A stretch of DNA of 64,000 bases from Octopus vulgaris (taxonomy: Eukaryota), in NCBI GenBank assembly GCA_951406725.2, contig OX597816.1, forward strand, positions 68,076,001-68,140,000, read 5' to 3'. Below, one piece after another: positions 1 to 64,000 of the stretch. Positions within the stretch are counted from its first letter, which is position 1, and every line of letters begins with the position of its first letter. The translations under genes and the position numbers were made by a program. Below the pieces are notes generated by a model that did no database searches, had not been told where the DNA came from, and saw only the letters and a list, made by a program, of their open reading frames with translations.

Positions 1-669
1 ACAGACACAAAGCTAAACAGACACATACAAACACGATCTTTCCAATGTACCGCGTCAACTGAACTGGTGAATTTATACAGCTGCTGGTTCATTTCCATTG
101 CAGACAGCTATTTAGAAGGAGAGGCATGCCGAATATTCTAAACACAAATTAGTTAATTTCTCACTGCTAATTATCTTTTCCTAGTTGGCCCACCAGGGAA
201 TTTAGTATTACCACTGTCCTTAAACACACTTTTTTTTTGTACTACCCCGCTGCTCCCATTTACCTACACCACACCCGCGGCTACCCGTCGACAGCCTCGG
301 TGGTGGTGGCGGCGGCGGCGGCGGTGGTGGCATCCACCGCCATCACCATCAGTTTTAACATCAACATCACCCCCTAACACCACCACTGCCATCAACATCG
401 CCTCCATCGCCACCATCTCCACTATCGCCGCCACCACCACCACCATGATAATCATCATCATTACCACTCTCACCCACCGCCACCACCACCACCACCAGTG
501 CGCAACAGTATTAAACAGTATTAATATCCAGTTCAGTCGGGCACCGGAAGTCCGATCATTGGTGCCAACGTTCTACGAGGGAACAAAAGGAGACTTCTCG
601 ACCCAGGGCTGAAACACGTCTCATTGCTAATGCTTTCGAATCATGGGTAATTTGGTGATGTGATTGTTA

Positions 670-719
<50 letters not shown>

Positions 720-840
720 GTATAATTTGCTATAATTGGAATTGAGTAGGAAGGGCGGTGCCCATAGTCGTTCCATACTCTACTTGTTTGGCGGGTAGGG
801 CGTCTGGACAGATGACCACAACCACTATCATCATCGTCAT

Positions 841-888
<48 letters not shown>

Positions 889-1360
889 AAGCAATTGTAG
901 TAGTAGTAGTAGTTTACAACCTATTCCCTTAGCCTTTACAAGCCGAGGCACGTGTCGATGATTTAATAGGGGCGAACAGAGGTTAATCTCAATGATTTAT
1001 TAAACCTTTTCCTTTTTCCTTTAAAACGCCTTGTTTCTATGAGTTTTCTACTGAGTAAAACATGATGCTAGTCATAACGAAATGGTTCTGTCTCGTATTT
1101 TCCCTTTTATTTGGGTTGTCTTTGATACAAAGCTACCGTCTTTGATCAAAACTAGACCGAGGATGGGCGCCTGGTTTTCATTGTGATCACAACGACTGAA
1201 CAGGGATAGTTAAATGCTGTAACGACTCTTGTATTTTACAGAAGCTCTGTGAAGAACATGAGTCACGATAACAGGGGTCATTTTTTTTAAACATGAGAAT
1301 CCTGGATTCGATTTCGCCAACTGCTTCACTCCACCTTATCACATTATTCATGGCCTTGAA

Positions 1361-1750
1361 GGCGGCGAGCTGGCAGAAACGTTAGCATGCCGGGCGAAAT
1401 ACTTAACTGTATTTCGTCTGTCGTTACGTTCTGAGTTCAAATTCCGCCGAGGTCGACTTTGCCTTTCATCCTTTCGGGGTCGATAAATTAAGTACCTGTT
1501 ACTCACTGGGGTCGATGTAATCGACTTAATCCGTTTGTCTGTCCTTGTTTGTCCTCTCTGTGTTTAGCTCCTTGTGGGTAGTAAGGAAATAGGTATTTCG
1601 TTTGTCTTTACGTTCTGAGTTCAAATGCCGCCGGGGCCGACATGGCCTTTCGTCCTTTCGGGGTCGATAAATTAAGTACCAGTGAAGTTCTGGGGTCGAT
1701 GTAATCAACCATCTCCCCGAAACCTCAGGCCTTGTGCCTGTAATAGAAAG
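1361..1750 (+). mobile_element. SINE family A, two-unit composite copy
   Basis: Head ggcggcgagctggcagaaacgttagc, B-box-like gagttcaaattcc and core gtcgactttgcctttcatcctttcggggtcgataaattaagtacc; the core repeats after ~180 bp. Confidence 0.85.
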
Positions 1751-2168
1751 GCTTATTCGTGGATTTGGGTTTTTCTTAGAAACTATTTATATTATTATGG
1801 AAGGCGATAGAAATCCCGCCGTGGTCGACTTTGCATTTCATCCTTGCGAGGTCAATGAAATAAGTACCAGTTCAATACTGGGGGTCGATGTATTCTATTT
1901 AGCCCCTCCCGCAAAATTGCTGGCCTTGTGTCAAAAGTTGAAACCATTATCTGCGCTGTTGCTTTTATTATCTTTCATCGCCTTCATTTAATATATTTAC
2001 CTGTATTACAGTCGTTCCTGAGAGAGGTCTAAGATCTGAAGCTGTGGGTGAGATGAACAGTAGAATATACAGATTCTACTACTTGAGTGGCACCTCATTT
2101 TAACAACCACAGAGAGATGGAATGGTGCAGTTGATCTGGATGAGATTTGAATGCAGAACGCAAAAATC

Positions 2169-2241
<73 letters not shown>

Positions 2242-2393
2242 GCATGGACTTTCGTCCGACGCTCTTCAGACTCTGCCAACCTACAACAACGTTAAGGATG
2301 CATAAATAGATTAGTCGTGAATAAGGTAAATAAAGATTTAATTGTTGTTATTAACTCCTATTGTGCTATATTTTTTCAGATGTTGCTTTAATT

Positions 2394-2427
<34 letters not shown>

Positions 2428-2529
2428 CGATGATGATGAAAATTATGGCGGTGAGCATGATGAAAATGAGGATAACGACGGCGACGATGACGACCACGAC
2501 GATATTGAATGATGATGATGATGTAATGA

Positions 2530-2925
2530 TGAGTGACTGTGTGGTAAGAGGCTTGCTTACCAACCACATAGTTCCGGGTTCATTCCCACTGCGTGGCACC
2601 TTGGGCAAGTCTCTTCTACTATAGCCTCGGGCTGACCAAAGTCTTATGAGTGGATTTGGTCGACGGAAACTGAAAGAAGCCCGTCGTATATATGTATATG
2701 TATAAGTGTGTGTATGTGTTTGTGTGTCTGTGTTTGTCCCCCCAGCATCGCTTGACAACCTATGTTGGTGTGCTTACGTCCCCGGTTCGGCAAAAGAGAC
2801 CGATAGAATAAGTACTAGGCATACAAAGAATAAAATTTGGGGTCGATTTACTCGATTAAAGGCGGTGCTCCAGCATGGCCGCAGTCAAATGACTGAAACA
2901 AGTACAAGAGAGAAAAGAAAGAGAA
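2530..2925 (+). mobile_element. tRNA-derived SINE family B with an internal (TA)/(TG) microsatellite
   Basis: gtgtggtaag...ccgggttca.tcccactgcgtggcaccttgggcaagt head and core; 3' end ggcggtgctccagcatggccgcagtcaaatgactgaaacaag with an AG-rich tail. Confidence 0.85.
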
Positions 2926-3124
2926 AGAGAGATGACGATGTTTTAGCTTCGCCAATCTCACCCACTTTTCTTAAAAATTTGCTGGATTTGGGGTGGTTCT
3001 GGCACATCTTACTCTGCCCTCAACTACCTTACCAAAAGTAGGCAGCGGCTTCGATCTTGTCGACAGACTCAGTAGATAGCTGGTTCCATGCTGCTATACA
3101 TGGTGGAAGCTATTCAACGTATAC

Positions 3125-3332
3125 TCTTTTATTATTTTACTTGTTTCAGTCATTTGACTGTGGCCTTGCTGGGGCACCGCCTTTAGTCGAGCAAATCGAC
3201 CCCAGGACTTATTCTTTGTAAATCTAGTACTTATTCTATCGGTTTCTTTTGCCGAACCGCTAAGTTACGGGGACGTAAACACACCAGCATCGGTTGTCAA
3301 GCGATGTTGGGGGTTCAAACACGGACACACAT

Positions 3333-3411
<79 letters not shown>

Positions 3412-3550
3412 TACGACGGGCTTCTTTTCAGTTTCCGTCTACCAAATCCACTCACAAGGCTTTGGTCGGTCCGAGGCTATAGTAGAAGACACCTGCCCAA
3501 GGTGTCACGCAGAGGGACTGAACTGGCTGGTAAGCAAGCTACTTACCACA
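3125..3550 (-). mobile_element. SINE family B
   Basis: Reverse complement of the family B sequence; inverted relative to the copy at 2530. Confidence 0.85.
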
Positions 3551-3953
3551 AATTAACAAAATACGAATACCTGATGATTGTGTACGGAACGGTTACGTTG
3601 CCCTGTTCACATCTCAGACAGATTCTGTTGTTAGAAGATCAAACATGATCATGCTGTAAAACTGATCACAAACAAGCAATGGAAATCTCCGCGATGTGGC
3701 ACTGCCAGGCCAAAGGTTTTGGGAAATTAGGCGTGGCTGTGTGGGCAAGAATATTGCTTCCGAACCATGAGGTCTCGCTTTCAGGCTTTGCGGTACTTTG
3801 GGCAAGTGTTCCAACTATAGCCCTGGAGCGACCAAAGCCCTATGAGTGGATATGGTGGACAGATACCGTGCAGAAGTCCTGGTATATGTATATATGCATG
3901 TGTGCGTGTATATATATATATATATTAAACCTCGCCAAGTTAAATATTTCAAT

Positions 3954-4016
3954 CACCTGACGAATGACTGTAACTCGAATTTTTACGAATTGGACAGCCA
4001 TGAAACGATCGTCGTG
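3954..4016 (+). ncRNA. Minimal type I hammerhead ribozyme motif
   Basis: cac-CTGACGA-atgactgt...acagccat-GAAAC-GATC-GTC-gtg: intact core, GUC triplet, palindromic stem III. Confidence 0.65.
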
Positions 4017-4152
4017 TTATACTAATTATCTTTTTTTAATAATTTTGATATATATTTAAAATAATATAAATTAATTAATCTTATGTATCGGCTTCTTAAG
4101 TTTTTCATTGTATGATTTGCCTAATAGTGGTTTTATCTCTAATTTAATATAT

Positions 4153-4267
<115 letters not shown>

Positions 4268-4606
4268 TGTGTTTGTCTCCCACCAAATGTAATCCGGCAT
4301 TCGTTAATATAATCTACTCGTCATCTAGTGGTTCGGCAAAAGGTGCCGATAGAATAAGTACCAGATTCAAAAATAAGTAATTGGGGTCCCTCAGAACAGA
4401 TTATTCACACTGTCCTCGTTGACGCTCAGCTTTACATTAAAACACCATCTTCGCTTAGACCTTGCACAAACACTTCCAGAAACAGCGAGGGTTGACGTTT
4501 TACCGATCGCATTGCTCAGCTGCCAGAGTGCAGTGCGCGCCTGGCAACATTCCAGCTGCTAAATATTATTATTATTATTATTATAAAAGAAATCAGAATC
4601 ATCATC

Positions 4607-4643
<37 letters not shown>

Positions 4644-4926
4644 ACAACAACAGCAATAACAATAATACTGTTAATGAATAAGTAAATAATTAAATGAAAA
4701 TAATTTACTAATCGGAATGAGAACGGTAAATTTGCAGCCTCGTAGTATTTACAAAGGGAGGAGTTAGTTGTATAGTTAACACACACACATATAAATATAT
4801 ATACATATATTCATACTCACATTCGAGCATAATTATGTGTGTGCGTGTGTATATGTGTGCGAGTATGTGTATATATATATACATATGTATGTGCACATTC
4901 TATATATAAATACATATGTATGTGTG

Positions 4927-4979
<53 letters not shown>

Positions 4980-5074
4980 ATATAGATATATATGAATGTA
5001 TATGTACATATATATGTATATATATGAAAAAACAAGTAAAAAATAGAAAATGCTAAAATAATTTTATAGTGAAC

Positions 5075-5120
5075 ATTTCAGTACCGGTTTCGGTCATTTT
5101 GAGACCTTTTCAACTGTAAC
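5075..5120 (-). ncRNA. Hammerhead ribozyme motif, U3-A8 variant (mirror copy)
   Basis: Exact reverse complement of 5701-5746, on the left arm of the large palindrome. Confidence 0.6.
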
Positions 5121-5700
5121 GATTAAATAATTAAATTTAGAAAAATTAGAAGAAAAGTTTTTTAAAAGAATATTTCTATAGTAGTGTTCAGATTTAAGTG
5201 GCATTCTGCCTTTCTCTGACTCCCTTGTTTGCACTTGTGTGTTCGAGGTAGTTGTGAGTTCTTGGTAGGGTAGTAGAGGGAAGGCTGGTGAGGAAAGGGG
5301 GGTGGGAGAATCTGGGAGTGCCCTGATGGTCAGGGCACTCCCAGATTCTCCCACCCCCTTTCCTCACCAGCCTTCCTCTACTACCCTACCAAGAACTCAC
5401 AACTACCTCGAACACACGTTGTGAGTTCTTGGTAGGGTAGTAGAGGGAAGGCTGGTGAGGAAAGGGGGTGGGAGAATCTGGGAGTGCCCTGATGGTCAGG
5501 GCACTCCCAGATTCTCCCACCCCCTTTCCTCACCAGCCTTCCCTCTACTACCCTACCAAGAACTCACAACTACCTCGAACACACAAGTGCAAACAAGGGA
5601 GTCAGAGAAAGGCAGAATGCCACTTAAATCTGAACACTACTATAGAAATATTCTTTTAAAAAACTTTTCTTCTAATTTTTCTAAATTTAATTATTTAATC

Positions 5701-5746
5701 GTTACAGTTGAAAAGGTCTCAAAATGACCGAAACCGGTACTGAAAT
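5701..5746 (+). ncRNA. Hammerhead ribozyme motif, U3-A8 core variant
   Basis: cag-TTGAAAA-ggtc-tcaaaat-gacc-GAAAC-CG-GTA-ctg. The C3-G8 pair is replaced by U3-A8; stems I and II pair. Confidence 0.6.
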
Positions 5747-5831
5747 GTTCACTATAAAATTATTTTAGCATTTTCTATTTTTTACTTGTTTTTTCATATA
5801 TATCAACTCGTGTGTTCCTTTTCACCCTTAT

Positions 5832-5899
<68 letters not shown>

Positions 5900-6019
5900 T
5901 GTTGTGTCAGGGCAGAGTCATTTTCTTTTTGTGCCTTATAATGTAACACACTCACCGGTAAAATTTCCACTTATTTCTTATTTTATTTTCCTAATATATA
6001 TATATATATATATATGCAT

Positions 6020-6688
<669 letters not shown>

Positions 6689-7234
6689 GCGTGCGGATGG
6701 CTCAGTGGTTATAGTGTCGGGATCATAACCATGAAGTAGTGAATTCGATTCTCGGACCGGTCTCCATGTTGTGTCCTTGAGCAAGACACTTTGTTTCACG
6801 TTGTAGTTCACTCAGTTGTAGATATGAGTTGTATCAACCTTTTCTTTGGACAACATCGGTGGCATGAAGAAGGGAGGCTGGTACGCATTAACATTGGCCA
6901 TCCTCCCCCCTTTTTTATGTTTAACTTATATTCTGAAGATATGGAAATTTCTCGTGATGCATTTGTAATCAAATAGGCGAAAATATGACAAGTTTTATAT
7001 ATAACTATTAAATATATGGAAATGACGCGTTTTCTGGCGTTTATTTTGCATTGAATCACATCTTGATAACTAATCACATTTCGACGTGTCTGCGAATATT
7101 TTTCCTTATATATTGTTACACTGCCTTCATTTTTCAATCACCTGACTAATCGGAAACGTGTCAACACAGAATAACTTTTCAAGATGATTTAGCATGTAGT
7201 ACTATTACCACTCCTCCTCCTCCTCCTCCTCCTC

Positions 7235-7280
<46 letters not shown>

Positions 7281-7399
7281 TACTACTAAAAATAATATAT
7301 ATTTCATTTGACGTCATAACAATTCATAATCTTCGAGAGAAGTTGAAATAATTCTTTATTGGAACGTTGGATCTCGAAGCAGATCAGATATTAATAATG

Positions 7400-7645
7400 T
7401 TCTTTCTCGAGCCATGTCAGACTCATAAGGGTCGGTTTCCCGGTTTCCGTGGTGTAGAAATTCCCCACCTGGATGGGACGCCAGTCCGTCGCAGGATTAT
7501 TCATTTTTGCCAGCTGAGTGGACTGGAGCAACGTGAAGTGAAGTGTTTTGCTCAAGGACACAACGCATCACCCAGCCCAGGAATCAAAACAACAACCTTA
7601 CGATCATGAATTCAACACCCTAACCACTAAGCCACGCGCCTCCAC
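7400..7645 (-). mobile_element. tRNA-derived SINE with a V-domain-like segment
   Basis: Minus strand: gtggaggcgcgtggcttagtggttaggg head, ccttgagcaaaacactt core, then cctgcgacggactggcgtcccatccagg. Confidence 0.7.
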
Positions 7646-7778
7646 AGATAATAATAATATTGTGTAAATATTGTGTTAAAAGCCCTCTGGAAAGAAAAAA
7701 GCCAAAGGTTGCTCGTGGGACTCGAATCTACATCTTCTGTAAGTATGATAGGCGTTTTAGCATTAAAGTTTATAAATT

Positions 7779-8280
7779 ACTAGCAGTATCGCCCGGCGTT
7801 GCTTGGGTTTGTAAGGGAAATAACTATATAAGCATTTTTAGAGAGTTACTTCCCTTATAGATGCCAATTCGGGCTTTCTTAGCCATTTCTGTTTTGGTGT
7901 CTTCAAGCCATGAAGTCGTTGTTCTAAAAGAACGCTGGTCTCCTTGACAACGCTTTACGACGTTGATTTCCTTACACTCCCTTCCCCACAGCTTCACGAG
8001 GGAGGGAAGAAGGAGGAGAAGCAAACAGGTGCAGATGTGAGCGTGGACGCCAACTCCGCCGCCATCGACACACGAAAAATTATGCATTAAAATGGAATAA
8101 AAAATGATGTTAAATTATTTTTAAAATCGTAGACTCATCGTAGACGCGCGCTAATACCCAGAAGGGCTCGATATGAATCACGACTATAAGATACCCGGTT
8201 TTGGTTAAACTGCACCGCAAAATGTGGGAGTAGTTAGGAATCTAAATCGAAGGGGACAGACACTCACACAACTACAGTTT
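7779..8280 (+). mobile_element. Non-autonomous Helentron/DINE-like rolling-circle element
   Basis: Starts actagcagtatcgcccggcgttgcttggg and ends ...gacagacactcacacaactacagttt, with the terminal atatatagat found after the LINE fragment (~8797-8808). The ends resemble those of HINE elements as I recall them. Confidence 0.55.
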
Positions 8281-8800
8281 TAGTTAGTTAGTTAGTTAAT
8301 TTGGCTCAAAAGCAAATAGCAAGGCCATGTAGGGGGACATGGAGTTAAGTACAGGGTGGTGTTCATGTAAAGAGTTCAGGCCACTCGAGGTCCAGGGAGG
8401 CTTTGAACAAAGCGGTCGTCGGCATCTTTACCATCTCGTCTGGCAGCTTGTTCCACGGATCCGCAACCCGGACGGAGAAAGCTCCTCTCCTTCGATGGAG
8501 ATGAAATCGTCGCAGGTAGAGCTTTTCGGAATGACCCCGCAGCCGACGCTCTGGAGCAGGAGTGAAGAACAGCTCTTTCGAGAGGTTACACTTTCCGCTT
8601 ATGATGTTGTGGGCGAGAATGAGATCACCACGGCGGCGGTGTTTTTCAAGAGAATAAAGGTCGAGCGTCCTCAGCCTTTCTTCGTAGGACAAATTTTTGA
8701 GACCATGAACCATGCGGGTAGCCAGCTTCTGGACTCTTTCGAGATGCTGTATGTCTTTGAGGAGATAAGGAGAAGAGGCTTGAATCCCATACTCCAATAT
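8281..8800 (-). mobile_element. 5'-truncated CR1-clade LINE (RT C-terminus, 3' UTR, (TAAC)n tail)
   Basis: LEYGIQASSPYLLKDIQHLERVQKLATRMV..LSYEERL..LDLYSLEK.RRRGDLI...LRGHS.KL...FSVRV..WNKLP motifs; (TTAG)n tract at 8281-8298. Confidence 0.9.
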
Positions 8801-9268
8801 ATATAGATTACGATGCAAAAAGCATACAATTCTCTCTGGAAAGAACAAAGCCTCTAAATGGAGAGAGAAATTCGGAGGATTGCTTTGGTTCAATGCTAGA
8901 ACGTCTGTCTTGCTTACAGGAGATAGTTTGAAGGCTGTCCCATGAGCAACATTCGTTTTGTTCTATCCAAAGTGCTTTTAACAAATTATTTACAGGATAT
9001 ATAAGGCGACAAGCAGGTAGAATCGTTACCGTACTAGACAAAATGCTTAGCGGTATTTCGTCCAGCTTTACGTTCTGAATTCAAATGCTTCCAGGGTCAA
9101 CCTTGTTTTTTATGTTTCGGGGTCGATAAAATTAGTACCATTTGACCATTGGGATCGATGTAATCGATTTATTTCCTTCTTTGCAATTACTAGCTTTCTG
9201 CCAAAAATTCGAAATTATTGTTTATAGCTTATCTCCTTCGAGATCCAACATTCTAAGAAAGAAATATA

Positions 9269-9802
9269 TTAGGTTGTCTGGAAAGTTCATGCCGATTTAT
9301 AGTAGCTTACCTTTCGACTTATCTTAGAACATGATTGAGTCCATAAAATAGGATTTGACTACACCTCCATTTAGAGCACAGTTTAAGCTATCTTTTCGTG
9401 GAAGAAGATTTATGTTCCTATAACCTGTGTTAATTCTGTAACCCTTTAAAATGGAAAATAAGAAAGTTCATTTTCGGCACTTGATGCTTCGGGAACCAGA
9501 CAAAAATTGCTGCAGCTCGGCTGGGATGTGTTACCCCACCCTCCATATACTCCAAATATTGCTCCTTCGGATTTCCACTTATTCAGGTCTCTGCAGAATA
9601 GTCTTAATGGTAAAAATTTCAATTCCTTGGATGACGTAAAAAGATACCTTGATGAATTCTTTGCCATGAAACCACCTCAATTCTGGGAAGAGCATTGTGC
9701 AACAAAATGGTTCATATTTGGTTGATTAAAAATATAATGAGAAGTATTTATTGACCTTTTTCTTTCCTTTAAAAATCGGCACGAACTTTCCGGACAACCC
9801 AA
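9269..9802 (+). mobile_element. Internally deleted mariner element
   Basis: TIRs ttaggttgtctggaaagttcatgccgattt / aaatcggcacgaactttccggacaacccaa with TA flanks. Transposase start MENKKVHFRHLML is fused to the C-terminus LPHPPYTPNIAPSDFHLFRSLQN. Confidence 0.92.
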
Positions 9803-10214
9803 TATTTCATTGTATTAATGTGTGTGTGTGTTAGACAGTAATTTGGCAGAATCGTTAGCACGTTGGGCAAAATGCTTAGCGGCACTTCTTCCAGTTCTTT
9901 ACATTCTGGGTTCAAATTCCGCCGAGGTTAACTTTGCCTTCCATCCTTTTGGGGTCCATAAATAAAACATCAGCCAAGTACTGGGGATCGATGTAATCGA
10001 CTTGTCCCTTCCCACGAAGATTGCTGGCCTTGCGCCAAAATTTTAAAGTATTATATTTATGCGTGTATATTTATTATATGTGTTTGAGTAAAACTTATTT
10101 CTAAGGATATTCGAATAGAAAAGGCGAAACTAATGTGTGTAGCCTCAGTAGTTCTTAAACTTTTCTCCATCTTATTTTGATTCGAACACTTGGCTTTATT
10201 TCCCCTTGTGATTG

Positions 10215-10374
10215 CGGGTTGTGTGATTAAGAAGCTCACTTTGCGACCACGTGGTTCTGAGTTCAGTTCCATTGCGTGACAGCTTGGGTGTCTTTTACTG
10301 TAGGTCGACTAATGCTTTGTGAGTGAATTCGGTAGACGGAAACCGTGTGGAAGCCCGCCGTGTGTGTGTGTTTA

Positions 10375-10425
<51 letters not shown>

Positions 10426-10690
10426 TGTTTGCGTGTGTGTGTATTTATGTACACGCAAACATACACATAAGCACATATATGTGTGTCTTTGTGTTTGCGT
10501 CTGTCCTTCCCACAACCGCTTAACAACCGGTGTTGATTTGCTTACGTTCCTATAACTTAGCACGTTGGCCGAAGAGTCCGATAGATTTTCAGCACCATAG
10601 TAGAAAAATAAGAACTGGGAGTGATTTGCTCGGCTTATTCCTTCAAGGTGATGCCCCAGCATGACCGAAGTCCAATGATGAAACAAGTAA
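10215..10690 (+). mobile_element. SINE family B, diverged
   Basis: Degenerate match along the whole family B sequence. Confidence 0.7.
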
Positions 10691-12828
10691 AAAATTTGAA
10701 GATAAATCAATTATTGGCAAACGGACAATGCCGTCGGATAGATAGAGTTAGTTATTAAGTCGTATCCTCATTAACTTAAATAAAGATACATTTGATAGTT
10801 ATCGCCTCATATACAAAACTGTGGCATGGTGCACGGTTACGGCAAGCAGGTCTCGACGAGGACAAATCTGAGGTTAGAATGCAAGGCAGACTACGAACAA
10901 GAATAAATTTGGTCAGAAAATTTGCTAAAATAACAGCCAAATTTACCTCACATCAAACTCTATTGTCTTTAAAGAAGTAGGATGCAGTGGATACCTTTTA
11001 AAAACGGTGACGCAGTTATTTCTGGATCGACTTTGGTTATAGGTCTGGTCGTTCAGAGTTGACGCGGGTCTAAACAAAAACAGCAGCAGCAGCAACAACA
11101 ACATCATCACCACTACCACCTCTACCAACACCATGAAGGATAATCTCCATCTCAACCACCACCACCACAACAACAACAGAAACAGCATTAACGTAGTTGT
11201 ATTGGTGTGACCTTATCATCAAGGTAATCTTGGTTTAATTACCCTCGTTTCGTTGACATTAACAAAACAGGCAGTTTTCTTTTAATTGTAAATATCCTGT
11301 AGCTGATTGGACAATTCAAAGATTTAGTTTCCTATATTACTTTGCCCCCTCTCTTTTTCTTTCCCACGCAATAACGACGCCATTGAAAAAAATCCATTCA
11401 CTTACCCATATTCTACTTTATGGAGCTTTAACCTACCTATATCTCTTGTATTGGTACTACAAAATCTTCTACTTCCTTCAACCAACTTACCAACCATAGC
11501 AATCTTAAAATATGGGCACACTAGACACTTCTCCGGCAACCCTACGATTTTGGGGACCCAATGAAAATCTATGTATGCTATAGTCGTGTTTATAGAGGCT
11601 CACGGACATTGCTTTGCCTGGGTGCTTATAGTTACCAACCCTAGACAATTCTGATTCTACTGTGGTGTACTGCTGATGACGTTTTTGACCAACAGGATGA
11701 AAACTTCTGAGCACTGCACACCTACGGAAGAAGTGTGTAAACCGCAAGGGGGACTATATTGAAAATAAACCTTATTTGGTTTATTTCCCATGAGAGTATC
11801 TTAGTCAGCCTATGAAATATTCAGCCGAAAATTGTATTTATTTACATCTTTTCCTATCTCTTTAAAAAGGTACAATGGAAATAATTTAGTTTTAGGTACA
11901 CTATGCTTCGAAAAGAAGGACGAGATAATCACAGCTGGTTAGTTAGATATGAAACTGTGAGGTAGTCACAACATGGTCGTTCCACATGCTAGAAATAGCA
12001 CCAGCCAAATATTTCTCAAAACACGCCCACCATACTTAAAGAAAGGTAGGAAGGACATATTGAATAACGTGCTCATATAAATAATTGCATTTGATGGCAC
12101 ATAAGATGCACAGCTTTTTCCAAAGGTCTGCAAAAATTGCATTTGATGGTACGTAAGACGTACAGCTTTTTCCAAAGGTCTCCAAAGATTGCTCCGGTTC
12201 CTATATGCGAAATTGCGTCTCTCGAAGGCTTTAATGCACAAAAAACTTCCTTATATGCTCGCTGCTGAAATTTGGGTGCATCTAATATACTATTCCCATG
12301 CATCTTTTACTCCATCAAATATGGTATACCTACCGTATTGTTGTTGGAGATGTTCACAGATTGAATGCTTTTGATCATAAATCTGCCTGAGCTATCTTGC
12401 GTATCTTTAAAGCAATTTGCTCTGGATAAAGGATCAGCAACTTCTTTTTAGTATTGGCCCACTTTTGACACTTTTTCATATATCCATAGCCTATATGTAT
12501 ATCATATCATATTTCTTATATGTGGAGATATCCATGACTGGCGACGCTCTTTTAAGCAAGTATTAAACAAATTGTTAAACAAATGACTGCCATTTTAAAG
12601 TTACAAACTGCTCCATGACCCACAAGTATATTAAATTTGAAGCCTTTTTTAATAGAAAAGGTCCGTGGCTAAACAGGACACTTCAGTGACTCCCTTGAGG
12701 GCCTGGGTGCTCGGTTTACCTGTTGCCGACTTCCTGGTCTGGATGGAGGAACTGTGGCCATGATTTTTGCAGACCCAAAGAAACCAATCAGATTGAGGTC
12801 GCCAACGTTCCGCTAAAACGGAATTAAA

Positions 12829-12885
<57 letters not shown>

Positions 12886-13166
12886 TATCATCATCATCAT
12901 CATCATTATCATCATGAGCAGCAGCAGCACCACCAACACCACCAACACCGACGCTGCCACCCCCCGTTACCACCACCATCACCAAAACCATGACCACTAT
13001 CACCACTACCACTACCATCTCAAGGGAGCGTATATTCAATGTGTGGTATATTCTGTACGTAAGCGTTGCACTTTCAACGCAGGCGGTAAATTTTTGTTTA
13101 TCCAATCTGGTCGTAAGATTTGTTTTGAAATCTTCTAATACATAATATATACTCAGAAACAGATTA

Positions 13167-13575
13167 GGTGCAGGAGTGGCTGTGTGGTAAGTAGCTTGCT
13201 AACCAACTACATGGTTCTGGGTTCAGTCCCACTGCGTGGCATCTTGGGCAAGTGTCTTCTGCTATAGCCCCGGGCCGACCAATGCCTTGTGAGTGGATTT
13301 GGTAGACGGAAACTGAAAGAAGCCTGTCGTATATATGTATATATATATGTGTGTATGTGTTTGTGTGTCTGTGTTTGTCCCCCTAGCATTGCTTGACAAC
13401 CGATGCTGGTGTGTTTACGTCCCTGTCACTTAGCTGTTCGGCAAAAGAGACCGATAGAATAAGTACTGGGCTTACAAAGAATAAGTCCCGGGGTCGATTT
13501 GTTCGACTAAAGGCGGTGCTCCAGCATGGCCGCAGTCAAATGACTGAAACAAGTAAAAAAGTAAAGAGTAAGAGT
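13167..13575 (+). mobile_element. SINE family B, full length
   Basis: ggtgcaggagtggctgtgtggtaagtagc ... tgactgaaacaagtaaaa. Confidence 0.9.
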
Positions 13576-13752
13576 ATGAAGTCTGGTGTAGTTGTATTAT
13601 GTACAGCAAAAGCCTGTATTTATTCCAAAGGACTAGATGCTGGACCGTAGCACTCTCTGGTAGGCCAACCACCATACACTACAACAACAATATTTACATC
13701 ATGTTTGTCTCAAACTGGAAGGAACTGAATCTGTAAGAAAATAATATCTTAC

Positions 13753-13876
13753 CTGCACACGGGATTCACTAAGGCCAATTCTGATTGCAAGTTCCTCTCG
13801 AGCAAATACATCTGGGTATGGTGCTCTTTGGAACGCTTTCTCCATTTGTTCCAGTTGAAAGGGCGTAAAAGTTGTT
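13753..13876 (-). CDS. repo: Homeobox exon of a PRD-class homeodomain gene, Repo (reversed polarity)-like
   Basis: The reverse strand reads ttcAG|A ACA ACT TTT...CGT GTG CAG|GTAAG, giving (R)[41 protein letters not shown]. Both splice sites are canonical, and the phase-0 intron after homeodomain residue 46 (Q|V) is the PRD-class hallmark. [21 protein letters not shown] matches the Repo family as I recall it. No VWFQNRR exon was found in 1-13750. Confidence 0.88.
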
Positions 13877-14460
13877 CTGAAATACAGAAGTGAATATATG
13901 AGTAATAAAGTAAATAAATATGATATTAAATATATATATATGTCAAATACAGAGTGGCAAACTGGCAGAATTGTTAGAACTCCGGGCGAAAAGTTTAGCA
14001 GTATTTCGTTCGTCTTTACGTTCTCAGTTCAAATTCCGCCGAGGTCGACTTTGCCTTTCATCCTTTCGGAGTCAATAAAGTAAGTACCGGCTGAACTTCC
14101 AAAATTGCTGGCCTTGTGCAAAACTTTAGAACCAAAATGTACGTCAAATATTGTCTACATATTTATCGAAGGGGAAAATTCAGGCCCAAATTAACCATTA
14201 TATAATATAAATAGGTGCATTGCGCACTAAGGAAAAAGGACTCCACAAAGGTTTTCAGTGATGAATTTATCATAACAAAAATGGTAGATTATGATAGTGT
14301 TAAAAAAAAAAAATGAATAAAAATGTGATTAAAGATTGTTGTGTGACTAAAGATTTAGGATGACTAGAAACTGATGTGACCAGAGATTCTTGTGTGACAA
14401 GATATGCAATATTATTAGCGTGACTATAGGTTGCAGTAAATCTTGTGTGATTAGATATTC

Positions 14461-14851
14461 TTTTCTGCTCTAGGCACAAGGCCCGAGATTTTGGGGGAGG
14501 AGAGCCAGTCGATTAGATCGACTCCAGTACGCAACTGGTACTTAATTTATCGACCCCGAAAGAACGAAAGGCAAAGTCGACCTCGTCGAACTCAGGAACT
14601 TAACGGCAGACGAAATACCTATTTCTTTACTACCCACAAGGGGCTAAACACAGAGAGGACGAACAAAGACAGACAAACGGATTAAGTCGATTATATCGAC
14701 CCCAGTGCGTAACTGGTACATATTTAATCGACCCCGAAAGGATGAAAGGCAAAGTCGACTTCGGCGGAATTTGAACTCAGAACGTAGCGGCAGACGAAAT
14801 ACCGCTAAGCATTTCGCCCGGCGTGCTAAAGATTCTGCCAGATCGCCGCCT
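14461..14851 (-). mobile_element. SINE family A, two-unit copy
   Basis: Reverse complement of the family A head and core, with two cores. Confidence 0.85.
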
Positions 14852-15220
14852 TAGTGGGATTAGATATTGTGTGACTATTGTGACAAGAGACTATGGGGTG
14901 ACGAGAGACAGTAGTGTGGCTAGAGATTATAGGGTAACAACGAGAGATTGTAATGCAAATAGGTACGGTGAGGGGCTAGAGATTGTCATGTCTCTAGGAA
15001 CCACTGTGTGACAAGAAATTGTTGTGTGACTAGAGAATGGTGTGTAACTTGGAGTTGTGACATAAGAGGTTGTATTGTGACTAGAAAGTTTAGTCTAACT
15101 AGAAGTTATGTGATAAGTTGTGTGAATAGAGAATGCAGTGTGTGTGTGACTAGAGAGTGTTATATGATTAGAAGCTGTAATGACACTAGAGTTTGTCTCA
15201 GGACTAAAGGTTTTAATCTA

Positions 15221-15867
15221 ACTGACAGATTTTAAAAATAATTTTTTGTAACTAAACACTTTCACACTTCGGACACTGGAAGAATGTGTCATATAAAACA
15301 TGTTTTACTCTTAGCATTTTTGAGAAAAAGTTATATTTACGAAGTTATTTCACGTTTAAGTTCTCGTATTTCGGTAAATTCAACCAATCAATGATGTGTA
15401 TTCCGCTGAATAAAATTACTGCCGTTGTTTGTCAACAACAACTATCGGCAGTGTATTTTTCGTTTGTCACTGTTATTTATGATATCATTCGTGCGTTTGT
15501 ACTGGTTTTAACGTTTTAGAGTTAGGGTTTTAGGGTTATGGTTAGGGTTTTAGGGTTAGGGTTTTAGAATTAGGGGTAGGCTTAATGTTTTAGGGTTAGG
15601 GTTGTCATAAATAACAGTGACAAACGAAATATACACCGCCGATAGTTGTTGTTGACAAAAAACAGCAGTAATTTTATTCAGCTGAATACACGTCATTGAT
15701 TGGTTGAAATTACCGAAATACGAGAACTTTAACGTGAAATAACTTCGTAAATATAAGTTTTTCTCAAAAATGCTAAGAGTAAAGCATGTTTTATATGACA
15801 CATTCTACCAGTGTCCGAAGTTTGGAAGTGTTTAGTTACAAAAAATTATTTTTTAAATCTGTCGGTC
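15221..15867. mobile_element. Foldback/MITE with ~260-bp inverted arms and a TTAGGG-like core
   Basis: Mirrored ORFs 15286+ and 15556- (MSYKTCFTLSIFEK...); centre 15513-15603 consists of ttaggg/ttttaggg repeats. Confidence 0.9.
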
Positions 15868-15996
15868 AAAAGGTAAAGATCCGAAGTTGGTGTGACAAGG
15901 GTTGTAGAGTAACCAGAAACTGTTGTGTGACTAGAGGTTTGGAGTGGTCAGAGATTGTAGAGTGATTAGAAGTTAGTGTAATATTGTTGTTCATAC

Positions 15997-16009
15997 CTCC
16001 GGACTCGTC
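15997..16009 (-). CDS. Putative 13-nt microexon supplying the homeodomain N-terminal arm (G-R-V-R-R)
   Basis: Minus strand: long T-rich tract, then ggAG|GACGAGTCCGGAG|GTATGA. Phase 1 in and phase 2 out bridge the 37150 donor and the homeobox exon exactly, giving ...LRGTGRVRRTTFTPF. The acceptor is the uncommon GAG. Confidence 0.4.
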
Positions 16010-16209
16010 CTCCACAAAATAAAATAAAATAAAAATAACAAGAAAAATAAAGAAATGAATTACTGAGAAAGATTTAAGTGACTAATATCCTCCCTGAAAG
16101 TTTAAAAATGCAAAGAAAACTCATTAAAAGAAAAATACGAAAGGAAAAAAACCCATTAAGAAAGGATATTCAGAATGAAAATATGTTCGTGTTATTTTAA
16201 TTAAAAACA

Positions 16210-16294
<85 letters not shown>

Positions 16295-16519
16295 CTATGT
16301 ATGTATGTATATGTGTGTGTATGTACGCGCGCAAATGCCACACACATACATCTATGTCTATATATAATCATTCACAAAGACATTTAAAATAAAAGCCTCA
16401 AAGTAAACGACAACAGCATGGTTCTTATAGATTCTTCGCAGAAAATATTTGCATCTTTCAAATAAGAGTTTAAATGTGACCGTTGATACTTTTCACTTGC
16501 AATATCGCCTTCATATTCC

Positions 16520-17076
16520 TTTTCTATTCAAGGCACAAGGCTCGAAATGTTTGGGGAGGGGTCAATCGATTCAGTACGCAACTGGTACTTAATCTATCGA
16601 TCCCGAAAGGATGAGAGGTAATGTCGACCTCGGCGGAATTTGAGCTCAGAACACAAAGACAGACGAAATACCTATTTCTTTACTACTAAACACAGAGGGG
16701 ACAAACAAGGACAGACAAACGGACTAAGTCGATTACATCGACCCCAGTGCGTAACTGGTACTTATTTAATCGACCCCGAAAGGATGAAAGGCAAAGTCGA
16801 CCTCGGCGGAATTTGAACTCACAACGTAATGACAGACGAAATACCTATTTCTTTATTACCCACAAGGGGCTAAACTTAGTGGGGACAAACAAGGACAGAC
16901 ATAGGTATTAAGTCGATTACATCGACCCCAGTGCGGAACTGGTACTTAATTTATCGACCCCGAAAGGATGAAAGGCAAAGTCAACCTCGGCGGAATTTGA
17001 ACTCACAACGTAACGCAGACGAAATACCGCTAAGCATTTCGCCCGGCGTGCTAACGTTTCTGCCAGCTCGCCGCCT
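16520..17076 (-). mobile_element. SINE family A, three-unit concatemer
   Basis: Three cores (cgaccccgaaaggatgaaaggcaaagtc) about 170-180 bp apart and a single head at the right end. Confidence 0.85.
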
Positions 17077-17914
17077 CAGTAAATTCATATTCCGGTTTAC
17101 AAATAAGACCGAATTTCTTATCATGAACTAGCAGAATCGTTTGATCGTCGGACAAAAAGCTTTGCGATATTTATTCCGATTCACAACGTTCTGAGTTCAA
17201 ATGTTACCGAGGACAACTTTACATTTTATTCTTTCTTTGTATAGCCACGCATTACATTGCAGTTTATTGTACAAATTCTGTCGAGATTGACTTCGCCTTT
17301 CATCCTTTCGTGGTTGATAAAATAAGTACCAGTTAAACACTGGGGTCGATGTGATAAAGTTATTCGACTATCTACACCCTGTGGGGATCTTTGTTACTTA
17401 TTACATTAAGTTTCAAATCATTTGTTGGATCTCTACGAAAATGGTGACGACTAACTTGGTAGAAATTAGTCAGTATAAAGATGAAAAGACGGTTACATTT
17501 TGTTTGCTGCGTGGAATGTAGAATATAAAATTCAGCCCCTATTGTTCTTGGTCTGAGAGTAGGAAAATAAGTGTAAAACCGAAGTCGAAGAGTTGGTCGT
17601 TGGTTCAGCGAAAGGGATTTGTGAGAGGGCGAGAAGCCAAGGAAACGAGAAGAAGTAGGAATTGGGTCAGGAAATTGGATTGGAAGGTAGATAGGTACAA
17701 TACCTCAAATAACTACATTCAGTGCTACTGCTGAGATGGCAGGTTAAAGTATTTTGGAGATGTACAGGTGTGCACTCAAAGGTTCACAAAAAGTCATGAA
17801 TATAGCTGTGATAAAAGAAGCATATGCGAACACAAATATACTCATGCACACCTACTTACCTACCTATATGCATACATACATGTATGCAAACATGCATACA
17901 GACATACCTAACTC

Positions 17915-17990
<76 letters not shown>

Positions 17991-18228
17991 TAGGAGTGCT
18001 GAGTTTCCCGGGATTTTGTTTACAGGGCTTAGTAAAAAATGAAGTACTGTTGCTATAAGCTAAAAGGGGAATACGTTGAATAAAATCATAACTGATCCTC
18101 CTGTATTTTCTTTTACCCCAAACCAGAAATTTTTTAGCCTTTTAGCACACCCCGTGTGTGTATGTATGTATGTATGTATGTATGTATGTATGTATGTATG
18201 TATGTATGTATGTATGTATGTATGTATG

Positions 18229-18298
<70 letters not shown>

Positions 18299-20062
18299 TA
18301 CTAGCTTAGAAACACATCTAATAGTAACTAGAGTTAACAACATTCACTTCTTCAGTTAGCTCACAGATTTTTAAGTAATAAATATTATTATATATTTTTC
18401 TAATTTGAAAACAATGTGCTTTGTTTATAACAAGCAGGCGAGAAACCGAAATGTAAGTTAAAACGATGTAGCATTTTAAATATTACTTGATATGATTCCA
18501 CCAATCCGTGCTGACAATTCCGTTGGTTCATTTTCGTATTGGAGTATTATTGAACTTCTGAACTACAATGCTTCAAACGAACTTCCGTATTTTTACAAAA
18601 TATCGGCGATAGAAATATAAAAGTAAAAAAAAAAATACCAATAACAACAAAACCAATAAGAATGGAATAAGGAAATAAACAAAAACTCCCCCTCCCATCC
18701 CAAGAAAAAAATAACTAAAAAGATAGGAGGAATTATATATAAAAATTTCCCCAGTGAATTTTGAACCTTTGTCCTCCAGGACATTGTGTCCTGCCATTTG
18801 AAGCAATTAACAAAAACACCACTGGCTCCAATGTCAAATCCTTAAAAATTTTCTCACACCGTCTTCCCTTTATTCTTTTGTCCTCCTCCCCTTCCTTTCT
18901 TCCTGACTTCTTTGTATTCTTTCTCTTACTTTCTATTTATTTATTTATTTATTCATTTATGTATTTATTTATTCTGGTATTCCTTTCGTGTTTCCATCAG
19001 CCTCCACCCCAACCACCAACGACAACAACAACAAAAGCAAAAACAAATGTTATCAACAACGACACTGCATAAATTACCGGAAGACGTTATGTGGCCGTTC
19101 AAGTTGCAAGAAAACAGCAGTTAAATCTACGTTAACTCACATCGTAACAATTTAAAAACAGAAAGACACATTGAATGAGGTGGTTCTGGGGATACTCTTC
19201 TTTAAAACGAGATAGTATGGCCACGGCTGGAAAATCTTTGAGCATATATTAGAAACATCTACACACGTACTAACATACATATACATGCACTTATGCAATT
19301 TTCGAAATTGGTAATCGAGAATCAATATTCTGTTGCAAATTAGGGTTAAAAGAAAGGTGTAGAAAGAACTTTGTGCTTAAATATTTTTTCAAGTTCCGCA
19401 ACGCAATTGAAAATTCTAAAAATCACTATTTTTGGTCAATTTTTGGATTTCATGGATTATAAGTAGTAACAAATATATATTTCTACATAGCAGAATGCAG
19501 AACAGTAAATATATTCTTAAAAGTTACATACCAAGTTTCAATACAATTGACTAATATCTTGAGGTTATATATTTTATGAATAAACGAACAAGGATAAATA
19601 GATGGACAGATAAATAAATTGATGAAAAAGTTCAAAATTTAAAATTGGGAGAGAGGGTGAAATTTGAGCCCCTTATTATATATCATTAATTATTAAACTT
19701 TATAACATTATTTATTAAACATTAATGTTTATTTCTCATAAAATGGTGTATATTTAATTTACATAAAATTCTTATTTACACAAATAAAATGTAAATTCTT
19801 TTCACTTTAATGTTTTTGTCTATATTTAATTTCGATTTGCATATGTTCGTCAATTCGCTACGATCTCTTTAAAGTGAACAAACTAAAAAAATTCAAATTG
19901 GGGTGTGGGGAAGGGGGGTGGGTTTGAAAAAAGAATTATCATTTTATTTTGCATATTCGTAATCTCCGACTTCTAAAACGTAGGAAACAGAAAAAAATTT
20001 TTTCCAAAAACTGTATTTTTCAAGGAAAGGTGCAAAACTGCATTAGCCCCGAAAAAGGAAAG

Positions 20063-20594
20063 AATTAAACAAATTGTCAAGATTGTAGCAGAAAAGATAA
20101 TTCTTTTTTGGCAAACCGCATCCGTCCCTAGTCAGTTAAACCGAAAATCTTTAACTTTTATCTAAAGTACCAAGTGTTACTAAAATCTGTAAAAAATAAA
20201 AAAAAAAAAATGTGCCATCATTTCAAACAAAGTGTAATATGTTGAAGAACAATGTAATATAAGATTTATTTGACATTTTCTGTTGCGAGTGCAACTCCTT
20301 TCAAAACTGCAATTGTCGTAGAGACAATAAAGTACCACAGGGAGAACACGATTTTTTACAGGATCAGCGGACAAATCGAAAAATGATCATTGGCGAAATA
20401 AATCAAGCAGTATCTAAACAGAACGTTAAGAGGTTGATTAGAAAGAATCGGCCAGATCCAACAGCCCTTCTCCGTCAGCAAAATGAAAGTTTATGATGTT
20501 TGGTTTAGCTGACTCAATCGTAATACAAAGGATGGATGCCTTTTGCCAAAGAAAAATTAACTTTTCTGCTGCAATCTCGACAATTTGTTTAATT
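20063..20594. mobile_element. Old MITE-like element with ~62-bp imperfect TIRs
   Basis: aattaaacaaattgtc.agattg.agcagaaaag...ggcaaa..gcatcc versus its reverse complement at 20534-20594. Confidence 0.65.
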
Positions 20595-22407
20595 TATTTT
20601 AATGTGTGTGTAATCTAGACCTCATGTAACACATATTCGGTGACCTAGTATTAAAAATAATGAAGAAAACAAAGTCGAAAAGTCTATTTATTTCACTTAA
20701 TTTCGAAATTTTAAGTTGCGGAGTCAGAAGATATAAATTTTAGAACTTGAGATTTTAACACTCATGTTTTTAAAAAAATTTGCGAAAGAAAATTGATTCG
20801 TAACAATTAACGTAAAAATAAAATGAAGAACGGAAAACGTGTTATAAATTGATTATTCGCTCATTATTCAAAATTTGAAGTGGGCTGCGAAGCCTAAAGA
20901 CGTAAATTTAAGAACTTTAGATTTTAAAACAGTTGTTTTTAAAGGATTTCACAATAAAAAATATGTTCTTAAAACCCTATTTCGAAAATGTGTAAAAAGT
21001 GCCTTTTTCGTTCCACCCTAATATACATTCATAGACATAATATGCACACACGCGCACAAATAAACATAGATACACACTACATACATATATACCTACATAC
21101 ATGCATGCATACATACATACATACATACATACATACATACATACATAATACATACATACATACATACATATAGACACACACATGCACAGGCACATATACA
21201 TATATACATCATACGCACAATTTCATACGCGGAACACTGTGCATATACAAAAACACGAACATGTACGCTTATACAAATACACGCGTATACATAATAGACA
21301 CATACATGCACAATTACACACATACACGTATACATGTATACACAACATGCAACACTTTCGACAAACATACAAATTCGCAAATGCACATGCACACACATAC
21401 ATATTCACAAAAATATAGGAACGCATATACACACATACGCAAACATGCATACATACACATACAAACACATATCTACACAAACACACAGACTCATATAGAC
21501 ACACACACATACATACACATAGAGATATATACGCGTGTACACACCATGATCCATTTTCAAACACAAATATGCAGACATTCACGTGCATAAACACGCATAT
21601 AAACACTCATTCACACACACACATACACACACACAAGTATACATATACATACACATAAGCATACGTATACACACATAAAAGCACACATATTTATACAAGC
21701 ACACACGCAATTAGTTGTTGTTGTTGCTTTTTAACCCTAGGCTCAATGCTCACTGAAGGCTGACTGAAGGCTGTCCAGACACTCTACTTCCTCTTAACAT
21801 ATGAAGGAATACATTGTTCTATTTAAGTTCAGTGTGGCCGAATGGTTTAGTCGATCGCTTCACAACGGAAAGGCTACGGGTTCGATCCCATTGCATAGCA
21901 TCTTGGGCATATGCCATTTTATATGATCGGGTCGGCCTATTCATTGTAAATGAAACTGGGTAGATGGAAATTGCCTAGTAACATTCTAGTTGGATTGTAA
22001 CTATAACTTATCCTTGTCACACGGTGAATATACGTTAAGGTTACACATATCTATGGAATACTCAGCCACTTAGAGGTGTTAATTCAAGTGCAGGTTATTC
22101 AATAAATCGAACAACAGAAACCTCATCGTCAAAAGGCGGAGATTCACCATTACATTACTTAATGCTTTCTTTTACATTTTTACAGTTTTAAGTCAGTGGT
22201 TGAGCAGCCACGTATATCAATCATGGGCAAATTGCGGCCGGTGGGACTTTCTGAATGGAAACCTAAAGAAAAATTACTCTGAATTGATTTTTTTTAAAGT
22301 ACGGCTTGCCTGACGATGAGCCATGTTTCATGCGGCCCACTTTTAGAAAAAAGGATGTTCATGCCTGATGTATTTGCTCCTCTGTCAGACATTTGGTTCG
22401 TCTGGTA

Positions 22408-22478
<71 letters not shown>

Positions 22479-22536
22479 AATAATAATGATGATGATGATG
22501 ATGATGATGATGATAATAATAATAATAATAATAATA

Positions 22537-22612
<76 letters not shown>
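22408..22612. repeat. Compound (AAT)n/(GAT)n microsatellite
   Basis: Alternating AAT and GAT blocks; a similar tract lies at 47979-48158. Confidence 0.97.
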
Positions 22613-23337
22613 GGAGAATGTAAAGAGGAAAAGAAAGCGGAAATAAATACATAATAACGAAACCGGAAGTACTTACAGGACAGATATTTTGCTCGTATTA
22701 TTAGCTGTTATACGTCTTGTACATCCAGTAATTATCAAATAAACATCGTAGTTGAAGAAAACTTTCTTATGGCTAATCCTCTTTCCCTTCCTCTCTAAGG
22801 TCCCACCTCCCCCTACACGTCCTATACAGTCACATAACCAGACATTGCCCACATCCATCATTACCACCACATCCACCATCATCCCCACACCGAGACAAGG
22901 AAAATGTCACTATGTTCTACAACTTTAGCCTCTGACAAAATTGTCTTATTTATTCATTCATTAACTAAATTCTTAAATATCATTTCACTGATGGTCACAT
23001 TGAGATGATGATTTGCAGTAGATGTTCGTCTAATTGCAATTAAACATTATAATTAAAACAAACCTGACGACATTGTGACTCCTGTGGTTCGTTGTTCTGG
23101 TCATTTTTTTGCTTTCTCGTTCTCATTCTTCGACTTATTTTAATGTAATTCTTCTGCTAGGAATTTCATGGGAAATATGTCCATAAAATCTACCCACACA
23201 AGCATATGAAGACACTGTGTGTCTGTCCATCTGTCTGTCTGTCTGTCTCCACCCCCAGTGTCTCTTCTCCCCTTACACAAACACGCACATATGTATTTGT
23301 GTGTATGCATGTATGTCTTTATATATGTATATATATG

Positions 23338-23388
<51 letters not shown>

Positions 23389-23516
23389 GTATATGTATGT
23401 ATATATATATGTGTATATATATGTATATATATATGTATATATATATAAATATATATATACATACATATATATATATATATATACATACATACATAGATAT
23501 ATATGTATACATACAT

Positions 23517-23599
<83 letters not shown>

Positions 23600-23901
23600 T
23601 ATACATATACATACATTCATACATACATACATACATACATACATACATACATACATACATACATACATACATACATACATACATACATACATACATACAT
23701 ACGTACATACATACATACATATATACATATCACAATCTTTTGATTTAAATTACATTCGCCGAAATGTCGACACTTTCATCAATTTCCGGCAAATGACTTT
23801 TGAATAATTAATAATGAATAATTACCAGATAGTTGTATATGAAAGCAATATTAATAATATATGATTGCTTTATATAATAGTAAAAATAATTATAATAACG
23901 A

Positions 23902-23944
<43 letters not shown>

Positions 23945-24004
23945 TAATAATAATTAAAAAAAAAATCTAAATATGAATATTATAAGTAAATAAATAATAA
24001 TGTT

Positions 24005-24250
24005 GGAAAAATAGACCGGATATTGTCAAAAAAGTCAAAGAAAGGAAGTATATTCATTCTGATCGAGCAAAGTATCGTCTGCTGGGGCAGACGATACTTT
24101 GTCTTAAAAAAACCCCACTAAAAATAAAGATCTTGAAATAGAGGTAACCAGTTTGTGGAAATTGAAAACAGAAGCAATATATATATCCATTCCACTGTGC
24201 ATGTTGTAAGCATCGTAGGAACTCGCATAACATTTTGAAAACATGAGGGT
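24005..24250 (+). mobile_element. Degenerate RLE-type LINE 3' end following (AAT)n
   Basis: NRPDIV ... DLEIEVTSLWKLKTE remnants. Confidence 0.5.
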
Positions 24251-24671
24251 AATGTTAATGATTTAATTTATTTGTTACAAGGGTGCAAAACATTGGGGCC
24301 AGTAAAAATTCGCCCTACTTCACAAAAAAGAGAAGAAAGAAATCTTCTCCCTCATAAAAAAAATCGTGTAAAGGGTGACAATAATAAGCCTTTCTGTTTT
24401 AGGTACAAGACCTGAAATTATGAAGAAAGGGGCCAGACGAAATACCACTAAACATTTTTTCCGGCATGCTAAAGATTCTGCCAGCAACCGCCCTATATGA
24501 TAGTCTTTCTGAAGGCACAAGACCAACAAGTTTGGGTTGGGAAGTCGCTTACACCGATCCCAGTACTCAAATGGTTATTATTTTATCTACCCTGAAAGGA
24601 TTAAAGGCAACGTTAACCCCTGCAGTATTTGTACCTGTATTGTAAAGAATCTTGTACGTATATTGTAAAAA

Positions 24672-24832
24672 GGCGTAGGAGTGGCCGTGTGGTAAGTAGC
24701 TTGCTTACCAGCCACATGGTTCCGGGTTCAATCCCACTGCGTGGCACCTTGGGCAAATGTCTTCTACTATAGCCTCGGGCTGACCAAAGCCTTGTGTGTA
24801 GATTTGGTAGAAAGAAGCACGTCGTATATATG

Positions 24833-24867
<35 letters not shown>

Positions 24868-25092
24868 TTGTGTGTCTGTATTTGTCCCCTTCCCCCAACA
24901 TCACTTGGCAACTGATGCTGGTGTTTACGTCCCCGTAACTTAGCGGTTCGGCAAAAGAGACCGATAGAATAAGTACTAGGCTTACAAAGAATAAGTCCTG
25001 GGGTCGATTTGCTCGACTAAAAAAAAAAAAAAAAAGCGGTGCTCCAGCATGGCCACAGTCAAATGACTGAAACAAGTAAAAGAGTAAAAGAG
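24672..25092 (+). mobile_element. SINE family B
   Basis: Near full-length family B copy. Confidence 0.88.
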
Positions 25093-25377
25093 TCGGAAGA
25101 TATGTCGCTAAGCACTCTGCCTCAAACACAAACGATTTTACAAGCTCGCCGCCATGGTACCAACAATGACGATAATTCTTCCTATTTTTGACACTTCGCC
25201 AGTAATTTTTTTAGTGGGTGGGTAAGTTGACGACAACGCATGCAAAACTTGACTGGCACTTATTTTATCGGCCCTGAAAGGTCTGAAAGACAAAGTTGAT
25301 CCTGGCGCGATTTGAACTCAGAATGTAAAGAGCCGGAAGAAATATGCTATACCTTTTGTCCGACACGCTAACAATTC

Positions 25378-25975
25378 CTATTTCGTTATTGCCCTCAAGG
25401 AGCTAAACATGGAGAGGACAAACAAGGACAGACAAACGGATTAAGTCGATTACCTCGACCCCAGTGCGTAATTGGTACTTAATTTATCGACCCCGAATGA
25501 TTGAAAGGCAAAGTCGACCTCGGCGGAATTTGAGCTCAGAACGTAGCGGCATACGAAATACCTATTTCTTTACTACAAGGGGCTAAATACAGAAGGGACA
25601 AGCAAGGCCAGACAAACGGATTAAGTCGATTATATCGACCCCAGTGCTTAACTGGTACTTATTTAATCGACCCTGAAAAGATGAAAGGCAAAGTCGACCT
25701 CGGCGGAATTTGAACTCACAACGTAGCGGCAGACGAAATACCTATTTCTTTACTACCCACAAGGGGCTAAACACAGAGGGGACAAACAAGGACAGACAAA
25801 CGGATTAAGTCGATTACATCGACCCCAGTGCGTAATTGGTAGATATTTAATCGACCCCGAAAGGATGAAAGGCAAAGTTGACCTCGGTGGAATTTGAACT
25901 CAGAACGTAGCGACAGACGAAATACCGCTAAGCATTTCGCCCGGCGTGCTAACGATTCTGGCAGATCATTGCCTT
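25378..25975 (-). mobile_element. SINE family A, three-unit concatemer next to an older degenerate copy
   Basis: Units start ctatttc at 25378, 25562 and 25742 (period ~180); head at 25921-25975. Confidence 0.88.
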
Positions 25976-26382
25976 TGCGATATCAATAATAATTCCTTCT
26001 ACTAGGGCGTGAGCTGCTAGACTCGTTAGCACGCCGGGCAATAATGCTTAGCAACATTTCGTTCGTCTTCACGTTCTGAGTTCAATTTCTGCCGAGTTCG
26101 ACTTTGCCTTTTATTTTTTCTGAGTCGATGAAATAAGTACTAGTTGGACACTGGTGTCAGTGTAATTGATTTAACCTTTTCCCAAAGTTGCTGGCCTTGT
26201 GCCAAAGTTTGAAGCCAATAATAATTCTTTCTACTATAATTTGTTTTTTACTAAAGGACTAATAAATAAACTATTTAACAATCGCACAATTCCTAGTCCT
26301 TTTCTTTACCCATTAAGTAGTGATAGAAATTTCTGAAAGTCTACTGACCGATTCTTACACCCGTCTCATGACTGTATTGAGA

Positions 26383-26712
26383 CCCCCTTCGGTCATGACT
26401 GACCGTGGGATTGCACCTAGAAAGTTACCCCACCAGGCATAAGTCTGGGCAAGGTTGTTTATGGGAGACCAGCAGTCGCCCATGCATACCAGCCTCCCCT
26501 CTCCATGCCACCAGTGTTATCTAAGGGAAAGGCAAAGGGGGCGATACAGCTTGGCACCTGTGACGTCGCAACTCATTTCTACAGCTGAGTGAACTGGAAC
26601 AACGTGAAATAAAGTGTCTTGCTCAAGAATACAACACTCAGCCTGGTCTGGGATTCGAACTCACAATCTCACGATCGTAAGCTCGACACTCTAACCACTG
26701 AGCCATGCACCT
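26383..26712 (-). mobile_element. tRNA-derived SINE family D
   Basis: Minus strand: ggtgcatggctcagtggttagagtg...gagttcgaatccc...cttgagcaagacacttt. Related copies at 6690-6890(+) and 59250-59555(+). Confidence 0.8.
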
Positions 26713-26879
26713 TTACTCATGACTGTAATAGTTTATAAACTAATCCTTCCGTTAAAAAAAAAAAATTAATTGGCAATCGATAATAGGAAAGTACTGATTG
26801 GAACTTCATATCTGCCGCATTCCAAACGATCAATCAAACATTAATGTGATTGTGTGTTTTTTCAAGTAAAAATTATATT

Positions 26880-27672
26880 CTTTTCTACTCTAGGCACAAG
26901 ACTCGAAATTTTGGAAGAGGTGGGGGAGTCGATTAGAACGACCCAGTACGCAACTGGTACTTAATTTTTCGACCTCGAAAGGATGAAAGGCAAAGTCGAC
27001 CTCGGAGGAATTTGAAACCAGAACGTAAAGACAGACGAAATACCTATTTCTTTACTACCCACAAGGGGACAAACAAGGACAGACAAACAGATTAAGTCGA
27101 TTATATCGACCCCAGTGCGTAACTGGTACTTAATTTATCGACTCCGAAAGGATGAAAGGCAAAGTCGACTTCGGCAGAATTTGAACTCCGAACGTAACGG
27201 CAGACGAAATACCTATTTCTTTACTACCCACAAGGGGCTAAACACAGAGGGGACAAATAAGGATAGACAAACGGATTAAGTCGATTCCATCGACCCCAGT
27301 GCATAACTGGTACTTAATTTATCGACCCCGAAAGGATGAAAGGCAAAGTCAACCTCGGCGGAATTTGAACTCAGAACGCAACGGCGGACGAAATACCGCT
27401 AAGCATTTCGCCCGTCGTGCTAACGTTTCTGCCAGCTTGCCGCCATTTTAAAAGAAAATATTTTCTCCTCTACGCACAAGGCCCGCAATTTTTGGGGAGG
27501 AGGCTAATCGATTAAATCGACCCCAGTATGCAGCTGGTACTTAATTTATCGACCCCAAAAGGATGAAAGGCTTAGTCGACCTCGGCGGAAATTCAACCCA
27601 GAACGTAGCGGCAGACGAAATACGGCTACGCATTTCGCCTGGTGTGCTAACGTTTCTGTCAGCTCACCCCTT
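26880..27672 (-). mobile_element. SINE family A: three-unit concatemer (26880-27445) plus a monomer (27465-27672)
   Basis: Repeated cores and two heads (...tgctaacgtttctgccagct). Confidence 0.85.
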
Positions 27673-28255
27673 AAATAAAAGTTATATTGTCCATCTTACC
27701 GGTATCTTGCTTTCCGTTTTTGCATATCTTGTGAACGATCTGGAAGTTTGCGAAAGTCCATTTTCAGGTCATGTTTTAAACAATCTGGAACTAAAACACA
27801 AAAACAAAACAAACAAAATTCTTTGAGATTCTTATTTATCTTAATAAGCACATATAACATAGACATATAACAAGCACACATAGCATACATAACTAAATGA
27901 AACCCTAGCAGTTTTAACGATGACTATTTCAGTAACTGCCTCAAATGAACTGCCTACTCACTGAATTACAGTGTGAAACTGGCTGTGTATTCAACAGACA
28001 AGAGCAATCCTAATTTATTCCAAGATCGAAACAGTGAAACAGATGATGTCAAAAGGATGTGCATTCTACCCAATGGGCTTCTGCACATTTTCCGTATTCC
28101 TAGCTTAACTGTCAAGGCTTAAGTTGATCAAATATGTATTTACTCGGATAACACTTTTCGAGATTTATTGTTAACAGATACATACGTAAATAAGAAAAAT
28201 TCTTTAAGGATAGCTGTATTTAATATTATACATTTTGAAAGGAAATATTCATTCA

Positions 28256-28297
<42 letters not shown>

Positions 28298-28299
<2 letters not shown>

Positions 28300-28717
28300 C
28301 GCAGGAGTGGATGTGTGGTAAGTAGCTTGCTTACCAACCACATAGTTCCGGGTTCAGTCCCACTGCGTGGCGCCTTGGGCAAGTGTCTTCTACTATAGCC
28401 TCGGACCGACCAAAGCCTTGTGAGTGGTTTTGTAGACGGAAACTGAAAGAAGCCCGTCGTATATAGGTGTATATATATGTATGTGTGTGTGTGTGTGTAT
28501 GTTTGTGTGTCTCTGTTTGTCCCCCCCCAACATCGCTTGGCAACCGAAGCTGGTGTGTGTACGTCCCTGTAAATTAGCGGTTCGGCAAAAGAGACCGGTA
28601 GAATAAGTACTAGGTTTACAAAGAATAAATCCTGGGATCGATTTGCTCGACTAAAGGCGGTGCTCCAGCATGGCCACAGTCAAATGACTGAAACACGTAA
28701 AAGAGTAAAAAGAGAGT
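28298..28717 (+). mobile_element. SINE family B, full length
   Basis: Full family B copy directly after (TA)n. Confidence 0.9.
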
Positions 28718-29425
28718 ATATATTTATAAATTCTTTTATTTGTTTCAGTCCTTTGGTCATCATAGGTAGAATCGAAAGTTGCATGAGAAGAAGGAAGAAT
28801 TTTTAGTCACTTGCAGCTGTTTTAAAAATAGATGCGTTGGTGCAAGTCCCTGCAAACAGTCTGCAACCAGCATTATAGTGGCAGTCTCTTCTATCCTCAG
28901 AGGGAAAGTGTTCTATAATACACACACACACGTTCTTGTTTCAGTCATTGGACTGCAGCCATCTTAAGACGTCTCCTTGAAATTTCTAGTTGTACAAATT
29001 GACTACATTTATTTGATTGGCGTATATTCAACCAAACCCTTGCCGATAAGTAAAGGGGACGTAAACATAATAGCACCAGTTGTCAAACGCTGCCGGACCC
29101 AGCAGTGAAAACACAACCTTAGGATCACACTCATACATACACGCGCGCGCACGCGCGTACACACACACACACACACACACACACTTACACGTAGGCGCAC
29201 AAAAACACTATCAATCTATCTATCTGTCTGTCTGTCTGACTCATATTGTCATTCAGTGCTCGAAGTGGGGAGTAGATAGACAGTCGACAACTGACGAAGG
29301 GTCATTCTTTACGTTACTTGTCCTGTATTCCATTTGTATCTTTCGTTGTTTGCGTATTGAACTCATTTGTTTTTGTATTATTTCATGTTGCTTATTGTTT
29401 GGTGATGTCCTGTACCCATATATGC

Positions 29426-29478
<53 letters not shown>

Positions 29479-29551
29479 TGCATGTATATATATATTATTT
29501 ATATTATTATTTGGTTGAACGCCACGCATCCATTTCCAAGTAAGTTTATCT

Positions 29552-29626
<75 letters not shown>

Positions 29627-30652
29627 CCTACCTACCTACCTACCTACCTACGTATCTGTCTGTCTGTCTATTTTTGTACGTATGTAAGGAAAATACCACA
29701 AACGTTAGACAAGAGAATAAACAATTGAAAAGAATTCAATGATTTTTTAATAGCAGACTGTGTAAGTACTTATTCAAAATTGTCTTACAAGATGAAGTAC
29801 ATGCTCGTCTATCAAATTATTTCACCAGATAATGTGAAAATGCTTAAAGATCCAGTAAAAAATATATATATTCAAACGTAATAAAAGAAATCCTAAACAG
29901 ATAATTTGATAAAATGAAAAACAACCCACAAATAAATGCAGCAAAACAACAGATATTAAGAAGGTGAGGTGTAGAACATATTTCGAAGAAAAAAGAAAAT
30001 AATGATAATATGTGAAGTTATAGAAGGTCAATATAAATGACAGTTACTAGAAATGGTCAAATAGTGAAAAATGAAGCACAACGGGTGGAGGGGGAAAATA
30101 TCTTAAGGAAATAGGAAATAATATAAAATAGATATATTTATGAGTGATTCTTGTTGATACTTACACACATAAACAGACACATATATATGCATATATACAT
30201 ACATAAACACATACATACGTACATGCATATATATAGTATATGATTATAATATACGCATATACACACACACACGCACGCACACGCACATACACATACGTAT
30301 GTATGTATGTATGTATGTATGTATGTATGTATGTATGTATGTATGTACGTGGTTGCACATCCATGAACCTAATAATATACACGAATATAAGTATACCCAG
30401 AGGTATTTTTATTGTGACACTCAAAGCTCAATAATTTCTATGTATGTACGTTGTATATATATATATATATATATACATGCATACATTCACATACACATAC
30501 ACACACACACACATGCACATTGATTCGCATACATAATATATGTAAGACTGTATATATATATATATATATATATATAATAATTATTTGAGAGAATATTATT
30601 CCTAACTTACAAGGAAAAATTCAATTTAGAAATACTAAATCAAATTTCACAA

Positions 30653-30737
<85 letters not shown>

Positions 30738-31004
30738 TTAGAAAAAAAAACACCTTTTATCAATTCAAAACGAACAATTAAATTACACCATCTGGAAAAT
30801 TACATATAATAGAAATATTAAAATTAAAATCACATTAATATACCGAAGATTAAGTAAATTGCAAAAAAATAATAAAAACGTATATATTTGGTAGAATAAG
30901 GTGTTTTTCTAATTTATATATATATATATATATGAATGTATGTCTACACGCGGACACACAAATTCATATGTATACATATATGCATACATATATATACACA
31001 CATT

Positions 31005-31048
<44 letters not shown>

Positions 31049-31391
31049 ATCAAGAAAACAAATTATACAGGGTAGAGCACTATGATAGATAGATAACCGT
31101 GTAAAATAGAAAGAAGGAAAGCTCTGAAATAGACCCAAATTAATTTTGTAGAAGAGAGTAATTATGAATAAAAATTTTTTTGTAAATAAGTAACTAGGTC
31201 CTAGATGCCAGACATATGTTTACATATATATACATATTGATATGTATATATATATATAGATATATGTTTATATATATCAGTATGTATTTACATATACATA
31301 ATTACATGCACACACACGCGCGCGCGCACATACACACATATATACAAAAGTACCTCGGCTTTCGAACATCTCTGATCACGAATAAATCGTG

Positions 31392-31449
<58 letters not shown>

Positions 31450-31748
31450 ATAGTCACTCAGATGAGCACACACATACACTAGCACGCACTTCTTTCTCTC
31501 TTTCATTCTTCCTTCCTTCCTTCCTTCCTTTCTTTCTTTACTTTGATAAAACGTACACCAGAAGCTTCAGTCTGCTTCTTTCCCTCTTTTTATCATCTTT
31601 TTTTCCTTTTGTGTGTTTACATATTGTGTATCACATTGTGAATATCTGTCAACCTGTTGTAACCTCTAAAATTGTCCTAATATCCGTCCGTCTATTATTC
31701 AGCTCGTTCCACTTGTGCTGTTTTACCCTTCGCACTCACACACAGACG

Positions 31749-31780
<32 letters not shown>

Positions 31781-31960
31781 GACACACACAGACACACACA
31801 CACACACACACACACAAACAAATACATGCAAACATACATACACACATACACATACACGCACACATATATATACGTACACACACGCAAATACACCCACAGA
31901 CACCCACACCCATATATATACATATATAATGTGTCTGTGTGCATATATGTATATATGTTC

Positions 31961-32011
<51 letters not shown>

Positions 32012-32034
32012 TCGATATATATTCATATTTAGAC

Positions 32035-32693
32035 GACGCTCTTGGCGTGTGTATGGCGTTCAAGTCTCACTTCCATACAGTAGAGTGCTAAGTACACATG
32101 CCTGGAAAATCTTCATTTTTGTGGCCTTGGTCAGCTTATTGTTGTCCCATGCCCGTTTGGAGAGTTGGGCCATCACAGCAGCTGCCTTGCCAATGCATAT
32201 ATTGAGCTCGGCATCAAGGGATAGATTGTAGGTGACGGTAGAGCCAAGATAGGTAAACTTCCTGTAGTCTGTGGTCTCCAATATGTATGTTTGAGATGTC
32301 CGATGTAGCCTGACCCATGATGTTGGTCTTCTTGAGGTTGGTAAATAAACCAAATTCGCATGAAAATCCTTGGCATCAAATGGCAGAATCATGTTCCCAA
32401 TAAAGATATCCTCAAGCAAGCAGGAATACCAAGCTTGTTTGCACTCCTCACACAAAGACGTATGAGATGGCTTGGCATGTTAGCCGTATGGAAGATGGCA
32501 GAATCCCCAAGGACATACTCTATGGAGAGCTTGCTAGGGGCAATAGGTCTGTGGGAAGACCGTTCTTACGATACAAGGATGTTTGCAGAAGGGACATGAA
32601 GGCTTGCGACATCAATATTAGCAACTGGAAAGCAGTTGCCAGCAACCGTGGAAATTGGCGACGTACCGTAAAAGAGGGAGCACAAAGGAGTGA

Positions 32694-32763
<70 letters not shown>

Positions 32764-32993
32764 AAACGGAAAGACAAGAAAAGACGTCAACAAGAAACTA
32801 TGACATTACAACCAACCAGCCAGGCAAAGTCTTCGCTACATTTGCGGCACCTGCCAGAGGGAGTGTTTGTCCAGGATAGGACTACACAGCCATAGCAGGA
32901 GATGTATTAGGACATGAAATGTAAAAACCAGACTAGATTACTTTATGCGCAACTCCATTGTCTCCCGAGACAAAAAGGATGCCAACAACAACA
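32035..32993 (+). mobile_element. RTE-clade LINE, 5'-truncated with a 5' inversion
   Basis: Plus arm: KILGIKWQ...RMRW.GHVSRMEDGRIPKDILYGEL..G.RSVGRPFLRYKDVC, a C-terminal SRIGLHSH-like region and a (CAA)n tail. Minus arm 32035-32340: FTYLGS...CIGKAAAV...VLSTLLYGSET. Degenerate 18-bp TSD. Confidence 0.9.
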
Positions 32994-33016
32994 ATATATT
33001 CAGATATACACATATA

Positions 33017-33078
<62 letters not shown>

Positions 33079-33098
33079 TTCATTATATATATATATAT

Positions 33099-33160
<62 letters not shown>

Positions 33161-33202
33161 CATATCTGTAAATGTAATATGTGACAATTATTCGGTAGCC
33201 AT

Positions 33203-33263
33203 GATAAAACTCCGCGTTTCGAATGTCGGGGCGGAAACCCACGCCGCTATCTCTTCAGTTATC
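33203..33263 (-). ncRNA. Type I hammerhead-like motif
   Basis: Minus strand: gataa-CTGAAGA-ga...tc-GAAAC-gcgga-GTT-ttatc. 5-bp stem I, imperfect GC-rich stem II, GUU triplet. Confidence 0.45.
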
Positions 33264-33432
33264 CGGCCATCGGAAACTTACATTCTTTTGTTGTCTCTTT
33301 CATTCTTTCATTCTCTTTCATTCTCATTCTTTTGTTGTCTTACCCTTTCTATCAATATATATATATATATATATATATATACATGAAAAAACAAGTCAAA
33401 ATAGAAAATGCTAAAATAATTTTATAAAGAAC

Positions 33433-33478
33433 ATTTCAGTACCGGTTTCGGTCATTTTGAGACCTTTTCAACTGTAAC
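33433..33478 (-). ncRNA. Hammerhead ribozyme motif, U3-A8 variant
   Basis: Same motif as 5075-5120, in a dispersed copy (33383-33605) of the same repeat, flanked by (TA)n. Confidence 0.58.
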
Positions 33479-33612
33479 GATTAAATAATTAAATTTAGAA
33501 AAATTAAAAGAAAAGTTTTTTTAAAGGAATATTTGTATAGTGTTCAAATATAAGTGGCATTCTGCCTTTCTCTGTCTCCCTTGTTTGCACTTGTGTGTTC
33601 GAGGCCGTATAA

Positions 33613-33664
<52 letters not shown>

Positions 33665-33671
33665 GTGTGTG

Positions 33672-33945
33672 TCCAGCGTCACTCGGCCTCATCACTGATT
33701 TCTCATGACACACGCCTGCTTGAAGAAATTCACATTTTGTCGCTTTATATCGAGACCGAACTGGCTTATTTTTACTATGTCTTTCTCCATTTCTAAATTA
33801 AGGGTAAAAATAAAGAAACCCTGCAAAACACAACTGATTTTACACAGACGCACAGAATAACAGTAATCAAATAACGACACCAAATACACGTTCACCTTCC
33901 TAAATTTATATTCGGGCTGAGCCCGAGCGGCCCGAGTGCCGGAGT
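33672..33945 (+). mobile_element. TA-embedded repeat with short sub-terminal inverted repeats and a 3' hairpin (HINE-like); second copy at 63620-63956
   Basis: 5' cactcggcc / 3' gcccgagtg and hairpin tcgggct.agcccga; both copies share tactatgtctttctccatttctaa. Confidence 0.55.
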
Positions 33946-34126
33946 CGCAAAATCTACTCACAAGGCTTTGGTCGGCTCGAGGCTATAGTAAAAGACACTT
34001 GCTCAAGGTGACACGTAGAAGGACTGAACCCGGAAGCATGTGATCGGGAAGCAAGCTACTTACCACACAGTCATGCCTGCGCCTATATATGCATATAAAA
34101 TTTTTTATATAAATGTATATATATGC

Positions 34127-34157
<31 letters not shown>

Positions 34158-34896
34158 TGTATGTATGTATGTATGTATGTATGTATGTATGTATGTATGT
34201 ATGTATCTATCTATCTATCTATCTATCTATTTAACTGTCTGTTTGTCTGTGTATCTACCTGTTTGTATGAATGCGTGTATTATTTTGTTAAAGTAATTAC
34301 CTCTCATTCTTTCACTGTGCCTCGATGTTATTGTTACCTCTACAAACTCGCATGTGTCAAAGAAAACAAAAGAAAAAGAAACAAAAGAAAAAGGCAACAC
34401 CTCTCTAAAACAAAGCAAAACAAAGCAAAAATAACGTGTAAATTCCTCTTCGACTTTCGTTTGTTCCCATTAAAGTGAGACACGTGCAGTCAGGTTCTGA
34501 GGGTCACGTTTATATGGGTTCCCTTCTCGCTATTTGACACTCCCGTAACGGTTCATTTAGTGTCCATTTATAATCATCACGTCACACTCTGTGTATTTGA
34601 AACACCGGATCTTTTGTCGCTGATTCATCCTTTGTATGTGTGTGTGTGTATGTACGCGTGTGTGTGCGTGCCAATGTGCCTGTGTGTATGCGTGCACGTG
34701 TTTATATGTGCCTGTGCGTGTGTTTGTGTGACAGTGTGGTTAAGTGGCTCGTTTTGTAGCCAAGGGTGTTCGAGTTCATACCACTGCTCGATACTTTGGG
34801 CAAGTGTCATCTACAGTACTCTGAGCCAACTCATGCCTTGTGGTAGACGGAAACTGTGTGTACTCTGAGTCAATATTTCAACCACTCAATCAATCA

Positions 34897-34958
<62 letters not shown>

Positions 34959-34987
34959 ATCTCTCTCTATCTATCTCTCTCTCTCTA

Positions 34988-35022
<35 letters not shown>

Positions 35023-35037
35023 ATCCATCCATCCATC

Positions 35038-35081
<44 letters not shown>

Positions 35082-35085
35082 ATCC

Positions 35086-35180
<95 letters not shown>

Positions 35181-35199
35181 AAGAAAATGAGATGACAAA

Positions 35200-35525
35200 A
35201 GAATAAACGATCGTCTTATGAACTTCATTAACTTACACCTATTTTTGCTATAAGATGCACTGGACACAGTTGAGTAACACTTTATAGCTTCATCGAAACC
35301 TCGAATATATATACTGGAGCTTCTTGCGCGAATACCAAGCCGTACGACATGTCGTTTCCAAATCTCTGGCAGAGTGAATTGCGTCATGGTGCTGTTTTCC
35401 TCACAGTCGGTGCCCAACTGACTCTACTATACTGTGTAGTCGACAGAATAATAAAAAAAAAACAATGCACATGCGCGAATTTTAAAAATATCAAATGACG
35501 ACAGTTTATCCATCGCACCTTGTGT
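35200..35525 (-). mobile_element. Probable 5' fragment of a Tc1/mariner element
   Basis: Minus strand starts tacacaaggtgcgatggataaactg (TIR-like), followed by a short [13 protein letters not shown]... frame. Confidence 0.4.
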
Positions 35526-35676
35526 ATATTTTTTCTGTATACATACATACATACATGCGGACATACATGCATCCATCCATCCATCCATCCATCCATCCAT
35601 CCATCCATCCATCCATCCATCCATACATACATACATACATACATACATACATACACACATACATACACATACATAT

Positions 35677-35734
<58 letters not shown>

Positions 35735-35949
35735 TATTTATTTATGAGAATTCATTTGATTTAATGTACAGCAACCCGTAGGACGCCAGAAATGACCCGC
35801 GTGGCTTAGTGACTAGTGTACTCGGCTCACAATCGTAAGATCGTGAGTTCAATTTCCGGTGACGCACCAGGTTGATCACATAACGAGAAAATCTGACATA
35901 GTTTGAGGCAGATCCAGTTGGTTTCCTCGAACGTTTCCTCAACTACGTT

Positions 35950-36550
35950 GAGTGTTGGCTTCATCGCTTTGAACCAGAGGCAACGAGAAATACATGCAGT
36001 GGAAACACCATTCCTCACCTGCTCCAAAAAAAAAAAAAAGGCCAAGGCTGTTTCAGCTGGAAGGAAGGTGATGGTCTCAGTCTTTTGGGATGCAAAACAC
36101 ATTGTATTTATTGACTATCTTCAAAAGGGCTACACCATCAATGGAAAGTACTATGCCAACTTGCTGAGGCAGTTATAAAAGACTGTCAAAACCAAACGCT
36201 AAGGGAAACTGAAGAAAGGGATCTTGTTCCATGAGAACTATGATCCAGCACACAAGTCTTTGGCTGCCACGTCTTCTGTGCGTGACTGTATCTTTGTACT
36301 GGTTGATCAACCTCCCTGTTCTGATTTGGCACCATGTAACTATCATATGTTCCCCAACATAAAAGGACACTTGGCTGGGAGTCAGTGTCGCATTGATAAT
36401 GACGTCATATACGCTGGTGATATATCCACAAGTGTGAGTCATATCCATAAGTGTGTGGTGCGCAAAGGGAACTATTTTAGAAAATAAGCCTAATTGGTCA
36501 CGTTCCATGAGTGTATCTTGGGCAGCTATGAACTATTCAGCCGATCCTCT
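35950..36550 (+). mobile_element. Mariner transposase 3' fragment
   Basis: SAGRKVMVSVFWDAKHIVFIDYLQKGYTINGKYYANLL, HEN..PAHKS and PCSDLAPCNYHMFP. A related 3' end lies at 11715-11830. Confidence 0.85.
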
Positions 36551-37149
36551 CGCGCGCGTGTGTGTGTGTATGTGTGCGTGTTTCTGTCTTCATCATTAAT
36601 AGAGCTACCACAAGACCAATACATAGTTAGACATTCATTCATAGTAGTTGTGTGCCAAACGTATATTCCTTTTATGACTTTCTAATGAAGAAAAATCTCG
36701 GACGTTCGACCTGCTAGGAAATAAAAGCCAGATGTTCCTTCCATAAACATCCTACCCACTTAAAATGGAAGGCCACATTGACAAATGTAGTCCGCGATAA
36801 AAAAATGGAATTGTCACGTCTGGAACGTCTTTGAAACTAAGTCTAAACGCTAACCTGCCAGCCCGAAAAATCACTCCAGCAAACAGTCCATCAACTCCAA
36901 CGTCCTTCATCAACATCCCACCAATCAATACCACCACTCCAATAGTACTACCACTCCAATAACCCCCCACCACCCTACAACTTCCCACACTATCGACGCC
37001 GCCGCCGCTGCCGCCACCACCACCACCACCATCAACAACAACAACAACATTAACTATGGCAGCAACTCAGTTATGTGGGAAATTCTTTGGTGTTAGACAG
37101 ATGGGAAATAATATCGGACCTGGTGACTCTTCGGTGAATAGAATCTCAC

Positions 37150-37389
37150 CTGTTCCACGTAGCCCATTGTGGAACCTGCTGCGTGTAGTATAATTCCACA
37201 GAATATTATTAAACGGATCATTGACGTTGTAGGGCATTTCCTCCTTCCCGCGCTTTGTAGTTTCGAAGTGGGAATCAGTCAGCGCTGTCCAATGCCACTC
37301 TTTAGACTTGGAGGACTGACTACAGTGGTTCTGTGAGTGGAGGAGGCTTTGGTCACAGAAAACTTTAGGCTTTATACCGGAGTGGCCTT
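37150..37389 (-). CDS. Putative upstream exon of the homeobox gene (alternative acceptor at 37573)
   Basis: A unique, GC-richer island with a strong donor CAG|GTGAGA at 37150 and candidate acceptors ttaacAG (exon start 37389) or ttgttAG (37573). One frame is open: EGHSGIKPKVFCDQ...EEMPYNVNDPFNNILWNYTTRSRFHNGLRGT(G). No recognisable homology. Confidence 0.45.
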
Positions 37390-38136
37390 CTGTTAAGTGA
37401 ATTGCTTTACAGAGCTAGAGAGCTCCATCAACCAAAGAGGCCGCCGGGGTAACTCCTTAGATGGGATAAGGAACTGGTTGGTATTGATTTGTGCCAGCAG
37501 TGTGTAAAGAGATTTTGAAAAGAGCCATCTTGGAATATAGTACTTTTGTTCTGTCGTATTTTTCACGCCATCTCTAACAAACAAACAAAATTGCCAAAAT
37601 GGTTTGTGATGAAATTAATTAAACGAATAAGCAAATAATTGTAATATTAGAACATGCTGCCTTAGTCCATCATTAGCATTCAAATCTAACTGTATTTATA
37701 ATACAATTATCAGACGAGGGCGTTGACTGTACATCAAGAAGCTAACCACTGTCTAATTTCATATAGTTAATGAGGAAATTAACGCCATCAAACAAATAGT
37801 TAGTAATTACTTCTAATTTCTGTTCATTAATAATCATTGGAATGTTTTAAAGAGTTATTTCGTTTTTGTAAAGCTGCAGATGTGAATAAATGCAGTTATA
37901 TAACTAGTCATACAAGACTGGATTGTGACACTATGTCAATATGTACTTTACTTCAGAGCGGAGACAAAAGAATGTGATGTGTACGGCAAACATGCTTTCT
38001 TCGCAACAGCATCAATAATACTACTTCTACTTTCAAATAGTTTCAACTGGGAGCCAGATCCAGAGATGCAAACCCAGTTCTTCCGATACCTCTTTTACTC
38101 TTTTACTCTTTTACTTGTTTCAGTCAGAGTAAAAGA

Positions 38137-38196
<60 letters not shown>

Positions 38197-38304
38197 GTAT
38201 ATCTTACCCTTTCCCTCTCTATCTGTCTATCTCTTTCTCTCTCTTTCTATCTCTTTCTCTGTTTCTCTGCCTGTCTGTCTCCGTACACACACGCGCACAC
38301 ACAC

Positions 38305-38380
<76 letters not shown>

Positions 38381-38694
38381 AATATTATCAACGATCAGTT
38401 GAGTGAGAAAGAGATTGGTGGCATAAGGCAGGAATTTTGAAATTTTCACATATAGAAAGGGCTTGTGCATTCGTGACCTTCAACCTATATATTCGAAAAA
38501 TGGAGAAATATTCTGATGAAATAAGATCAGATCTGTCTTCATGATGGGATCCGGAAGTAGCAACGTTGGTGTTATTGCTTTAAAAACTAACATTTCAATA
38601 GGAGTGTTACAAATGGTATCGTCTCTGACTAGTGGTTCATTTAAGTTTTTAAAAATTGAAGTCAAATCTCTCTCAGGTCACATTCTTTCGTCTT

Positions 38695-38748
<54 letters not shown>

Positions 38749-38874
38749 CATACATGCATGCATACATACCTACATAATTAATATAAAAAATGAAGAAAAA
38801 ACAAGAAATTACAACGTGAGGACGTGGTACATGCAAAATATTAAAAGACGCTCAAGGAAGGAAAGAAAGGCCAT

Positions 38875-38911
<37 letters not shown>

Positions 38912-39063
38912 CATATATATAGGCGTAGAAGTGGCTGTGTGGTAAGTGGCTTGCTTACGAACCACATAGTTCCGGGTTCAGTCACTTGGACAAGTGTCTT
39001 CTACTATAGCCTCGGGCCGACCAAAGACTTGTGAGTGGATTTGGTAGATGGAAGCCCGTCGTA

Positions 39064-39204
<141 letters not shown>

Positions 39205-39419
39205 CGCAATGGCCTAGTGGTTAGCGCGGACTCGGGTCGCAGGATCGCGGTTTCGATTCTCAGACCGCGTTGTGTGTGTTTATTGAGCGAAAACACCTAA
39301 AAAGCTCTACGAGGCTCCGAAGGTGGTGATCCCTGCTGTACTCTTTCACCACAATGGCGGTGCCCCAGCATGGCCACAGCTCAAGAGCTGAAACTGGAAA
39401 AACAAACAAACAAACAATA

Positions 39420-39975
39420 TATATATAACAACAAGCAAGTTAGGGGTTCTGGAACCAATCCACTAAGGGATAATATTTATCCAATATGCTGTTGGTATAA
39501 TACCCAAATTATTAATACACAAGTGTTTTTAATTGCAATGCAGTTAACTTACTTATTGTATTAGATGGGTGAAGGTAAAGAAATATTTTACCATTAATTT
39601 ATAATGCAAATAAGAAAATGGAGAAACAATTTTGTTAGTTTATCAGCTTTAGGGTATTAGAAAGTTGACTTATTTATTTATTCAACAGAGCGAGAACCAT
39701 AATAACATACATATATACATTAAAATTCAATACATATAAGATAGGAATACAATTATAAAAACCTTAATATAAATTATTGGAATCATTAAAATCACTCTTA
39801 CAGCTGTTTCAGCCTATGGAAAAAAGTAGTTTTACAGTGCCTATAGTTGTCAATTATACTGAGGTTGTAGGCATTTAAAAATGGGGTACTTATATATAAC
39901 CATAGGCTTCGTCAGAGATTATAGAGAACTTTCAAAATATAAATACATACAGGATACACGTACAATTTAATTTAA
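39420..39975 (-). mobile_element. (TA)n-embedded repeat carrying a hammerhead; putative Penelope-like terminal repeat
   Basis: AT-rich block between TA tracts containing the 39790-39920 motif. Confidence 0.4.
39790..39920 (-). ncRNA. Type I hammerhead ribozyme, canonical core, long stem-II insert
   Basis: Minus strand: tct-CTGACGA-agcctatgg-(80 nt)-ccataggct-GAAAC-AGCT-GTA-aga. Perfect 9-bp stem II, palindromic minimal stem III (ACAGCTGT), GUA cleavage triplet. Confidence 0.75.
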
Positions 39976-40024
39976 TATATATATATAAACATATATCCAT
40001 ATGAACGTACACACACACACACAC

Positions 40025-40115
<91 letters not shown>

Positions 40116-40267
40116 ACATAAGCAAAGTATATACACCTTTACATGTGTATAAATACATAAATAAGCACAATTAAACAACAGGTCCAAGCAAATAGACAAT
40201 TCACCATATACATAAATACTGGAACATATACATACGTCCATGCTCATGACTACACAAGCAATATTTA

Positions 40268-40355
<88 letters not shown>

Positions 40356-40505
40356 TTATCAATAATAACAATTTTATTAGATTTAGAGTAGTCTTCACTT
40401 CACAGTACATATAGTAGATTCCAGTATATCGTATATTACGATACAATACAAACAATTCTTTTCGATAGATTTAATCTTATAAATTTTAAAACCACAGTCA
40501 ATATA

Positions 40506-40541
<36 letters not shown>

Positions 40542-40543
<2 letters not shown>

Positions 40544-40948
40544 CGCAGGAGTGGCTGTGTGGTAAGTAGCTTGCTAACCAACCACATGGTTCCGGGTTCA
40601 GTCCCACTGCATGGCACCTTGGGCAAGTGTCTTCTACTATAGCCTCGGGCCGACCAAAGCCTTGCGAGTGGATTTGGTAGACGGAAACTGAAAGAAGCCC
40701 GTCGTATATATGTACTTGTATGTATGTGCGTGTATGTTTGTGTGTCTGTGTTTGTCCCCCTAGCATTGTTTGACAACCGATGCTGGTGTGTTTATGTCCC
40801 CGTCACTTAGCGGTTCAGCAAAAGAGACCGAGAGAATAAGTACTGGGCTTACAAAGAATAAGTCCCGGGGTCGAGTTGCTCGATTAAAGGCGGTGCACTA
40901 GCATGGCCGCAGTCAAAATGACTGAAACAAGTAGAAAGAGAAAGAAAG
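40542..40948 (+). mobile_element. SINE family B, full length
   Basis: Full family B copy flanked by (TA)n. Confidence 0.9.
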
Positions 40949-41029
40949 ATATATATATATATATATATATATATAACATACAGTTAGACCAAGGTTGTTA
41001 CAATATTTTTCTTCTTCATACACACAAAT

Positions 41030-41113
<84 letters not shown>

Positions 41114-41139
41114 TTATTAATCTTATAAGATTTTTAGAA

Positions 41140-42640
41140 TATATTTAATAATTAGTGCTTTTTAATCATTTAAATAATTTAATTTATTTTGTATTAAGTT
41201 TCATTTATCATAGTTATTTTATTAATAAATATTATAGTATAGTGACTCCATTCTATTTACAATGATAAACAAATAATTTTCCCATTCACAATCTTTAATA
41301 AAACGTAGGTTCCTCACGCGTAATGAATTCTTCAACAATTTATTCTTTTTTTTGCTAATAACGTAATTCCACGAGTATTCTTATAAACGCTGTAAAAGAC
41401 GTTTTCCGATTCAAAATTTTAGTTCATTGTTAAACCTCGCTAAGATAAGTATGTATTTATTTAAGATCTTCAAATTGTAAATTTTAATATTGTATAAGCC
41501 TTTGGAGTAATAATATTCTCCTTATGTAAATATCGTTGTTTATGTAATGATCTAATTATCGTAATTTTCTATATTATTAGATATTAAATTTAAGCTTATT
41601 CGTAAGATACTTCTTAGCGATAGATTTGTTATTTGATAGCAAGCATACGAGGTGTATTAAGTTAGGCTTTGTATATACATGTTTTAATAGTATTAATTGT
41701 AGTTTTAAATTTATAATTAAATTAGATAAACTTTGATAAACTTAGATATATTTCGACTAAAGATTGGTCCAGGCCATGTCTAATTTAATAGCATAACTTA
41801 GTTATTTCTTTAAATTTATATTCGATAATTATTCCCATTGATAATTATATTTATAGCATTTATAGTATTTATTCGATACTATATTACTACGAATTGATTA
41901 TTTCTAAAAGTATTTTACATAAGATTTCCGAAAGTTCGTTTAAGTTAGTTTATTTGTATTTTGAAATTAGCTATTTCATCTTTAAATATGAAAAATTAAA
42001 TTTATTAGGTTTTTATTATATGTGCATATACAATTATTTATAGAGATTATTTTAGATCTTAATTATAATATTTATATACATTTATATATTTTCATTGATA
42101 ATTTATATATATTAGTCATTTTAAATATTTATGTAATTAGATATAGACTAATATTGATATTAGATTATGGGTGGGTTTCCTACCTTATAAATTAAAATTA
42201 ATATTTAACATTATAGTCGATTTGGATATAATAATAATTGTTAAGTTCTATGTCTCTAGTTTGATAATAGAGTTTATTATAAGTAAAATTATTATATTAT
42301 ATATATTATTTATATCTTAAAAATATTGTTTAAATATTTCTGATTATATTTTAGATATTTCAATCACCTGAAGATTGACTGTAACTCGAATTTTTACGAA
42401 TTGGACAGCCATGAAACGATCGTAGTGTTATACTCATTATCTTTTTTTAATAATTTTGATATATATTTAAAATAATATAAATTAATTAATCTTATGTATT
42501 GGCTTAAGTTTTTCATTGTATGATTTGCCTAATAGTGGTTTTATCTCTAATTTAATATAATATAATATTTTACTATAAAATTGGATTCAAACCTAAATCT
42601 GATTTTTCCCTGTAAGTTTGGATTTATTCCCTAATATTTT
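41140..42640 (+). mobile_element. Highly decayed AT-rich retroelement, probably Penelope-like
   Basis: A 1.5-kb non-microsatellite block bounded by (TA)n, with a hammerhead motif near its 3' end. A shorter derivative lies at 3925-4150. No intact ORF. Confidence 0.4.
42365..42427 (+). ncRNA. Minimal type I hammerhead ribozyme motif (paralog of 3954)
   Basis: cac-CTGAAGA-ttgactgt...acagccat-GAAAC-GATC-GTA-gtg. It lies in an ~210-bp segment (42350-42560) nearly identical to 3940-4150. Confidence 0.6.
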
Positions 42641-42642
42641 AT

Positions 42643-42673
<31 letters not shown>

Positions 42674-43885
42674 ATATGTTTATGTGTCTGTGTTTGTCCC
42701 CACCCCCAATATCGCTTGACAACCAATGCTGGTATGCTTACGTTCCCGTAACTTATCGGTTCGGCAAAAGAGACCGATAGAATAAGTACTAGGTTTACAA
42801 AGAATAAGTCCTGGGATCGATTTGTTCAACTAAAGGCGGTGCTCCAGCATGGACACAGTCACATGACTGAAACAAGTAAAAGAATATATATATATAAAGA
42901 AGCATTAGTTATAGAACAAACATTAAATTTCGGTGAACGACTTAGCATACAACACTAACCCTCAAACATTTAATCATATATAAAAAAAAACACCATGGTC
43001 TACAAACACTTAAAAAATAATGCATATACATAAAATCACAGAATGTAAAAAATATATATACTAATAAAATATTAATAAAACGGCTTATCAAAAGTTAAAT
43101 ATAACGACTAAAAATTCAAAACTGTCAAAAAGCCTAATGGACAATATAAAATAAAGATAAAAATAAAATAAGTGTCCACCGACTAAAAAGATTTTATCAG
43201 ACGATTATAATATTTAAAAAAATTATATAAAAAAAAAAGAAACAGTCTTTTACTTCTCTCACACAGGTACGTCCAAATTTCTTATGTAAGCAGACTTCCA
43301 CAGCTCAAATTCACATTCCTCTTGAAAAAAGCCTTTTACTCCCCTCACACAAATACGTTCAAAGTTCATAATAAACACATATCACCGGTCAAATTCAACA
43401 TTTACATATATCTTTGGCCATTTTGGATGCTCATCACCGCAGTTCATTTACACTAAAGTGCATCACGGCGATGACCCCTTCATCAGGATAACCATGAAAC
43501 ATGCACAGATCAGATCTTTTATGTGAATATGATTAATATTTTTCTTTAAGTTCTGACATAGTTTTCTATTAGACTTATCTTTGTTTTTCCCTTCAATTTG
43601 TTTTCTAAAATAAATTTCATTGGGCCCTAGGATTCATAATTCCAATCGCTCGATTTTCCACGACATATAAGTGATCGAGATTACAACACTTCCATAGAAC
43701 GGGACGCCGGTCCATCGCAGTGTTACTTATTTACGGATGAGCAAACTAGAGGAATGCGAAATGAAGTGTTTCGTTCAAGAACACAACACACCGACAAGGA
43801 AAATGCCATTTGTATTTGAACACTATACAAATATTTAAAAAAGCAAACTTTTCTTTTAATTTTCTCTGAATTTAATTGTTTAATT

Positions 43886-43929
43886 GTTACAGTTGAAAAA
43901 GTCTCAATGACTGGAACCGGTACTGAAAT
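43886..43929 (+). ncRNA. Diverged U3-A8 hammerhead motif
   Basis: cag-TTGAAAA-agtc-tcaat-gact-GGAAC-CG-GTA-ctg. Stem II has a compensatory G-C to A-U change; the GAAA to GGAA change probably inactivates it. Confidence 0.45.
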
Positions 43930-43979
43930 TGTTTTTATAAAATTATTTTAGCATTTTCTATCTGGACACTGTTTTTTCC

Positions 43980-44757
<778 letters not shown>

Positions 44758-44809
44758 ATATATATATATATATATTGTATATATATATATATGTATATAA
44801 TATATATAT

Positions 44810-44840
<31 letters not shown>

Positions 44841-44878
44841 ATTATATGTATATATATATGTATATATATATGTATATA

Positions 44879-44915
<37 letters not shown>

Positions 44916-45799
44916 CATATATATATTATGTATATATATATATTATGTATATATATATATATATTATATATATTATATATATAAGTAACCATATGGTTAT
45001 ATGGTTACTTATACTCTTTATATTATAAGGTTACTTATATTCTTATATGGTTACCTATAGTTCTTCGTTGTTTAAACTTCAGGAATAAGTGACCAGTTTC
45101 GCCGCAGATACATTGTTTAGAATAAAATTGTTTGCGTAAATTTAAATTTAAATGCTAATTTAAAGCCATAACTACAAAATCGTTCTCATTAAGGCTCAAA
45201 TTAAACTATAATTACTTCAAATGTGAAACATTTGGTATAAGATTCATTGATTTAAAACGAGTACAGAAGCAGAATTGTAAATGTTTTTGCGAAGTATCAT
45301 TTAAGGTTTCGGGTTGAGTCTTGTCTTGCAGAAATTTAGGTAACTAAATATAATTTTCAAATTATATCTTCGGCCTGTTAATGCGGGATTCACTACTCGT
45401 TGAGTAATTATTACATCAGAGGATCTGCTAGCCAGGAGACATATGTAGCCTGGATTTTACCTGTCCCACTCCCTCAATTTGGATTTTTATTCGCATTTAT
45501 AGCAACTCAAGTTGCAAACCGTGAGCTATAAAAAAAAAAAACAAAAAAACTTTCAGCTTATCGATCTTCGATATGGTAAAAGCCTACTACCTTCGATGCC
45601 AATGAATTTTTATTGTTCCTGAACGTTACTTTTTATACCTATCATGGACTGCTCGAAGCTTACAAACATCCTACGCTTACATCCTTGGATCTTATAATTA
45701 CACACACACATACGCACGCACATTTACATACGTACATACATACATACATACATACTCGAAGCGACAAGTCGCGTATTTGGCGTGGTGGTGGGACTATCT

Positions 45800-46270
45800 A
45801 TCGAAAATAGGATGAATACTATCTCCAACTTTGGGGCCACAACTATCAGCCTTGTTAAATAACTGGTTAATCTTCAGATGAATCAACTGAGGGAGCCTTT
45901 CATTCATGATCGTAGTGATTTTCGACTGAAACTTGAATTTACTATGCAGAGAGTTACTACAAACAACATGGCTGGACACAATATCAATAACAACTCGATC
46001 GAGGAACAGAACGAAAACAACAGCTCAACGGGTAAATAATTTCTTTCTAGCTGTAGTTATAGAAGAAACAGTGATTACAAAATTCATTTCTCGTGGAATT
46101 ATGAATTAAATAATGATCTATTTAACTGTTATGAAGAAACGAAACAAAACTCTGCTGTTGGCTATATGAATCGATTGAAATCATATTGGGACGATCTGCG
46201 CCCAGAATTAAATCATTTTACTGTGAAGCAACTTTACCAACAAGCAACATTTGTAGAACATAAGAAGAAA
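45800..46270 (+). mobile_element. Decayed N-terminal fragment of an R4/Dong-like ORF
   Basis: GYMNRLKSYWDDLRPELNHFTVKQLYQQATFVE resembles the N-terminal domain of RLE-type elements, from memory. Confidence 0.45.
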
Positions 46271-47125
46271 GTTAGTGACTGTTAGTGACTTTGCCTTTCA
46301 TCCTTTCGGAGTCGATGGAAAAAGAAGAAAAAAGGTATTAGTCGAGCACTGGGGGTCAATGTAATAGACTAGTTTCCTGGTCTCCAAAACTTCAGGCCTT
46401 GTGCCTACAGTAGAAAGGATGCTCCTCCTCCTCCTCCCCCCTCCCCCTCCCCCTCCCCTCCTCCCCTCCCCACCTCCTCATCTCTGTAGACCTGAGCGGC
46501 AAGAGCAACAAAAGTATTCATTGTGTATTAGCTGGACTAATTGAGGAAATGAATAACAACAATTAGCAACCGTTTCAGCAAGCTAACGAGCTACACAATA
46601 TAACTCGATTACTTCATAAATTAATACGTAAATTAATAGGCTAGGATTTCGCCATTAAGATAATCTACTTGAAAATGTCACAGATAATGTATCTTACAAT
46701 ACGACTGAAGTCTTTTTTTCATGTGGTAGCAGTATAAGTGTTCATACCACTAGCACCACCACCACTAATTTCTAATCTAGGTACAAGGCCACACATTTTG
46801 ATGATTGAAGGGGTACGTAGCAGATTAAAACGATTTCCTTATTTGACTTGGTATTTATTTTGAGCAATCCCTGAAGAATGAAAGGAAAAGCTGACCTCTG
46901 TGGAATTGAATTAAGAATGAAAAGGGAGGTAATTAAATAATGCAGCCTATTTCGTTAGTCCTTTACACATTCTATCATCGGTCGCTATGCAATTAATGAT
47001 CCTCTTAACAATAGGCACAAGAGTTGAAATTCCGGGGCAAGTGACTGTCGATTACAGCGACTCCGAAGAATGAAAGTCGATCGCATTTTGCCCGGCGTGC
47101 TAACGTTTCTGCCGACTTGCCGCGT

Positions 47126-48086
<961 letters not shown>

Positions 48087-48090
48087 AATG

Positions 48091-48157
<67 letters not shown>

Positions 48158-48158
<1 letters not shown>

Positions 48159-48551
48159 CCTTTCTACTACAGACACAAGGCCTGAAATTTTGTGGGAGGG
48201 GCCAGTCGATTAGACCGACCTCAGTACGCAACTGGTACTTAATTTATCGACGCCGAAAGGATGAAACGCAAAGTCGACCTCAGTGGAATTTGAACTCAGA
48301 ATGTAACGACATGAAATACCTATTTCTTTACTACCCACAAGGGGCTAAACACAGAAGGGACAAGCAAGGACAGACAAACGGATTAAGTCGATTACATCGA
48401 CTCCAGTGCGTAACTGGTACTTATTTAATCAACCCCGAAAGGATGAAAGGCAAAGTCGACCTCGGCGGAATTTGAACTCAGAATGTAACGGCTGACGAAA
48501 TACTGCTAAGCATTTCGCCCGGCATGCTAACGTTTCTGCCAGTTCGCCGCA
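48158..48551 (-). mobile_element. SINE family A, two-unit copy within (AAT)n
   Basis: Family A head and two cores, flanked by (AAT)n on both sides. Confidence 0.85.
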
Positions 48552-48555
48552 TTAT

Positions 48556-48613
<58 letters not shown>

Positions 48614-48733
48614 TAATAATATTTAAAAAGGATTGACGTAACTTTTCACAAAGGTAAATAGACAATACAAAGAGCGCGATGCGATTGCAATAAATATTTT
48701 AGTGGTTGAACGACATTTCGACAGCTAGCTCGT

Positions 48734-49047
48734 TTTTGTTGAGTTCAAAGTGAACAGTGATACATAAAAATCCAAAATTATAGAAATTCAAGCCCAAAAT
48801 ATGAACGAGATCATCCAGCGTCCCCACGTTGATGGAATGACATTATCAGTCTTCAATTTTCAAGTTTACAACTGGCAAAAAGAAAAATAAAGATAAAAAG
48901 AGAGAAAAAGTTGTAAACTTGGAAATTGAAGACTGATGATGTCATTTCATCAACGTGGGGACGCTGGATGCTCTCGTTCATATTTTGGGTTTAAATTTCT
49001 AGAATTTTGAATTTTTATGTAACATTTTCCATTTTGAACTCATCAAA
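48734..49047. repeat. ~140-bp inverted repeat with an A-rich spacer
   Basis: catccagcgtccccacgttgatg...aagtttacaact / agttgtaaactt...catcaacgtggggacgctggatg. Confidence 0.9.
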
Positions 49048-49049
49048 GA

Positions 49050-49862
49050 TGTAACAGCCGATACAGACTTTGTGGAGTTCACACTGAAGATATCACCCAC
49101 ATCATAAGCAGTTGTCCGAAAATGTCATCATGGTGTTATCTACCGATGGGACATGATATTGTAGGGAGGACGCTGTATAATGAAATCCGTTGGAAGGATT
49201 ACCCCGAGGACAAAGAAGTAAGAACTTACAGTATAGTAGAAACCATAGTCACACATAATAAAAAGGAGTGCTGGTGGAATGTACCAGTGAAAACAATAAA
49301 ATGTAAACACAATAGACCGGAAATAATGATTTGGGATAGAAGAAAGAAACTGTGCACAGTTGTGGAAATCTGCTGCCCAGCGGATGTTAACATAAAGCTG
49401 AAGATCAGTTAAAAAGCGAATACCTACGCTGAACTATTGAAAAATATGCAGTTACTCTACCCAGGTTACAAGTTCAAGTTTATACTTGTAATTATTGGGG
49501 CACTGGGATATGTAACATACTGCCTAAATACCAATCTTGAGAAATTAGGCTTCTCAAAACCAGAAAGGAGAAAGGTAATTCGAAGACTACAGATTCAAAC
49601 CATCATTGGAACTGTAAAACTCTGTAAAACTTTCCAGAAATTTATCATTTAAGTATATATGAGCATGTTTAGACATGCAATTATATACATGCGAATACTT
49701 ACATAAAACAAAACATACAAAACTACACGCATACATATAAATATACATATATACAAAAATACTTTGATGATGTTGAAATTCCAATGAAGGTTGGATGTAG
49801 ATTAGAAACCGGTTCTTTCTCTATTGGCAAGAAATCTTGAAATAAACAGAATACATAATAAC
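49050..49862 (+). mobile_element. R4/Dong-like non-LTR retrotransposon 3' fragment (CCHC knuckle and restriction-like endonuclease)
   Basis: RLCGVHTEDITHIISSCP, KCKHNRPEIMIWD...VVEICCPAD and VIIGALG motifs; the 3' UTR ends in (ACAT)n. Confidence 0.85.
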
Positions 49863-50722
49863 ATACATACATACATACATACATACATACATACATACAT
49901 ACATACATACATACATACATACATACATACATACATACATACATAAATTCATACATAAATACATACATAGTCTACTGCTTCCGTTGAGGTAAGATCAACA
50001 AAAAAGCACTCCATCCAGTAGCTCTTATTTTTGTATAGCGTACATTAAGCGATACACTCTTACACACACGCATGCACACACGCACACGCACACACACTAA
50101 CACTATACAGAGGCATATATAAACATTACGCAGGCACACATACAATTACAGACATCATAAGTGCGTACACACACATACACACATCTACACGCATACACGC
50201 AGAGTCAGGCACACTTATACACCGATATACATCCACATACAGACGCATAGACATGCGTACAAAGACTAGATTACACACACAGACACACATACTGATATAT
50301 ACATGCATACTCAAATGCACTCACATACATACACTGGCAAGATCAAAAAACATCATTATTTAAAATAAACTGCCAAAATTGGCTCCACACCATTATAGTA
50401 AATGTCAAATTAATAAATTATAGAAATAATTAGCGATTATTGATTTCTTTTCATAAGACACAAGGTTTGGGTGAGCTTAAGTAGATTTTGGTGACCGAGT
50501 CTGCTACGAGATATTAATGTTATTTACATTTAATATACATTTCGAATATTAACAGTTAATAAATATTATATATAACATATATCTAACTTAAGCTTTATGT
50601 CGATTGGTAGTTTATCAAAATCGTGGTTTACAGTAAACCACTTTTTCGATGAATCCGATAACGGAAGAAAGAGTTAAAAATGTAAATAAAAATATAATCA
50701 TCTAATATTCAGACTACCTTGT

Positions 50723-50784
<62 letters not shown>

Positions 50785-50794
50785 ATACACATAT

Positions 50795-50990
50795 ATATGT
50801 AGTAAAGTCTATGTCCGGTCATAGAGTGACCAATGGTTTCGCATCAACAAACGAATTCCTGCCTCCCAGAGGTGAAGACTTATAATTTGTCTTTGACTTT
50901 AGAGTCTGATGAGGCGTCGATAGCGCTAAGCCCTTTGTGGATGGGAAACCATTGGTCACTCTATGACTGGACATAGACTTTACTACATAT
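50795..50990. mobile_element. MITE with ~60-bp TIRs
   Basis: atgtagtaaagtctatgtcc.gtcatagagtgaccaatggtttc / gaaaccattggtcactctatgac.ggacatagactttactacat, in a TA context. Confidence 0.85.
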
Positions 50991-51239
50991 AAATACATTA
51001 TTGCTGTATGGTTTAGAGCAGCTTTTCTCAACTGGGGATTCTCCGGAACCCTAGAGTTCCACAAAAGGTCACTGGGGGTTCCGCGAGAAAGAATGAGATA
51101 AACTAATGCTAATTTCATGATCGTAATGTTACTATACATGTACAGCATAGTATTGGTTATTGTAATATAGACATCATCCTTTCTAACCTATTATGTTATC
51201 AAAAACTGTAACAACCATATATATATATATATATATATA

Positions 51240-51870
51240 TAGTTAATCCAAACAAGAAAACACAGAAAAAAAGAGAAAAAAACAGCAACGCGAGGACGTG
51301 GAACAATTAAAGTATTATTGACGCCCAGGAAAGAAGGGAAGGAGGGTTTAACGTTTCGAGCGGAGCTCTTCGTCGGAAACAAGGAGAAGGAAAGATCCCA
51401 AGAAGGGAAGACAGAGGAAAAAATATTTTTGCTGGTGGTGCTCAAGAGATCACATGTTGAAATATATATATCTAAAGTTAATCCATGTTGATATATATAT
51501 ATCTAAAGTTAATCCAAACGTGAAAACACAAAGAGAAAACAACAACGCGAGGACGTGGAACAAGTATAGTGTTATTGGACGCTCAGGAAAGGAAGGAAAG
51601 AGAGAGGATTTTAACGTTTCGAGCGGAGCTCTTCGTCAGGAACAGGAAAGGGAAAGATCCAAGGAAGGGAAGATGGAGGAAAAAAATCGCCAACGGTACA
51701 CACGCGGTCACATTTTGAATATATATATATATGTATATATATAGAGTTAAAATTTATAGAAGAACAAAAGACGAAGCCAAGTGTATGAACAGCAAACAAG
51801 TGTATTAGTTTGACGCTCAGGAAAGTGAGAATGTCTTTACGTTTCAACAGAAAAGAATAAGAGAAACACA
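51240..51870 (-). mobile_element. Three tandem diverged copies of a TA-embedded repeat (Penelope-like terminal repeat fragments)
   Basis: The motif aagttaatccaaac...aacgcgaggacgtggaacaa...gacgctcagga...aacgtttcgagcggagctcttcgtc recurs at 51240 and 51505, with a related unit at 51745. Relatives at 38780-38865 and 58755-58930. Confidence 0.55.
51609..51643 (-). ncRNA. Hammerhead-like motif in a dispersed Penelope-like repeat
   Basis: Minus strand: CTGACGA-A-gagc-tcc-gctc-GAAAC-GTTA. Related copies at 51347-51380 and 58841-58875; stem I is weak. Confidence 0.35.
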
Positions 51871-52153
51871 CACACACACACACGCATATATTTACCACGT
51901 GAGTACGATGAAAAAATTTGAGAAAGATATGGTATATAATTCTTTCTGTGCAGGGGTTCCTTGAGGCGTAATTTATTTTAAGTGTTACGCAAGGACAAAC
52001 GGGTTGAGAAGCACTGGTTTAGAGTGTGCTTCCTTTTCAGCTATATGATACATTGACGATATATATTTATATATATATATATAAATATGTGTGTGTGCAC
52101 GCTCGTGCGCGTGTGTGTACATATATATATATGTATATGCATGCACACACACA

Positions 52154-52249
<96 letters not shown>

Positions 52250-52253
52250 GCTG

Positions 52254-52558
52254 TGGAGGCGCAATGGCCCAGTGGTTAGGGCAGCAGACTCGCGGTCGTA
52301 GGATCATGGTTTTGATTCCCAGACCGGGCGTTGTGAGTGTTTATTGAGCGAAAACACCTAAAAGCTCCACGTGGCTCCGGCAGAGGTGGTTGTGATCCCT
52401 GCTGTACTCTTTCACCACAACTTTCTCACATTCTTTCTTCTGTTGGCCTGCTCGCTTCGCCAGCGGGGTGGCGTTATTCGAAGGCTAAAACAATGCGATC
52501 GCATTGTGACCAGCGATGTGTTGCAACATCTGATGGTCTGATCGGTCACGTGATGTGA
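52254..52558 (+). mobile_element. SINE family C
   Basis: Close match to 44454-44757; a third, chimeric copy lies at 39203-39410. Confidence 0.85.
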
Positions 52559-52562
52559 TATA

Positions 52563-53791
52563 TCAGACTAAGTAAAAAGTAAGCAACGCTTTGAACCATG
52601 AAGAATTTGTACCGGAGTTTTGCAGAGTTTGGGATTTTCTTTAAACAATTTTTTGCAATTGTCTGATAATACAGACATAGACTTCCCGTAGTGTAACTTT
52701 CGATGAAAAGCGCGATATTCGAGCAATTTTGTTATTCAACTTACAAAAAAGGATGTAAAGCAACTGAAACTGCTCGCGATATCAACGAAGCGTTTGATGA
52801 AGAAATGACTAGTGAGTGGTCAGCTCGAAAATGGCTTAAACGATTTTGCAGTAGAGACCCGAGCCTTGAAGATCGTGAGCGTAGTGGACGCTCATCTGTC
52901 ATCGATGACGGCTTGTTAAAGACCGTCATTGAGAAAGATTCACGTAAAACCACTCGAGAACTGGCAAAAGAACTTCAAGTGCGCCAGAAAACTGCCTGCA
53001 ACCATTTGCATGCAATCGGGAAATAAAAAAAAAATGACTTGACAAATGGGTACAATACGATTTGAATGAAAATCAGAAAATGCGCAGATATGAAATTTCT
53101 TCGTCGCTTCTTCTCCGTTACCAGATCGATCCATTTTTCGACCGTAGATGGAAAATAGATTCTGTACAGTAATAAAAAACGTTCTTCGCAGTGGTTGGAC
53201 CAAAATAGAACACCGACAACGTTCCTTAAACTCAAGGTCTTCGAAAAGAAGGTTATGGTAACTGTTTGATGGTGTACTGCTGGACCAATTCACTATAACT
53301 TCTTAAAACCCAGAAAAAACATTACTGCAGAAACATTGCCATGAAATTGCCAAAATGAATGAAAAACTGCTAGTCCTCCATCCCAGACTGCTCAACAGAA
53401 GAGAGCCAATCATTCTTCATGACAATGCTCGGCCACACGTTTCACTAATGACGCTCCAGAAATTGAGGGAACTTGACTACAAAGTCCCCCCCCCCAGCTT
53501 ATTCCACAGATCTTTCTCCTCCCGACTATTACTTTTTCAAGCACCTTGATAGTTTCCTGCAAGAGAAGGAGTCAAAAAATCAAACCGATGCTGAAAGTGC
53601 GTTCAAAGAGATCATCAGCTACCGAACTCCAGAATTTTATGTTACCGGAATATACAAACTTGTAACTCGTTGGCAAAAATATGTTAATTGTAATGGTACT
53701 TACTTTAATGAATAAAATTTCCGCATTGCTGAAATAAATTGTAATGAATTTTATCTTTCAAAACCTGGCTTACTTCTTTTACTCAGCCTGA
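52563..53791 (+). mobile_element. Full-length decayed mariner (~1.23 kb), transposase pseudogene
   Basis: HTH region (ATETARDINEAF...LEDRERSGR), LHDNARPH and YSTDLSPPDYYFF motifs spread over stops and frameshifts; imperfect TIRs; TA flanks. Confidence 0.92.
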
Positions 53792-53894
53792 TATATATGT
53801 CATATACATTTAATATAACGTGATATAATCTATTTATACTTGCTGTTTAGTTATATTTAATATTTGGTTATCATTGATAAAGATATCTTTTATT

Positions 53895-54106
53895 TTTGTC
53901 TTGTTTCAGCTGTTTCTGGAGCACCGCCTCGAAAGGTTGAGCCGAACAAATCTAACTTAGTACTACTTTTCAAGCCTGGTCCTTTCTATCGGGCTCTTTT
54001 GCCGAAACTCTAAGTTACCGAGACGTAAACAAATTAGTACGGGTGGTTAAGCGGTGATTGTGGGGAGAGACACAAAGATAAACGGATAGACAGAAGGAGA
54101 GAGAGA

Positions 54107-54143
<37 letters not shown>

Positions 54144-54262
54144 GGACACACACACATAACGGACGTCTATCAGTTTCCTTCTACCAAATTCACTCACAAG
54201 GCTTTGGTGGGTTCGAGGTGCCACGCAGTGGGACTGAACCCGAAACCTTGTGGTTGGGAAGT
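53895..54262 (-). mobile_element. SINE family B, diverged
   Basis: Reverse-complement match. Other partial copies at 33950-34083, 38922-39062, 42660-42885 and 56830-56965. Confidence 0.7.
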
Positions 54263-54699
54263 AAATATTAAATATTACCATATTTAAAATATATTCAATA
54301 TATATTGTATATATTTAATATATATTATGATAAACTATATATTATAAATGATATGTTTATTAAACTTTTACAAGAGGAGAAGCGACAGACTGACTGATGA
54401 AGGCTAGCGAGTCGAAACCGCAACAAAACATAAACTTGTGTGTGTGTGTATGTGTGTGTGTGTGTGTGAATATCGTTGATAACTGAGAAATTATCAAATA
54501 ATTAATAAAACGTGGCAATGTGGGTGGTCGGTAGGTAATTTATGACTAAGCACAGAACTCTCCAGAATTATGTAAACGGGTGTGAAACAAAAATTAATCT
54601 AATTTATAAACAGTAAATATAACTACGTTATAATTATTGCGTTTGTATGTCCCGGTCTATAAAACCTAGAGTAACGTGCAATTATTTTTCTTTCTAATA

Positions 54700-55145
54700 A
54701 AGGTACAGAGCTTGAAATTTTGGGAGAGGCGCAATTTGATTACATTGACTCCGGTGCTTAAATCGTACTTATTCTATCGACCACGAAACAATAAAAGACA
54801 GATTCGACTCGGCGGAGTTTGAGCTCTAAACGTAAAGTCGGACGAAGTACCTATTTCTTTACTACCCACAAGGGGCTAAACACAGAGGGGACAAACAAGG
54901 GCAGACAAACGGATTAAGTCGATTAAATCGACCCCAGTGTGTAACTGGTACTTAATTTATCGACCCCGAAAGGATAGGCAAAGTCGACCTCGGCGGAATT
55001 TGAAATCAGAACGTAACGGCAGACGAAATACGGCTACGCATTTCGCCCGGCGTGCTAACGTTTCTGCCAGCTCGCCGCCTTTTAAGTCGGACGAAGTACC
55101 GCTAAACATTTTGTTCGGTGTGCGAACGATTCTGTCAACTCGCTA
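54700..55145 (-). mobile_element. Young family A SINE (54852-55080) nested in an older family A copy
   Basis: The 17-bp direct repeat aagtcggacgaagtacc at 54835-54851 and 55084-55100 flanks the young copy. Confidence 0.85.
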
Positions 55146-55372
55146 TCTATACAGTTAAATAGAATTTGAGAAATATTTGCTGCTATTTTTAGCAGGCAGA
55201 TTGGCAGCAAAATGTAAGCTCTTCTATAAAATATACCTGTATATACTTGTCACTTAATATATGAGGGTTGTAGGTCATTAGGAAAGTTTGGACGCCAGAC
55301 AAAAGACATTTGCGATATTTAATATATTTTGCGTACGTGAATTGGTACACAGAAACTGTTGGGAAGCCCGTC

Positions 55373-55420
<48 letters not shown>

Positions 55421-55817
55421 GTATATGCACATATATATGTGTGTCTCTGTGTGTGAGGTGTGTGTGTTTGTGTGTGTACGTATATGCCTACAAGTACATA
55501 CATATTTGTAGCTATATGTTTGAAAACGTGTGAAAAATGGGGCCTGCATTTATGCCCCATGCCTTAACGAAACGATAAATAGACGTCATTAAATTAAGTA
55601 CCAAACTCGAAATAAAATTATTATATGCTTGACTAAATGCCCTTTCAGACAGTTCCAAAGTACGGCCGTAGTATATTGATCGAAGGAAGTAAGAGGAAAT
55701 CCATCCATTCATATGCATACATACACATGTACACACATATATATTTACATATATAAACGCATATGCACGCTGCATATATATATATATTTATCGTGAAGAA
55801 TATTTGTTACCTAAATG

Positions 55818-56695
55818 TGGGTGAGTGTCCCGAAAAATCACTGGTGGGTTTAAATTTTTAATAATTTCCTTAATTTTACAAATAAATGCATGAAATTTTG
55901 CAACAATATAAAGGACATAATGGAAATTAATACACGCACAAGTCAAATTTTGCAAAACCACTACATCACATGTGAAAAATGACATCGCTTAAATGGCAGC
56001 CATTTTCGCCGTCGCACGCCCGTACTTTTTCCAAAACTTGCACCATAACACCCTCAAGAGTTTCAGACCTCACATCTCTGATTTCTCTATTGATGTTCTC
56101 GTTCACTTGCACCAGGGTCTCCAGTTTGTTGACGTAAACCCTCTCTTTTAGGTAACCCCGTAAGAAAAAATCTAGGCTAGTCAAGTCTGGAGAACATGAT
56201 GGCCATTCAAAATAGACCTCACACATAGTTCCAGCAAGATGGGGCAACTGCTAATACCGCAAGAGAAACACTGCAGTTGCTATGGCAGTGATTTGGAGAG
56301 AGAATAATCTCCAAATACAGCAATGTCAACTGGTCTTCACATTCTCCAGACTTGACTAGCACGGATTTTTTCTAGTGGGGGATACTGGAAAAAGAGGGTT
56401 TTCGTCAACAAAATCGGGACCCTGGTGCAACTGAAGGAGAACATCAATAGAGAAATCAGAGAAGTGGTGTCTGAAACTCTTGAAGGGTGTTATGGTGTAA
56501 GTTTTGGAAAGAGCACGGGTGTGCGAAACCGAAAATGGGTGCCATTTTAGCGATGTCATTTTTTATGTGAATGTGACTTGTCCATTTTAAGTTTTATTAT
56601 GTCCTTTATATTGTATCAAAATTTCATGCATTTATTTGTAAAGTTAAGGAACTTATTAAAATTTAAAACCAATCAGTAACTTTTGGGAAACTCAA
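55818..56695. mobile_element. Foldback element made of two inverted Tc1/mariner 3' ends
   Basis: 55818-56210(-) encodes WPSCSPDLTSLDFFLRGYLKERVY...ENGCHL; 56320-56695(+) is a diverged inverted copy. Confidence 0.85.
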
Positions 56696-56744
56696 TATAT
56701 ATATATACATACGTACACACACACACACATTGTGTGAATACGCG

Positions 56745-56783
<39 letters not shown>

Positions 56784-57599
56784 GCATGCACAGATCTAAG
56801 TGTGTCCTCCATAAAGTAAAAGTTAGTATACTCTTTTACTTGTTTCAGTCATTTGACTGCAGCCATGCTGGAGCACCGCCTTTAATCGAGCAACTCGACC
56901 CCGGGACTTATTCTTTTTGTAAGCCCAGTACTTATTCTATCGGTCTCTTTTGCCGAACCGCTAAGTATATTAATCATAATTATATATTTCTTTACTAAAC
57001 ACAAGGGGCTAAACACAGAGGGGACAAACATGGACAAACTGATTAAGTCGATTACATCGACCCCAGTGCGTAACTGGTACTTAATTTATCGACCCCAACG
57101 GCAGACGAAATACGGCGTGCTAACGTTTCTGCCAGCTCGCCGCCTTTTAGTATGTTTATCATAGTTATATACCACAAAAAAAAAAATTACTTTTGACTAG
57201 GCACAGGGCCAATATTTTTAAATTAGTAAGTATAGTTATTTTTATTGACTGCACTACCATTCATTACTGATTATGACCACAATGTATATATAAAGTAATT
57301 ATAAAAATGACGTATGGAGATTAAAAAGTATCAATGATAACAAACCTGAAACAACAAATATCTCGAGATTTATGTTTTAAATATTTCGGAAAAGTTTATT
57401 TTTTATTGCAGAATTAAATACTTTTGACTTTAAAAGCAAAATAGTATTGTCTACCAAATCTGAAGATGTGATTGTTTTGTTAAGAAGCTTGCTTCTCAAG
57501 CATGTGGTTTTGGGTTCAAACTCACAGCGTGGCATTTTGGACAATTGTTTTCCTCTATAACTCCTGGCTAATCAAGACCTTATGAGTGAACTTGGTTGT

Positions 57600-58740
57600 T
57601 TGTATGTATGTATGTATGTCACTATTCAGTTTATTTCAAGATTTCTTGCCAATAGAGAAAGAACCGGTTTCTAACCTACATCCAACCTTCATTGGAATTT
57701 CAACATCAACCAAGTATTTTTGTATATATGTATATTTATATGTATACGTGTAGTTTTGTATGTTTTGCTTTATGTAAGTATTCTCATGTATATAATTGCA
57801 TGTCTAATCATGCTCATATATACTTAAATGATAAATTTCCGGAAAGTTTTACAGATTTCTCAATAGTTCAGCATAGGTGTTCTCTTTATCACTGATTTTC
57901 AGCTTTATATTAACATCCACTGGGCAGCTGATTTCCACAACTATGCACAGTTTCTCTTCTCTATCCCAAGTCATTATATCGGGTCTGTTGTGCTTACATT
58001 TTATTGAGGTCTTTACTGCTACATTCCACCAGTACTCCTTTTAATCATGAGTGGCTATGGCTTCTATCATATTGTGGGTTTTATTTCTTTGTCCTCAGGA
58101 TCATCCTTTCGACGGATTTCATTATATGTTGTGCTAGCTAACATGTCATGTAGATAATACCGTGATGACATTTTCGGACAACCGCTTTTGATGTGGGTGA
58201 TATCTTCGGTGTGAACTCCACAAAGTCTGCATCGGTTGTCACACTTTACGGCTTTACATGCATCTCTATCCCTTTAGTGCATCAGGTACTTGGTTGATAT
58301 TTCCTGTTCCTGGATTGCAAACGCATACCCTTCAAAGTGGGAGGTGGTAATCCGGCTATTGTTCCATGATAAACTACTCTGATGATCGATGTTACTATCA
58401 TCATGGAGCTTTCTAGTAACATATCCATGCATAGTCTTCTGCCCATATAGGCTCATTTTTTCATCCGATGATATGTTGCGGTAGAGTCGTGTGACTTCTT
58501 TGGGCATGTATTCTAGGTTATCTGACAAAGAGCGTTGGTCAAGGAGCTGCCTTCCAAGTCTTATGATGTTATCAGCCTCATGTATGCAAACTTAGTCAAG
58601 GAGTGCACTGCGACACTTGGTAGTTAAAAGATGTTGCTGAAGGGATATGATGCGACATTTTGGATCCATGTGAAGCCTCTTGCGCCTTGTTTTCGTTTTA
58701 GGTCGAGGCGGTCCATATCACTGTTTATGTGGAAATTATG
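57600..58740 (-). mobile_element. R4/Dong-like retrotransposon 3' fragment, same family as 49050
   Basis: MHG..., EGYAFAIQEQEISTKY, CRLCGVHTEDITHIKSGCP and HNRPDI; 3' UTR near-identical to 49650-49860. Confidence 0.87.
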
Positions 58741-59720
58741 CATGTATGTATGGTTCAAATTTACAGAAAGCAAAAGACAAAGACAAGTGAGGGAACAACA
58801 AACATGCGTATTAGTTTGACGCCTAAAAAGAATGGAAAAGTCTTTGATGTCTCGAGCCTACGCTCTTCAACAGCAAGGGATGAGAGGAAAAAATGGAGAA
58901 AAAAATGTGTCGGGATTATCGGTTTAACATAATGAGAATACACACACACAGACAGACAGACAGACACACACACACACATCACGGGCTTTATGTGTGCGTT
59001 GTTTTTTGCGCTGCCCACCACTTGGCAATCGAATTGTTTACATCACCGTAACCTTTCGGTAGAATAAATAGCAAACTTAAAGATAAGTAATGGTGTCAAT
59101 TTGTTCGACTGAACCCTTCATGGTGGTGCCCCAGCATTGTTTCGAATGACTAAATAAAGATAATTGTAAGTGACTATGAAATTTTTATTAAAATTCTATT
59201 TGATGAAAATCGCTCCCCATTTACCAAGAGATCATAATATAACAACAGTGAAGGTGCACGACTCAGTGGTTAAAGCGTCAGGAATAGAATTTTGAGGTTA
59301 TGAGTTCGATTCCCTGACTGGATTGTGTGTTGTGGTCTTGTGCAAATACATTATTTCATGTTCCAGGTCACTCAGCTGTAGAAATTCTGACGTCACTGGT
59401 GCCAAGCTGTGTCGGCCTTTGCCTTTCTCGTGGACAACATCGGTGGCGTGCAGAGAGGAGGCTGGTATGCACGGGCGACTGCTGGTCTTCCATAAACAAC
59501 CTTTACTGGACCCGCGCCTCAGAGAGGGAACTTTCGAAGTGAGATCCCATAATCATTTAGGGATTTTACATAACATAATGTTTTCAAGAATTTTCGTCAT
59601 TACAATTTTAACTATTACTCAATCTCAATGAGTGTTGCATAGTTCTAGAAAGATATTTAAAATCAAATTCATTTGTGTGTCAGTGTTTGCATACATACAT
59701 ACATACACACACACATTATT

Positions 59721-59771
<51 letters not shown>

Positions 59772-59962
59772 GTATGTATCTTTCATATTATACTTGTTTC
59801 AGTCATTAGACTTCGGCCATGGATGGTGGGGCACCACTTTGACGGCTTGGACAGACCGGAGGTATAGTTGAAGACACTTACCCAAGGTACCATGAAATGT
59901 GACTGAACTAGGTAATATGTGGTTGTCATGTAAACTCCTTACCACATGCAACGCCTCCGCCC

Positions 59963-60039
<77 letters not shown>

Positions 60040-60445
60040 GCATGTATGTGTGTCTGTGTGTGTGTATAAATATGTTCAAGTGGCATGAGGTTTGAAAATC
60101 TGAGAAGAATCTATTTCACGTACAAATATGTCTAGACGTTAAAACGGAAGCTAAAAAGAAAATGCTTTTTCTGAAAGTTTTGAGTTTGGGGGAAAATATA
60201 TATAAATAAATATAAATAACGCAAAATGTTTGATAAGAAATGTTTATTTCTTCAACAAAATGCCAAACGAAGCTAAAATAAAAATATAAGATTAATGAAT
60301 GCTGACAAAATATTTGTGAACAGAATTGTTTTTAAGTAAGACGTGAATTTTAACTTGAGCGTAAGTATATATATATATATATATATATACATTCTGGTGC
60401 ATCTAACTTAAGTACCATATTCCTTTGAATCTAAATTTTGCTGAA

Positions 60446-60519
<74 letters not shown>

Positions 60520-61479
60520 CACACACATACATATATACTTACATTCATACACATGCACACACACATAATTATATATATGCTTACATACATATACACATAC
60601 ATAGGCAGAAAGCAGCTCGTTCTTACATTGTTCTTTTTGCAAACAGACACTCCAAGACTCCAAGGTAAGACGGTAGAAACAACTTTATTCAAGGCAGAGA
60701 CCACTTGAAAAATACATACAAGATTTTCGTTAGAATGCCTTGATATTTTGCTCTCCTCTTGTTGGCCCGAAAAAGGTGACAATATATCACTCGAGTGTTA
60801 ATTTTCCTAAATTCATTGTATGAAAGCCGTTTTTATTCAAGCAGTGCCACTCAGCCACAAAAAACAAAAACAAAAACAAAAACAAAAAACAAAAATCAGC
60901 AAACAAAAGAAAAGAAACAAAAAGAAAATTTCATGGGTCATTGTCTGAAGAGTATCATATGTATTTACTCTTATATTAAGGCGATGTCTTTCTGCGGTTT
61001 AATCGACCCCAGTATTTATTTTAAATTACAGACGTACTATCACTGTTTATCTTTTTATACTAAGGAGTATATCCATAGATACTGAGACGAAACTATTTAG
61101 ATTAATTAATTAAATTTACGAGCTACGTGAAGCAGCAGTGTAGCTGTTATGTTCCTGTTGCAACATCATTGTGGACAGTAAAAGGTAGATCTACTGGTCT
61201 AGGGAACGAATACTTTAAATACAATTTTGCAGTGGAAAGAAAATATAAAGTCAAATGCAGCCACACACACACAATCTCTGCCTCTGTTTCTCACTTATAC
61301 AAACGCACGTACACACACTTATATTTGGTCGATAGTTTTATACTCCGTTGTTTTTTAACATTGATCGCTCAGCATCCCGAAGCGACTGCAGCAGTCTGTA
61401 TGCAGCACACCACCTCCACCTCCACCTCCTGACTGTAATCAACAGAAAACGTACTGTCAAAATACGTGAACACCTTCAC

Positions 61480-61930
61480 CGCATTTAGAGGTCGATACGT
61501 GGGCACAATGGTCATAGATTCGACTTCCAGCTGAGACCCGTGTCAAATATTTTTGGCGAGAGCATGTCTAGAACGAAGAGGTTATGCAGCGTTAAACTAT
61601 GTCTAATGATGTATCACGCGGGAATTACAGCAAGAGTAGAATATGATCTGAGTAGGACATGCAATCCGTTGGGATGACACTAAGATGCTCATGGTTGGAC
61701 TCTACATCATACACTCAAATGTTGAAGAAAGTGCTGCAGGGAAAATTGAGATGTTTGGTGACAACCACGTGGATATTATCAATAAATTTCTCAATGAAAT
61801 GCGAGTCCCGATAGTGGCTGCATGGGAGAATATAGCAGTTGACACCAAAAGATGGTAAAGGGTTATAAAGAATGAGATAAAAACGACAGCATCGAATTTG
61901 ACAAAACGAAAAAGAACAGATCAAAAAGCT
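61480..61930 (+). mobile_element. Ancient RTE-like LINE 3' remnant
   Basis: Degenerate ...HVDIINKFLNEMRVPIVAAWENIAVDTKRW*RVIK resembles an RTE C-terminus. Confidence 0.35.
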
Positions 61931-62181
61931 AGAGTAAGATTTGTATTATTGTTGACAACAGATCTGTCAAAAATATTCTGCAATAGCGCCTTTGGTTTCA
62001 ACTCCCGTGAAAGAATAAAGCATTAATGATAGAGTTCCTTGGTGAAATAAAAAAAAATTATTAATCCCATTTCTACTACCAAATCACTCAGTTACGAGTG
62101 AAAGTATATATATATATATATATATATTTCTAAGTCTCTCTAAAGGAGACTACGGCAGCGATACTGGACATTAATAGTCAT

Positions 62182-62485
62182 TGCCTAGCTAACATGGCAG
62201 TCCAGAAAAATAGGACGAATGCTACCGTTGATTAGCTCCAAGAGGCCATTGCCTCTAGCTAGCTATGTGACACACGAACCTGTGTCCACAATAACCTTCG
62301 AACAGGGGAGGTCAGCCGCTTCCCCTTGCCGGTCTGGCATCTACAGACTAGTTTCAGGGTAGCATCTACAGACTAGTTTCGAAGGTTATAGTGGACACAG
62401 GTTGGTGAGTCACATAGCTAACTAGAAGCGATGGCCTAATCAACGGCAGCATTCGTCCTATTTTTCTAGACTACCATGTTAGCTT

Positions 62486-62489
<4 letters not shown>
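62182..62489. mobile_element. MITE with ~120-bp TIRs
   Basis: tgcctagctaacatgg...accttcgaa / ttcgaaggt...ccatgttagcttggca; internal direct repeat gcatctacagactagtttc x2. Confidence 0.85.
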
Positions 62490-62538
<49 letters not shown>

Positions 62539-62539
<1 letters not shown>

Positions 62540-62773
62540 TAGTATAATAAATAAAATATATGCATACATACAAACATATATGTACGTAACTACATCTACA
62601 TGTATATATACATGCATATATAAATATATATATACATGTGTACAGGACACCGCAAATAGACGTGGTGTCCTGTACACACGTATATATATTTATATATGCA
62701 TGTATATATACATGTAGATATAGGTACGTACATATATGTTTGTATGTATGCATATATTTATTTATTACACTAT
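62539..62773. repeat. ~115-bp-arm palindrome
   Basis: Apex tgtgtacaggacacc-(loop)-ggtgtcctgtacaca, with complementarity extending through the non-periodic AT-rich flanks. Confidence 0.85.
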
Positions 62774-62862
62774 TGTATGACTGAGCGCCTTCGCGTCGAT
62801 TCGATTCGATTCGTTTGGTTTGGTTTGGTTTCTTCTTCTTCTCTAAGCTGGTTTATATATAT

Positions 62863-62915
<53 letters not shown>

Positions 62916-63024
62916 AAAAAAGGTTTGAAAATGCAATTTAAACGATGTTTATTTACTTAACCGGTTTCACTCTTTGGTAAAAGATTGTCAAAAGTTACAT
63001 TTAAGGAAACATTGAATAATATGG

Positions 63025-63150
63025 GTTCAAAAAAAGTTTTTTACATAATTGTCACATTGAATATTATGCATTCAAAAAGTTTTTTACATAATTGTCACAT
63101 TGGATATTATGAATTCAAAAATGTTTTTTTATACATAATTGTCACATTAC
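63025..63150. repeat. ~44-bp tandem repeat x3
   Basis: ttcaaaaa.ttttttacataattgtcacatt unit. Confidence 0.8.
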
Positions 63151-63577
63151 ATGTATAAATATAGTGTTTGGTAACAGAGAAGTTCAATAGTGTGATGAGA
63201 ATATTTGGGAAAATTTGGCAGAAAAGGATAAAACAAATATATTATTGGGAATTGGTTGCGTTAATTATTGGTTGTCGCAAATTGTCACATTACATGTATA
63301 TATATACAATCTTTGGTATATATATACAGCGTTTTGACAGCAAAAATTAAAATGGATTTTTTTGTACATCTCAGAATATTTTAAGTATGTTTTTACTGAC
63401 CTGTCAGTATTAGCAGAAAGGCTGAACTGAGAGAACAGAAGAAGTAGCCAATGTGGTGTATACTTCCCCTTTATGCATGAATGATTTTGGGGTTATCAGG
63501 AGGTTAGTATGCGGGTGTGAATAGATGCGTCCGTGCCTGCTGGTCAGATAGCGTCTGTTTGTCACACACATATATAT

Positions 63578-63620
<43 letters not shown>

Positions 63621-63956
63621 CAACTCGAGGTCATCTGCGTCACTCGTGCTCATCACTGATTTCACATAAGACACATGCCTGCTCGAAGAATTTCCAGTTT
63701 TCCAGTACTATGTCTTTCTCCATTTCTAAGTTAAGAGTAAAAATAAAGCAACCATGCAAAACACAATAGACACAGACGACCGTCAGACGCTGAACGAAAA
63801 TAAATGAACTGCGACCAGGCTCAAGAAAAGGGGCCCGAGTTATTGGCTGCAATTACATCCTCAGTCTGTGTTGGTAGAAATTAAATCAGTTTGCAAATAC
63901 ACGCTCTCTTTACTAAATTTATACTCGGGCTAAGCCCGAAAAGGCCGAGTGCCGGA

Positions 63957-63987
<31 letters not shown>

Positions 63988-64000
63988 AGTGGCGACTCCG

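Follow-up and report, generated by a model that had tools for sequence, protein, structure and literature searches.

Genomic fusions at the predicted cut of a U3-A8 hammerhead motif in an abundant Penelope-like element family of Octopus vulgaris

Natural hammerhead ribozymes in which the C3-G8 core pair covaries to U3-A8 were described by Perreault et al. (2011) and found to be active in vitro (PMC3088659). According to Cervera and de la Pena (2014), the variant is also present in the pLTRs of Penelope elements from Schistosoma mansoni, where a descriptor of its own returned about 1,300 matches. The same source characterizes the minimal hammerheads of Penelope-like elements (PLEs) by a palindromic helix III, dependence on dimers and low activity in vitro, and presents an extra base between A9 and 10.1 as one of their common traits, with no part in catalysis (PMC4209133). 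Cleavage of PLE hammerheads as dimers is also covered by a review (PMC6765202). Minimal hammerheads are reported to be slowed by a C3-G17 trap, and hammerhead cleavage to leave a cyclic phosphate and a 5'-OH (PMC3884650). A 2021 survey called the function of Penelope hammerheads unclear; it names pLTR partial tandems, inverted truncated copies and a one-sided tail of 30–40 nt as traits of EN+ PLEs, and a Zn-finger-like CX2-5CxxC linker as characteristic of the groups Neptune and Nematis (PMC8557442). For an element of the anole, the reverse transcriptase (RT) is described as priming internally at the tail and the hammerhead as needing protein; insertion in vitro did not require the ribozyme, and no RNA-seq reads were reported to end at the cut (PMC11167929). 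Further related literature includes PMC13247085 and bioRxiv 10.64898/2026.07.22.740005. The U3-A8 core is thus already published, Penelope elements included, and the motif as first described at the present locus is an ordinary one. Whether weak Penelope hammerheads cut inside cells is the question to which the octopus family speaks.

The window analyzed here comprises 64,000 nt of the Octopus vulgaris genome (contig OX597816.1; assembly of 2.8 Gb in 227 contigs). Direct reading of 5701–5746 (+) yielded the letters given in the preliminary description (UUGAAAA, GGUC/GACC, GAAAC-CG-GUA and CAG/CUG), and together with a descriptor search and the predicted fold it delimits a minimal type I hammerhead motif on the plus strand. 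Stem I (CAG 5705–5707 / CUG 5740–5742) is extendable by 5700–5703/5744–5747, the core UUGAAAA extends from U3 (5708) to A9 (5714), stem II pairs GGUC (5715–5718) with GACC (5726–5729), and GAAAC-CG-GUA (5730–5739) includes the palindrome ACCGGU (5733–5738). In hammerhead numbering, G2.1 is 5707, G12 is 5730, A15.1 is 5733, U16.1 is 5738, A17 is 5739 and C1.1 is 5740. All elements of the PLE type I core are found at 5708–5739, namely N3-U4-G5-A6-N7-N8-A9, G12-A13-A14-A15.1 (5730–5733) and U16.1-H17 with a Watson-Crick 3-8 pair; helices I and II flank the core, and the chain ends lie in helix I. The extra base between A9 and 10.1 is absent, since G5715 directly follows A5714. The identity of the motif as a hammerhead whose core has U3-A8 instead of C3-G8 was thereby borne out, and a CUGANGA descriptor does miss this family, as had been stated. 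Cleavage had been predicted 3' of A5739, and this bond (A17/C1.1, 5739–5740, +) is the one at which fusions to U6 and to foreign hammerheads begin in other copies of the family. The Rfam scan of the window gave no Hammerhead_1 (RF00163) among the 150 matches listed of 333, those listed being microRNA-like noise on hairpins, and none of the 59 genome matches to RF00163 (from 73 scored candidates) lies at the window locus.

The motif alone folds no better than its shuffled versions (z −0.85 and +0.22). In the predicted monomer, helices I and II form (P 0.76 and 0.97) and helix III is absent (P(15.1-16.1) = 0), while the predicted minimum of the two-copy cofold (−27.1 kcal/mol) is a strand-swapped dimer with a 6-bp intermolecular helix III via ACCGGU; the dimer format suggested earlier is a sensible assay design. 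The monomer is predicted to form a U3-A17 pair (P = 0.70) that extends stem I across the cut site; the form trapped in this way is predicted to be 2.2–2.3 kcal/mol more stable in both monomer and dimer. As modelled, this pair is an analogue of the C3-G17 trap and counts against activity. PLE hammerheads are said to cleave as dimers in the work of Lunse et al. 2017, which may bear on U3-A8 or A17 variants.

The relaxed hammerhead descriptor matched the window exactly four times, always with U3-A8 (U3 at 5708 (+), 5113 (−), 33471 (−) and 43893 (+)); three of these copies fit the exact pattern, which none of 100 shuffles did. The four copies reported before are therefore real as motif matches, but they represent only three insertions, because 5113 and 5708 are arms of one palindrome. 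This palindromic insertion (5018–5834) has an arm-to-arm identity of 96.6%. Its right arm (5496–5834, +) is the 5'-truncated 3' end (pLTR) of an element, with a 96% match to the 4,386-nt tandem unit of copy L210, and bears at about 5804–5834 (+) a one-sided tail that equals the start of the next unit and is followed by (TA)n. The left arm (5018–5331, −) is inverted, 5'-truncated and tailless, carries its hammerhead at 5075–5120 (−) and is preceded by (TA)n, and two short pLTR fragments of opposite orientation occupy the palindrome center (5330–5497). The second insertion (33377–33608, −; hammerhead 33433–33478) lies between (TA)n runs and belongs to a subfamily with a long stem-II loop and the pair G10.1-C11.1. 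The third (43802–43988, +; hammerhead 43886–43929) belongs to an older, short-loop subfamily with A10.1-U11.1. Its stem II AGUC/GACU and shorter (5-nt) loop had been described correctly, but a core change, A13G (GGAAC instead of GAAAC), had been overlooked; this change, present in 4 of 125 aligned copies, places the 43886 copy outside the PLE type I core. Elsewhere in the window, 48803–48979 and 62594–62719 form long near-perfect hairpins, which are probably further inverted insertions.

With stem II left free, the genome-wide pattern gave 3,869 matches, compared to one for the reversed control, and the Penelope-like family that they represent is young and very abundant. Longer copies carry frames of 712–784 aa with RVT_1 and GIY-YIG domains, for which E-values of 3.2e-8 and 3.5e-4 (the latter below the Pfam cut-off) were obtained in frames of 747–784 aa; in the frame of L062 the scores are 34 bits (cut-off 29.6) and 21.2 bits (cut-off 22.6), respectively. 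This RT and GIY-YIG frame stops 738 nt upstream of U3, and its translation contains between RT and EN a C-x4-C-x2-C linker of the Zn-finger-like CX2-5CxxC form. Copy L210 is a partial pLTR tandem of the 4,386-nt unit (from 5209, −), in which the tail runs on through the 5' UTR into the AUG of the next unit, 123 nt after C1.1 of the upstream ribozyme. Inverted arms are found in the window and in L062, L063, L067 and L213, with the tail on one arm. Based on the frames of the EN+ element, the tandem unit, the 96% match, the (TA)n flanks and the one-arm tail, we identify the motif as the hammerhead in the pLTR of an EN+ Penelope-like element, and the insertions of the window as 5'-truncated stubs of this element without a frame. 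A transcript of 5018–5830 is predicted to fold into a single hairpin (774 of 813 nt paired), with ribozyme helix probability near zero, and the copy at 5701–5746, as part of a truncated, frame-less and inverted stub, is predicted to be inert and locked in this hairpin.

The coding region of the element is split. In all three copies scored (L210, L066 and L175) an N-terminal frame overlaps the RT-EN frame at an offset of −1; it runs from its AUG over 397 codons to a UUUUUUA run and stops 13 codons beyond it, and the RT frame opens 7 codons ahead of the same run. The run, which we take to resemble a slippery-site motif, is retained in two older copies (L083 and L217) and is followed by weak structure only (−2.1 kcal/mol). 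The arrangement looks like a programmed −1 frameshift, an intron being the alternative; the literature covered contained nothing relevant on frameshifting in Penelope-like elements. In a further copy (L192; G000:C6:110675393, − strand), 13 of 25 A near the ribozyme are replaced by G with no other substitution, and the copy is likely to derive by retrotransposition from an RNA hyper-edited from A to I. The same A-to-G runs occur across the core in contigs of run X13, which may be DNA and has no genome paired with it.

When both core positions were left free, 3,129 matches were obtained, and U3 and A8 were present in all of the 100 listed, so that a C3-G8 subfamily inside the octopus Penelope family was sought there in vain. 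Other families of the genome have either C3-G8 (the L109 group, L374, L064) or U3-A8 (L207, L221), and one group of related donors in the fusions described below mixes the two cores (L186 and L361 vs L207 and L340); the 3-8 pair covaries between families only. The related L221 family (positions 457 (+) and 422 (−) of L221) combines U3-A8, A17 and the palindrome ACCGGU with GCAA replacing GAAA in both arms. Other C3-G8 hammerhead families occur at L099–L118, several of them with CCGAAGA (C at position 4), and eight of these matches score above the Rfam cut-off. No account of the Penelope family that carries the motif was found in the literature covered; the supplements of PMC4209133 may list it or octopus motifs.

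The double change in stem II noted in the 43886 copy is not private to it but separates the two subfamilies, which comprise 2,149 long-loop matches (mean identity to own majority, 97.8%) and 819 short-loop matches (95.0%). Among the first 100 rows of the former, scored by eye, the 10.1-11.1 pair is G-C in 84, G.U in 15 and U.U in 1; the first 100 rows of the latter, scored likewise, have A-U in 78, G.U in 11, A.C in 6, G-C in 1 and other combinations in 4. Covariation pointing to selection on structure had also been proposed. Pairing is indeed kept, but the change is a single event between subfamilies, and 33 of 500 shuffles attained the covariation score of 62 copies (37 distinct). At least as many two-sided pairs as in these copies occurred in 319 of 500 shuffles, 91% of helix cells are paired across the 37 distinct copies, and columns 10.1 and 11.1 are independent within the short-loop subfamily (p = 1). 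Inside 5705–5742, the substitutions between the subfamily majorities are confined to the two paired columns, accompanied by a 2-nt loop indel, as against 22 of 162 differing positions outside, in a comparison for which many loci were chosen with patterns fixing the core. This pattern is suggestive, although it amounts to one event. CpG decay as the origin of U11.1 was rejected, as 95 of 100 short-loop rows are without C11.1 or paired otherwise, and TpG outnumbers CpA by 15 to 1 in 100 long-loop rows scored by eye (p 0.0005). Since most G.U copies also cluster on a tree built without stem II (206 columns), this imbalance and the tree grouping fit a stepwise path from A-U through G.U to G-C.

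A junction query for copies with a base other than A before C1.1 returned 42 rows from 39 insertions, all of which were classed. In 21 of the 42 rows a new junction begins at C1.1. The upstream partner is the 3' end of U6 snRNA in two insertions, a foreign hammerhead's 5' half with a terminal GUC in four, a SINE-like piece in three and, in one (L179), a segment from inside the first frame of the element itself. In this last case, unit positions 1235–1559 are joined to C1.1 head-to-tail, the arrangement expected from a partial circle or a self-jump. A control query at one offset, three bases downstream, gave 45 rows, of which 30 (29 insertions) were classed; seven of these 30 rows contain new junctions, all plain truncations or inversions. 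Fusions to U6 or to hammerheads were accordingly found in 6 of 39 insertions at C1.1 and in 0 of 29 at +3 (p 0.034).

A U6 pattern with a free junction (gap of 0–30 nt, 31 offsets) had seven matches. Six are insertions in which the U6 3' end, including its U tract, is joined directly to retroelement sequence at C1.1; the seventh is a native copy with a deletion and without U6. Rfam detects U6 above cut-off at five of the six fusion loci, the sixth holding a short U6 piece. Because U6 terminates in U5, whereas the base natively preceding C1.1 is A, these fusions show no microhomology. Starting instead from U6 itself (415 matches; 99 ends classed), two ends match the 4,386-nt unit, and both are joined at C1.1. 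U6 is joined directly after GUA in two more families as well (L290 vs L374; L353 vs the L221 family). A tandem U6 gene cluster is located at G000:C1:139.42 Mb (L254–L260). By a rough classification, SINE-like repeats are the partners of 61 of the 99 U6 ends, which are attached at or near the 5' ends of these repeats (L247–L353), and such common joins mean that the capture of U6 needs no ribozyme. The argument for cleavage rests on the single-base position of the junction and on donors with a 3' end at their own cut.

Such donors were found with the foreign-hammerhead pattern. Among its 20 rows, seven (six insertions) are foreign 5' halves that bring their own core, stem II and GUC or GUA directly before C1.1; native variants, deletions or truncations account for the remaining 13. 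Relatives of the donors in their native form (L064, L207) have other sequence after their own cut. Donor and acceptor do share GAAAC and GU close to the junction, as would be expected if the hybrids had arisen by homology-driven recombination or by template switching between related cores, but this origin appears very improbable: the terminal C17 of five of the six donors stands in place of the acceptor's A17, the native post-cut base of the L347/L369 donors is U rather than C (L064), both of which fix the junction to the scissile bond, and the U6 fusions share no homology at all. On their 3' side, the acceptors show diagnostic features of both subfamilies (in L340, the ones found in the window copy), and several fusions resemble Penelope insertions in lying within (TA)n or in possessing an inverted arm or the tail. 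Fusions are rare, with 12 insertions against about 3,900 copies. As genomic sequences, they are an indirect trace of cleavage and end joining in vivo. Nothing on fusions of U6, or between families, at Penelope ribozyme cuts was found in the literature covered, where U6 chimeras are treated in connection with LINE-1 and SINEs or with RtcB.

The 5' end at C1.1 might instead be generated by transcription starting there, by a protein nuclease or by RT stalling at stem I, in which case the motif would be a structural signal or a vestige locked by U3-A17. The predicted U3-A17 trap and a monomer without stable helix III are in line with this, as is the weak in vitro activity of PLE minimal hammerheads (PMC4209133), and simple truncations and inversions are somewhat commoner at C1.1 (new junctions in 21 of 42 rows vs 7 of 30 at +3, p 0.028). 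We nevertheless consider it improbable, because the fusions match the scissile bond to the single base in three families and because donors stop exactly at the GUC or GUA of other hammerheads, which neither a start site nor a stall can bring about; the restriction of the subfamily substitutions in the motif to paired columns speaks further against this account.

Thus, it is likely (rough probability, 0.78) that the motif represents the minimal hammerhead of a young Penelope-like family, located in its terminal repeat, and that the RNA of this family self-cleaves after A17 (5739) in cells. In the proposed course of events, a transcript across a tandem copy would undergo cleavage at the ribozyme, probably in a dimer held by the 6-bp helix III of ACCGGU or with the assistance of the element's protein. 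Cutting at A17 would give the downstream RNA a 5'-OH and the upstream RNA a 2',3'-cyclic phosphate. An RtcB-type ligase might then join these ends, usually re-closing the element RNA and sometimes adding U6 or the product of another ribozyme. RT would start internally in the tail, 65–95 nt behind the cut, copy over the junction and insert the product into (TA)n. Ordinary copies, which keep an intact ribozyme and about 60 nt behind the cut, would derive from uncut or re-joined RNA. Because of the rarity of the fusions, cleavage may be a side reaction. As to the ligase, the fusion of U6 to LINE-1 (L1) by RtcB is reported to require a cyclic phosphate and a 5'-OH (PMC6789731), and RtcB to circularize hammerhead-cut retrozyme RNA far better than self-ligation does (PMC7229834).

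DNA sequence reads alike for ligation and for RT template jumping, and the latter is the chief alternative explanation of how the ends were joined. The ribozyme would again cut at A17/C1.1, so that cleavage of the same bond is still required, and RT would run off the cut 5' end and jump to the 3' end of another RNA, with neither ligase nor circle. End-to-end jumping fits the U6 joins at or near SINE-like 5' ends (61 of 99) and the SINE pieces and first-frame internal piece (L179) that are also joined at C1.1, and template switching is listed among the routes to LINE-1 chimeras (PMC11838501). The best-defined partners, U6 and the 5' products of hammerheads, are nonetheless expected to end in cyclic phosphate, the substrate of RtcB, and we regard jumping as a serious but rather unlikely account of the joining. 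A broader version of the preferred reading, cleavage followed by ligation, has in our estimate an even chance of being right: Penelope minimal hammerheads, even those with U3-A8 and a maskable cut, would cleave in the germ line and feed a shared pool of cyclic-phosphate and 5'-OH ends, joined by a tRNA-type ligase. If so, element RNA would close into the circle proposed for Penelope replication, Penelope families, U6 and SINE RNAs would swap ends exactly at ribozyme cuts, and genomic fusions would provide a single-base map of ribozymes active in vivo.

Taken together, the motif is real, a known variant with weak covariation, and its local copy is predicted to be inert, while its family appears to bear base-precise, though indirect, fossil evidence of cleavage in vivo. 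The fusions offer such evidence for a variant core and name the RNA ends to be sought, and cross-family fusions at the cut would be a route for the shuffling of retroelement ends.

The closest described relatives are the Cercyon U3-A8 hammerheads of Schistosoma mansoni, with which the octopus motif shares type I topology, a short helix I, palindromic 15.2-16.2, G10.1-C11.1 and a pLTR location; the Cercyon motifs, too, mostly occur as single or inverted truncated copies 100–700 bp apart. In contrast to Cercyon, which has a helix II of 7–8 bp and an extra base between 9 and 10.1, the octopus motif has a helix II of 4 bp and no extra base, and its family includes an A10.1-U11.1 subfamily and an A17 that can pair with U3. 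That paper states that there is no in vivo evidence, whereas in the octopus family fusions mark the cut (PMC4209133). Compared to the U3-A8 hammerheads presented in PMC3088659, the octopus motif is minimal, dimer-type, retroelement-borne and without evident loop contacts. The fusions resemble the U6/LINE-1 chimeric pseudogenes (Moldovan et al. 2019), in which a U6 3' end with U5 is likewise joined to retroelement RNA and retrotransposed. There, however, the L1 partners are described as variably truncated, whereas the octopus partner has a single starting base, at a ribozyme cut; mobilization is by a Penelope element instead of L1, and other ribozyme products are partners as well (PMC6789731). 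Similar to the Anolis Poseidon element PAc, the octopus hammerhead lies just upstream of the internal RT start that gives the one-sided tail, but PAc has C3-G8 and a cut inside its frame, with no RNA ends reported at the cut (PMC11167929), whereas the octopus cut is 123 nt before the AUG of a split frame. The element as a whole, a putative Neptune-type PLE, agrees with the EN+ Neptune and Nematis elements as outlined by Craig et al. (2021) in having an RT, a Zn-finger-like linker, a C-terminal GIY-YIG, a pLTR, inverted truncated copies and a tail (PMC8557442). EN+ PLEs are described as single-frame, whereas the frame of the octopus element is in two parts, offset by −1, in the copies checked.
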